From positions 8,494,001-8,558,000 of the forward strand of contig OZ176053.1 in NCBI GenBank assembly GCA_964247055.1: a stretch of 64,000 nt of DNA. The letters run 5' to 3'. This DNA comes from Paragordius varius (taxonomy: Eukaryota; Animalia; Nematomorpha). The position numbers and the translations under genes are program-made. The notes beneath the pieces were generated by a model. The model searched no databases. It saw only the letters and a program-made list of their open reading frames with translations, and had not been told where the DNA came from. Each line of letters begins with the position of its first letter. The first letter of the stretch is position 1. Below, piece by piece: positions 1-64,000 of this stretch.

Positions 1-654
1 CCAAAAATATGAAAAGTTTGAAAGATGACTTAATTAAGGTATAGATATTTCATAAACAACTATTAAAACTAATAGTCCTCATATTAAGACATTAAAATTC
101 ATTATTTTTGTTGGTGACACTTTTTACATTAATTATCATAATAAAAACCCATTTCATTTCTCTGAGACATAGACCAATTAACATATAAATAAAAAAAGGA
201 GATGTTTTCCCAATTTTTGATATGTTCAAAATATTTTATATTGTCTAACATATAACCTTAAAACAGACAACTTATTTATCTAATAATAATATTAAGATGT
301 GTTATAATTTATTTATATTTTTACGTTTGATTTCATCACCACCAAAAAAAATGTAACCAAATATCTCTAGTAAAAAAGCTGATAACATTCTTCTGTCAGG
401 TTATTTTACACTACTATTTTAAGGTGTTATTAGTAATTATGACACCCTTTTCGCTGTTTTTGGCTTTAAACTAGATAAAACACCCTCATGAATAATTTGT
501 TTTTTGTCTAAAACGGTGAGTTTTATAAAGATATTAAATGTCAAACATTATTTGTTTGACTAGTTATGGGTTACTTTTGATGATAGATGAAAATAAACTC
601 AGGGATATGCGAATGAGCCATTGGGCAGACTCAAATTCGCTCATGTAATTGAGC

Positions 655-826
655 CATTTGAATAAGCCGGCTCAAAATATATCTTATAAAACAATAATTT
701 ATCCCTTTAAAAAAATTTAGCCACAAAGATGACACCTCAAAATTCGAGATGGAAAATAGTTGTGTCATAAAAGATTTAAGATATTTAAGCCCTTCCCTTG
801 AATTTTTTGAGCCGGTTTATTAAATG
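655..826. repeat. Small inverted-repeat (MITE-like) element
   Basis: catttgaataagccggctcaaaa (655-677) is the near-perfect reverse complement of ttttgagccggtttattaaatg (805-826); no ORF between; no clear TSD. Confidence 0.4.
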
Positions 827-2885
827 CCTGGCTGATTATGGCCTTAAAGAGTTTCCAACTCAGATAAATAATTTGTTTTTGCTTTTTATCATGTGGTTAA
901 TACAATGAACTTATGGATATTAAATAATCAATAATTTATTTTATAAATTATTTTAGCACTAAACGTTTGGTTAGTAAAGTTGCATTAAACCAGTCTATCA
1001 ATGTTTAACACCAATTCAAATGTTGATTTAATGGATTAGGGGTAAACGCATCTTTCCGAGTTGAATATGTGTGTCAGTCTTTTCCAACCCGTGACTGCAA
1101 AATTTCATCATTTTTCAGCTTTTATTAAATGCTTCATAGGTACAACTATAAACAGAAAGATTATAATTTCCATATATATTTTTTTTTGCCCATCTTCTGA
1201 TTAAATAACATAAAAGTTATTGTTAAATTGTCTCATTCGACAATGTAAAAATGGGATGAAACATGTCATTTCTATATGGGGTAATATCATGTCCATTGAT
1301 GTAAAATCCATATTCGTATCTATCAACTAAGCACATTCTAATTTTCAAAATAATTAGCATTATGGCAGTCGTGGTCAGGATTGGTATCAATGGTCATGGA
1401 GATCATAAAAAATATATATCTTCTTATCAAAAGTTATCCTATATTTATGTTATTTGGACCTGACAGGTCAAACATTAAAAAAATATAATTTCAGAATACG
1501 ATAATTAAATTTAATTTTTTGATAATTGAAATCTATTAATTATATAAACATATCTTTGTTTAGTCTATCCCATATGCCTTTAGATCTATTATTGAATTAA
1601 ATTTTGGATTTCCATCCACTTTTCCGGTTTATTTATTAGCATTTTCATAAAATTATGGTTTGTTTTTTTAAAAGGAAAAACTCAACTGATTAGACTTTCT
1701 AATGTGTGAACTCATGTTGTATATTCTCTAACAATACAGTCTTAAACCATATCCCTTAGACGTTACAGTTAAAACATCAAATTTGCCCTAAAAATCGCTT
1801 ATAAGATTATGCTTTTAATTTTAATTAAAACTTTAAGGAAAAGTATATCCTCTATGATTGTTGATAATATCAATGATGTTATTATCGTGTTTAAGCAATA
1901 TTTTTAAATACTCGTTTTAAGTTATTTTATACAATTTCTTTGAAACGATTGCCGTTAGTTTTTACCGTGTTCATGATTGATAGTGACTTTCTGATTGGTA
2001 AAGATTTTTATGAATTTACATCAAATTAAGCTCGGTTTGATAGGCGCGCTTTGTTTAGATCTGCTTCGTTTTATTTAACCTTTTTAGCTGATTTCTTTGG
2101 TCCGAGCTGCAGCCTTAAACCGCTATTAGCCACTCTAAAATCAACTTAATGTGTGTCTTTTGGACTCTTTTTTTATCCTTGTAATAAAAGTATATTATAG
2201 GTGCAGACATTAAAGAAGTAATTTTTACACTATTCATTTAGATTATCAAAATATTTGAATTAATTAGGTTTAGTCTTGATTTGATTCGGGTAGTGTTTTT
2301 TAAATCAAAATAGCCAATTTAAAAATTATTAATAGTATAAATAGTTTTAAAAAATGGTAGACAGCTCCTGTTTCAAGCAACAAAAAATTGGTCAAGATAT
2401 ATAAACCTTATACAATTCAATCATTATTTAAAGCTTAAATCATGCCATTTTCATTAAATAATTGGTTAGGTTTAGCAAGATATGATCAATATAATTTCAG
2501 ATAAATACAATTATTATTTATCAACAAAGTAGTTTTTAAAAAATATAATATGCAAAAATTTATTTATTATTAAATTATTGCTTTTTAGAGTAAACACCGG
2601 AAGCTGAAATATATATATTATTGGAGCTTAATCGAAAAATCTGACACCATATCAAAATATTCCTTAAACTGACAACACAAAATGTTGAAGAATATATTTA
2701 TTGGAACTTTTCATAAATTAATTTTTAAATCGAACTTAAAGTGATTCCATTATCTAAAATAATTAAAGAATAATTAACTAAAGATTTATTAAAAGTTTTT
2801 ACTGTCCACAAATCTAAAAATGAAAAATTTTGTCCCCTTTTAAAACAAAATACAAAATCTAAATAATATCCTACCACGATAATTA

Positions 2886-3750
2886 TTATCGTATTTCACT
2901 TGACCCGTAGACATAAAATATAAAAAGAAATATCTTAGCCAGGGCACCAATTATTTTTGCCATTATTTTTTCATGAAAATGATAATTATCATATATCGGA
3001 ATAAATATTTTTATATCTGTAGAATAACCAAAATGGTAAAATAATATGTTTTTAGCTTTAGGGTATATATATATATATATATTATATGTTTTATATTCAA
3101 ACAGGTTAGATAATTTGTTTTCGCTTGCGTCTTTATTGGTGATAATAAAGCAAAAAAAGGAACAGACAAAAAATTGAGACAAACTATTTCAGACAACAAC
3201 CATAAGTTACTGGAGACATTTAACGTGATTATTTCATGTTTTAAAAGTCCCATAAATCTTCTCGAATTATGTAGGAAAGTGCGACCATATAGCATTATTA
3301 AAAAAAGTAATAAAAATCTGCAAAAATATTGCCCAATTATTTTGTAAGTTTAAGATAGTTTTGAAACTATATGGTGTTAACTGCTGTTAAAGTATAAATC
3401 AAAAAGAAATTCGGTACAAAAAAAACAATAATATACCTAGCGATTTCGCTTTAATTGTATATTTTATGGCCCCTTAAAAATATTTTTTAAAATCAAAAAA
3501 TTTGGCATCCCAAACTTCTTTACGTTATGTTTTGCGTCAAATATATTAGCGTAATTTATGTTTTTAATTGGTGGATATTTGAATGGAGGATAACAAAAAC
3601 TAAATATGAGAAAACTCTAACATAAAGTTTGTAACACACATCCGCTTTTAAAGTGCTGCTGAAGATAGTAAGCAAAGTTATTAGCTATCAATATATTAAT
3701 GAGACATATAATTTTGGGATTATAGCCCTGATTATGATGTTCAAATAGCG
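2886..3750 (-). CDS. Putative multi-exon hydrophobic (multi-pass membrane?) protein, family unknown
   Basis: Open frame QLTPYSFKTILNLQNNWAIFLQIFITFLIMLYGRTF...KTNYLT (~3393-3105) can be joined through a gtttga...ccctaaag intron containing (AT)n to SKNILFYHFGYS...IIGALAKIFLFIFYVYGSSEIR* (stop at 2886); further open stretches at 3520-3750; exon structure not fully resolved. Confidence 0.4.
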
Positions 3751-4199
3751 TTTAAAAAAACTTATTTCCATTATATCATATTAATATACATAATAAAATC
3801 CATTTACTCAACAAAGACGTAAAAATCACCATTAGATAAATAATTATAATGAAATATCAAACCAGACATCTAGCTAATATTGATATTTTAAATATGTATT
3901 TAAAATACATATTACAATATATGTTGTCGCCTAAATTTATAAATGTGATAAATCAGGGTTCAAACATCAATAAACTAATGTATCAGTATTTTTTAGATTA
4001 AATTTGTGGCAACACATAAGGATAATTAGGGAGTTAATAATTGTTGTCAAATTTAGAACATTCATAGTATCTTCAATATCTCATACGACAATCAAAATCG
4101 CTTATTGTCTATAAATTTTGAGATAAAATATAGTTTTTTTATCGAATTTTTTTAAAATTATAAAAAAATATATAAATAATTTACAATTTATTAAAGACC

Positions 4200-6126
4200 T
4201 TAATTCAAACCTAATAAATGAGTATTTACGTTTTGTAAAATTAAGGATAACAGAGATTTTAATTCCAAGTATGCGATGTAAAAATTATTTGAGTTTGTGT
4301 TGCTACTGAGAGAATTCACGCATTCCGGTAAAAGATACTGATAAGATACGAAATAATGGATAACGTAGACTCGAACAAAGCTGATGGTTTTGCATAATTC
4401 TTTGGCTGCAATATCAGAGTTTTTCTCACTTTTATCAACATACAATCTAAATTAACAAATAAACATATTTTATAACAAATTATAAATAAGGATTTTATTG
4501 AGATAAAAAGTCAAACTTTTCACAATTCATATGCTTTTTAATGATCCAATCTGTGGCATTTAAAATCCGAGCCCAATTGGTACAAATTTGATGAATGTAT
4601 TGCATCAAGGCATATTTTGTATGCACCAATGTTTTTTCATTACCTTTATTGGTTGTTGAAACGCTGGATTTCATATTTTTATTCCCGTCATCCATACTGC
4701 TGCTATTTATAGTAGATCCTAATATATTAGTTTCACTGAGCGTAGACTCTTGAAAATTATCAGGGATAATGGTTAAAGCTTCAGTGGCCGTTTCTATAGC
4801 AATCATATCCATTTGCCAAATCGATTGTGTTGATGGGTCCTAAAAGCAAACTTATATTTAATATTATGTTTTTCACAATAGTATAATGTATTATGTCCAT
4901 TAATAATATCAATCAACTCAATATTCTGATTTTTAACAGTTAAAATCCGGCTTTTTATAGGTAAATAATTTTTAACGGCGAGTTTAATTGGTTAAAGGGC
5001 ATTTGGCCAAAGATTAACTTTATTAGCATATGTAAATATTAAGGATACAAATATCAAATCAAATACAGTATAATTTTCAAAATACAATTCTGATTTAAAA
5101 TATCAGTATTTTAATTTTTAAATAATGAAAAGATATCATACTTTTTGACCGATCAAAAGTTAAAACCAATTACACTTATATTTAAAAAATTTAATCTCAT
5201 ATGTACAAAAACTCAGATAACATGCATTTCGGTTCTAAGGATTTAAATGTAATTTGCATTAACAATGCAAATCATGATTTTATTAGTACATCGAAAGCAA
5301 CATTAAAATACCGAATGATCGTAATTAATTTAATAAAACTAAGAAACTTGGCCTGACCTGAACCAAAATTATAAATCCCAATTAAAAAGAATAAAAAATA
5401 AAGGTTAATTTACAAAAAATCTGAAAACAGTTTGATTTCGAACCCAAATATAAAAGTAAACATAATTATGCAAAATATGTGCTTAATATGTAAAATTATC
5501 AATATATATAGATACCCAAAACTCATAATAAATGGGGATACCTTGCTTAAATCCGTCAAATTTTCTAAAATTAAACAATTAAATACCTTTTAATTTTTCA
5601 GTTAAAACTTTAATAGGAAATAGATCCTCAATAATTAACATAACGGTAAGTTTTTTGTGAAATAATTTATTGTACATCTCTTTTAAAATAAAATTATTTT
5701 GTTCAATTTCGGTTGCAGTTTTAACAGCATAAATGGATAATTCGGATTCGCGCTTCACGTTTTCAAGTTTAATATCCGCAATTTTATTAATAAATTTTTC
5801 ATAATTATCATGTAATGTTTGGACCAGCAAATACTTATTAGACTTTTCTTTCACCAGCTATATTTATGAAAACAAATACATCGAAAATTGCGTTTCGCAT
5901 GCTTTGTACTGGCACCCCCGTAACCAATCTTTCTGATACATCATGTAATTCTTGTTTGCTTTTATATATATTATATAAAAGACCCGAACTTTATGTTACG
6001 ATAATAAAACCTAGCTGGAGACACAATTAAATATTCGTTTTTGATGCAAACCTCGCACAAAAATTCCGATGATTTTTTACGGCAAAGAGGGCAAGTTGTT
6101 TGGGGTGCAGTTAACCCATAACTCAT
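4200..6126 (-). CDS. ATG14: ATG14/Barkor-like autophagy PI3K-complex subunit (multi-exon)
   Basis: ATG at 6126: MSYGLTAPQTTCPLCRKKSSEFLCEVCIKNEY resembles the ATG14 N-terminal CxxC..CxxC motif (human CPLCNTTRRRLTCAKCVQ). A coiled coil follows, then LIIEDLFPIKVL (cf. LTSVIFPIEEV) and ALMQYIHQICTNWARILNA..IKKHMNCEK (cf. [29 protein letters not shown]). Introns: two of 22 nt (5858-5879, 5565-5586) and 702 nt (4840-5541); first and ~4.45-4.52 kb introns ambiguous; a possible extra terminal exon ends at 3804. Confidence 0.65.
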
Positions 6127-7099
6127 ATGATATTTGACAATTTATGATTATCATTTGCTATAAATTTTATAATCTACAATTCATTTTTTTCCAAATTTTA
6201 TATAAATAAAATATTTTAGAAGATTATAAAACCTCAAAATAATTATGAAATTTTGCCAATAAGATTCTACATTGGATCAGAAAATATATTTTGTTTAATA
6301 AAATTTGGTTTCACAAAAAATAATCCTAAATACCAAAGATGTTTGTATTAAAATTTTGAGATGATATTGAATATAGTTGGCTTTTAATTAGTTTTTTAAT
6401 TAATACCGTTTACTAGGTTAATTAAAAAGTGTTCATTAAAATTATAATAATAAATATTTTAACCAAGGAGGCATTTTTAAAAAAATATTATAATACACCA
6501 TATGAATTAAATTTTTACCACAAAATTTCAGAATACATTTAAAACAAATAACTCATTTTCGAAAGCACCATGAGATTTTGGACCCATATCCAAAAATAAA
6601 AATTTGTAAAAAATGTAAAATTCTAAAAAAACCCTCATCTCAAACTTTTTTCCCCCAAATGTTAACTCGAGCATGAAGAAGGCAAATAAATGTATATAAT
6701 GATTTGAAAATGTAAACATTTATATTAAAATGTTTTTAGGCTACATTTACCAGTTAAAACCTGATATATTTAGATATAAATATCAGCTGTTTGTTTTGAT
6801 TGTGTTTTGTTGGCAATTTTAGACTCTGGAAGTCACAAAACTGCAAGAAATATATGCTCTTCTATCTAAATTTTAATTAAAATAACTTTCAAAACTGTAG
6901 TTTATTTACAAATAGGTCAGAGTACAAAACTATCCCAATATGTAAACTAGGACAAAAAAGTGAAAAGGTGAAGCGTTAAATGAATATAAATGGAAATTTC
7001 GGAATAAGCCTTTAGACCACCAAAAAAAGTTATTTATTAATTTCGAAATTTTGCCATTTTCTTATATGGAGCAGTCACCAAAAAAGTGGTAATAAACTT

Positions 7100-7345
7100 A
7101 TACACGTAAGATACAAAACCAAAAGCACCATAAGAATACTGATGTGTTAAGTATATCATCAGGATTTTTATGTATCAAACGATTTTGTGTCCACTGTACA
7201 TTGGTAAGTGGAAATCAACGAATTCAAGCTTGCAGCGAAATGAATTTTGCACATGTTTACATTTGGACACCACCTATTCTTTTCAGTCCTCCGATTCAAA
7301 TTGGAGTCTTTGGGGACCCAAGGTCTGTTTAAATCAAATATTTTT
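7100..7345 (-). pseudogene. Degenerate mariner-type transposase fragment
   Basis: Minus frame LNRPWVPKDSNLNRRTEKNRWC...CTVDTKSFDT*NPD resembles the mariner WVPHEL...TGDEKW..Y.P region; stops and frameshifts present. Confidence 0.4.
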
Positions 7346-7795
7346 AAAAATATGAACAACTAAAACCATGCACAAGTTTACATTTATATAACATTGATGC
7401 AATCAAATATAAAAAAAATTTGCTTAAAAGGACTTGATATTACTTATTTTATGGGTAAGCCTCAAGGTAAAAATTTATTAACATGACATGATTAGTTAAA
7501 TATAAAAAGAATGCAAAATAAACCACTTTTTCTGGTTATATCAATGTTAGATGTGATTCAATAAAAAATTAACTTTAATTATAGCATAAGATAAAAAAAA
7601 CACCACATTTTAAATATTGAAAATAAAAATGACGTCGAAGTAGTTTGATATGGAACTTTTTTTCAAGACTAAATTTTATTTAAATATTTTAGCTTCTTTC
7701 TGTAATATTTATCAGATTAAATGCATTAAAATAACTCTTATTTTCGGTAGTTTTTTCAAAAATATCATCTTAATATAGTGTGCAGTCAATATTAA

Positions 7796-8018
7796 CCCTA
7801 ATTTCGAAATGTTAATATAATCTCTATCAATCTATAATACGAAAAAATTATTATATAAAAAATTAACTTGTTCTTAATTATAGTCGTTGGTTATAAATGC
7901 ATTTGAATAAAACTCTAAAGTAAACGAACGCAAAAGGCAAATCGGATATCCACCTAGTTTCTCTATAATTACATGCTCAAATAAATTCCAAACAAATTTA
8001 TTACTTTTCCAATAAGGG
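7796..8018. mobile_element. piggyBac-like MITE
   Basis: TTAA|CCCT (7792-7799) ... AGGG|TTAA (8015-8022); the right TTAA is followed immediately by another CCCTTT start. Confidence 0.35.
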
Positions 8019-8612
8019 TTAACCCTTTGTGCTATGAAAATACTGCGCACAAAAACAAATTTAAAAATTATCTGACCATTTTCATTTATTTTTTTGACCT
8101 ATAAATTTGATAAAATCGGTCTTAAAATATATTATTTACATCCTAAATATATATGAATACATTTATTTATATTATAATTAGAAATTTAATTATTTAGTTA
8201 CATAAATATGATTACCTTGCGATTAATGGGCACATTTTTTCAAACCATATGAGAAAGGTAGCGCTTTAAAAAGAACAAGATTACAGATATGTTGACATGA
8301 AGAGCGAAGACGCATTTATTAGAGATTTAATTTTATCTGAAAATTTATCCCTAAAAGCTCATTATAAAATTAATAGAGAATGTTTTCTTAAATTTAACAG
8401 TCATAAAACTACTACTAAGTTTTTATCAATCAAAGATTGCTACTCACCGAAAATATAATCAAAATCATAAGCCGCATGAATAAATTTTGGTGTAATTTCC
8501 TAATAGATATCATAATCTTATTTGCATCATTATATTTTTGTCATCTTCTCGATATCAATCAGATCCTTCATATCCAATATTTAATTTAAAAAAAAATTGT
8601 TATATTCTAAAG

Positions 8613-8889
8613 CAGGGATTTAACCAAACAGTTTCGTGGACCGCATTTTTTGGTCAAAATCAGGCAGGCCGCATAATAAATATATATGTGCAAAAGCATA
8701 AAACTGTCGAAAAGTTTTACCGATCTCGCTAATTTGTTGCCATCGGAAAGACTTATTCATAAATTGTGTTGAAGAAATATTAATTTTTTTATTTTGTTAG
8801 CTTATTTTCGTACTTATCTCTTTAGTAATTTTCCAAAATTTTCGCGGGCTGCACAAAATATCTCGGGGACCGCGTATTGGACACCCCTG
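8613..8889. mobile_element. hAT (Charlie-type) MITE
   Basis: Begins CAGGGATTTAACCAAAC, ends TTGGACACCCCTG; internal ggccgca/gggctgca motifs; flanks ttctaaag / ttataaat (6/8 match, degenerate 8-bp TSD). Confidence 0.55.
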
Positions 8890-9240
8890 TTATAAATCTT
8901 ATATATATTTCTACTTGCTTTTCTAATAAAAGTATTATGAATTCTTGTTTTTAATCAAAATAAACAGATAGTAATCAATAAAATTGAAAATAAGGCAAGT
9001 AAACTGTCGAAATTCGTTCAAAACCAATATTATACTAAATATTTCTGGGTTTTTCACCGGTTCCGTTTTTTAACTTTAACAACAAATTCCATTGCCGTTT
9101 GAACCCCTTGATCACAATAGCATTTTGAACTATATATTTGATATAAAATCGACATAAGCATATTAATTTCTGAAAATTGTTTTATTTTGGATGAAGAATA
9201 AATATAAATAGAATAAAATCCAAGTTATATGGATTCTGTT

Positions 9241-9717
9241 TCATTCGAAGCTTTTTGCCATTTTTTGGACAAAACTTGTTTTTGCTTTATTAGGAAAAGA
9301 TTTGGATGATGGAGGTACAAGATCGATATTACATTTATTACTACGTGACCACTGAAAATCGGTTATGTTTTGTCCAATATGTTTTGCATATTTCTCCTGT
9401 TGCCGTTTAAGTAAAGCTAATTGGTGTTCATTTTTATCAAAAAAATGTTTACCAAGCTTGTTATTTAACTCAATTTCTTTAGTGATTTGGGACGGTTTAA
9501 GAACAGAGTGTGTGCATTTAAACTGGATCTTTTCTTCTTTTTCCAAATCTTTTGGTGGCGCCCAGGGGTTGTGAATACCTGTAAAAGGGGGCCCTCCACC
9601 TGTAACTGCAGGCCCTATAGGAATTTTATCTTGATACTCATTAGCTAAATCATGTACTAAAGTTCTACTTTTCTTAGGGTTGTTATTAATGCTTTCTGAT
9701 TTGGGTAAAATGTCCAT
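9241..9717 (-). CDS. Single-exon hypothetical protein (158 aa)
   Basis: Clean ATG-to-TGA ORF, GC-elevated relative to flanks, coding-like composition (IPIGPAVTGGGPPFTGIHNPWAPP...); no family recognised. Confidence 0.6.
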   Translation of the reverse strand: MDILPKSESINNNPKKSRTLVHDLANEYQDKIPIGPAVTGGGPPFTGIHNPWAPPKDLEKEEKIQFKCTHSVLKPSQITKEIELNNKLGKHFFDKNEHQLALLKRQQEKYAKHIGQNITDFQWSRSNKCNIDLVPPSSKSFPNKAKTSFVQKMAKSFE

Positions 9718-10279
9718 TTAAACGATTACATTGTTTGACATTAATATAATAATTATGTGGTAAAGGTAATCAGTGAAAGTATTAAAGCTTTAATTGTGTT
9801 TAATCATTACATCATCACAATTTAATTATTGTTGTAAGTCGCTAAATCAATAATCATAAAAAACACTATTATATATTATCATGTGGTATTTCTCCTAAAT
9901 GATAGTTTAAAAAATAATGCAAAAAAATAGATTAATTTATGTGTTAATGCGTGTCTCGAAAACTCGAATGATTTTTGTATTTAAGCTATATGAAAACATT
10001 TATTTCGTTAATTTTCTGATATAATCTAAATAGCCGGGCGACATCAATATGTCATTACTAATTTTGCTCGTTGTCTTAGATCAAATTTTTAAATATTTGA
10101 TGTTAATGTTATTAGCTCATATGTAAAATTCGTATTGCCCAATCTCGGCTTCATTGCGTTTAATATAAAGTGTTTTCATAAATATTTAGCGGTTTTTTGT
10201 AAAAGTGTGACATTAAGGGGAAATCAATTATTTATATTTGAAATATTGTGCATCGGCTTCTAAACATCTCTTCTTTTTC

Positions 10280-10985
10280 TCAGATAAATATATATATCTC
10301 GTGCAAAAAAACTGATTTTTATTGCGGAATTCGTCAAGCCATTTTTTACATGTTCAAAATTATGAAAGGAGGGTGCGTTCCACTCATGCGGAGTTTGATT
10401 AGTCAGATGGCGCCAGGTAAGGAGAGTTCAACGGATGCTAAATTTCTCAAGTGATTTTAACGTGTATTTCACAGATTTTGCGGTACGATATGAAGCATTG
10501 CCATGAGGCAAAATCACTCCATGTCTTCTCGCCAATTCCAGTCGTTTTTTGATACTAATGAATGCTTCTGTGTTTTAACGGTTTCAAAAGTTCATAATAC
10601 ACAATAATGTTCTGGTCCCACAAGACACAGGGCAAGGTCTTTTTTCCGAAGCCATTTGGCATTGGAGAGACATGCTTGAGAAGGTGTAGCGTATGTTTCA
10701 GCCAGCAACGATAACTTTCAACAACCTTGTTCTATTGCTGGCAATGGGTGCGGCAAATGTGCTTTCTCAGGTACAAAATTGTGATAACTGAATGATAAAA
10801 ATACGACGCTAGTTCTTGATGAATTCGAATTGTTGGTATTTATCATTAAATGTTAGATGAGTAAAATGGGGTTACAAATTATTGGTCTGCATAATTTTTG
10901 CTCCGTCTTCTTATAGTTAAGCTGGTTAATGACTACACTTGATGTGGTTTTTTGATACAATTTGGCGTTGTTTATCAATCAAATA
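10280..10985 (-). pseudogene. Decayed Mos1-like mariner transposase
   Basis: Minus-strand peptides PNGFGKKTLPCVLWDQNIIVYYELLKP (Mos1 PNRFGKKTMLCVWWDQSGVIYYELLKP), KRLELARRHGVILPHGNASYRTAKSVKYTLKSLE (HDNAP..TAR region), YLAPSD*, KKWLDEF; multiple stops and frameshifts. Confidence 0.85.
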
Positions 10986-11384
10986 TATTTCTAATCAAAG
11001 GATGTACAAAAAATTTGTATCGGGATTGAATTAAATTTTTGTAATAATAGTTGATTATGGCTTTTAATAAAGATCTCAAACTTCACTGGCTTATAAAGTT
11101 TTTGGCTAACCCGGATTATTTTATAATTTATTAAATAAAGCCAATTTTAACTGTTAGTATAATTTATTTATGTAAGTGTGATAAAACTTCATCCTGAATC
11201 TTCAAATTAAATTTTTTTTAGTATTTGCATGTAAAACCCGAAATTGCGCTATATATTTACCTTCCTACCAATTAATGCGCAATAGTGATTTCTTTATGAA
11301 AAATGGAGAAATATTTCTATGAGTATTATTAAGATAGTGCAAATATGCTAATTGAAAAACTATTATTCTTATGCCCACAATGAT

Positions 11385-11462
11385 ATATTTGAGTTATACT
11401 CACCAAAAACCTTTGACAGTCAGAATAAAATATTTTGTTGTCTCAAGGGTTATAGAACATAT
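11385..11462. repeat. Dispersed repeat (family E)
   Basis: gagttata.tcaccaaa...ttgaca...gaataaaat..ttt.ttgtctcaaggg shared with 28934-29000 (+) and in part with 12712-12742 (-). Confidence 0.45.
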
Positions 11463-11489
11463 GATACCGAATTACATAGCTGCTTGCAT

Positions 11490-11920
11490 GGTATAAATTA
11501 GCACGTTTTGCGGGTTTATTATAAATTTTACAAAAAGGCCTTTTGTGCTATTTAGTCTCAAGTAGTAATTTAAATGAAAAATATAGAATATTTTATTCAT
11601 ATATATTTTATATATTAATGACACTATGTAAGTCAATATAATCCACCGTTTGTAATTATTCATGTCTTCGGCAAACTTCTTGCTCCATTTTATAAATAAT
11701 AATGTTTCCTCCAGGAAAATACTGTTTTTCCTATGGAAATTAATGCATATTTAAGTTGCTTTAGAGAACAAGATCTATATTTACCTTAATCATGAAAGAT
11801 TAATCATCCGTACAGATAGAGATCATTTAATAAAAGCACAATTAAAAGGGGTTTCATGTCGAGATACATTTCCTTTTGTGATATTGTTCATCGGTAAAAA
11901 ATTTGTATATTCCTTATGAG
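11490..11920 (+). pseudogene. Possible Ty3/Gypsy RT-RNase H relic
   Basis: Plus frame ALENKIYIYLNHERLIIRTDRDHLI loosely resembles Gypsy RNase H ALKKFRHYLYGRKFIIRTDHKPL; very degenerate. Confidence 0.25.
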
Positions 11921-11971
11921 TTATGTTGCTATCGTAATCTCATGCACATGGTGGTGGGAATGGATATGATA

Positions 11972-12250
11972 TACCATTAAAAATTCAATTCACCCTCGAG
12001 TAATTCAAATTCACCCTACAATAAAATTATGGTTTTCGGGCTACTCATTATTAATATGAAATATATCTTTGCTAAGTTTATTATTTTTTCAGTATTATTT
12101 TAATTACACACAAAATTTCAATTTTTTAAATATATAAAAAATATAAGTAATATTTAATCTTAAAAAGCACATAATTTATTTTAGGATGAATTCGAATTGT
12201 TTGAGGGTGAATCTGAATTGTTCAAGGGTGAATTTGAAGTGTAAGTGGTA
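11972..12250. mobile_element. MITE family B, copy 1 (TA-flanked, 21-bp subterminal repeats)
   Basis: TA|TACCATT ... AGTGGTA|TA ends; tandem caattcaaattcaccctcgaa-like units at the left end, inverted at the right end; homologous to 35146-35462 and 51030-51292. Confidence 0.75.
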
Positions 12251-13209
12251 TATAACCCATACAACAAATTTTCAATTAAATAATGTATTGTTAAAGATAT
12301 AATTAAACTTAACTTCAGAGCGTCGAGCAATGTTAATTCAGAAAGCTGTTTTAATTTTCCATAAATAAAGGAAATTTTTTTATTTTTTGAAGATGTTTAG
12401 TATGTTGTTATAAATGACTTGTGAAGAAAATGTTATATATTCTTCAAATAAAATAGATTTGTTATATAATGGGTAAAATTACAATATAATCAGTTATTTA
12501 TCAGTTGTTTTTATTTAATTCAACTATCAGTGGAAAAATAAAACCACATATCCCATGACAAATAAAATTATTTAATACTTTGAATTATATTTACCGGTCC
12601 ACGTGTGACATGTAGCTCTCAATGTGCTTTTTATGGCGATTTATCATTTTTTTGATGTAGAGTATGAATATCTGCAAATGTTTTAAATAGCTATAAAATA
12701 TTCACCGATATCATGACCTTGTGACAAGAAAAATATTTTTATGGCCCTTTAATTTTTGATATTATTCGGCGGCATTTCCCATATTAGGTTAGCTCGGATG
12801 CCAGTGTATCTTTTCTTAGAATATTAGAAAAAACAGGTGAATCCAGGATCATTTATGTAGCAGAAATTATTCTTTTTTTAACGTTTTTCCAAAAATCTGT
12901 TAAAAGGGAACCATGGTTCTTCCGAAAAATGATTATATCTTATTATGAAGGGACTTTAAAATATTTGATTTTATCAAATCAATAGTGTTTTTTGAGAAAA
13001 ATTATCATGTAAAAAATATTTATTAGAAGTTAAAAATTTTGTATGTAATTACTTTTACAACAATTTATCCGGGGGTAAATTTTTTAGAAAACGTTTCTAA
13101 GCCAGAATTTTATCCAACCTTTTTTTAATAATTTTGTATAACAATAACCACCTAATTTTAAAATCATTTGGATTTAAATCAAATTATAAACATAAAATAT
13201 GTAGGTTAA

Positions 13210-13771
13210 CACTTCGATTCAAACTGGGGTATATAAATACCCCAGACATTTTAGTTACTATTTTCAAAAACTACTGAAGGAAACGCTCCCAATTTAAATT
13301 TATGCTTCTATCTTAATGAATATATAAATATGCCAAAATAGCTAAATAAAATTTTGTTTTGAAAAAAAGTCTATGTCAAACTACTTTGACGCCATTTTTA
13401 TTTTATAAAATTTTTCCAAAATATCGTATTCATTTAATTTAAGTGTAAAATTAAAACCAATTTATTACTTAGATTACATCTAACATTGATAGAAATATAA
13501 ACGGTTTATTTTGCATTCAATTTTACCATTGCACGCATGTCACGTTGACTAAATTTTTACCTTTCGGTTTTAGCTTAAAATAAGTAATATCAAGTATTTT
13601 TGAATAAATTTTTTTATATATTTCGGTTTATTAATGTTATATAAAGGCGAAATTTAGACATTTCTTCGATTACTTCCAAATTTTTTAAAGATTTAATTTT
13701 AAACAGGCCTGGGATATCTAACTACCCCAATTTTAAACGAAGGACTTAAATGAATGTGCTGTATCCAAGTG
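13210..13771. mobile_element. piggyBac-like MITE, tandem copy A (562 bp)
   Basis: TTAA|CACTTCGATTC ... CCAAGTG|TTAA; aligns along its length to copy B. Confidence 0.7.
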
Positions 13772-13775
13772 TTAA

Positions 13776-15326
13776 CACTTTGATTCAAATTGGGGTATCC
13801 AAATACCCCAGACAATATTTAAGTTGATATTTATTAAAAACTACTGAAAGAAACCGTTTCAATTAAAATTATGCTTCTATCCCAGGGCCTCTTAAACTTT
13901 TGTGATTCCCGAACCGATTTTCTTAACGACCCCAACAATTATAAAAGAAAAATAAATTAATATTTAATGATATAATTAGGTAAAAATATACATACGCATA
14001 TGAAAATATATATATTTAGAATTCATTTAAAAACATATAAAAATCTAAAATTAAAATTTGTACGAAATTAGAAATGTCTTTATTATAATTTCAAAAACAA
14101 AACTAGATTCTGACCGTCTTAATTTTCTCAAATATGTGCATGTTTTTTATTGCATATCAAGTCCAATCTTGGTCCAATGTTTGAAACCCCTGGATGTAAG
14201 ACCTCTTCAACATTTTTTATCGCTGAACGATATTGGGATTTAATGTATTTAAAAGCTGAAAAAGTAACTTCACATAAATATGTGGTGTTAAATGGCAGAA
14301 GTACATTTAACGCCATATCGGCGATTGTGAGAAATTCAGTTCTAGTTCCGATCCAGAATTCAGTCGAGTCAGGAGTTTATTTTGGAATTAAAGTTTAAAG
14401 TTTGAGTCACACGAAAGCTCAGCAAATTTCTCTTGAGCTTTAAGTGGCAGAGATCAATCTCACTTAAGCCAATCCAAAACGGCTTTTGAAATATGTCCGG
14501 AACTGTATTTCTAGCGCTTTTAAGTGATCTACAATAGTTTTTCCAATAAAAGTTTTACAATAAATTTTCTCAATTACAAAATTGTCGACACTGGAAGAGA
14601 TTGGCAAATTTTTTTATAAATTTCTATAACATCTGATTAGTAAATTTATAAAAGATACTAAATGATCGGAATACTGGCATAAACAGTCTTTCCGCAGAAG
14701 ATTTTATGATATATTTATCTACGATGATTGATATTTTTCTTTATACCAATAATTTACTAGTTAAAAAAACTTATGTTAAACTGTATTTTTATCACTCTCG
14801 ACCCCATAATTTTGATACGCGATCCTAAATGGGGTCGCGACCCATAGTTTAAGAAGCCCTGTTCTATCCTAATAAAAATTATATAAATAAGCCGAAACCA
14901 AAAAAATTTAATTTTGAAAAAAAAGTTCCATATCAAACTAGTTCGTCGCCATTTTTATTTTGCGACAACTCTGCAAAATATCGTGTTTATTTAATTTTAA
15001 AGCCAAGACTAAAGCTAATTTTTATTTAAATCCCATCTAACATTAATAAAAACATAAAAAGTGGTTTATTTTGTATTATTTTAAGATTTAGCTAATCCAC
15101 ACTTGTCATGTTGACAAAATTTTTACCTTGCGGTTTTACCTTAAAATAAGTAGTATCAAGTATTTTTGACGAAACATTTTTGTATATTTGGTTTACAAAT
15201 GTTACATAAGTGCAAATTTTGTGGTTTTAATTTATTCAATATTTTTTGAATTATTTAATTTTAAATAGTCCTGGGGTATACAACTACCCGAATCGAAGGA
15301 CTGAAATGATGTATTGTTGCCAAGTG
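13776..15326. mobile_element. piggyBac-like MITE, tandem copy B, interrupted by a hAT element
   Basis: Starts at the TTAA shared with copy A (aagtgTTAAcactt) and ends CCAAGTG at 15326; removing the hAT insert plus one TSD leaves 564 bp, matching copy A. Confidence 0.7.
13883..14861 (-). mobile_element. Non-autonomous hAT (Buster/Charlie-like) element with transposase C-terminal remnant
   Basis: TIR CAGGGCCTCTTAAACT / AGTTTAAGAAGCCCTG (1 mismatch); perfect 8-bp TSD TTCTATCC (13875-13882, 14862-14869); minus frame EFWIGTRTEFLTIADMALNVLLPFNTTYLCEVTFSAFKYIKSQYR matches the hAT dimerisation domain. Confidence 0.9.
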
Positions 15327-15383
15327 ATTTATGCATGTGATTCGCATTTATTGTGGAATTCAAAACAGCGGATTATTTAAATT

Positions 15384-18300
15384 ATGAATTCTAACAATAG
15401 CTCTCTGTTTAATTTTGATACCTTAAATGCGTATACAGAAAATAATTTTTAGGTCAGATTACACATTAAATGCAGGAAATGCTATATCATCCAAAAAAGT
15501 TTTAAAATCACTGAATGATTATCAGAAAGTTTTAGTACATTTTAATATTGTAGGAGTTAAATAGATACGAGTTGGAAAATGTTGATTTGAAATACCAACT
15601 ATATGAGTTAAAAAAACAAGTAAAAGTTATATACATTGTTTAGAAAACTAATCGTAAGGAAGTAATAAACGATCTTCTGACACCCAAAAGTAGTGACTCA
15701 TTGTTATTCCGCAACCAACCTTCAAAAGTATAAATAATATTTAAAATAGGTATCATTCAAAAACTCTATTAGTGGAATATTTAATGACAACAATAATACA
15801 AATTTTTCTTCCCAGACAAACAGTATTTTTAATATTAAAGTTTTTAGATAATGTTTTACAAATCGATAATTTACGAATGATGTGGTCAGATTTTAATTTG
15901 AATGTCAGTTTTGACAATCCTTATCGGGTACAAGTTTTTGAGGAATATAAAAAACTCCAAATCGCTGCAAACAACATTAAAGAAATTATGAATAATTACA
16001 AAGGTATGGCTCCTCCGCTACCTAATTACAATGAAGAAGCTTTGGTTGAAAATATAAATACTTTAGCTATAGAAGAAGGTGGAGACTATTATAAAAACGA
16101 CGATGATTATTATTACAAGAAAGATGATGATCATCAATTTAATCCAATTATTAAGATGATAAATACAGAGACTCAAACTGAGACTACTGAAAATCTATTT
16201 GCGATTTCTCCAATCGCTAATGAAAAAAATAGCGATCACTTAACTACAATAAATAAGAGTCAGATGATTTCAAATGATAGCTTTGAAAATACCAATATTG
16301 AATCTCCCATTGATAATGGCAACGAAAATAATATAATTTACAAACAAAAAATTATATCACTTACCAATGTTTCGAGCAAACTATACAACCACTTAGTAAA
16401 ATTAATCCAATATTACCAACAATTGATGGCAGCTAATAAGACCCAATCTATCTCAATGAGTGAAGACTTAAGTTTCAATTTTGAAGAAACTTTTGCTAAT
16501 ATAACATCCGATATATTTTCTGGTTATAATAAAAATCTATCTAAAACAACCGATTTTAATAAAAATTCAATTGGTACGGATAATAATGAATCATCTGTAT
16601 TTGCGTCTGACATTTCTAATGATTTAGTTCAAGCCTCTAAAATAATTAGGGATAGCGTATCCTTTCTCCAAAACAGTGAAACGAAAAAGCTAAAAAACCT
16701 ATCCCTAAACCAATGTGAAAGCAATGATATAAATCAACCCCATGATTTAATAATAGCTGATTTAACAAATCATGAGACAAATGATAAAATTATGATAAAT
16801 AATAATGATTTGAATAGATATTTAATATCATTACAGCTTCTTGATGATAAATACGATCATTTTTTTGAGGCATGCCAGTCAAGCTTGCAAATGGACGATG
16901 AAAATTTGGATGTTTCTAAATTTTCAAATATATGTCAAGGAATCGAGTTTTTCCTGCAAGGTTGTATGGGAATCTATGCAGATTTAGAGGTATTATCCGT
17001 TGAATAATTAATTTTTGGATGAAAATGTATTAAAAAATATCAACGAGAAGAGAACATATTTTAATGAGCCCTTCTAATATCTAATTATTATTTTTATTAT
17101 TATGTTAAAATTGGTACTATATTATTGTTCTGGTTATTAGAGTCATACTATAGATTCGGATGAAGGACAAAATGTGTTCAACAAAATTAACTCCCAACTC
17201 TTGATTATCTTACGACAAAACTGTGAAGCTTTTAGAACAATTTTTAATGACTATAAATGGCCCTTCTTGCGCGGTAAGAAAAAATAATATATTTTCCATT
17301 TCTTAAAATGTAGTTTTTTATTACAAAATATAGCAACTATTGGATCTATTATATATACCATATTTCCAAAATTAAATAATTGAGAACCTAAATTAACGTT
17401 TCGCTATATATCCTTTTATAATTTTAAACCTTTGTTATCAAATATTTTTATTAAACCTTTTTGAAAACCTTTTACGACAATAAAGTATCTTGAAGGTGCG
17501 CATCCATTTATAAGTATTTTTGGGTTAAGGTGAAAATTCTGATCATCCAGATGAAATAAAGCGGGTAGGCATAACGTTTTTATATAATCATCTGAGTTAT
17601 AAAAGGCACCTTTTACGGGTGATTTTTAATATTTACGGATGGTAGGTTGGGAAACCGTTCGAGGTGAAAATTCTACTATTGCTTTCACAACTGTAGTTTG
17701 AAGGTTATTTTTAAATGTGTTCACCATTTGTATCAAAGGTGGGATATACAGCTTGGAATTTTCTCGATCCCCAAAACCATGTCGTGCCTAAATTTGTTGA
17801 TGGATGGTATAGACATATCTAATTTATCAACTGCTTCCGAGATGGATTCTAGGCGATTAGAAAATATCCTGCATGCCTTTTTTATTTTCTCTTCCGCCCT
17901 GAAATGAGAATTTTTATTATAAATTATATGCCTCTTTGACGTTGGCTAACTAGCATCTCATTAACAACCGTTTCATTTTTTACAGAATTATTCAATGTAA
18001 CCTAAAATTATAATTAAAAGTGACTAAAGGAGTCGTTTCATAATATTTGAAAACCACCAATTGTATTTTCGCAAATAACTAAATTAGATTCTTCCGAAAT
18101 TGAGTTTTTATCAAAATTGTAAGAGTTGAGAAATTATAAATATTTGGTTCTCGAGGAGGTGGTTCTTGATCTTAACCTTGTGTTATAGATAAATCTGGTA
18201 GATTTGGTGTTTAAGGTTAGCTAATTTCATTAATATCTATGTAGGAAATGAAACGAATGTTAATGAGATGACAGTTAACCAAGGTAAAAGATGTATTATA

Positions 18301-21300
18301 TTGTGTATAAGAAAGATTATAAATTATGGTCGGAAGAAAAAATAAACAAGGCATAAAGGATATATTCTATTCCTCTAGAAAATGAACCATCTTGAAAATT
18401 AGTAGATAAATTGCATATGTCTATATACCAATCAACAAATATAAGCGTGACTTAGTTTTGAGTAGTGAAAATCCGGAAGACAATATAAGTCAAACAAATA
18501 ACTATGAAACTACAGTTGGGGAAATAATACAGGGATTGCCATAATTTTAATTTTTCCCAACCTACTATCCGTAAAATATAAAAAGAATCAAAAATCACTC
18601 AAAAAGGTGCATTTTGGAATCTAAAGAGAAAAATCTCAAATGGTTATAAAAAAAGTTAAAAATGCCCGCTTCTAATCAGCCTCAACCACACGAGAAAACA
18701 ACCCAAAAATATTTAATGAAACGCCCCTTCAAGACAATTTCCTGCCGTAGAAGGTTTTTAAAACGGTTATACATGAAAAAGTATCGCTTCAATATATGAA
18801 TAGTTGAGGGAGTCGTTAACTTCGAAATCATTACGGGATACTTGGGGGGGGGGGGGCATTTAAATTTTTTTGGATGAAATTATACCGCTGTTGACCGAAG
18901 GATCATATATCATGTGCGATTGCGTTAACGCACTGATACATAAAGCTTGTTGCTTAAGGGGAAGGTTATTTTTTCTATCCCCTATTCCCACCAGCTAAAT
19001 CTAATCGGTTTAATATAATTAATATTAATATATTTGGTATCAAACTATAAATTATTTTTTATGATATAATAAAATAATATGCTGGACTAATTTAATTTAA
19101 TATCGCTGTAGCATTTGAGAGCTTAGAAAAAGAAAATGCATTACTCAACGATCAATTGCGGGAACTAAATGGGGATAATAAATCACTTCATGATTTACTA
19201 ACCACTTCGAATGATCGTTACACTGACCTCATACATCAAACTAATACTTTGAATACCACATCCAATTCAATTAATAAACGGGATTTGGAAAAACAGATTT
19301 ATGCTAATGCCCATGAAATTATTAACAAGTTTATTTTACATTGTTTTTCATATATGGTTGTTTTTCTCACAATCGATTTTTTTCGATGTAGTGAATACGC
19401 TTGTTAAATTATAGGCGGGCCACAAATGCGTGGGAAAATTTATAAACAACACTGAATTTTATTTTTTGTTCTATTATTTTATAAATAGGTTTTAACATTA
19501 TAACCGAGAATTTATAATTTTGAATAATTTTTGTACACGCTTGTGCCATTATTATTAAACTTATATTTTTATAACTGTAGATTTATTGATAAAGTTCAAA
19601 CGGCCGAACACAATTATGAAAATCGCTTTGAAAATTTGCAGTCAATTTTGCAAAAATACGGCTCATCTATCGGCTTCTGTTCACAAGAATTGGACCGTCT
19701 CAAAAATACATTTGAAACAAAACTTATCGAAATTATCTCAGAAAAACGAAAAGAACATGAATATTATACTCATTTGGAGCAAAATTTGAAATTCAAATAT
19801 CAAAAGTATGTCATAAATAATAGTTAAATTACAAATCTAATTTAAATTTTATAATTAGGGGTTATATATAATTTATATTTTGTTTTATATCGATAGCGTC
19901 AACAAATTAAATAAAACGCTCACACTAAAAAATCAAGCTTTAGAGAGGCATGTTGCTGAATTGCGAACTGAATGTGAAATGCAAAGTATAATCATTATAA
20001 GAATTATTTTAGATTTAGAAAAAAGCATAACAAAATCATCAGCTCATGATAACAACAAAAGTAATACCATTGATAATATTTCATTATCACTCCAACAAAT
20101 GACAATTGGTACTTTTTTATTTAATACAGTTAAAATTGAAATTATACGGACAAAATGTAACTATATGAAAACAATTATCTTTTCTAAAAGACAACCATAC
20201 TTTTAAATCTTTTCATAATTTTAAATATAACTGACTGTTTTAAATGAACAGTATAAAATAGAGATGTAAATTGGTAACACAATCCATTTTGTATTATATG
20301 ATTGTAATTAAATGATTTTTATAGGAAACTGTTAAAAAAAATCTTTATATTTTTGCGTTCCGTATAATTTCAATTTTTGGGAAAATAATTATATATTTAT
20401 AATTTAATGTTGTATTTAGAATCGAGTTCAAGCCTTTTAGAAGAAGAATTAAATGAGGTATTTAATGTTCTATTTCAGTTAAAAAACAAATCAATAAAAT
20501 CCTCATATATTTGGAAAACACAATAAATATAAAAGCTCACATTTTTTGCAGTTTTGACTTTTTACCAATAAAACATTAAAAGATTGATAGTGTTGCCTTA
20601 AGAACTAAAAAAATGCTGTTTTAAGTGAAAATGTTTTGTTTTAGATGAAAAAAGGTTTTATATATTATAAAACGGTATTTACATACGCATTATCAGCCAT
20701 ATTTTCATTACACTTTATATAATTTTTTATAATTATCTTATTATACATTATGTAATTTCATTTAGAATATTACCCGTGACCTAAGCCAATACACTATATC
20801 TTCGTCTACTCGCATAGAAAATATGAGCCTATTGAACCCTAAAAATTACATAGAAAAAGATGAATTTCTCATAGAACCAAAAGATTTGACCAAAAATATA
20901 TCTCATCAAAAAGACACCCCAATACAATCTTATACACCAAAAGACGATATAATTAACTCGTCAAAATCAATTAGAAGTAGTATAAAATCAAATTCAACTG
21001 ATAATATTTTACAGCATTCTGTAAAAAAGGATGCGGAAATTAACATAGAACCCAGGATAATTTTAAACAATAAAGGATTAAAAGGTAAAATCGTTCGTTT
21101 TTGAAATAATGTATGTATCACTTTACTATCATGGAAAGTTTAAAGATTTAATATCGTGGTAACATTTTTTTGCACACTTTGTTTAGATAAACGGAATATA
21201 ACTTGGCCACTAGGAAAGAAAACGCCTGAATTAATCCAATTTAAGCCAATACCTTGTATAACAAGTATATAATATTTTAAATCGGAAATGGTATTTAATT

Positions 21301-21879
21301 AATCACCACTTGTGATTTCATGTGTGAAAATACTATAGGGTTAAAAATTGTCATTATGACATAAATAATATCTCGACTTTTGCCATGTCATTATTAAAAT
21401 TTAATTTAACTAGAAAGTCTAAGCGATGTTTTACCGTACAATGTTGATTCTGAGGATGAATGTGCAAGTATTGACAACCCTGTTGATGAGAATCAAACAT
21501 TGAAAGAAATAGTAATAGTAAAAGCTGCATGCTTTTTAGCCCACACAAAGTATCATAATGAAACCCTAATTAAACTTCAAGCATTCTGCCATAATCTCAT
21601 TCAAAAAGTAATGTTTCTCAAATCCTAGATCATAATATGTGGATATTACCTTTATTAAATAGGCTATTTATTTAAAAACTATCCTTAATTGGGATATTTA
21701 CAAATATGTTTTGTGCTGTTTAGAATCATCCACATGAAATTAGTTATAGGTTACATAATATACATAACATGTTTGTGAAATCGGAATTATTACTTTTCAC
21801 CGAACCTATATGGCAAGGGACAACCGTAGAGTTAAAATCCTATTTTAAAGGGAATCTACTGGAACAGGTATTCATTTAG
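15384..21879 (+). CDS. cnn: Centrosomin/CDK5RAP2/myomegalin-like coiled-coil centrosome scaffold
   Basis: ATG 15384. Splicing five micro-introns (15431-15452, 15529-15553, 15620-15643, 15728-15749, 15823-15847) gives SLNDYQKELNRYELENVDLKYQLYELKKQ, aligning with CM1 (NMKDFENQITELKKENFNLKLRIYFLEER), and joins the large exon of the 15772-17007 ORF. Phase-compatible exons follow at ~17141-17273, 19111-19328, 19581-19805, 19896-20108 (27-nt intron 19986-20012), 20420-20457, 20766-21084, 21187-21266, 21414-21607 and 21724-21867. The C-terminal EISYRLHNIHNMFVKSELLL resembles CM2. The last stop is at 21879, or 21909 if a 21-nt intron is used. Confidence 0.7.
17455..18768. repeat. Old diverged foldback (two ~520-bp inverted arms) inside a cnn-like intron
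   Basis: 17455-17990 is the reverse complement of 18245-18768 with many substitutions (e.g. aaatgaaacggttgttaatgagatg vs aaatgaaacgaatgttaatgagatg; tttcccaacctaccatccgtaaa vs tttcccaacctactatccgtaaa); ~250-bp spacer. Confidence 0.8.
20127..20233. mobile_element. Short Tc1/pogo-like MITE (family C)
   Basis: TA|CAGTTAAAATTGAAATTATACGGACAAAA, shared with the termini of the 35496-37682 element; weak inverted end near 20233. Confidence 0.4.
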
Positions 21880-22661
21880 AAGTTTTAGAACTTCCTTTAT
21901 CAATTTTAAATTTTAATATTTGCATATGCTCAGAATAAAAAGTTGAAGAAAACTATCATGGAAATTAATAAGCAACTTAAGGGGGCTACCACTAGAAAAC
22001 ACAATTTGGAAAAGGGTATTGCCAAGCAAATTCATTTTTCAGAACGAATACTCTCTTCGATTAAACAATGATATTTATATTTACTAAATATTATTAGAAA
22101 ATAAATTAACGTATTATCATCATTACATAACACAATTCGCAGTAAACCTCTATAATAAATTAAAAATAACGTCTCGATTGAGAAAAAATCTGTTTCATGG
22201 GTATATTTTTGATCCAACTGCTTTTTAATTTTTGAAAATGTTAATATGGTTAGAAGTATATAATTTATTAATTATTGTATCTGCAACACGTGTCAAAAGA
22301 AAATCACATTTGTCTGGTACTAATTACCTTGACCATATTCAATTTCTCGTATTAACTTAGTAACCGGTTAAATAGGCTATCATATAATTTTTATTTTTCT
22401 GTCTTATATTTAATTTTTTTTCTATTATATTTAAAATATTAAAGTATATTTTAGTGGCTATTCATCCACAAAAAAATAAACTTTTATAAATGTGTTAAAC
22501 CGAAATGATATCACACCAAAAACCCTGTTGAAATTGCTATTTTGTCCTATCGCGAATCTCATTTATATATATTCAAACGCTACATGGGAATCGGTGTGGA
22601 TTTTTATAATTTTATTTTTTCATTTTAAAAACATGTTTAATTTTAATATCACTGTTTAGAT

Positions 22662-24016
22662 CAGGGGTATCCAACAGGTGGTTGTAGAGTCACTTGTGGC
22701 TCTTTGAAAATTGTGGCTCTTTAAAAAAATTTGAAAAAAAATATTATTTTGCAAAAAATTAAATTTTTGTGTGGCGATGTAAATTTTTTTAAAAAAGTAA
22801 AAAAAAATTTAATTTGCATAAATTTTTTTATAATATTTTTTATTATTTTTCATCACATTCATTTAATCATTTATTTCCTTTACAATCTGAAAATCTCTAG
22901 AATACTTGCCACTGGTAAAATGTTTTTGGTATTTATTCAGTGAAAGAGCCATATTTTAAAAAACCCGCATTTCTAATATAGCAATACCCATATTATGTAA
23001 TAAATTACGTATTCAAAATATTTACAATTGGTAAACTTTTTAGATAATTATTTAGTTTTCTAAATATCTTGGGGAGCATTAAAAAATTAATTTAACATTT
23101 GTCGATCTTATTACTTTTATTATATTTTTAGCATATTTAAAAATTGGTTTACTAACTTTAAATGTATTTAGTAAAAGCTAAATATAAGCAGTAATGATTT
23201 TCGAATGGCAAAGCTCTGTTATAATTATGGTCTGCATTTATAATATTATCAAATCCAATTAATTTTCTCAGTGATATTTAAAGAAAAATTTGACAACCTT
23301 ATTTCATTCGTCAAATCCACTCTATAATTGCTCTGCAATCGAAAAATATTAATTTAATTTATTGAATTAAAATTTTTTGTTAACATTTATTCAAAAATAA
23401 TATCTCCAATTTGATATAAATATACCTCAATAAATCTTTAAATTGTTGATGCTTAAAGCAGATGATTATATAAACTACCACATGGGTCCTTGTAAAAGGA
23501 ATATGTTTAAATCCAGTTAATATTGATCTTTGTTAGGACGTTGGATTTTATTCTATTATGAAAGATTACTCAGTAGCTCATACAAATATTTCTAATTATT
23601 TAATATATTTTAGAATTGCATCCTAAACACAGTTAAGCAGAAATTTAAGTGGGGTAATCTTAATTTGTCGGAAAAAATTCATCATTTTCTTGAATAGAAT
23701 TTATTGTGATATATTCTCTATTTGTGCTTTCATCAATGGCAGATATATTTGAAAAATTAGGTAATTTGTCCATGCATTTCATCATATTTTCTGTTTTTAC
23801 AGATATTAGTACAATTTAACAGCATATTCAGCAATATTATATTTTTACTTGTTATTTATTTGAAAATTAACACATTTATATATGTTTATATAATTAATTT
23901 ATTTGATACTTATGCCTTGATTATATATATATATATGTATATATATCAAAAATGTCGCTCTTCGGATTTTTGAGGTCGAAATGTGGCTCTCCAAGCCATT
24001 TGTGTTAGACATCCTG
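22662..24016 (-). mobile_element. Decayed hAT (Charlie/SPIN/GTF2IRD2-like) transposon
   Basis: CAGGGGTATCCAAC ... GTTAGACATCCTG termini; perfect 8-bp TSD GTTTAGAT (22654-22661, 24017-24024); minus-strand remnants ISAIDESTN (cf. SIALDESTD) and KHQQFKDLL (cf. NHRQFKxLL). Confidence 0.85.
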
Positions 24017-25359
24017 GTTTAGATAATAGTTCCAAGATTTCAAAATAAAATCGCTCAATCATCTAGGTTTATATTTTATAACGTATTGATTTGTGTGCAT
24101 TGATTACAAGGCTTTATTATATCTCATCAAATATCAAGTCAAGGTCCAGCCGACAGCTGTGCATTGCTGAGTGCTGCACTGGGTGTTTCCTGCCATTTCT
24201 AAAATTTCCGAGACAGCGTAGCAAGTATGTGGGTATTTGTGGATAAATAAAATACAATTTTAAATTCAAAGTACCAGGGGTGTACTAAAGGGGGGAAAGG
24301 GCCTGATGCACCGGGCGCCCAGGTTAAAGGGGCCCCGGATTAAAAAAATTTTAATATTTCAAAAAAAAAGGTATTTAAAAGTTATTAATTTAAATAATAT
24401 TTTAAAAAACACCCATTTATGAGTGGTCATGACCTTCAATCTTGATTGTTTCATATCCTTATTTATTATATGTCATCACTTTATCTTCATGTGCCTATTC
24501 TTAACCTTCCCTTATGGAACCTACCTTCAAATATTTAATTTAAATCACCAAAGTTTTAGATATAAGGATAAGATCATTATTAATTTTATGTTAATGTAGT
24601 CTCAAAATTATATATATTGTTGATCAATGCCACCCATTATGTTAAATTTTTTTAAATTTTAACTGATATTATAAGAAAGAGCAAATTCCAAAAAATGTTG
24701 TCTATTTTTCCTTTCCCAATTTAGGGCATGTATACATTCTACATACATTATGCCGTGCTTTTTTCTTTTTCCTTTTTTTGTTTCCCTTATAACCATTTTT
24801 GCTGCTCAAATGCAACTTTACTCTTTTCTTCTTGAAAATTAAAATATATTTTTTCATTAGAGAGGTGTCAAATATGAATATATACTTATTTGGATACATC
24901 TATTTTAAAGTATTTTTAATATTAAATGAACCACACAGATTAAAGTATTTTGACATATGGCCATCAAATATATTTTTTAAATCACTATTGATAAGTGAAT
25001 TAGAGTTACGTTTGAACCGGTTATGGGCATTTTAAGTTATAATTTGTGTATCTAATGCCTCAAAAAAAAATTGAGATTTTTAATTAAAATATAGTAAAAC
25101 CGTTTTAAAACTTATTGTTCATCATTAAATAAATATTACAAGAACCGAAATATAGAAAAACTGACTTGGAACAGGACTCTTAAGCGTTCCGTTTTAAAAT
25201 CCCGTTTTTTACTATATTAAAGCTTTAATATTTTTAAGTTTTATTCCAATCGTCTCTGTAGTATAATTTCTAGAATAAGATAGGATGATAATGAATCCCT
25301 TTCATTAAATTAGTATTTCAGAAATGAATAAACTTAGCGGTTTTCAAAATAAAAAAACG

Positions 25360-25428
25360 AAAATTGAAAGAAAATTATACTGTACAAAAATTGAAAGAAA
25401 ATTATACTGCACAAAAATTGAGAGAAAG
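25360..25428. repeat. 27-bp tandem repeat (2.5 copies)
   Basis: aaaattgaaagaaaattatactgtaca, aaaattgaaagaaaattatactgcaca, then a partial third copy. Confidence 0.85.
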
Positions 25429-25499
25429 GTTGCAATCATTTTTGAAAATGCTAATAATCATAATACCAATTTTACTTTACTGCGCAACAACGGCGGTCT

Positions 25500-25710
25500 T
25501 ATTTTTAGATAATTGTAATCCAACAACAACACCTTTAAATAATAATTAGACCTCTGCCCAAAAACGGGGCCGCATCTTTAGATAAAAATAATTTAACAAC
25601 ACATCTGCCCAACAACAGGGCGGAAATATTTTTCGATATAGTAATTCAACAATAACACCTCTAAAAAAAGCGCCTCAATATTATTAGACAATAGTCACAC
25701 AATAGAGCAT
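25500..25710. repeat. Imperfect minisatellite within the hAT-type element
   Basis: Recurrent tttagata...caacaacacctct...ctgcccaa..gggc units of about 55-60 bp. Confidence 0.5.
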
Positions 25711-26636
25711 TTTTATGATAATACGATGGGAGCCCATAAACTAAAAATGATGTAAGAAATAAAATTGCACAATCTGACATTGATTAAAACTTGGCGTATT
25801 TGAAGTTTAATATTAATACTCCTATAATTACAATATTTATGTCTAGGGATGGACTATTCATGAAAATTTATATTTAACTTTTGTGATATTTTTTTGATGT
25901 TAATACTTAAGATTGCCATTTTTTCAGGCGCAAGCCGTCTTTTTCAAAGGAATGGGTTGAATATTTCACGCGTTTCTGTTTATGACGGGCCCCATTTCGT
26001 CTCGTTCACGGTTTAAATTATATTATTTTTTTTCAAATGCAAGATGTTTATGGAGGGGGAGGGGGACGTCATCACAGATTCATGCACCGGGCCCCAGAAA
26101 TGCAAGTTACGCTCTGAAAAGTGCCATTTATTAAATAATATGTGCTATATATATTTTACACAGTCTATATTGACTATGATTTTTAATATTAGATAACTGG
26201 AAATTACAAAATTTATTTCTCCATATTTCTAAATCCGTTTTTTTGGTTATTGGCAGTTCTTATTTTTTTAATTATCTACGATTGGGTTTTGTATTTGCAG
26301 ATTTTAAGTAGCGCTGTCAATTCTCTTCTATTTGTTCGAGACTTATCTCAAAAATTTATACTTGACAAATGTAGAGATCCTATTTAATTTCATGTATTAA
26401 ATCTTCTATCAAACTTTAAAAATACTTTTATTTTAGTCACAAGGTAAAAAACATGAAGTAATTTTTTAGATCCTTTTTAGGAATACCGATCGGATAATTT
26501 GAATACCTACTATAATATAAGTATAGGCTAACAAATTTTTTAAGGGTCATAATTTTTTCACCTTAGCAAATCCCAATTTATTTTTTTATAAAAATTAAAG
26601 TATCATATGTATACATGAGCTAAATTTTAAATTTAA

Positions 26637-29600
26637 ATGTGCGAACAGAAAGATTTATGGGACCAAGATTTTGAAGAAGAAATTCCCGATGACGAACTTT
26701 TATCACAAAGCAATACTAGTTTCTCTTTTAGTAGAGATAACAAAAGGAGGCGGTAATTTATAAAATAATATAAGATTTTATTCCTATCAAGAGATGATGG
26801 ATAAAATTTTATCACTTCAAAAAGAAAATAAAACCTTATATGATTCATTGCAATATTTTAAGTTGGAATTAAGAAATTCAGAGAAAAAAGAGAATGAACG
26901 TTTTGTACATTGGCAAAAGAGTATGTTAGAAGTTAAAGAAAAATATGAAAACAAAATCAATGAATTAACAGTAATTGTATTTACATTTTAGAATGCTAAT
27001 GCACAAAATGTTAACAATAACGCGGGCATACAGACTAATGAAGATGATTATTTATTTGTGCTAAAATTAACTCCTCCATTGATTACGTTAGCCAATTTGG
27101 AAAATATTAAGTTTTATGATTTATATTATGGACTAGATTTTTTCCCAATGATATAATTAATGAAAGTCAGGCCTATTTTAAGCAACTCACGTTAACGAAA
27201 CAATCAATTTTGAATAATTTTCAACAAATAAATTATCATCTCATTCGTCTTATTGATTGTCATTTAATATATTTTATAAATTTCATTTACATGGACCTTT
27301 ATGTAGCCAAACAACCACATGAGCAATCTTCATTTATAGATTGGTGGTATAATAACGCTTCTCTTCCATTAGGTATAGCTGTAAATATTTTTGCCAAAAA
27401 TGCTTATTTTATCTTTTGCCAAATGAATATATTATCTAGATTTTTAATAAATATGATTAAAAACACTCTTTATACTATTTTTAAATTTAAATTATGATAA
27501 TATGAGGAAAATCCCAAATGTCTAGCTTCATGCATATCAATGTGCGCCTTTATTATCTGTTTATGTATGGATTAGACGAACCGTTGGAAGATATTGAAAA
27601 ACTTGGGGCTATCATTAAAGAAACTGATTTCTTGAATCGTTACATGAAAATTTTAAACGCATTTCATGAAATACTAACCATATTAGCCACTCACGAAAGA
27701 GATAAATTAAAACAATTCTCTATCCCTATTATTTATCCTTCCATTTTTAACATTCAACCATCAACTCTAGAGAATAGTGACAACGACGTACAGATTGATG
27801 TTAACAAAGAATTAAATTACATACGGTTCGTACATAGAACCTTAAATTTATTAAAAGTGAATTATTTATTTCTAGCATAAGTTTTATCAACAGTAGCGTG
27901 AGATGCATATGGGAATATAATATAAAAGGTGCATAAAATTTAATTAAATTATTTTTATGATTTTCACTACTAGATGTAAGAATGCCACAGGGATTAATGG
28001 TGAAACACAAATTCCTACCAACAAAACTTTTACAAGGCTAGTACTTATACTGTATATTTGTTCCGAAGTGAAAGTAATATCGTTTCATACGCTCTAAGAA
28101 TTTTTTAAAATACTTTTATTTCTAAAATATTTTTTATAAATTGGAAGTTTTAATGTATTAAATAGACACATTTTTAATTTTAAAATATCATTTAGGAAAA
28201 AAGTTTGTCCATACATCACTTTCTCTTCCCATTAACCCTAAACATCCTCAATTTATTTTGGTACTCTGACGAAAGACCATGTGAGCTTAAAGTTTCTATC
28301 AAACATTTATCAACCATATTTCTGTATGGCGTTGAAAAAAATCCGATATATTATCCACAAATAATGGAATTTTTATGCAATCTCGTCGATTACAAATACC
28401 CATTTATAGGGGCACAATGTAAGAAATTCAATAAGGATAACACGCTTGCAACATTACTAGATAAATCTTGGCACAAAAGTTAGTTGTGGATAATTTGTTG
28501 TAATTATATAACTTTTATAAAAAATACTGATTACATTATGTGAATTTAAACGAAATCTGTTTGCATTATAGCTTTGTTTAATATTATGCGTGTAGGTATA
28601 TCAAAGTCTGAACTACACATTTGTTATTAGTATTTTCAGCGTTAATAAAATAGATTAGGGTTTTTATCTACTAATAAATCTAAATCAATAATCTTTAAAA
28701 AGAGATTATGCTACATGTTTTTATTGAAATTTCTATCTCATTTCTATTTTAGAACACAAGGAGACATGCTTTATGCGTCAATTTTTTGACAAAACATCAA
28801 AGGCATTCATGAGTCCTCCGACCAAGAAAGAAGAAATAATTTCTAAAGATCCCGAAAAAATGATTTATAAAATTGCTTTTGTAAGTTTTTTTTGTTTATG
28901 TATGTTCAATTTAAAGCTCATGAGAATATATTATAGGAGTTATAGTCACCAAATTTTGACAAGCCGAATAAAATGATTTTTTGTCTCAAGGGCCACAATA
29001 TAGCATTGACATGTATGTCATAGTTTTATATGCAGATACTTTAAACTAAATCAGTACATTAAATTTTTTTACGGGCTATACACATTTTTCGACAAATCTG
29101 ATCAACGTAACAATGCCAAAACGTCATATCCTTATGTGTATTAACATATTTCATTTTTAAATATACCGTTTCTATTATTTATTTATTTATTTGGCACATC
29201 TTGCCAAAACAATATGCCTTTATCTTTTGTGATTTATATAACTTCTCTGGAATTATTATGAATCGGAAAATTTTTTAACAGGATAAGCATATGTTTCGAA
29301 AAAAAGCAGGAAATAATTTTCAAAAATAAAATTTTATGATTGAGAAATTACCGGATCGAACGGAATTTCTAAATGTGACACAGGACTTCGGAATAGGCAC
29401 CCTGTTTTAAATGAACAGGGCTATTTTTTTTATATTTACGAAATACATATTATTTTTTTAAAAAAATAGTCACTCAATTTTTTGATTGCCTTGGCACGCG
29501 AAAATGTCTTACCACAATTATTTACCCGTGATTGTGTATATCAGTGCAATTTTAAAGTAAAATATTTGGATTTTTTTCATTTTGATCTAAGACAATAATT

Positions 29601-30889
29601 TTGCAATTAATATATACGTTTTAGTTTTTCTTTTGGATATCCGAAATACTTACGTATATGAATGATACTATGTTCCCATTCTATTACAATCATGTAGAAG
29701 CCAGCGTGGCCGGACCTCTATTTGGTCACAAGATTTTAGGTTACGTTATTCATACTACTCAATTATTCTTTTTATATTTTTGTTATACATTTTAATAAAA
29801 TATCTTTCAAAATTAATGTGGAAACTTAAAATAAATAAATAAATACAGAATTTATATCGCCAAATGATGAACCTCCCAAAAATGAATATGGTCCCGAAAC
29901 CAATACCCATAAATTATCACATATCTGTTTTTATGTCATTTTACATTCCTTGCAATTATTACGGTATGTGGCGAATCCTATCATTAGAGGTGGCACTGCT
30001 CTACCAAGGAATTCTCCTAATTTATCAAAGAATAAGAATAGTAAAAAGCGATCTACACCAGCTCAAGAAACCTCTGAAATGATTGATATAACGGAAAATG
30101 GAATAGATGAACATACCAAAACTACTAAACCAACTAAACATTTAACCAACGGACATGAAGATAACAAAAGCTTTGATAAAATACCCGAAGATGTAACCCT
30201 AAATGATCAACATAATATGTTACAAGACACAATGTTTAACAATTTAAGTAGCCCATTGCAACATAAGTATTGTTCACGGGCCTCTTATTGCACCTTGGTT
30301 ACGCAATTACTAAAATTGAATGACAAATATTTTCCCGATAAAGTTAATCACAAATATTACCGTGAATGTAAGTAACTTAAACACGTAATACAAACAATAT
30401 TTATATTTGGTGGTTAAAAATTTTGTTAGTTAAATATTATGGGACATATTTTTGTCAAAATTTTTGTTTGCGTTTAAGATATTTCATTTTAATTTTCTAA
30501 ATGGGTTAAACCTAGTCTATTAGCTTTGTTTTAATAATTGGTATATTTAAATTGAGAAGCTATTTTGTTTCAGAAATGATACTTTTTAATGTTTTTTAAG
30601 CCATGTGCTGTCTCATCATACACGAACTCGTATTTTGTGGTTAAGAAATAACCATGAAATTAAATAAAAAGTTAAATATCTATATATAATCTAATTGAAC
30701 CAAGGTCCCCAAAATTAAAGGTGCCACACAAAGTGTGAGGATAACATACCTATCATATATTTTGTTAAAAAATTAAGCATAAATGTTTTTTGTTTAATTT
30801 ATATTTGTGATTTGTTTTTAGTGGTGTTTGACATATTAGAACCGATAATGACGGATGACGAAGCCGATGCATTCATTGATCAGTCATAA
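26637..30889 (+). CDS. ATRIP: ATRIP-like (ATR-interacting protein) multi-exon gene
   Basis: ATG 26637: acidic N-terminus (WDQDFEEEIPDDELL), coiled coil LQKENKTLYDSLQ (cf. human KNGEIKILRDSLH), helical-repeat-like middle and C-terminus NDKYF...PIMTDDEADAFIDQS* (cf. KDKLF...VTDCEEAALDDL). Micro-introns 26753-26774, 26971-26991, 27111-27136; later exons ~27137-27372, 27507-27856, 27980-28073, 28198-28478, 28753-28880, 29626-29739, 29850-30368, 30822-30889; the ~27.4-27.5 kb and ~27.9 kb junctions are uncertain. Confidence 0.55.
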
Positions 30890-31700
30890 CAAAATATAAT
30901 TATATAAAATGTAAAACTATATTAATATTACATTTTTGAATTGTAATATAAATAAATTAAATTTCCAAAGCTATGATTTCATTATGTAATGATTGAAGTT
31001 GGTTTAATACTTTAAGCGAATTATGAAGAACATTTTTAAAAAATATTAACGTTATTAAATTTTTTTACAGCAAAAACGCACAGTCATAACCGATTTAAAC
31101 TGCAGTGATTGATTCCTGGAATCAAAAAATTGGATTAAAAGTTTAATATTTGTGTCAGAATGTAGATCTTAAAAACATTAAAATAAGACGATCCATTATT
31201 TTAAACTAAAAAAATTCAAAATTAAAGTAATCGGGTTTTTTTATTGGTGATAAATTTTAAAAATATTTTACATATAACACTCTTTTTTGCCATCATTTAG
31301 CGTAAAAAACATTTGGCTTGTTCGTTATGAAATGGGAGGAAGTTAATATTTAAATAAATTATCAAAATAATAAACTGTGTGCGTAAAATTCGCTACTTTT
31401 TGCGATGATTAAAAGGATATTAGGGAATATAACTAATTTTAACATTTTCCAAATAAAAAGGATTCTTACTTTTGGGTAAATGATTAATAGGGTGATCGAA
31501 TTATTTAAAAATTCTGAGACACAGGTCGAAAACTTTTTCGAACTGTGGACTATTCTCAAAGTGAATTTTTAACGAGGTTCGCACATTTATGAAATAGAGG
31601 TATTAAATATGCATGAATAATGTTTTTTTATTAAAAGCAGATATGTTTACTTCCATCTATGTGCATTTTCCGCAATTTTTTTATTTTTATATTCAAATTA

Positions 31701-34600
31701 CACTGTGACACAACTTTTTCTGGACTCGATTTTCTAAATATTTTCTGATTCCTTATAGTATTGTGATCAGATTTGCGTAAAAAATTTTTTTACTTACCCA
31801 GCTCGTTTTCGAGATATGGGACTTTTTCCATATTTGGACATATCCAAAATTTTCTTGTTTGTAAATATTTTTCGCTATGTAAACAAATAATATGTGGCTT
31901 ACATAAGTATTTTTACAATAAATTACCAATTTATCTTCAAAATAAAAAAATATTTCCTCAAAATATCCAATATTTTTTGTTTTAGGGGGCAAAAACCCTC
32001 AAAAATTGGGTAACTTAACATTTTTTCACACAAATATTTTTTATCAATTTATTAAAACAAAACAAACTTTATTATATGTTCTTGGATGTTAATACTGTTT
32101 GTTCAAATATAAATATCACTTTGTAATAGCTTTGTGGACTTTTATTTTTAAAAATAAATTTGATTTTTACAGCTTTTTTGTTGCTTTTTTTATGTAAAAA
32201 ATGATTTAATTTACTCAGCTGTAAATACTAATTTCATTTTATAATCTGAAATTTTTAAATTTTGACCATATATGGTGTCAGATATGTTGATTCGTTTGCT
32301 TCATTTTTAAATATTTTAAAATAATATGAAATGGACAATGATTCTTATATAAATTTGTAATTGAATTCTGAATCGGAAAAATCTTTTGCCTTTTGGATAA
32401 GAGAAGAACACACCTTGATACCATCAAATACATTATATATATATATATATATATATATATACTTAGGGATATGGATGATTCCCTCTTTGTCAAGAGTGCA
32501 ATCTAAAGAAGCTTATTACCCTGATGAAGTTTTACGATACTCAGAAATGAATTCTTTTTTAATTAAAGTGTAATCACCCATAAAATTTCAGTTGTTTAGA
32601 ACAGTACGTATGCCACAGGGAAATCAAAGGAAAGCACCCTCCTATACTAAATTATATTTTTAATAATTTTAACCATATATTCTTATAAATTTTATTTGGG
32701 TTATCGTCTCTTCGGTAATTATTGTTTTTTGTCGTTAACGTTTCATTTAATTTAAACTATTGTCGCATATCAACAACTCTAATCAAACCTTTGTTTTTTG
32801 CTGATATGTGTTTATTTTTAAACATAAATTTAAGTTAATGATATTTTACCCCAGCCTGTTGGGATCTATATTTAACTGATTGGTTTATTCTAACTAGGCA
32901 ATGTATGACATCGCCCAAGTATTTAAAATTATTTACCAATTCGATTTTGGCGTCTGCCATATAAAAGTATTTTATTGATTTCTTTCATTTCTTATAAAAA
33001 CAAAATATCGATCAGGTAGTTATATTATCATGACAAAGTACCCAATCGCAACAATTATTATATCACATCAGCTAATAGATTAGCTTTCAATATGGACGAC
33101 TGTGCAGAGAAAATTGGATATGCCTTATCTTATTAAAAACGTTTAAATAAAATATAATACCATTAATAAATAATTTCATCATAATATATTAAACTATATG
33201 CAAATCCAAATTATAATCAGTTATTAGAGTGAATATTTAGAATATATTTTGGTGTACAGATGTTAAGACACGGATAATCTAATCTAGACTTTATATAAAG
33301 TAAATTAGGTGTAGAAAAAATAAAATAATAATTTATTTATTCATATATATATAATCGCAAATTAAATTTATATTGTTTCGATAGGTTTTTTCGAAGGGTT
33401 TTCTAAAAATACCGTTTTGAGATGCGATTTTTTGATTAGGGATATCACCTCAGTGCCACTTAATTTATTAGTGTCCTTTATATCTTGATGATAAAATTCC
33501 AAATCAGTATCATCCATCATATCAAATAAATCGATATGAATGGTTGGAGATGACGGTACGGGAAGGTCAATGGAATGATAAACAGGACGAATTGCACAGG
33601 AAAAGTTTTAATATTCGATAGGTTTTTTGTTTTTTTTGGTAATGTTAATAAGAAATGGTTTTGGAACTGCACAAAAACATTCAGAATTAGATTTTGGCTC
33701 TCGCCACATAGGGATACCCCAAGGGAGTCCAGGTCCGGTTTTGTGGTACCATGCTCCCAAACTAATGCTACATGTCCGAAATACGGTGTTCGGGGCCCAA
33801 ATCTAGGTTCGCCATAATATAAAAAAATAGTTTTTTATGTAAGTGGTAATGTTTATACTATTAGTTTTTTTGTGTATTGTCCACATATATGGCAAACAAT
33901 ATTTTTATCCATCCTAAAATTATAAATATATATAAACTTGGGTAGTCATTATATTTTTTGTACATTTTAGGTATATAATAATATTTCTTGATGAAAAAAC
34001 AGATATGGAGTATATTTAAGTGTGGGAAATATTTAAAAATATCATATGAAATAAAGAATATATTATATGCAGCTGAGTAAAATTTAGCTTTTTTTACATA
34101 AAAAAACAGCAAAAAAGATGTAAAAATTAAATTTATTTTTTAAAATAAAAGTCCATAAAGCTATTACAAAGGGATATTTATACTTAAACAAACATCATTA
34201 ACATCCAAGAACATATAATAAAGTTTCTTTTGATTTAATAAATTGATAAAAAATATTTGTGTGAAAAAATGTTAAGTTACCCAATTTTTGAGGGTTTTTG
34301 CCCCCTAAAACAAAAAGTATTGATTATATTGAGTAAATTTTTTTTTATTTTGAAAATAAATTAATAATTTCTTGTAAAAATACTTATATAAGCCACATAT
34401 TATTTGTTTACATAGCGAAAAATATTTACAAACAAGAAAATTTTGGATATGTCCAAATATGGAAAAAGTCCCATATCTCGAAAACGAGCTGGGTAAGTAA
34501 AAAAATTTTTTACGCAAATCTGTTCACAATACTATAAGGAATCAGAAAATATTTAGAAAATTGAGTCCAGAAAATTGACCCCATATTTTGTTGCACAGTG
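31701..34600 (-). mobile_element. Chapaev-type (CMC) DNA transposon with ~520-bp TIRs
   Basis: TTA|CACTGTG ... CACAGTG|TTA (3-bp TSD TTA); 31701-32221 is the near-identical reverse complement of 34070-34600; transposase relic inside. Confidence 0.85.
32300..33925 (-). pseudogene. Decayed Chapaev-type transposase
   Basis: MDKNIVCHICGQYTKK...IWAPNTVFRTCSISLGAWYHKTGPGLPWGIPMWREPKSNSECFC...AIRPVYHSIDLPVP matches the FCYICG..WAPH..C..C...FGVPMVWREP...DCYFC...ARRPVPHS zinc-finger region of this family; stops, deletions and an (AT)n insertion. Confidence 0.8.
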
Positions 34601-35145
34601 TTATCATTGATTATCCTAATTAATTAGCGTCGGGGTGGCAAACCAAATAAAATCTTTTAAATATATTTAAATTTTGTAATTTTTTTAAAAAAAATTATTT
34701 AAACAGATTTTACAACTTAATTCAAAAATTGAGGTCATTTAAGATTAATTTTGCAGATGACTTACTGCTATTTTTGAGTTTACGAAATCACTCATTGTAA
34801 ATAAAAATTTGTTCACCATCGGTATTCACACAAAAATATGATAAAATTTATTAATATAAAAAATGTGTTCAATTTCTTAAGTTTAGGGCTAGTCATTCAA
34901 GAAAGTTATCACTTTTATGGTAATTAATCCATTCGGAAAATTGCAATATGGTCGGTATATAGTAGGCGAAATTAGAAAAAACATCTTGTTAAATTCAAGG
35001 TGTTTTTACCTTTGGGGCTAATAGGTCATATAAAACAGCGGTTCTGTTTTGCGGTTCTTATTCTGCATCAATATATTGCATAAGCAGATATTGTATCAAA
35101 TCATTTTTCTCGTAAAGGTTAAGCAAACAAAATTTTTTGTTAATA

Positions 35146-35462
35146 TACTACAATTTATATCCCTTGAAAAATTCAAATTAACTCTCGAACAATTCAAATA
35201 TACCCTTGAACAATTTAAATTTACCCTTGGACAATTTAAATTCACCCTAAACTAAATGGTTTTCGAGCTAATATAACACATCATTAATATAAAATATATT
35301 CTTATGGCATAGTTTATTATTTGTTCAGTATTATAATAATTTTAGACAACATTTCATTTTTTAAAAATATAAAAAAATATAGGTAATTTTAATTTTAAAT
35401 AATACATAATATTTTAGGGTGAATTCGAATTGTTCCAGAGTGATTTTGAACTGTAAATAGTA
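35146..35462. mobile_element. MITE family B, copy 2
   Basis: Four to five 21-bp units (acccttgaacaatttaaattt-like) at the left end, inverted units at the right end; body homologous to 11972-12250. Confidence 0.7.
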
Positions 35463-35495
35463 TCTATATTAAATTATTTAAAAGTAACGAATTTA

Positions 35496-37682
35496 CAGTA
35501 AAATTTGAAATTATACGGACAAAACGTAAAAAAAGACAAATATTTTTTTCCAAAAGACAATCCTTTTTCAAACCTTAATAAAGACAATCCTTTTTCAAAC
35601 CTTAATATTTCCTCTATAAGCTATTCAATAACAATGGTAAAATATTAAATAAATTTAGTAATCTTCTCAATATTTATAAAAATGGAAAATGCTGGCTTTG
35701 TGATCTGTTTCCCGAAAAACCGGTAGACCCATTCAAATCCAAACTTCGAAAAAATATAATCATTAATGAATGCCCCGACAATAGCTTCGCCCTTTTTTGA
35801 ATTAGGCCCCCAGTTCGGGCCCACCCCGTGTGAAAAACGGGTTTTTTTGAAAACAGAAGTCCACAAAAATCGTGTCTTTAAGACAATTTTCTGGAGAGTT
35901 GGACCATTCAATTTCAAATATAATTTTTGTTTACTTATTTTCGATTGAGTCGAACATAGCGGCTCGCTTTTTTAATTTAGGCCCTCTTTTTACCCGCTCC
36001 CCCCGTAAAATGCCATTTTTTCAAAAAAACAAAGTCCACAAAAATAATTTTTTGAATCTATTTTTCGCCCAAGTAAACAATATATTAATATGAATGCACT
36101 AATTTGAAATTCCTATGTCATCATAGCTATTAAATAATGTTTCGAAACGATTCTCATACGTGGATTATTGTCCCTTTTTTCAAATACCCCCCCTCCCCCC
36201 AGATGTCCGAAGGACTTCCTCAGGCTGTGTAGCACGAGATTTACGCTAGTATATATATATACACTGTGTGCAAAAAAATTTTTAACGAATTTTTTTTGAT
36301 AGCTTATGACCAGCGTATTCATTTTCCGCAAAAATTTTTATTTGTTGACAACCTAGTTTTTGAAATATTGAGAGAAAATCAAAATCGGGCAAAAAGTGAA
36401 AATTAAGGAAAAATAATGATAATTCAAAAAATAATAATAAAATTTGAAATATTATGGTTTATTATCATTTTAGGAGATATTTTCAATATATAAATAGCCT
36501 CAAATCATATAGTTTGTGTTTCTATAAAATTTGAGGTCAAAAGATGGCGTTTTTCTTTTGTCACATTTAAAAGACAAAATAAATTTAATGAATCTATATT
36601 AAAATAATTTTTTTTAATTATTTACTACCTAAATTCACTATTAAAATCTTAACATTCACATTTTATTCAGTAAAATAAACTTCTATATCAAAATAAACCA
36701 AAAATATTGTTTTTTATTTTTGCATTTTTTTGTCATCTGGTTTATGAGTGTATAAAAAATTTGTACTGTTTTATTTTGGATTCTCACATGATAAGGAATT
36801 ATTGAGTATATTTTATCCAAAAAGGATTTAAAAGTAGTGGAATATCAACCAAAAAATCCTTACAATTTCCTCTAACAAGTCTGTTTATCACAAATTAATA
36901 TTTGTATTGGGATTTGTACAGATTGTTGGTTGATATTCCACTAATTTTCAGTCCCATTTGCAAAAATTATATACTTTATAATTCCTAATCATGTAAGAAT
37001 CCAAAATAAAACAGAATAAATTTTTTATACACTCATAAACCAGATGACAAAAAAATGCAAAAATAAAAAACAACATTTTTGGTTTATTTTGATATAGTTT
37101 ATTTTACTGAATAAAATATGAATGTTAAGATTTTAATAGTGAATTTAGGTAATAAATAATTAAAAAAAATTATTTTAATATATTTCATAAAATTTATTTT
37201 GTGTTTTAAGTGTGACAAAAGAAAAACGCCATCTTTTGACCTGAAATTTTATAGAAACACAAACTATATGATTTTAGCCTATTTATATATTGAAAATATC
37301 AAATGATAATAAACTATAATATTTAAAATTTTATCATTATTTTTTGAATTATCCTTAATTATCCTTAAGTAATTTTCAATTTTTGCCCCATTTCGATTTT
37401 CTCTTAATATTTCAAAAACTAGGTTGTCAACAAATAAAAATTTTTGCGGCAAATGAAAACACTGGTCATAAGCTATCTCATGAAAAAAAATTTTTTCGCT
37501 AAATCAAAATGACCCTCTTTTTTACACACAGTGTATATATATACATTTACTTCCCACTTTGCAATAATAAATAAAGAGTTATATTCAAACAAATGAAGGT
37601 TTAAAAAATATGGTTATCTTTTGAAAATAGATATTTGCCTTAGTATTTTTACGTATTGTCCGTATGATTTCAATTGTTACTG
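35496..37682. mobile_element. Tc1/pogo-like non-autonomous element (family C termini) hosting a foldback
   Basis: TA|CAGTAAAATTTGAAATTATACGGACAAAACG ... CGTATTGTCCGTATGATTTCAATTGTTACTG|TA; ~100-bp imperfect TIRs. Confidence 0.6.
36262..37533. mobile_element. 1.27-kb foldback element (almost pure palindrome)
   Basis: CACTGTGTG ... CACACAGTG in a (TA)n target (TATA on both sides); arms 36262-36870 and 36909-37533 are reverse complements with scattered differences; ~38-bp spacer; no ORF. Confidence 0.9.
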
Positions 37683-38129
37683 TATTAAATTTTTAAATGT
37701 GAAACGGAAACAGGTGTTTGTTAAACCTAACGCAAATGCCGTTGGTCGATGACAATTTTGTTATAAGCTAGATTATGACATTAAATTAGTTATATTAAAA
37801 AAATACGATTGAAAATAAATTTTAACTTTTGTTGAAGCGTATTCATCTTATAATTAAAATTAAAGCGAGGTGGAATTATAAAAGCACTCTATAATTAGTG
37901 TTCGCATAAAATTCGATGCTGCTAAAGTTCACTATCACTTCATTTAATATAAAGTTAATTTCTTTTTCATTAAAATATATAGAGAAGTGTTTACCGTAGC
38001 CCTACGTTTGACTTAGTATAAACGATAAGTAGTGAATAAATAAAATATCCTCAAAACTGAGAAAATAGAAAAAATTCAAACATATTTAAATAAAAAATCT
38101 CTAATTGCATAATTTCGCATTCATGCATA

Positions 38130-38345
38130 TCATTAGGCAAACCTCATATCGAAACCGCCCCTTTATCAAGTTATTTTTTAATATATTGGGATACACTCCA
38201 CGAACAGAGTACTAATCCAAGAGCCATAATTAAGATACCTGAATCTGAGTTATAAAAGGAATATAGCATAAGTATAAGCGGATTTTCGATATGTTGACGA
38301 TGTTTTTATTTTAACGAGTATTTTATTTAGGATGGAGTCCTAGCC
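38130..38345 (+). pseudogene. Possible Penelope-like reverse transcriptase relic
   Basis: DFRYVDDVFIL resembles the PLE RT F/WFRYVDD(T/I)F motif; flanking frames broken. Confidence 0.3.
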
Positions 38346-39584
38346 AGCGGCAAATTAACACTTAATGTGTTTATGATAGTTTTCTATCTCAGTGTGATTT
38401 TAACTAAAAAAAGTTGGATTATCTATGAGCCACATTTATAATATGGTTTTATGACTTATTATCATAAAAAATATTAAAAAAAATGTGAAGTTAAAAATCA
38501 TCTTTTTAAACTTTAAGCCCCAAAAATTTTTTTGGAATTTTTTTATATACTTAATAAAAAGTTTAAAAAGTGATCAACAATAATCCATACCTTTATAAGT
38601 AAAATAAATAGGATTATTAGCACACTCATATATGCCCCTATATGTAAACCAAATAATTGATCCAAATCCTTTTTCGGACATTCAGTTATTTTGTAAAAAT
38701 ACATAAAAGATAGAGTAATCCAAAAAATGGATGCTTGCGCCTTTGTAAAATATTAAAAAATCCTTCATTTAAATGAATTTTTCGTTTTATGCCTTACGAA
38801 TTATTTAAAAAACATTTGTGCTTATCGCACCTTATAAATTCGCTCATTATGCTAAAAAAGTGCCTCATGCCAAAAAATTTATAAAAAGCATATATTATAT
38901 TTTATTCAAATGTGGCCTCTGAAAGTTTAAAACATCAGACCCCTCTAAAATCAGCTTGTTTTATTGAAATGAATTCAAAAATGCCGAGAGAAACGATTTT
39001 AATATATGTTATAATATGATATCAAAAAATATTATTGTGGAAAAAAATGTATAATTTGATCAAAAATTTATTTTTTGGTAATAGATTGTTGAAGCATATT
39101 TCATGGTATTTTGGGTTGGTTTATGTACGAATTCCAAACTTTTTCTATTTTTGATGTTGCATATTTCTGACTTAAAATTTTGATATCAAAAATTGTTTGA
39201 TTAAAAAGTAGATTTTTACAAACATATTATATAACTTAAATTTGAGGACGGGGATTTTAATTATAATTCTGAGTTTGTTTAGATTTAATTACACACAAAA
39301 AAAGTATCTTTAATTTTCTTGTAGGGTAAGTTACGAATCTTTTAAGAAAAATATTTAATTCGTGTTAATTGCTCAACATCAAAAAATCGTAAAATTTTAT
39401 CACATTATGCTAAATATGTTTTTAGGTCAAAGGTAACCGTTTCGGTCCATGAATATCAATAAATTTTAGTGTGGCGTACGAAAATCTCAAATTTTGGGCA
39501 TATAAAAACAGGCTAATTTATTTAAAATATTGCAAAAAGCCACAGGTTGCATGTTATAATATTAGCTAGATTAAGACATTTAAA

Positions 39585-39913
39585 ACGTTGAAAAAACGCA
39601 CACTTTATTTATATAATTATCAAAATTTTGGTGCTGAAGCATGGTGGAGACGGTAGATAAACGGTTTATATAAAATAAGGATGATAATTTTAATTCAACG
39701 GTTCATTTGCTTTCGAATTTGGGTGAATATTGTAAAAAAACACGTTTTTAACATAAATTGGTTGATGAATGAATATTTTAATCCAAATTAGGGGCATGGA
39801 AATGTTTAGCATCATTGAATAATAATATAGGAAAAGGGTTTTTATAATATCTTAAAGCGTTTTTAAACCGTTTCCACTATGACTTAAAAAAGTATGAAGT
39901 ACGTTCAACAAAA
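39585..39913. mobile_element. MITE family D, copy 1
   Basis: Inverted ends gaagcatggtggagacggt / accgtttccactatgactt..gtacgttcaacaaaa; body is the reverse complement of 41341-41662. Confidence 0.55.
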
Positions 39914-41340
39914 TTATGCTAAAAATTAAATTTTGAAAAAATGCCGAAACATCTAGTATGATTAGAAAACGTGAATAATTAAATTTAAAAAGCTTTAAGG
40001 CTGCCTTTTACAAGTAAAAATTGATGTAATATTGATTTTATTATCAGTTGTTTTCCGATCGTGTTTTGGATTTCCCAATTATATACTTTAGAATACACAT
40101 TTTGTAAAAAATATAAGCTTTTTGTGATCATTAACACCTAAATTAATTTTCAAAAACTATTTTCTTTACAAGATTGAGCTTGGGATAGAAAAATACACAA
40201 TATGTCATCGTAGACAAAAAAGTGAAAAGGTCATGAAGTGTTAAAAATATTTTTTGATATCAAAATTTATCGTATATATTTTTTTTATCGCGCAATCCCG
40301 GCATTTTTGGGTTTGTTTTAAAAAAATTAGCTCATTTAGATAAGGTTTGGGACTTTCGGAGCCCACGATCTAAAAGTCAAGTTTTTTGAATATATTATTT
40401 TGCATTTAATATGTATTATGAATATTTAAGCTTTTTGGAAATAAGCCTCTAGTTTTCACCAATATTTTATAAAATGGATTTTCTGATATTAATCAATTAC
40501 TAAAAAATGATAATAACTTGCTTATATCACTTGTAATGGCATTAACTAAAAGCACTATGATAATCCTGATACATTTTCTTATCAGAAATAATTACATTAT
40601 ATACCCCCGTTTGGATGCTTTGAATATAAATATTGTTTTTATAATATCATAAAGTGTTATAACCGGTTCGCATGTCTCAGAATACTATAAAATAGAATAT
40701 ATTTATTAAAAGAATCTTTTTTATGGAAAACATTTTTATGTCAAAAATAGCATATATAATAAATTAAAATCACGCAATATCATCAATTTTGCCTTTATAT
40801 TTATTTCTAAACCTATTTTAAACTAAAAAAATTAATGAATTTAGGAACTCACCTTTTTTTAATAAATATTGATTTGCTTTTTATATATTATCATTTTAAT
40901 AATAACTTTGCGATGAAGCATTTAATTCCAGAAAAATATTAGTTCGCAATGTGCTAATTTTAAATATTTTAATAGGGATCAACTTATTAACTCTCTTAAT
41001 TTACTCAATAAACTAATGTGACCAAATATTTTGAACTTTGACGCAGTACAAAATTAAAACATATTTTGCCTGTTTTTACACCATCGGTGTGGTATATTAA
41101 ACAGTTTCCACAAAAAATATCAAGATGAAATATCTATATTCTGATAGGAAAATAGGATTATTGTTGTTGTTGTTGGTTTAAATTTTTATAATCCCAAATT
41201 TTTTGGCATTTTTAAAATGGACTGTTCTCAAATTAATTCAAAAATTCCGACCTTGTGCAATAATTTTAAATATATGCTAAATTTTGACATCGACTAAATA
41301 TATTTTTAAAAAAATGCATCTTTTAATTAATGTATAGCAA

Positions 41341-41662
41341 TATTTTGTTGAAGCGTACTTCATACTATTTTGATGAAGGAAACGATATAAATGGTTGAGA
41401 TTATACCATTTGTATATAAAAATGCGATAATGCTAAACAATTTTTTCATTGAGAATTTTGATTAAAATATTCGTGCGTTTTCAAATATATGTTAAATAAA
41501 AATTGTGTCTTTTACAAAAATTCACCAATTGCAAGCAAACATACCTTAAAAATGAAATTCTGAATGTTCAACATCACCGAATTATTTAGAAAATTATATC
41601 TTAAAGCGTTATACCGTTTCCATCATGCTTCAAAATCGTTAAAAGTACGTTTCAACAAAATA
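41341..41662. mobile_element. MITE family D, copy 2 (inverted relative to copy 1)
   Basis: tattttgttgaagcgtact ... aagtacgtttcaacaaaata; partial family hits also at ~37828 and ~39085. Confidence 0.6.
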
Positions 41663-42737
41663 TCTCAAATTTGATTATGCAAATGAAAACTAAAAATAAT
41701 TAATGTTTTGGAAAAAAATTAAGTAATATCATACCCCTCACCAAATGATTATAAAAAATGTAAAAACTTTTACTAATACGAAAAAAGGTTATTTCGAAAT
41801 CATATGCCATATATAATAAATTTTAAAAATTAGTTACCGGATTAACAATTTTTATATAATTTTCCGGATAATAATTATAACAAAAAATAAACTTTCTAAA
41901 CTGATCAAAATTTATTAAAATATCATAAATTAATTATTTTAATTTTAAATTTTGAGGCACCTCTTTTTGTGGAAGCCCTGAGTGAAAGAGCCATTAGCCT
42001 GAATCTTACCCTGGAGTCCAAGATTTATAGTTTCGCCACTGCGCGAAAGGCTGAATCATAAGCGGTTAGACCGAATCAAAATCCTATTTTATGTATAATT
42101 CAAGCACAAAATATATTAACCAATTAAAAATAGGCCAATCTTAGTTTTTTACCCTTAAATGAACCATTTCTTTATAAAATATTAAATTATAAAATAATTT
42201 TTTTGATAAAGACAATTAATATATATTTATTTAAAATTAATTTTTTGCTTAATTTTAAAAGAGTAAAAAAATGGGCGCAGTACAGTCGCAGTTTTTTTCA
42301 TAAAATCCAGTACTGTACTGCAAAAAACAGCTTATCTGATCACATTACAATAAACCCACCGTACATCATACTTATTAATTTATTTATCATAAAATATCAT
42401 TCATTTTGTCTGCAATATGCATAGGCGGTAATATGGCCATTTTTTATATAGGCTAGGCAGCACAACAATATACGAATCTTAAATAAAATATTTTTCATCA
42501 AAATATAAATATTTTTTTTATATTTATTCCTATCCCCTGATTTTGTGCACTGATTACATAGATTTTCTCCCAAAAATATTAATCTTCTTTTAGCCAAAAT
42601 AGATTGTCAATTTCATAGCAAACTATATGGCAGCTAAAAAATGATTTATATTTTTTGTTCAGCATTACTAAAGTAAAACATATTTTTACTTAAGTTATAA
42701 TTTTTATAAAATTGAAGTCAGATGCTTAACCAAATGT

Positions 42738-43954
42738 ATGAATAAGATGAATTTTATTTGGCTTGTTTTGCCGATCATTGGGATCTTTAGGTTTATATCG
42801 AATCAATGCATCGATATTTCCTCCGATATATCAAAAGTACTATTTTTATTTATGTAGGTGTCATTAAAAATATATGATGTTAAATGGATTCCATTAAACC
42901 AAAGTAATCAGTATATATTTTGCGTAAATATTGATGCTGATACTACCCTGCGGTTTAAATTGGATATGACTTTATTCATTCTTGATGCCACAATGCCCAA
43001 TATTATCTCTTTAAAATATATGAACGAATTTACCAACATAGTGAACTCATCGTTGTCAGTAAAAAAGCATTCTCAATTGCTTTTAGACGATAATTTAGTA
43101 ATCTCATACACCTTTCACCCTGAAGTCCTGGATTCAATACATTTTATTGATGAAATCAATCGAATTGTTTGTGATATTATATTTTTTTACATAAAAAATA
43201 TTTTAAATTACTCAGAATCAATGTCACTCATTGATACTGATACCAACCAAATCGCATCTTTGATTGAAGATAATAATGGATTTTATAGCAACTCTCTCAA
43301 CGAAAATTTTTTACCGCTACGTAATCTAACCACTCGACAACAACCATTGATAAACTTTTCGCTTCAACATGATCCGATCCATTACCAGATTGATAGACGC
43401 ACACAAGTTTTAAGACCTGTGTACGATCCTTCACAAGCTACATTGGATGAAAAAATCACCAACAATTACAATGCAATAAATCCGTCAAAAATTAAGGAAT
43501 TAAGCAGTAATTTTGCCATAAATTTAACTGATGGTATCATGCCTCCTTCTTTACGGAAACCCATAGATCAAATTGATGTGAAAGTTGATAAAGTCTTTAG
43601 ATACCATATACCAGAGGACATTTTTTATGATTATACGGACGGGTATACACCTAACCTACGTTTAGCTCTTTTCACCATAGATAAACAGCCAATTGAGAGT
43701 AGCTATAGGTTTATATATATATATATATATATATATTAAATATTAGCGTATGACTTACCATTGTTTATCTAACTTTTTTATTTCTGCCATAAATGTATGT
43801 GACTAATAATTTGATTATATTGGCTCTATTTTTAAAATCAATAATTTTTTTAACATAATTTTTTTTGATTAAATTTTATATTAAATTTAAATGTAAAAGT
43901 ATTAAATTGTCAATTTGACTCTGACTTTTAACCATATTCTTTCTTTATTAATGA

Positions 43955-43995
<41 letters not shown>

Positions 43996-45675
43996 AGATA
44001 CAATTGGTTACGTTATGATCCCCTTACTCAAAGTTTGTATGGTATACCTCGAAAGAGTGATGTTGGTTTACATGAATTAATATTGGCGGCATATAATAAG
44101 TATGGGAAGGCTGTGTACAATGCATTTACCATTTTGGTCATGAGTCGACCCAAAAATTTTAGATCCCTTAGCGATAAAGGAATAAATCATCGGTTTTGGA
44201 CCGATATTGAATTTAAAAGCGCCAGCAATGAACCTAAAATAGCTAATTTAACTGCGCGACACTCTGATCGCGAAGGAAAGTTTGTCAATAGTATGCCAAA
44301 ACAAGTTGCATTTTTTGAACGTCTTCACAAATATTTCCAGGATCCGGACAGCAGAGCGGTCCAAATGAAAAATTTTACTGGCAGACAACAACCAACCCCA
44401 ACTATTTTGGATGGAATACTCGTGGATGCTATTGAAATGGGTCATTCTGTACGGATCAGTTGGGTGAATGATACACTTTTGAGTCCAAATCATTTACCAC
44501 TCGAAACGTATGCCAAATACTTTGAGGATAATAATAATTTTGTCAATGAATCATCCTCGACAATGGTGGACCCTGATGATACTACCAATAAAAATCTCTT
44601 GAACGTTTGTCCTCGCGAAGAAATTGATCAATTAGCCATTAAACTACTACATGATGACCAAAATTTGCCGAATAAACGATTTAGCAAAGCCCTATCTACC
44701 AATGAGTATCGTGTCAAAGGTGCCGGATATGATTTATATCATGCTTGTGCGACTGGAGAAGACAAAGGTACCTACCTGCCAGGAAAAAAGAAAAAATTGT
44801 GGACCCGACCTGTGTTGAGCCCAAAGTATGGGAAAAATCTATGGCTCACAACTATACTCCCGGCCATTGTTATGGCCATGCTTTTATTGTTGGCTGGGAT
44901 CATAGCTTGTTGCTTATACCGGTAATTAAATTAATGATATTTTTTTGGTGTTTAAAAATTATCTCCTACGCATCTGTTCTCTTTCTTGAAAACATTTTTT
45001 TTCATAGACTTTATAGGTCAAATTTATTTGTTAAGTAGCTAATTTTGTGTTATAGATACAATACTTGGGCTAGTAAGACATTATTTTTAGTGAAATATGG
45101 ATAGATTTTATGTTTTTTATTTCCATTTCCTATATTTTTGTCCTATCTCTTCTCTTTTATTAAATTGTGTGTTAGGCATTTAAATCATTGTTGATTTCAT
45201 AAAATGTGAGTTTTAAACGGTTAAAATTCTGATGCCATATTAAAAATATTTTTTTCTCCTTGTGATATGATCAAACATTATCACGAATCTCATATATTAT
45301 AAATATATATATATATATATATATATTAGACGAACTCATAAACCCCGATTCACAAGCTATGAAGATAAGGCATTATTTCGAAAAGGAGTACCCGTGGTCA
45401 TATACCCCCAAGAATTTGAACAAAACTTTTTACCTTCTACACCGCTAAACAGTGTTAATAAATCGCTTCTTGGTAATCAATCTCCCGAAATTATATATCA
45501 GGATGGTAGTTTTAATAAGAATTCTCCACCACCTCCCCCCTTTCATTCTACCATAACATCTCCACTCCTAATAGATGAAAGTAATGTATTAACAGGGACA
45601 CAACATCGACAAAATATGGCAAACTCCAACAATGGACGAAATAACATTGTTTCAATATCTCACAGCGGTAGATAG
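42738..45675 (+). CDS. DAG1: Dystroglycan (divergent)
   Basis: Signal-peptide exon 42738-42836 (MNKMNFIWLVLPIIGIF), 21-nt intron, then exons 42858-43708, 43998-44921 and 45330-45675. Cadherin-like domain PPSLRKPIDQIDVKVDKVFRYHIPEDIFYD..NWLRYDPLTQSLYGIP; SEA-like MGHSVRISWVNDTL; CPREEIDQL..FSKAL; TM TILPAIVMAMLLLLAGIIACCLY; cytoplasmic RRTHKPRFTSYEDKALFRKGVPVV (cf. DQATFIKKGVPII). Confidence 0.9.
43958..43991. repeat. (AT)n microsatellite at an intron 3' end
   Basis: Directly precedes the gttag acceptor at 43997; similar tracts at 43711-43735, 45303-45326, 32426-32461, 63613-63651 and 3064-3082. Confidence 0.9.
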
Positions 45676-47168
45676 AAACCACGAAACCTCGTTTGATTTT
45701 CTGATATTTAGGCAAAATATTGAAAAAATTTAGTGCATAGCGCTTTGAATTACTTTGTACTTGGTAAAATGTTGAACGGATTAACAAACGCTACCATATT
45801 TAATCCACACACACACCAGTATTTTTTATATCCATATGCATCTTGTTCTTTTTACCGCTACAAATTATTCTGGAATACTGTGCGTTATCATGTTTTTAAA
45901 ACATGCAGCTTAGCATTTTTATGTATGTTCTAATTGCCCTGCTTGAAACCACAATACTTTTTTAATGAAAAAAAAATCTCTATAAAAATTCCTTTGTACT
46001 AATTATCCCCGTGTATCTAATTATTTTTTAACTGATTTTGGTACACTGTTTTTTTAAATTTTTTTTATCCATACGTTCATAATTATACATAAAGTACAAT
46101 GACTTAAATACTCATTTTGTATTGAATATTACTTACGCTTCAGAATAGATGCGATTTGATCAAACTTTCATTTATAGTTTTAATAATGATTATTATTTAA
46201 TCTAAATCTGTAAAAATTGAAATTTTAAATATATTATCCTTTTGTTTTTTGATATTTTTTTTACTTTTTTCAAGTTTGGTCTAATCACGCCCTTTATAAG
46301 ATACATGAAAGTTATAAGATGTTTTTATCTAAATTATTTTATAATTTTTAATCTAAGTGATTAGTGTGCCATTTAAAACCATCATTCTTAATCATATATT
46401 TAAATAAAAACCTTATCAATGCGATAAAAAATTATTTGAATTTTATGTTTTTTTCCCGCAGAAATAAAAAAATATTTTAACTTTCTTTTGTATATTATTT
46501 TGATAAGTATGTATTTATATTTAAGGCGTATTTTGCAACAATATTTATAGAATGTATATTATTTATACATATTGTATTATAAATTAATTTCTCTGTATCT
46601 AATTATTATATATGTATGGGCTTTAGAGATTCTATTGTTAAAAAATATGTATCTTTTAACATATTATATACATTAAATTTCTTATTTTTTTCATTCAAAG
46701 ATGCAATCAATAAATTTCTTTGATTTAATATTTTCTAAACTAATCATCAACAATGCACATATATAACCTTATAAGTTTTATCGATTTTTCAGACACTTGC
46801 GATCAGTAATTCGATTTAGTAAAAGAGTTAATTGGAATGATTGTATGTCAGTTTATTTATTTATTTACACCAAAAATAATGATGTGTGTTATCATAATAA
46901 TTCATCTATAATTTAGAAAAAGGTGATGTGCTCGCCTAATTGATATATCATATATATACTTATGAGTGTATGACTATATATTCAATAAAAATTTCAAGGC
47001 TATAATTTTTGCAATGAGGTTGAATTTATCCATATCTGATTTCATTAGGTAAGGAGAAAGAGGAATGGAGATCGCATAGTTTAATTAATTGATTAGTTAT
47101 TTATCAATATCAAAGTTATACAGTGAAATCTTTCACCCTTTTCCTAGTTTTAAATTTTGAGATATATA

Positions 47169-50100
47169 TTATAAAGCTAAAACGGAGAAACATAATGGAA
47201 GTTTTGGCACTATGACATTAATTGTGTTTGACCATTGTCCGTTTTCTCGGCATTCAGCATAACGAGAACCGGTGTGTTCACTCATTTGATAATCTTGACT
47301 GTTACAATGATATACGATTTGAGTTCCTACTGCATAACTATTCTTATGTGTAGGTAATGATGTTGTCGCAGATGACATTTGAGGATTAATAATATCCTTA
47401 AAATTTATGTTTTGTGATTTAATTAATCCGCTTTCCCCGATAATTTTATGATATCCATTTGGAAGCAATGGTGGACTTGGGCAGGTTATAGCTATAAAAT
47501 AATTTAAAAATATATTATTAACTTTGGATATGTCTTACACAATGAAAGCATGAATTAGAAAACATTAATAAGAATTGAACAGCTATAAACTCGATTATAC
47601 ATTGAAAAGAAATACCCTTATATATGAGGGTTTTATGGCGTTGGTTTTAAGGCTTACAGATTACTCACAAGAATATTTTCATTTTTATGGTATTCGTTCC
47701 ATATAAAAAATCGCATATTTACCGCATAAAATCTCAACCAATTTATGTATTATATATTTTAACAAACTTATGTGTTTTTAATTATATGCTACAAATGTCT
47801 AACGTTTAAACCTGTTTAAATGCGCGAATGCCTTTAGTTAACTAAAAAAACCTAGATTGCTACAATATTAATTATTTGTGAGATTTATGCATCCAAAAAT
47901 TTTGAAAAATCAAATACTTCAATTTTATAACCGAATTTCAGCAAAAACATTTTTGCTTTTTTAAGGGGCGACAATGCCTGGAAGATATAAAAAATATTTA
48001 ATTTATTCAAATTTTCGTGATAGAAGCTAAGCATTTCGATCGTCTCAGATATTTAATTAAATTTGAAACGTTGTTCCCAGAATATAGGTACAACCTATTA
48101 AACCGATGTGGTATTCTTAAACAACACAAAAATACCCAATATTTGTTGAATATCGTGAAATTATTATAATAGTATATCTTGTTCATTGTACTCATGGATA
48201 AAATTCAAGTAATTAAAAATTACGTTGGCATTCAGGTGGACTTTTAGTCCACTTTCCATTCGTTTGACACATAATATGAGTTGGACCCTTCAGTAATGAT
48301 CCTGTCTCACACGAAAACGTAATATAGCTATTGATTGAATAATTTGTGTCTACGGCATAATCATTAATAATGAGATTTACGGTTTGTTGATATTGGGGTG
48401 GTGGACATCTAATGCCTAAAATGTGTATAATCGATTTATATAAACATTGGATATTCAATTTAGTAAATAGGGTTAGTTCTGACTTGTTATGTATACATTT
48501 ATGAAACTGCAACTTCTTTACAAAATATATTTTTTTAACTTATATTATCACGTAATATAACATAAAATTTTGGTACAAGTAATGAAAATTATGAAAATCT
48601 GAGATATTCAATTTTTATAAAATATTAAAAAAAAATTTAACCATTTAAAAGTATTAAATTTGATGATTGACCTTGTAAGATTAACTTTTTAGTTTCTAAC
48701 CGGTTCTCAACAATCTTTACTAATAAATATTTCTACCTAGTCAAGTTCTAGAGAACAATTTTTCAGTTAAATATATACTTTGACATGTTGGCATTACATC
48801 CGACCATTTGCCTGATTTTTGACATGTCAATTTATCAGTAGGATAAGGTTGATAATTTGCATCTTTACATTCTAACATTATTTCAGTTTTTTCAGATCTG
48901 GGAATCGTAGTACTCTCGATCGAATTTAAAACTTTTTTACCATTAATTGTTTTAATGATCATATAATCGGGTATTACAAGTTGAGTGCATTGAAGTTCTA
49001 TAAGTTTAAAATAAAATGTAATATTGTAAAGTCCTATCTAAAATATCAGATAAAGTATTAAATGGTGATTTCAAATTTTAATAGTTTAAAAAAAAATTTA
49101 TTTAGGTCTCCATATTTACGGTTTAGTTAGATTTAATGGTTATTTAAAAATAACTTTATTTATGAAAATTATTAGTTTACAGATTGCATGATTTAAAATT
49201 ATGTATTTAACTAGTTGAAATTACATCCCCCAATATTAAAAACGACTGCCTAATGTAAATGGCAATGTATCGAATTTCAATTCAATCGAAATATTACATC
49301 TGTAATTTGATCAATTTTTTCCATTAACAATGTTGAATTGGATAACAAATTGCCATATATTCTGTCACCTTTTAATAATTGTAAAAATTAACTAATATAT
49401 ATATAAAAATATATTTATATATATACACTCCAATATTACTGAAAAAAATCTTTATTACCAGAAATAAGTATGTTAATTGAGTGCGAATGACCATAAGGTG
49501 TGGAACAGGTATAACGACCGTTATCAATTAGGTGATTAGTTCCATTTATTAACAACGTGTAAAGTAATTGTCTTGGCTCCTGACTATTCAGGGAAAAGGG
49601 CATTAGTTTATCCAATCCGTCGAATTCTCTCCAATAGACGGGATAATTATTTCTATTTATCGGGAATAAATTTGTAATTATTAACAAAAATCAGAAATGT
49701 GGTAATAATTCATATTTTAAATTTAATATATTAACTTTGAATGGTTCCACGTCCAAACTGGGGATCCGTACAACCGAGGGAAATGGCAAAAAAGTAGTAA
49801 CGTTTGATGAGCGTTGATTATATAAGTCCCAAATTTATCAATTTGAGCTGGTTTCGGAGAAGTATAAATGCTTATTGCCGGAGTCGCAGGGATATCTAAT
49901 TACAATAAAACCTAATATCATATAAATAATACTAAATAAAATATTCCTAACCCTTTTCGATTTTTCATTTTTTGGTTGCGCATGAAAAAAAATAGTAAAA
50001 CGTGTATGAGTAACAGAGAAAAATTAAATATATTTTTTCTTACACGAATTATCGGCACTTTGGCGCAAGTCCTTACATGAAACATTGATGGAAATTTTTG

Positions 50101-53100
50101 AATCAATGATATTTCCATGCTTTTGAAAGGAAATTGGCAGTACAGGGATCCAAAATCCATCCCAACATTTCAATTGATTTGTAACTTCATTCATAATTAA
50201 TTTAAAGTGTCCAGGGTCCAGACATCTTATATATATTCGACTATTGTGTGGTAGTAAATGGGTCGAATTGTTACTAATGGGATAATTATCATTATTTTTA
50301 TAAATTAATAGTGTGTAGGGGAATTCTGAGGTTGAACAGTTTCTTGGTTCTATATATTGTCAAAATATTCAGTTACATGCCACAGATATAACCTGTTCAT
50401 CCTTTTTCCTTAAAAAACTGTCAAAAAATTACAAAACGCAAAAACTAAAAAACAAATTATATTATTTAACACAGCCATAACTTTTAATCATTGATTATTT
50501 GTAAGATACCTCATCGTTTTGACGATATGGAAATCGATAACACACCCAATTTATTCGTTTTAATATAATATAGAAAAAAAATCAAGGTTTAAAAAAGTAT
50601 AGCTGTCCTTTTTGAAAATATATTTGTTTTTTACGTTTTGTGGCTAATATTTTTACAGTAAAAGTTATTCTTACCGCATCGCTGGTTATTTTTGGATGCC
50701 TCCCATATACCAGATTTGCAGTAAAAGGTCCAATTCGTTTGTGACAATCCGAAGGCACATTTAACTCCTAAGCGAGATTTTTTAGGCACAGATTGTAGGT
50801 CTTTAATGTGATATACTTCCTTATTGTTGGCCAAATGTAATGACAAAATTTTTATGGATTTGTAATTTGGTATTTCATCAATATTGCAATACCCTAACGA
50901 ATTGTTACATAAACCAATTAGACACCCTTTGATTGGATAATAATTATTAGTTGCGCTTTATAAAATTATGACCTTTAAAAATGAAATCGCCAGCTCAATT
51001 GCTATTTTTGGCTTTAAATTACAGTATGAGTTTAAAATTTAAATTCACTAAACAATTAGAACTCACCCTCGAACAATTCAAATTCACCTCAAAAATAAAT
51101 TATCTGTTTTCGGGATAATATAACTCTTTAATATAAAATATATCTTATGGCTTAGTTTCTTATTTTTTCAGTAATTTTAAAAAAATTTTATTTTTTAAAA
51201 TATAAAAAAATATAGGTAGTTTTTAATCTTAAAAACACATAATTTATTTTAGGGTGAATTTGATCGAGGGTGAATTTGAAGTGTGAATGGTATATATTGC
51301 TATTTTTTTATTGAACAAATTGCTAGATAACATTAGCAATAGGATCGTGGGTTACGATTCTAGTAGTTATTAAACCAAATCTACCATTTGGCTGACTATA
51401 ATAAAGTGGAATGACAGGCATTTAATGCATGGTGTAATATAAACCAAAAGCAAGAAAAAGTAATAAAAACATTTTTATAATACACACCAACTTTAGCCAA
51501 TAACATTGAGTATAAAATAATCATTTTTTTCCCACCTTTTCCTCTTTCACAAACGGGTAGATGTTTTGGTATCCATTCACCATTCTCGCTACAAACAGTA
51601 ATAGAAGGTCCAATAAGATTGTAATTTGCTTTACAGGCAAATTTTAACTGTGAATCTTGTGGAACGCGTGAAGGCATGGATTCGCTTTGGTTTAAAACCT
51701 TTTTTGACAGTGTGGTTGAATTCATAAGTAGATATGGGTTTGTAGATTTGGGTATTGCGCATGTAACTGTTAATACGGATTAAGTATTATACAATTATAT
51801 AAATATAACTAATTCTTGAATTTATTTTGAATACATAATGGTTCATTATGCTAACTATCAATTTAATAAAAAATAAAATGTCTAAAAAAAATTTCTTTCC
51901 TCTCCTTTTTCCATGAAACTCTTTTGGTATATTTTATTTTTAAACGAAGAAATGATTATAAAATTGTCGATACTTAAAATACCCTAAAAATGGATCTTTG
52001 AAGTTGCTTAAAAAAATTTTCCATTTCAATTAGGCTTAGCCCACCTATAAAAAATTCAATTATTATTATTTAAAATTCGTTAGTTACTCAATTGACATTT
52101 GGGTGGTTCAGAATTCCATTTTGCCCCGTAACATGTAACGAAGGCATTTCCAACAAGTCTATGTCCGCTTGGACAAGAAAACTCCAAGACAGTCCCATGC
52201 GGAAATTCTTGTTGATCGTCCCGTAGAAATCGAAGCGTTGTTGAAAAGTTTTTAACAGAACAGCTACCTATGAAAGCAAAGGGTACTTAGTAATACTTAA
52301 ATGAAACTGAAATCGCAATTTGTATAATGTGTAATAAATTATAGAGTATAAATATGCACCAATTAAAATAGTGGATGTTAGTATAATATAAGTTAGCCAC
52401 ATTACTACAGATCTAAAATCGAAAAATGCATTACTCAAATCAAATAAATAAATGGACAAATTTTCATATATTAAAGCCATTATCAATTTTTAAAATTTGC
52501 ACAAACTTTAAGAACTTGGGTTGCACTATTTTTATCGCGAGTCTTAAATTATATAATAGTTTTGCTTTCCAATTTAAAATGTTTTTTGATTACTACGAAA
52601 ATCACCCATAAGATATTTATTTTTATTTATTTATCCAGAATAATGGTTAACTTTTAGCTTAGCCCTATAAGTCTCCGATTTTGAAAAAATTCACCTCTAG
52701 AATTTAAGCTATTAATGGTAAACATTAAATTATACGTTATAAGTAAAATTTTAAGGCTTTTATTTATGTTTCGCTTTTACCCTAATTAAGACAAAGTATA
52801 CATCTGTGAAGGGTAGTTTATACTTTATTTTTTTAAATTTATGTGTTATTTTCACTTAACCACTTCTCTACCATATGCTATAATATAACCAAATATATTT
52901 GTCATTATTCAAAAACGCCTTAACATTCAATTTTTTTAATATTAATTTAATATAAAAATGTAACCATATTTGCAAAGAGCCGACGTCAAGGTAGGTTTCC
53001 ATTGTGAAAGCACGCATGAATAATTCGAAGTGTTACTAGCTACGTAATATCCAGGGTTGCATTTAAGGCTTATAGTTTCACCATGTTTAACTGAAACTGA

Positions 53101-56100
53101 TAATCCGATGGGAAAATTGTTATGTGCGAAATACCCATTCGAAACGGTTGTAATCTGACAAGGTTCTTTAGTCAAAAATATATTTGTCAAATAAACATTT
53201 AATAATTCCAATTAAAAATAGCAAAATAAGTTGAAATTACATTAAACTACTATTGTTTTTCGACCCAACTGATTTAAAAATATAAATTGAATTTCCTCCC
53301 ATATTAGCATAATAATTCATAATGAAGCTTAAAATACTTTTTATTTTTCATAATTATTAGAATATTAATTATATAAAAATTTGGATAAAAAATATATATT
53401 AATAGGGGACAAGTTTACTTGGTATACAGGTAGGCCAAGCGGGTTCCCATTTACCCTGAATGCACTGAACAAGCGAGGAATTCACACTAAGAACAAATCT
53501 ATCATCGAGACAAGTAACTTCCACCAACGTTCCCTCCGTTCTAAGATTTTGTTCCAATTTATTTGTTTCAATGGAATAATTTATGATTAAATTTTCACGT
53601 TTAATTACGCTAAGATTTGAAGTCGGTTTTGTTAAGTTGGGCGTCAAGGATACGTTTATATTGGTAATGTTAGGGTCCAGTGATGTTTGACGGAAAACCT
53701 TAACTCTTTGTCGGTAATCCGATAGGATTTGTGGGCAGAGATCTAGTGAAAAATTGGAAACGCATATTACATTTTTCAATTTATACAATACAATACATAT
53801 TGTACTAATATCTTTTTCCTATTTTTGTTTGCATGAACTTCCAAAATAAAAAATATTTTATCGTACCAGAACTACATATAGGTTTTTCGGGTGGCACCCA
53901 TTTCCCCATAACACATGTGGAACCGGTGGGACCGTCACTTATGTAAAATCCTTTGTTGCATTTGTAAGCTATCTGTCGTCCATGTTGTACATTACTGATG
54001 TATTCTCGGTAATCATACTCACCAAAGGCTCCAACCAACAAGATTTGACCGTCTTTTAGACTTCCCGGGAAGGTGCATACAACTTTAAGAAATAGTTAAA
54101 TATATAACATTAAATTTGATTAAAAAATTAGTTTATAATCTGATTTGGAAAATAATTGTATTTTGCAGACAAAAAATCCTGCTTGAACAGGAGTAATTTT
54201 TAAATAGAGATATAAAACTCCCGACGCAATCTATATAGACAAAAAGAATGTTTTAACAAACTATATGCGCTTATTTTGAAATACAAAAAGTATAATTTAT
54301 AATATTGAAGTTTATTAATAAGGCACAGCTTAACCTAAAGATAATAATTCAAATTATATACCGTTTTTACATTCGGGCGTGCTGCCGACCCAACTCCCAA
54401 ATTTGCATTGCAATTTATCTTTACCATCTTGCAGTTCGAATCCTGGGTCACAAATGTATTTTGCTACAGTTCCCCAATCCGTTTTAACCAGGATAAAACG
54501 ACCATTTTTAAGGCGAGGCGGTAAATCACCGCAAGGAACTAAAATTGTATTATGCAGAAAATTGTTAATTTTGTGATGATTTATATTTGTTTATATATAG
54601 GCTAAATTTGACCAGTTATGTATTTACTCATGCATTTATTAAAGACCTTGTAACATTTTTAAAAATCAACCTAAATTTAATTTAAAAGGCAATTGGTATA
54701 TAATCGTTTTTTATTTATTTATATAATAAAAATAATACAGTTAAAATATAATTTTTTTAATTTATTTAGTTACATGTGGTTATAATGACTGTTTATAACC
54801 ACGAAGGCATTAAAAGTGGTCAAAGCGGTCTTTAGACTTGGCCAATCAAATCCCACTCATAAGATTTCACAATTTCGACCTATTTGTATAAATTTTTTCC
54901 GATTTACCGTTTATTTAGCCTTATTTCTGTTTTTATGCTTCCAGCCATGTTCATATTTGGGACCAAAGGTTCAGAGAACTTATTTAAAAATTATTGTGCT
55001 AATATCATTTCAAAAGTGTGTGAAAACCTGGTCAAAACCTGGATCGCATCTTAATTCGGGCGTAAAGTTTCCATTTAAGCAAATCGAAGTTTTCAATAAT
55101 TCGGATTTCTTTACTTCCGTTTTGTTTGATAGTATTGACGCATTTCGACTCCGATTTGTGGAAGAAACTGGAGAAATGCAGTAGAAATTGACATGTTCTC
55201 CATGTTTAATAACCGTGCCCTCAGTGTGATTGTAAAGTTTGTGGACCCATGGTTCGATCGGTATCGTGCAATATTCTAAATTATGATTACAATTATGAGA
55301 TACTAAACATTCATCTTGTTCGTAAAAGGTAAAAATGAAAAAGTTAAGGAAATGTATGGATTTGGCTCATAATTAAGATAAATATATTCAAGAGAATGCA
55401 AATTATTTAATATGGAAAGTATTTTATTACCTAAGATCTAATTGTAAAACACAACTAATCATATATATAAATAGAATTATATCTGAAAATTATTGAAAAA
55501 CTATTTTTCGCCTTCATCTTTAGTGACATACGTGCTAAATTGAATTTAGGCCAGAATTTACCATGTCAATTGATTAATAATTTTTATGGGTCCTTGCAAC
55601 TAAAAGTATTAACATATATTTAATACTTTAAACATGTATGACTAGGGTCAAATTTCATCAACAAAATTTTTCGCAACACTACGGTTAGAAGGAATTTAGT
55701 ATCTATTTAAGCCTTTTCTAGAAAAATCAGTGTCTAAATTTATGTTCATAGTATTATAACGAAAAATAATTAAGGATATTCTTCTTTTCTCTCGGGTATA
55801 GTTTGCATTTATATTAACTAATTATCATTTGCATCTTTGTTTTCAATATTCATGATGTGTGCTAACAAATTTCGTGATTTACGAAACTATATATAGTTTA
55901 TATACTCCAAAGAAAGGAAAGTTTTTATATGTATATAACCAAAACAATTAACAAAGTAGTATAAATCAAAGTAAAAATAATAACTTAAACAAGAGGGTAA
56001 AGGCCACACAGACCAATTTCCATCCTTTTGGCAATACATATGATTTGAGGTAGGTAACACGCCTGTTGAATCGTGTAAAAAACTGTCTCTTGCACACTCA

Positions 56101-58504
56101 TACACGGCCTTTGATCCTATGGATGTCGTGTTAAATTTTATTTCCCCATTCTCTATTGTTCCAGGGTGTGAACACTTGATTTCTAAATGCATATATAAAT
56201 TTAAATTCATATAATTATCATTTTTTAATATTATGAGTATGCTAAGACATGCTCAAAAAAGAATAAATTGACAATGATATAAACCACATTTCAAGCAGGA
56301 ATAAACACCAAATATATATTATATCTTCCACCATTTTAAAAATAATGCGAATGCATTTTATCAGGATTGCATAATTAGTGTCACAAAAAATAACCTTGGC
56401 ATATCGTCATAACTGTATTGCTGTTATTATTATACTGGGATGTTAATTTTGTAGGTTTGGAATCATTTTCAACCATATTTCCATTATAATTATAAAAATT
56501 GTTAAAGAGCGGAGGATACCATATGCCTTTTTCTGTGCATCGATGTGTTTTTTCAACACCTCTTGCTAATTGAAAACCCTGGTTACATTCAAAACTTAAG
56601 GTGTCACCATAATTAACACCTTTGAAAACGATACGTCCATGCTTTATGCCAGAAAGTAATTTACTATCCCGGCCACATTGTATAGCTAAAATAAATGAAA
56701 AAAAAAACGCTGAATACCAATACTAAATATATGAAAATAGCGTCAGTGTTAGATAATTTTTTTATTACTGCTAATTACTTATTTATACATATTAGTATTT
56801 TTAAAAAATATTAAATTTTAAAAACCAGCATGTACTTAGAATTGGTTGAATAAATGTAAAATAAAAATATACATTCGAATAGTTAATAGGGAATCTGAAT
56901 TCTACTTATTTGAAATTTTTAACAATTCGATTCATTTTGATATATCAAAAAGGTAGGGATATAAAATAGTTTAATAACTACATCAATCGGTTAAAGTCTG
57001 AAAAAAAACATAGGTAATCCGCAACGCTACCAATTTTTTTCAATATAAAGAAAAACTTAAGTTGTCAAATTGATTCTCCTTGAATAAATCTTAATATAAT
57101 TGATTTAAATTTTGGACTAAAACCGGTTCCGATAGCCTTATATATTATTTAAAGATTTATATTAATTTACGCAAGCAATTTGGATCATTGTAAGACCATT
57201 GTCCATTGGCTTGGCAAAATCTCTGTTTAGGACCATGCAATCTAAAGCCTTTTTCACATTCATACATAATGCGATGAGGATAAAAATGGTAATGACCCTT
57301 GATGATTCCATGATCCAATTTTGGTTTTGGACATTCTTTTGCTATATGTTTAAACATATGAGGTTTTTTTACTTTGAGTTTTATTTGTGACGTAATTAAA
57401 CCAAAATTATAGACTTAATTAGGAGTTCGAAAAAAAAATTCGCCACAAAAGCGAAATGAACGTAACCATAAAGCGCTAAACAGCTGATTATAATTTTAAA
57501 TATTTTTAAAAAGGTAATAAATTTTCAAATATCGAAATAAGTAATAAAATATCATATATCAATTGCACTAGTTTCTAATAATAATTACCTGTACTATCCC
57601 TTATAAATTCAATCATTTGTGTCCATATGAAGTCAAATAATACTAAAAAGGCAAAATATGCTAAATCAAATTTCTTTGAATATCATTTAATTAAGCAAGC
57701 TATATAAGTTGTGATTTCCAAATGTCATACTTTTATTTTAGATCTAAACTCTTACACAATTATGTTATTTATTATGTTACCAACCTAAATAATTGACTAT
57801 TATTTTTGATAGCGTTAACAGTCACTAGTAAATATCAAATAACAGAAAACTGTATTTAAAATCAACAATAAACAATCATAAACTAGATTCGAGACATCGT
57901 TATTATAAATTATGATAAATTTTGATGAACAAAATTTCATTTAAAATGATTATAAACCTACTATATATTAAAACTTACGCAAACATCGGAAATTTAGTTT
58001 TGTCCATTCAAGCGAATGCTCATTTTGTGTTAAAGTTTTTATTAAATTTTGTTGGTTGTGATAAAAATGAGTATCTCTTCGAGGTGGCCATTGTTTAATT
58101 TGGTTTTGACAATGTGAAATCATGTAAAAACTCCGATAATTTGATCCCCCGATCTCATTTGTGGGGATAATTCCTTCTGGAGTTACTGGATAAAAACCTT
58201 CTCTGCAATGGTACAAAATTTGAGAATGTTTTGGAAAATTGTATCGCTGCCTTTTGGCAAGTTTATGAGAGTGTTCAGATGTATTATCCATTTTTTTATT
58301 GTTAATTAATACGAGAGTTCGATGTTTTCGATATTTTTGCACAATGAAATTTTTAAATCCGTTTCCACATGTGTGTGAATTGTTTGTCTCTTTAAATGTT
58401 TTCCTACATACTGCATCATTAAAATGATTCGGTTCGATTTCTTTATCGGTTGTCTTTACTTTATGTTTCTTGGACCTTTTGTGAGGGCCAGGTACATATG
58501 GTGC
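47169..58504 (-). CDS. Hig/Hasp/LEV-9-like extracellular protein with ~16 sushi (CCP) domains and one Ig domain (5' end not resolved)
   Basis: Chain of one-domain exons joined by phase-1 GT-AG introns: ~58504-57979, 57341-57171, 56686-56393, 56185-55983, 55275-55010, 54539-54363, 54083-53867, 53742-53426, 53171-52966, 52268-52083, 51770-51534, ~50.93-50.68 kb, 50354-50043, Ig exons 49887-49736 and 49652-49468 (LLLFCHFPRLYGSPVWTW...DNGRYTCSTPYGHSHSINI; the intron within the Ig domain is phase 2), 48998-48779, 48415-48225, 47491-47169 (stop). Typical C..P...NG....Y.C..G..L.G.....C...G.W....P.C patterns; GAFGEYDYREYISNVQHG is typical of LEV-9/Hasp-like CCPs. Confidence 0.85.
51030..51292. mobile_element. 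MITE family B, copy 3 (in a sushi-gene intron)
   Basis: actcaccctcgaacaattcaaattcacc at the left end; agggtgaatttgaagtgtgaatggTA|TA at the right end; body homologous to the other copies. Confidence 0.7.
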
Positions 58505-61500
58505 CTGTATAATGGAATAAAAAGCGTTTGCATAGTTTGGCGGTTCTGGACAATATGCTACAATCGTATAGTAAGAGCAAATTAATTTTGTGTACTACAT
58601 ATCAAAGAGTTTATACATTTTTAGTGTTTTTTTTGTCAGGGTTTTATCTTGTAACGTATTTTGAAAGTTGTTTTAAAAAAATATCATATAATATGTTAAA
58701 TAGAAAAGTAATTTTTACCGTTTGTGAAATTTCTAAAACTTATATAATTTATAAAGCTCCCAAATCAAAACAACAAAAGCTTATTTATCTGTAAACCAAC
58801 AATAAACGAAAACTTTTTATATATTTTAAGTCTTATTTTACTAAAAGTATAGGTAGCATCAGTTAAAACAGCCGATAACTCAGAACAGTCATATTATATA
58901 TTTAACTAATCAAAAATTCCTGATCGTTGCAAAAAAAAGTTTTGTCGGACAAATCTTAAAGGATTTTTAATTAAAAGGGCTTTAGAAGACATATCCAAAT
59001 TAAAGTCGAAGCTTTGGTGATTTTTGGGACCTCTTAAAGAGAAGGGTAGTAACCGAAAAGGTAATGAAGCGTTATTGCTAAATCTTAATTACAAAACTAT
59101 TTAAATGCTTATTTAAATCGGTTTACTCGAGGTCAACCCATATAATCTTATTATCGAAGAGTGTAATAATAATCAAATATTCAAACAATCTAAAAAACTT
59201 GAGCTTTAAGTTTTATATTTTTCTCAATTATTACACAAAAAAATTATCCTATCAACTAAAGGCGAATCTAAAAATGCTGAAAACGATGGGATTTATGAAT
59301 ATTTATAAGATTATTTTAGGGTCATTTGCTTTGGGTTTGACTAAATTTATTTGTTAATACCTAATTATTTCTTATTATGTAAAAATCTATCTGGTCACTT
59401 TAGGCTAAACCTAGTTTCAAATGATAAATTGTGTATTTTTATGGATTTTACTTTTTGACGAAATGATATACCAATTTTTTATACCTAAGTCCAAAACAAA
59501 AATCTTTTAATATTTTGTGATGAAAGAGGTTCTCATCTCATCATCGATTTTTGCATTTATCAACATCTTATTATCACTTTATATTATAATGTGTGATCCC
59601 CTTTGGGAGATTATCTATATATCGTATTCTATACATATAGAATACAATATTTCAACTTTTTTTATTTCAACACATTCTAGGAAATTACTTATTGGTGTGC
59701 TCTCTTCTATAAAATGGAAAAATTTGAATGATATAAAGAACGACATAACAGGTTAAATATACAGATCATTTAATAATCTAAATATTTAATATTTTCAATA
59801 TTTGCCCTTGCATTGCTTGTCTAACCGAATAAATTAAAATTTCATTTTTCCCCATATATTTCGGCTAAATATGTCTGTTACAAAGGGTGCCAGCGTACAA
59901 TATTTAGATCCCTAAAATATTCATTAAAAAATTTTATGATCTTTATAATATGTTTTTTATTATCATTATCATTCATGTAAAGATAGTTTTAATCGCCATG
60001 CCTCAAATTATATTGATAATATTGATATATTCATAAAAACCAAATTGGCCAAAATAATAATGTTATAAGGGTTAACCCTTTTCCAAAAACATAAAATTAT
60101 CTATTTTTATAATGGGAAAAGTCTAACTATAGGTTAATTACTTTAACAATGTTTTTATTTTTTTATCCATAAACTATTGGGACACACTAATATTCTTTAC
60201 CAATATTGATATAAAATTAATTATATATTTGTCATAATTTTTATGGTTCATTACATTTTTTTTCGTATGTGTGCGAAATAGATTATTAACACCAATTTTT
60301 TTTTAAGTTTTGTCCCCTGCATAATGTATAATTTTATAGTATATAATTATTTGTAATTCAAATTCCTTATCTTTCAACTAAAAAGAAAGTATTGAGGTCA
60401 TCCCTACTGGGGATTGATTAACTTGATAATTAGAGCATATATATACTATATATATGAAAAATAATGAAATTTAGAATAACTCTCTTATAATTAATTTTTT
60501 AATATGGTGCGAAATATTTCATCACATACATACACATAATTAATTTATACACGACGCAAAAATGAGAATGTCGCTACAAAAATTATGAAATATAATAATG
60601 GTTAATACAATTATAAAATCTTTTTATATATTAGTTTTGATTACCAACTCACCTAACCAAAAGCAAAAAATATTTTGTATTAATCATTGCAAAATGAATT
60701 AAAACTAATTCGAAAAAGTTTTCAACACTAAAAAATGAATACATCTTTCGTCTTTCAATCAAATGTAGGAATGGGTATTTAACACAAAAATTAATAACAG
60801 GTCTGACTGCTAATGAAAGCATCATTTATGTTTATCAGTCAATTAAATACAACAATATTAATTAGCACCTTATGTTTTATACCATTTATTATTTTTTATA
60901 TGTCATGTAAAAAATGGTTAAAATATTTGACCAATAATTTTATAAGCTCGAGTGCTTTACCCATTTTTAAAGTTTGATTTATGAGATGCAGTTATATTAC
61001 ATTTGAAAACATATAATTAGTCAACCATTGAGATGAATGATAATTTTGCCATTTAGAAATTATTAAAATTAAAATTAGCTCAGTTATAATTTTTATGCCC
61101 CAAAATATGGTTACAGGTTTGGGTTAGGTCTATGTTAGCGAGCGCTCTTTCGTTGGACAAAAAAATAGGTTACTTTGACGCTATTTGTGAAGATTAACAC
61201 TAAATAAAAGACAAATTTCTTTATAACCTTATTATACTGAACTAACCACAAAATAAAATGAATATTACTAGATTTTAATATTCTTTGTTCGTACACACGG
61301 TCCATAAAAACCAAACAGTTATGCAATGATGATATATAAATTATTTTTACAGCTAAAACAATATTTTTTTATTACATGATATAAAACAAAAACAGAAAAC
61401 ATATAAGGAAGCAAACTAAATTATGGACTTGTAAATTAGTTTAGGTTAAAGAATTTTTGAACACTAAATTTTGATATTAAAATTCCGAATCCGTTATTAT

Positions 61501-61628
61501 ATACTGCGATATGGCTATAAAAACCATCGGTTTTGGCAAATTTTTGCAATATAGTTTTTGTGCCTCTTAGGCAGCTTGTTGTGTTTTTGAAACAAATTAA
61601 CTGGTGAAATTCAATCTTTTAAAATGTA

Positions 61629-62135
61629 TTATAGGTAATTAATTCTAAAAAGACTTAGACATATTTTCATTATACCTGTATCCTTTACATGCTTTTTATG
61701 ATGTTGTGAATATGAATACGTAATAGGTAAATTACTGCTCATTTTAGGTGTCAAATGAGATGTTTTACGTAAAAAATTATGCTTTAAACTATAATGAGAT
61801 GTGGTGACTGATTTTTTAGGCGATTTCAAATCAACTCTAAAATTTGGTATTTTTGAATCGATGGTGCTAGAATAAGTAATCGGTTTCAGACTAGTAGCTT
61901 CATGTTCGCTCTGACTTTCAATCATAATTAATTCGCCTGAGAGTGTCAAATATTGAAATGTGTTTTGTTGTGCATTAGTTTTATCTTTATTAGTTTTGTA
62001 ATAATTTATTTCCGACGAATAAGGCTGCCTGTCTTTGGGAGATTTAAACGAAAGTGAAATCAATGAATCATAAATTAGTTTATCCAATTCCAGTATGATG
62101 GTGAGATGGTAAATTAAACGCCAAAATTTTAGCAA
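61629..62135 (-). CDS. Probable internal exon of an unresolved gene (hydrophobic start, then S/K/T/H-rich low-complexity region)
   Basis: Long open frame GLLKFWRLIYHLTIILELDKLIY...HHKKHVKDT with a catgcag acceptor (~62135) and a g|gtataa donor (~61677); hydrophobic ORFs at 62243-62769 may be upstream exons; may or may not belong to the sushi gene. Confidence 0.45.
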   Translation of the reverse strand: MLKFWRLIYHLTIILELDKLIYDSLISLSFKSPKDRQPYSSEINYYKTNKDKTNAQQNTFQYLTLSGELIMIESQSEHEATSLKPITYSSTIDSKIPNFRVDLKSPKKSVTTSHYSLKHNFLRKTSHLTPKMSSNLPITYSYSQHHKKHVKDTGIMKICLSLFRINYL

Positions 62136-63609
62136 ACCCTGCATGTCACATATCAATATTCACCCCGTTGATTTAACACTGTTTAATTAATTGTCTCATG
62201 TTTATACAAAATAAAAGAAATAATCTAAATGTTTATCCTGTTTCACAGAAAAATAAAAGAATATAATTGTAAAGTGTGAATGGAATAATAGAGAAAATAT
62301 TTGTAAAGATTACGGCAATCTATGCAAAAAGGATAATCTTTCGGGTACAAATTACAAATCATAAAAAAACATTTTGAGGGAGAAAAAAAATAATAATTCC
62401 CAACATAAATTAAAAGTAAAATATATTGTAATAACCTATTTGGAAGTTGTCGTTTTTTTGTGTCATCGACAAAAATAAAGCTATAATAATTTTTATATGA
62501 TATTCTCATTAAACTCCCAAACAATTAATATCATTAGAGGCAAAGAGAAATATAATATATAGCTAAAACTAACAAAAAAAATATGGGACAAAGTGATTAT
62601 TGTGTAATATATATAGAAAGATCCATTCATTTACTAAAAAGTATAAAAATAGATGGAAAGACACATCCAGAGAATAAAGCAGAAAATCATCCCTTACCAA
62701 ATTTAATAATGGCAGAAGAAAGTATAAAGGAACAGGATAACAGTTATAGCGTATAAACATCACATACATAGAGAGACTAAAAATCTCCGTTCTGCAATAA
62801 TATTACATTCTTACATATAATGAACAAATATCTTAAGACTATCTGACTCTGTCTCTAATTGGCACAATATTGTTTGTTTTATGTAAGGACATACATATAC
62901 AAATCTTCTTTGATCTTTCAAGACAAAATATATTAATGTATAATGATATAAGAGGATATGATGAAAATTGTTGACCCTATTTTAAAATTATGCTTAAAAT
63001 TAATTCTAAAAGCAAAAAACTATATTTTCACCGCTCACCTTATATAAATGTTAAAACAAAAAATACACCTTAAGAAGGCAAAATATGTCCTCATCTGTAC
63101 AATATCACAAATTGAAAAAATGTAGGATGATACAATTTTTTGTTGCTTTAAATTACTATATAATAGTTAGAAACCAGAACGAGAGAGATCACAATAGAGC
63201 AAGGACTCTGGAACTTAGAATAGATCCGCAATGATATTGCGTATTATTTTATTTTAATATATAAATTCTACTGTCCCTAAAGTAAAAAATAAACTAAAAT
63301 TAATAAAATAATAATATTCCTTCCTAATAATACAACATATAATGTATATTAATTCTTTAAATTTGTATAACACATCATCATATCCTATGATGCCTGCATG
63401 TTTGGTTAAGTTTTAGTTTTCCAAATATAAAATTTGTCCCATCATTAGACATCTATCATGAGTTTAGAGCAGTTTAAGCTGTAGGATGAATGTTAAAGAA
63501 TTTCCCCGTATTATATCTATTGATTATTTTCAAGAGTTATTCATTATTCCCAATATTACAAAAGAGGATCTACATGGGAAAAAACTGGACAAAACAACCG
63601 TGTACTGTA

Positions 63610-63654
<45 letters not shown>

Positions 63655-64000
63655 TATTCAAAAGTTTGGTTAACATTACATCATCATCATATATCTTTTT
63701 TATACTTACTCATTTATACGGGATGTAGCTCTTGTAAAATTAATATTACATGTAAAAAATAATTGTATATATATATTTGTAGTGTAATTAAAAATATATA
63801 GTATATATATATATATATACCCTGTCAAATATTGTTTTGTTAAAAAAAATAACCATATATAGTGTATATATTTTTTCACATCAACATACTATTGACATGG
63901 CTTAATATTTGTTGTTAAAGCCGCGTACAAAAAAAACAACGTTTTTACTATACGGACATGAGAATTTTGTCAGAGATGGCCTTATATTACAGCAATAAAG

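Follow-up and report, generated by a model that had tools for sequence, protein, structure and literature searches.

The candidate gene at 15384-17007

The 64-kb stretch of DNA analysed here (the window) holds a candidate gene of six exons at 15384-17007, in which successive exons are separated by GT..AG segments of 22, 25, 24, 22 and 25 nt. An earlier reading of the letters (the sequence-only reading) had proposed these as a run of micro-introns, and we found all five exactly where it had placed them. The features of the model, all on the + strand, are as follows.

15384..15430, +, exon 1: 47 nt, beginning with the ATG at 15384; frame open to the donor, with the best codon score in the inferred frame
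15431..15452, +, micro-intron 1: 22 nt, GT..AG, phase 2, interior 11% GC
15453..15528, +, exon 2: 76 nt, placed by frame and codon score
15529..15553, +, micro-intron 2: 25 nt, GT..AG, phase 0
15554..15619, +, exon 3: 66 nt, encoding a heptad-like coiled-coil peptide; site of the supposed CM1 core
15620..15643, +, micro-intron 3: 24 nt, GT..AG, phase 0
15644..15727, +, exon 4: 84 nt, placed by frame and codon score
15728..15749, +, micro-intron 4: 22 nt, GT..AG, phase 0, interior 0% GC
15750..15822, +, exon 5: 73 nt, the weakest of the exons by codon score
15823..15847, +, micro-intron 5: 25 nt, GT..AG, phase 1
15848..17007, +, exon 6: 385 codons, ORF ending at 17004, stop codon at 17005-17007

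As had been predicted, removing the five segments regains a single frame: exons 1-5 sum to 346 nt (47+76+66+84+73), so that the ATG at 15384 and the 385-codon ORF share one frame, and retaining the segments breaks it. A stop codon sits one codon 5' of this ATG. Micro-intron 3 is a multiple of 3 in length, yet in-frame read-through meets a stop after 7 codons, namely the TAG of its own acceptor. For micro-intron 2, there is an alternative in-frame acceptor 3 nt downstream (TAG/GAG). Exon 6 has a possible donor at 16990, which would matter if the gene runs on into the coiled-coil ORFs at 19.1-21.1 kb, and it holds an in-frame ATG at about 15877. Hence, a gene model that dispenses with exons 1-5 is possible.

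The gene is single-copy in the genome. For exon 6, we found no homologue by word-index search, no usable match in the ESM Atlas and no paralogue in its own genome; an exhaustive HMMER search returned only a spurious tandem-repeat protein (P0001). The CM1 motif that the sequence-only reading had recognised, and with it membership of the centrosomin/CDK5RAP2 family, was not borne out: exons 2, 3 and 4 searched singly had no Pfam match at E up to 10 and no PDB match, and when the whole genome was searched in six frames, Cnn_1N (PF07989) matched weakly at five other places and not at this locus. This negative is weak, because the exons were searched one by one.

Probable short introns in the window and elsewhere in the genome

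Seven other segments of the window had been assigned to the same class.

5565..5586, -, micro-intron: 22 nt, phase 1; 90 and 50 open codons on its flanks
5858..5879, -, micro-intron: 22 nt, phase 0; 37 and 92 open codons on its flanks
19986..20012, +, micro-intron: 27 nt, phase 1; within the coiled-coil ORFs 3' of the target gene; 42 and 63 open codons on its flanks
26753..26774, +, micro-intron: 22 nt, phase 2; 38 and 71 open codons on its flanks
26971..26991, +, micro-intron: 21 nt, phase 0; 69 and 54 open codons on its flanks
27111..27136, +, micro-intron: 26 nt, phase 2; 39 and 119 open codons on its flanks
42837..42857, +, micro-intron: 21 nt, phase 0; 55 and 293 open codons on its flanks

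The last of these lies between a signal-peptide-like first exon and dystroglycan-like ORFs, with a DAG1 Pfam match in the next ORF (43915-44922). All seven run from GT to AG with 37-293 open codons on each side, and to this extent the window-wide class stood. However, window-wide ORF-joining scans gave no excess of GT-AG over control dinucleotide pairs in any of three designs, namely simple joins, joins of a "tight" kind, and paths found by dynamic programming across the full set of 256 dinucleotide pairs. Hence, the window-wide class rests on other evidence. Chance joins dominated all three designs; only a test specific to the target locus is informative. The window has 27% GC, joinable ORFs of at least 20 codons are common in it, and it is gene-sparse, its 148 longest ORFs matching only the Sushi and DAG1 Pfam families. 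The description of the segments as nearly pure A/T was accurate, since their interiors contain 0-18% GC.

Outside the window, we located short introns by homology in conserved genes; the target gene lacks homologues that could anchor its junctions in this way. In PRP8, a 29-nt GT..AG segment separates human residues 396-469 from 471-574, and a 26-nt GT..AG segment separates residues 728-766 from the directly consecutive 767-796. We restricted the PRP8 count to Pfam- or PDB-anchored junctions, because an unanchored dynamic-programming model added spurious exons and misplaced some junctions. The 14 Pfam-anchored introns measure 23, 26, 29, 257, ~370, 102, 26, 35, 118, 26, 27, 28, 32 and 84 nt; eight are thus 23-32 nt and the others 35-370 nt, five of the 14 being 84-370 nt. 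By reading, PRP8 has about nineteen short introns; they occur in runs and are not restricted to the 5' end of the gene. RPL3 has a 26-nt segment between the adjoining Pfam positions 2-170 and 172-291, and reading gave eight introns of 24-29 nt.

Long introns are present in the same genome, as the sequence-only reading had held, both in PRP8 (84-370 nt) and in GAPDH-like genes, where adjoining Pfam coordinates are 2.3-4.2 kb apart. Intron-less retrocopies, which would be a DNA-level sign of splicing, were not seen for RPL3, PRP8 or GAPDH. That the DNA comes from an animal is supported by the dystroglycan and Sushi matches and by a near-human PRP8 (pieces 71/74 and ~97/104 identical to human). 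We rejected an origin from a dicyemid or a ciliate in view of these animal proteins, the standard genetic code, the long introns and the hairworm-type mitochondrial DNA. The largest RPL3 exon had no protein match above 85% identity in look-ups that leave out records of its own genome.

We collected 36 micro-introns (five from the target gene, seven from the window and 24 from PRP8 and RPL3), all of which start with GT and end with AG. They measure 21-32 nt, most often 22 or 26 nt. For the signal statistics, we excluded two hand-derived coordinates that were 1 nt off. The class begins with GTA or GTT, preceded by an exon-final A or G; its interior has ~10% GC; and a T-rich stretch of 3-5 nt stands immediately before the AG, with T enriched at -3 to -5. 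TTAAT is found in 14 of the 36 micro-introns, where 9.7 would be expected (p = 0.07); yUnAy shows no enrichment. As had been described, no significant branch-point motif and no long pyrimidine tract is visible.

The splicing machinery looks ordinary. We found U1 (ACTTACCTG), U2 (GTAGTA) and U6 (ACAGAGA) snRNAs with canonical recognition sequences, and the genome encodes a conventional-looking SF1 and U2AF65-like gene. Hence, the specially adapted spliceosome that had been suggested for this lineage is unsupported. A search of the genome for U12 snRNA gave no match, which is not proof of absence.

Alternative readings of the five segments

We compared the locus in runs X1, X2, X3 and X5, all DNA contigs. 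The contigs of X1, X2 and X3 (three runs, two samples) contain all five segments; the X1 contig does not differ from the window across them, and micro-intron 1 is unchanged in all three runs. Words of the locus were absent from runs X6-X10 (marked "RNA?"). X3 is a second individual with a divergent allele, carrying 21 substitutions in 1.3 kb and exactly two indels across the gene: a 4-nt deletion at 15536, which shortens segment 2 to 21 nt, and an in-frame 3-nt deletion at 16106 in exon 6. The 4-nt deletion is harmless only if segment 2 is untranslated. All GT and AG ends are kept in the X3 allele, including those of micro-intron 5, where it has a T>G polymorphism at 15842, and an A/T polymorphism at 15737 in micro-intron 4 also leaves the splice dinucleotides unaffected. 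Farther on, the ORF that follows the micro-intron at 19986..20012 carries an in-frame insertion of ATA at 20050 in X3.

It is unlikely that the five segments are a chance chain of ORFs, with the gene starting at about 15877 or at a distant upstream exon and some or all of exons 1-5 being leader or intergenic DNA. Such a reading draws on the control dinucleotide pairs, which join as many ORFs window-wide as GT-AG does in this 27% GC sequence, and on the lack of a homologue for exons 1-5. The locus itself gave another result. We extended exon 6 upstream, allowing up to five introns (18-30 nt each) and requiring every exon to have 15 codons or more, and found that GT-AG yields 131 codons, compared with 48 ± 9 (maximum 99) for 63 frequency-matched dinucleotide pairs, ranking 1/64 and ~9 SD above these controls. 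The chain also ends on an ATG with a stop codon just before it. A codon-usage score trained on other genes gave exons 1-5 +0.15 bits/codon in the inferred frame, and -0.45 and -0.65 in the other two; this frame scored best in four of the five small exons, exon 5 being ambiguous in that the inferred frame did no better there than one other. Moreover, GC falls to 9% in the interiors of exactly these segments, compared with 29% in exons 1-5 (Fisher, 3e-5), and the segments share their size and end signals with the homology-anchored introns of PRP8 and RPL3.

A decaying pseudogene or non-coding locus, in which the frame breaks would be real mutations of a dead gene and nothing is spliced, is very unlikely. 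The gene is an orphan, and the X3 differences in exons 3-6 (7 synonymous and 12 non-synonymous, of which exon 6 has 6 and 10) suggest weak constraint. Against this, an open frame of 385 codons is not expected by chance in DNA of 27% GC, in which a random codon is a stop in ~8.5% of cases; instead of scattered lesions, the frame is broken by five A/T-rich blocks of 22-25 nt, each with GT and AG at its ends; and the exon 6 indel is in frame. Still less credible, to the point of being almost negligible, is that the segments are removed from the DNA, as in ciliate-like programmed elimination of IESs, or are assembly or sequencing artefacts. Paramecium IESs have a similar size mode, and the sequence-only reading had itself raised assembly indels as a possible refutation. 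However, the contigs of three runs cross all five segments and show them to be real DNA, no DNA contig examined joins their flanks directly, and their ends are GT..AG, not TA..TA.

We consider that the five segments are very probably genuine U2-type GT-AG introns of a single-copy, lineage-specific coiled-coil gene, belonging to a discrete genome-wide class of ~21-32 nt.

If these are introns, the conventional U1/U2/U6 machinery may recognise each one by intron definition, as a single unit spanning the intron; it would use minimal signals only and draw the branch adenosine from the A-rich interior. Members of the 21-32-nt class would then follow one another in runs, among ordinary introns ranging from ~70 nt to several kb.

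Comparison with other very short introns

In animals, introns shorter than about 30 nt were long regarded as annotation errors. Among animals, the literature that we searched places introns of <30 nt in dicyemids and myxobolid myxozoans only, and a survey of 51 animal genomes (September 2026) found such introns only in myxobolid myxozoans and Dicyema, which are extremely reduced parasites (PMC13644364). In myxobolids and Dicyema japonicum, whose genomes are compact and fast-evolving, the short class makes up the bulk of introns, with a median of 22-27 bp (Hadjez et al., Mol Biol Evol 2026, PMC13644364). Like theirs, the introns described here are ~20-30 nt long, with signals cut to about GTa...AG, interiors that are weak and A-rich, and nothing like a true pyrimidine tract, alongside a conserved branch-site-binding sequence in U2 and a conserved U2AF. 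Unlike theirs, the class here is non-dominant, occurs in the same genes as introns from 70 nt up to several kb and lies in a non-compact genome with slow-evolving proteins (PRP8 pieces 96% and 93% identical to human) from a different lineage, probably Nematomorpha.

Flatworm microintrons (Opisthorchis felineus and other Neodermata) form a sharp peak at 37 bp and a second at 90 bp, with kb-scale introns alongside; they are clustered in runs, often 5' in genes, have lost the pyrimidine tract and are proposed to be spliced by intron definition (PMC6530080). Here too, a sharp short peak stands beside long introns, with five consecutive short introns 5' in the target gene and runs in PRP8. However, the peak here is at ~22-29 nt and thus below 30 nt, the runs in PRP8 reach beyond the 5' end, and the mitochondrial palindromes and GC content point to Nematomorpha rather than Platyhelminthes. 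Introns of Paramecium are about 25 nt long and those of the Bigelowiella nucleomorph 18-21 nt. Stentor introns are 15-16 nt (cited in PMC13644364). The present class resembles these in size, AT-richness and GT..AG ends, whereas they belong to unicellular lineages or relict nuclei in which essentially all introns are tiny. It differs from ciliates also in that the standard genetic code is used (385 codons without in-frame TAA or TAG) and animal proteins are encoded.

Judged from the genomic sequence, spliceosomal introns of <30 nt have probably arisen in animals a third time, independently, here in a non-compact and not fast-evolving ecdysozoan (hairworm-like) genome, where a discrete 21-32-nt class would be spliced beside introns of hundreds to thousands of bases in the same pre-mRNAs. 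If so, one otherwise conventional metazoan spliceosome would have two co-existing modes of intron recognition, and tiny introns would be uncoupled from genome reduction, given that the proteins evolve slowly, the snRNAs are ordinary and long introns are numerous. The genome would also be a tractable one in which to study how U1 and U2 work on introns that are smaller than the two footprints combined. Standard gene-prediction programs that require introns of at least 30-40 nt will break most genes of this genome (RPL3 has eight introns of this kind, PRP8 ~nineteen). The mitochondrial DNA has long palindromes of the hairworm type and the GC content is hairworm-like, so that the animal is probably a hairworm.

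The target gene and its five probable micro-introns

The micro-introns of this genome have GT..AG ends and minimal end signals, form a discrete length class, and occur alongside long introns and a conventional snRNA set. At the target gene, a coiled-coil gene in a window whose GC content is 24-34% along its whole length, we found that an ATG at 15384 (+), with a stop one codon upstream, opens a frame that is broken five times inside 464 nt. The sequence-only reading had explained the breaks by five segments of 22, 25, 24, 22 and 25 nt, and their coordinates and GT..AG ends are as it claimed.

Probable micro-introns of the target gene
15431-15452, +, micro-intron 1, 22 nt, GT..AG, phase 2
15529-15553, +, micro-intron 2, 25 nt, GT..AG, phase 0
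15620-15643, +, micro-intron 3, 24 nt, GT..AG, phase 0
15728-15749, +, micro-intron 4, 22 nt, GT..AG, phase 0
15823-15847, +, micro-intron 5, 25 nt, GT..AG, phase 1

Since exons 1-5 (47, 76, 66, 84 and 73 nt) total 346 nt, exon 6 (15848 onward) is in frame with an ORF of 385 codons that ends at 17004. The seven further segments proposed across the window also have GT..AG ends in their places, with 37-293 open codons on each side; the 5565 and 5858 segments lie on the minus strand. At micro-intron 2 there is a tandem acceptor, TAG|GAG (15550-15556), and splicing at the second, in-frame acceptor, 3 nt downstream of the first, would remove one glutamate. Judging from the sequence, a candidate donor at 16990 may possibly link exon 6, across about 2.1 kb, to the coiled-coil ORFs of 19.1-21.1 kb.

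Chance was weighed as a source of such joins. A window-wide count of GT..AG pairs joining open frames gave no excess over control dinucleotide pairs, because frames of at least 20 codons are very common at this composition. Removal of the segments does restore one frame, as had been asserted, joining ATG 15384 to the 385-codon ORF, but restoration of a frame is therefore weak evidence by itself here. At the locus, we extended the exon 6 frame upstream, allowing up to five introns of 18-30 nt and requiring 15 or more codons per exon, using 63 other pairs from dinucleotides of similar frequency as controls, and found that GT-AG extends 131 codons, compared with 48 ± 9 for the controls (maximum 99, AG-AG), ranking 1 of 64. 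The segment interiors have 9% GC vs 29% for exons 1-5 (Fisher p = 3e-5). With a codon log-odds table trained on PRP8, RPL3 and dystroglycan only (target gene excluded), exons 1-5 score +0.15 bits per codon when read in the inferred frame, against -0.45 and -0.65 in the others, and exon 6 scores +0.23; the inferred frame is highest in four of the five small exons, exon 5 being ambiguous.

No RNA run was found for the locus; the four runs that cover it best (X1, X2, X3 and X5) all consist of DNA contigs; X1 and X2 share one sample, possibly the source of the assembly, and X3 is a second sample from the same study. Contigs of X1, X2 and X3 cross all five segments uninterrupted, X1 with zero differences from the window over 15302-16183, so the proposed introns are real DNA and not assembly indels. 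No contig of the DNA runs joins the flanks of any of the five segments; hence, there is no sign that they are cut out of the DNA. In X3, the contig (15359-16661) represents a diverged allele that differs by 21 substitutions and just two indels: 4 nt are deleted at 15536, within segment 2, and 3 nt at 16106, within exon 6. The former would be tolerable only in untranslated sequence and the latter preserves the frame, while substitutions at 15737 (segment 4) and 15842 (segment 5) leave GT and AG intact. Downstream, an ORF of X3 gains an in-frame ATA at 20050, and the 1-nt indels of X3 at 18961, 19834, 19877 and 20708 are all outside ORFs. The exonic differences between the alleles (7 synonymous, 12 non-synonymous) fit a coding sequence under weak constraint. 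Run X5, which leaves 15399-15796 uncovered, comes from another study under another species label and covers much of 15200-21150 at 3-7x, mostly at 95-99% identity; its DNA comes either from this species or a sibling, labelled differently, or from a parasite in a sampled host.

The target gene is single copy, with no paralogue found in the genome. The spliced model was searched exon by exon, the joined sequence serving only for frame, composition and codon arithmetic. Exon 6 had zero homologues by word-index search and no usable match in the ESM Atlas, and exhaustive HMMER searching of 1.84 billion representatives yielded one protein, P0001, rejected as a homologue because its match is a 23-residue piece that aligns over 20 times to a 55-residue tandem repeat. 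The CM1 motif that had been read here would fall in exon 3, preceded by exon 2; searched singly, these exons gave no Pfam or PDB chain match, and Pfam Cnn_1N, run against all six frames of the genome, gave five weak matches elsewhere and zero at the target locus. By eye, exon 3 resembles the CM1 core, which is a lead and not a test.

Micro-introns and long introns elsewhere in the genome

The assembly has 110.6 Mb in 44 contigs, the window being C4:8494001-8558000. In PRP8 on contig C5, we found a 29-nt GT..AG segment (C5:4192983-4193011) between pieces matching residues 396-469 and 471-574 of human PRP8 (residue 470 being the codon it splits), and a 26-nt segment (C5:4194638-4194663) between residues 728-766 and 767-796. 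Comparison of all 37 exon ORFs with Pfam gave 14 junctions where neighbouring ORFs bear adjoining domain positions.

PRP8 introns anchored by Pfam domains
PRO8NT: 23, 26 nt
PROCN: 29, 257, about 370, 102, 26 nt
RRM_4: 35 nt
U5 site 2: 118 nt
U6 domain: 26, 27 nt
Domain IV: 28, 32 nt
PROCT: 84 nt

These 14 introns comprise eight of 23-32 nt, one of 35 nt and five of 84-370 nt; an unanchored count by reading gives about 36 introns in the whole gene, about 19 of them 23-33 nt and in runs. In RPL3 (C5:4327368-4328760), Pfam positions 2-170 and 172-291 adjoin across a 26-nt segment, and by reading there are eight introns (28, 24, 24, 26, 29, 26, 26 and 24 nt). The RPL3 start codon alone forms exon 1, with the 28-nt intron directly after the ATG (C5:4327368-4327398, locus L014).

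Two GAPDH-like loci (C3:1021921-1026547 and C9:637656-642956) have overlapping or successive Pfam coordinates separated by about 4.2 kb, and by 2.3 and 2.6 kb, which bears out the claim of kb-scale introns in the same genome, here in housekeeping genes; no intron-less GAPDH retrocopy was seen. Sushi-domain exons in the window (minus strand) are spread over at least 9 kb. Hence, with the micro-introns of PRP8 and RPL3, the longer introns of PRP8, the kb-scale gaps of the GAPDH-like genes and the spread of the Sushi exons, very short and very long introns coexist.

Splice signals and the spliceosome

The signal statistics rest on 36 micro-introns of 21-32 nt, of which the window contributes 12, RPL3 8 and PRP8 16. 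After GT comes A (22 introns) or T (14), and the exon before the intron mostly ends in A (17) or G (16). At position -3, 28 introns have T and 6 have A, and T stands at -4 in 22 and at -5 in 28. Interior GC averages 10%, TTAAT occurs in 14/36 vs 9.7 expected from shuffles (p = 0.07), and yUnAy and T runs are not enriched among the 36. The earlier description, almost pure A/T without a branch-point or pyrimidine consensus, therefore holds, except that a 3-5-nt T-rich patch precedes AG.

A spliceosome adapted to ultra-short introns had also been proposed, and we found no sign of remodelling: U1 (17 matches, best 124 bits, ACTTACCTG at the 5' end), U2 (46 matches, best 178 bits, with GTAGTA), U6 (2 matches at 114 bits, with ACAGAGA), SF1 (helix-hairpin domain, 74.9 bits) and a multi-exon U2AF65-like gene on contig C8 are all present. 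U12 had no match in the genome, which does not itself prove absence. The snRNA genes are clustered, with most of the 46 U2 matches, many degenerate, within about 270 kb (C3:257000-528000) and 13 of the 17 U1 matches within about 70 kb (C6:565000-633000).

The micro-introns would be recognised across the intron, with U1 pairing only with GTA or GTT and the last exon bases, the 3' end presumably read from the short T patch and AG, and the A-rich interior supplying a putative branch adenosine 5-15 nt upstream. In human short introns with truncated pyrimidine tracts, SPF45 replaces U2AF; by analogy, a comparable substitution in this genome is a possibility.

Related cases and the identity of the genome

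Among 51 animal genomes, introns below 30 bp were reported only in myxobolid myxozoans and Dicyema (PMC13644364, September 2026), in a text that makes no mention of nematomorphs. Like ours, those short introns have splice signals reduced to GTa..AG and occur where U2 and U2AF are conserved, and the myxozoan spliceosome was likewise concluded to be not remodelled; however, the present micro-introns sit in a genome with many long introns. Nearest in architecture are flatworm microintrons, a sharp 37 bp peak beside 3-kb introns, clustered, 5'-biased and without a pyrimidine tract (PMC6530080), although ours are shorter. Hairworm genome papers, in their accessible parts, do not discuss introns. 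The present case is a further lineage having an already known kind of feature; new here are the allele polymorphism at the locus, the negative result for naive ORF statistics, the Pfam-anchored PRP8 intron length series, and the snRNA and splicing factor check.

The genome is that of an animal, as had been stated, with dystroglycan, Sushi domains and PRP8 pieces that share 96% and 93% identity with the human protein. Slow-evolving proteins, long introns and the standard genetic code make a dicyemid, myxozoan or ciliate origin unlikely. The GC content points to Nematomorpha, the published Gordionus genome having 26.9% GC; however, all four published hairworm assemblies are 200-300 Mb, larger than the assembly here, which speaks against identity with a published species. 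The dystroglycan-like ORF opens with YIYIYIYIYI, apparently an in-frame TA-rich simple repeat (43906-44000), and the true exon probably begins downstream of it. At 20120-20300 lies a very high-copy repeat, with an X1 contig depth of 243,000 vs about 350 (an approximately 1000-fold rise) and, in each of the four runs, dozens of alternative joints and loose ends. The ORF at 20013-20203, after the 27-nt intron, runs into this repeat, so that the 3' part of the ORF probably derives from a transposon and is not exon.

Mitochondrial COX1 is of invertebrate type with TGA codons. The mitochondrial contig C44 has perfect or near-perfect palindromes without spacer, their arms 131 nt and 97 nt long, and, just upstream of COX1, a tandem array of 49-52-nt hairpins 72 nt apart, resembling the hairpin-rich mitochondrial DNA described as a trait of Nematomorpha (PMC6649704).

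Palindromes and hairpin array of contig C44 (locus L016)
L016:53-314, 773-1472 and 4064-4257, palindromes and hairpin array
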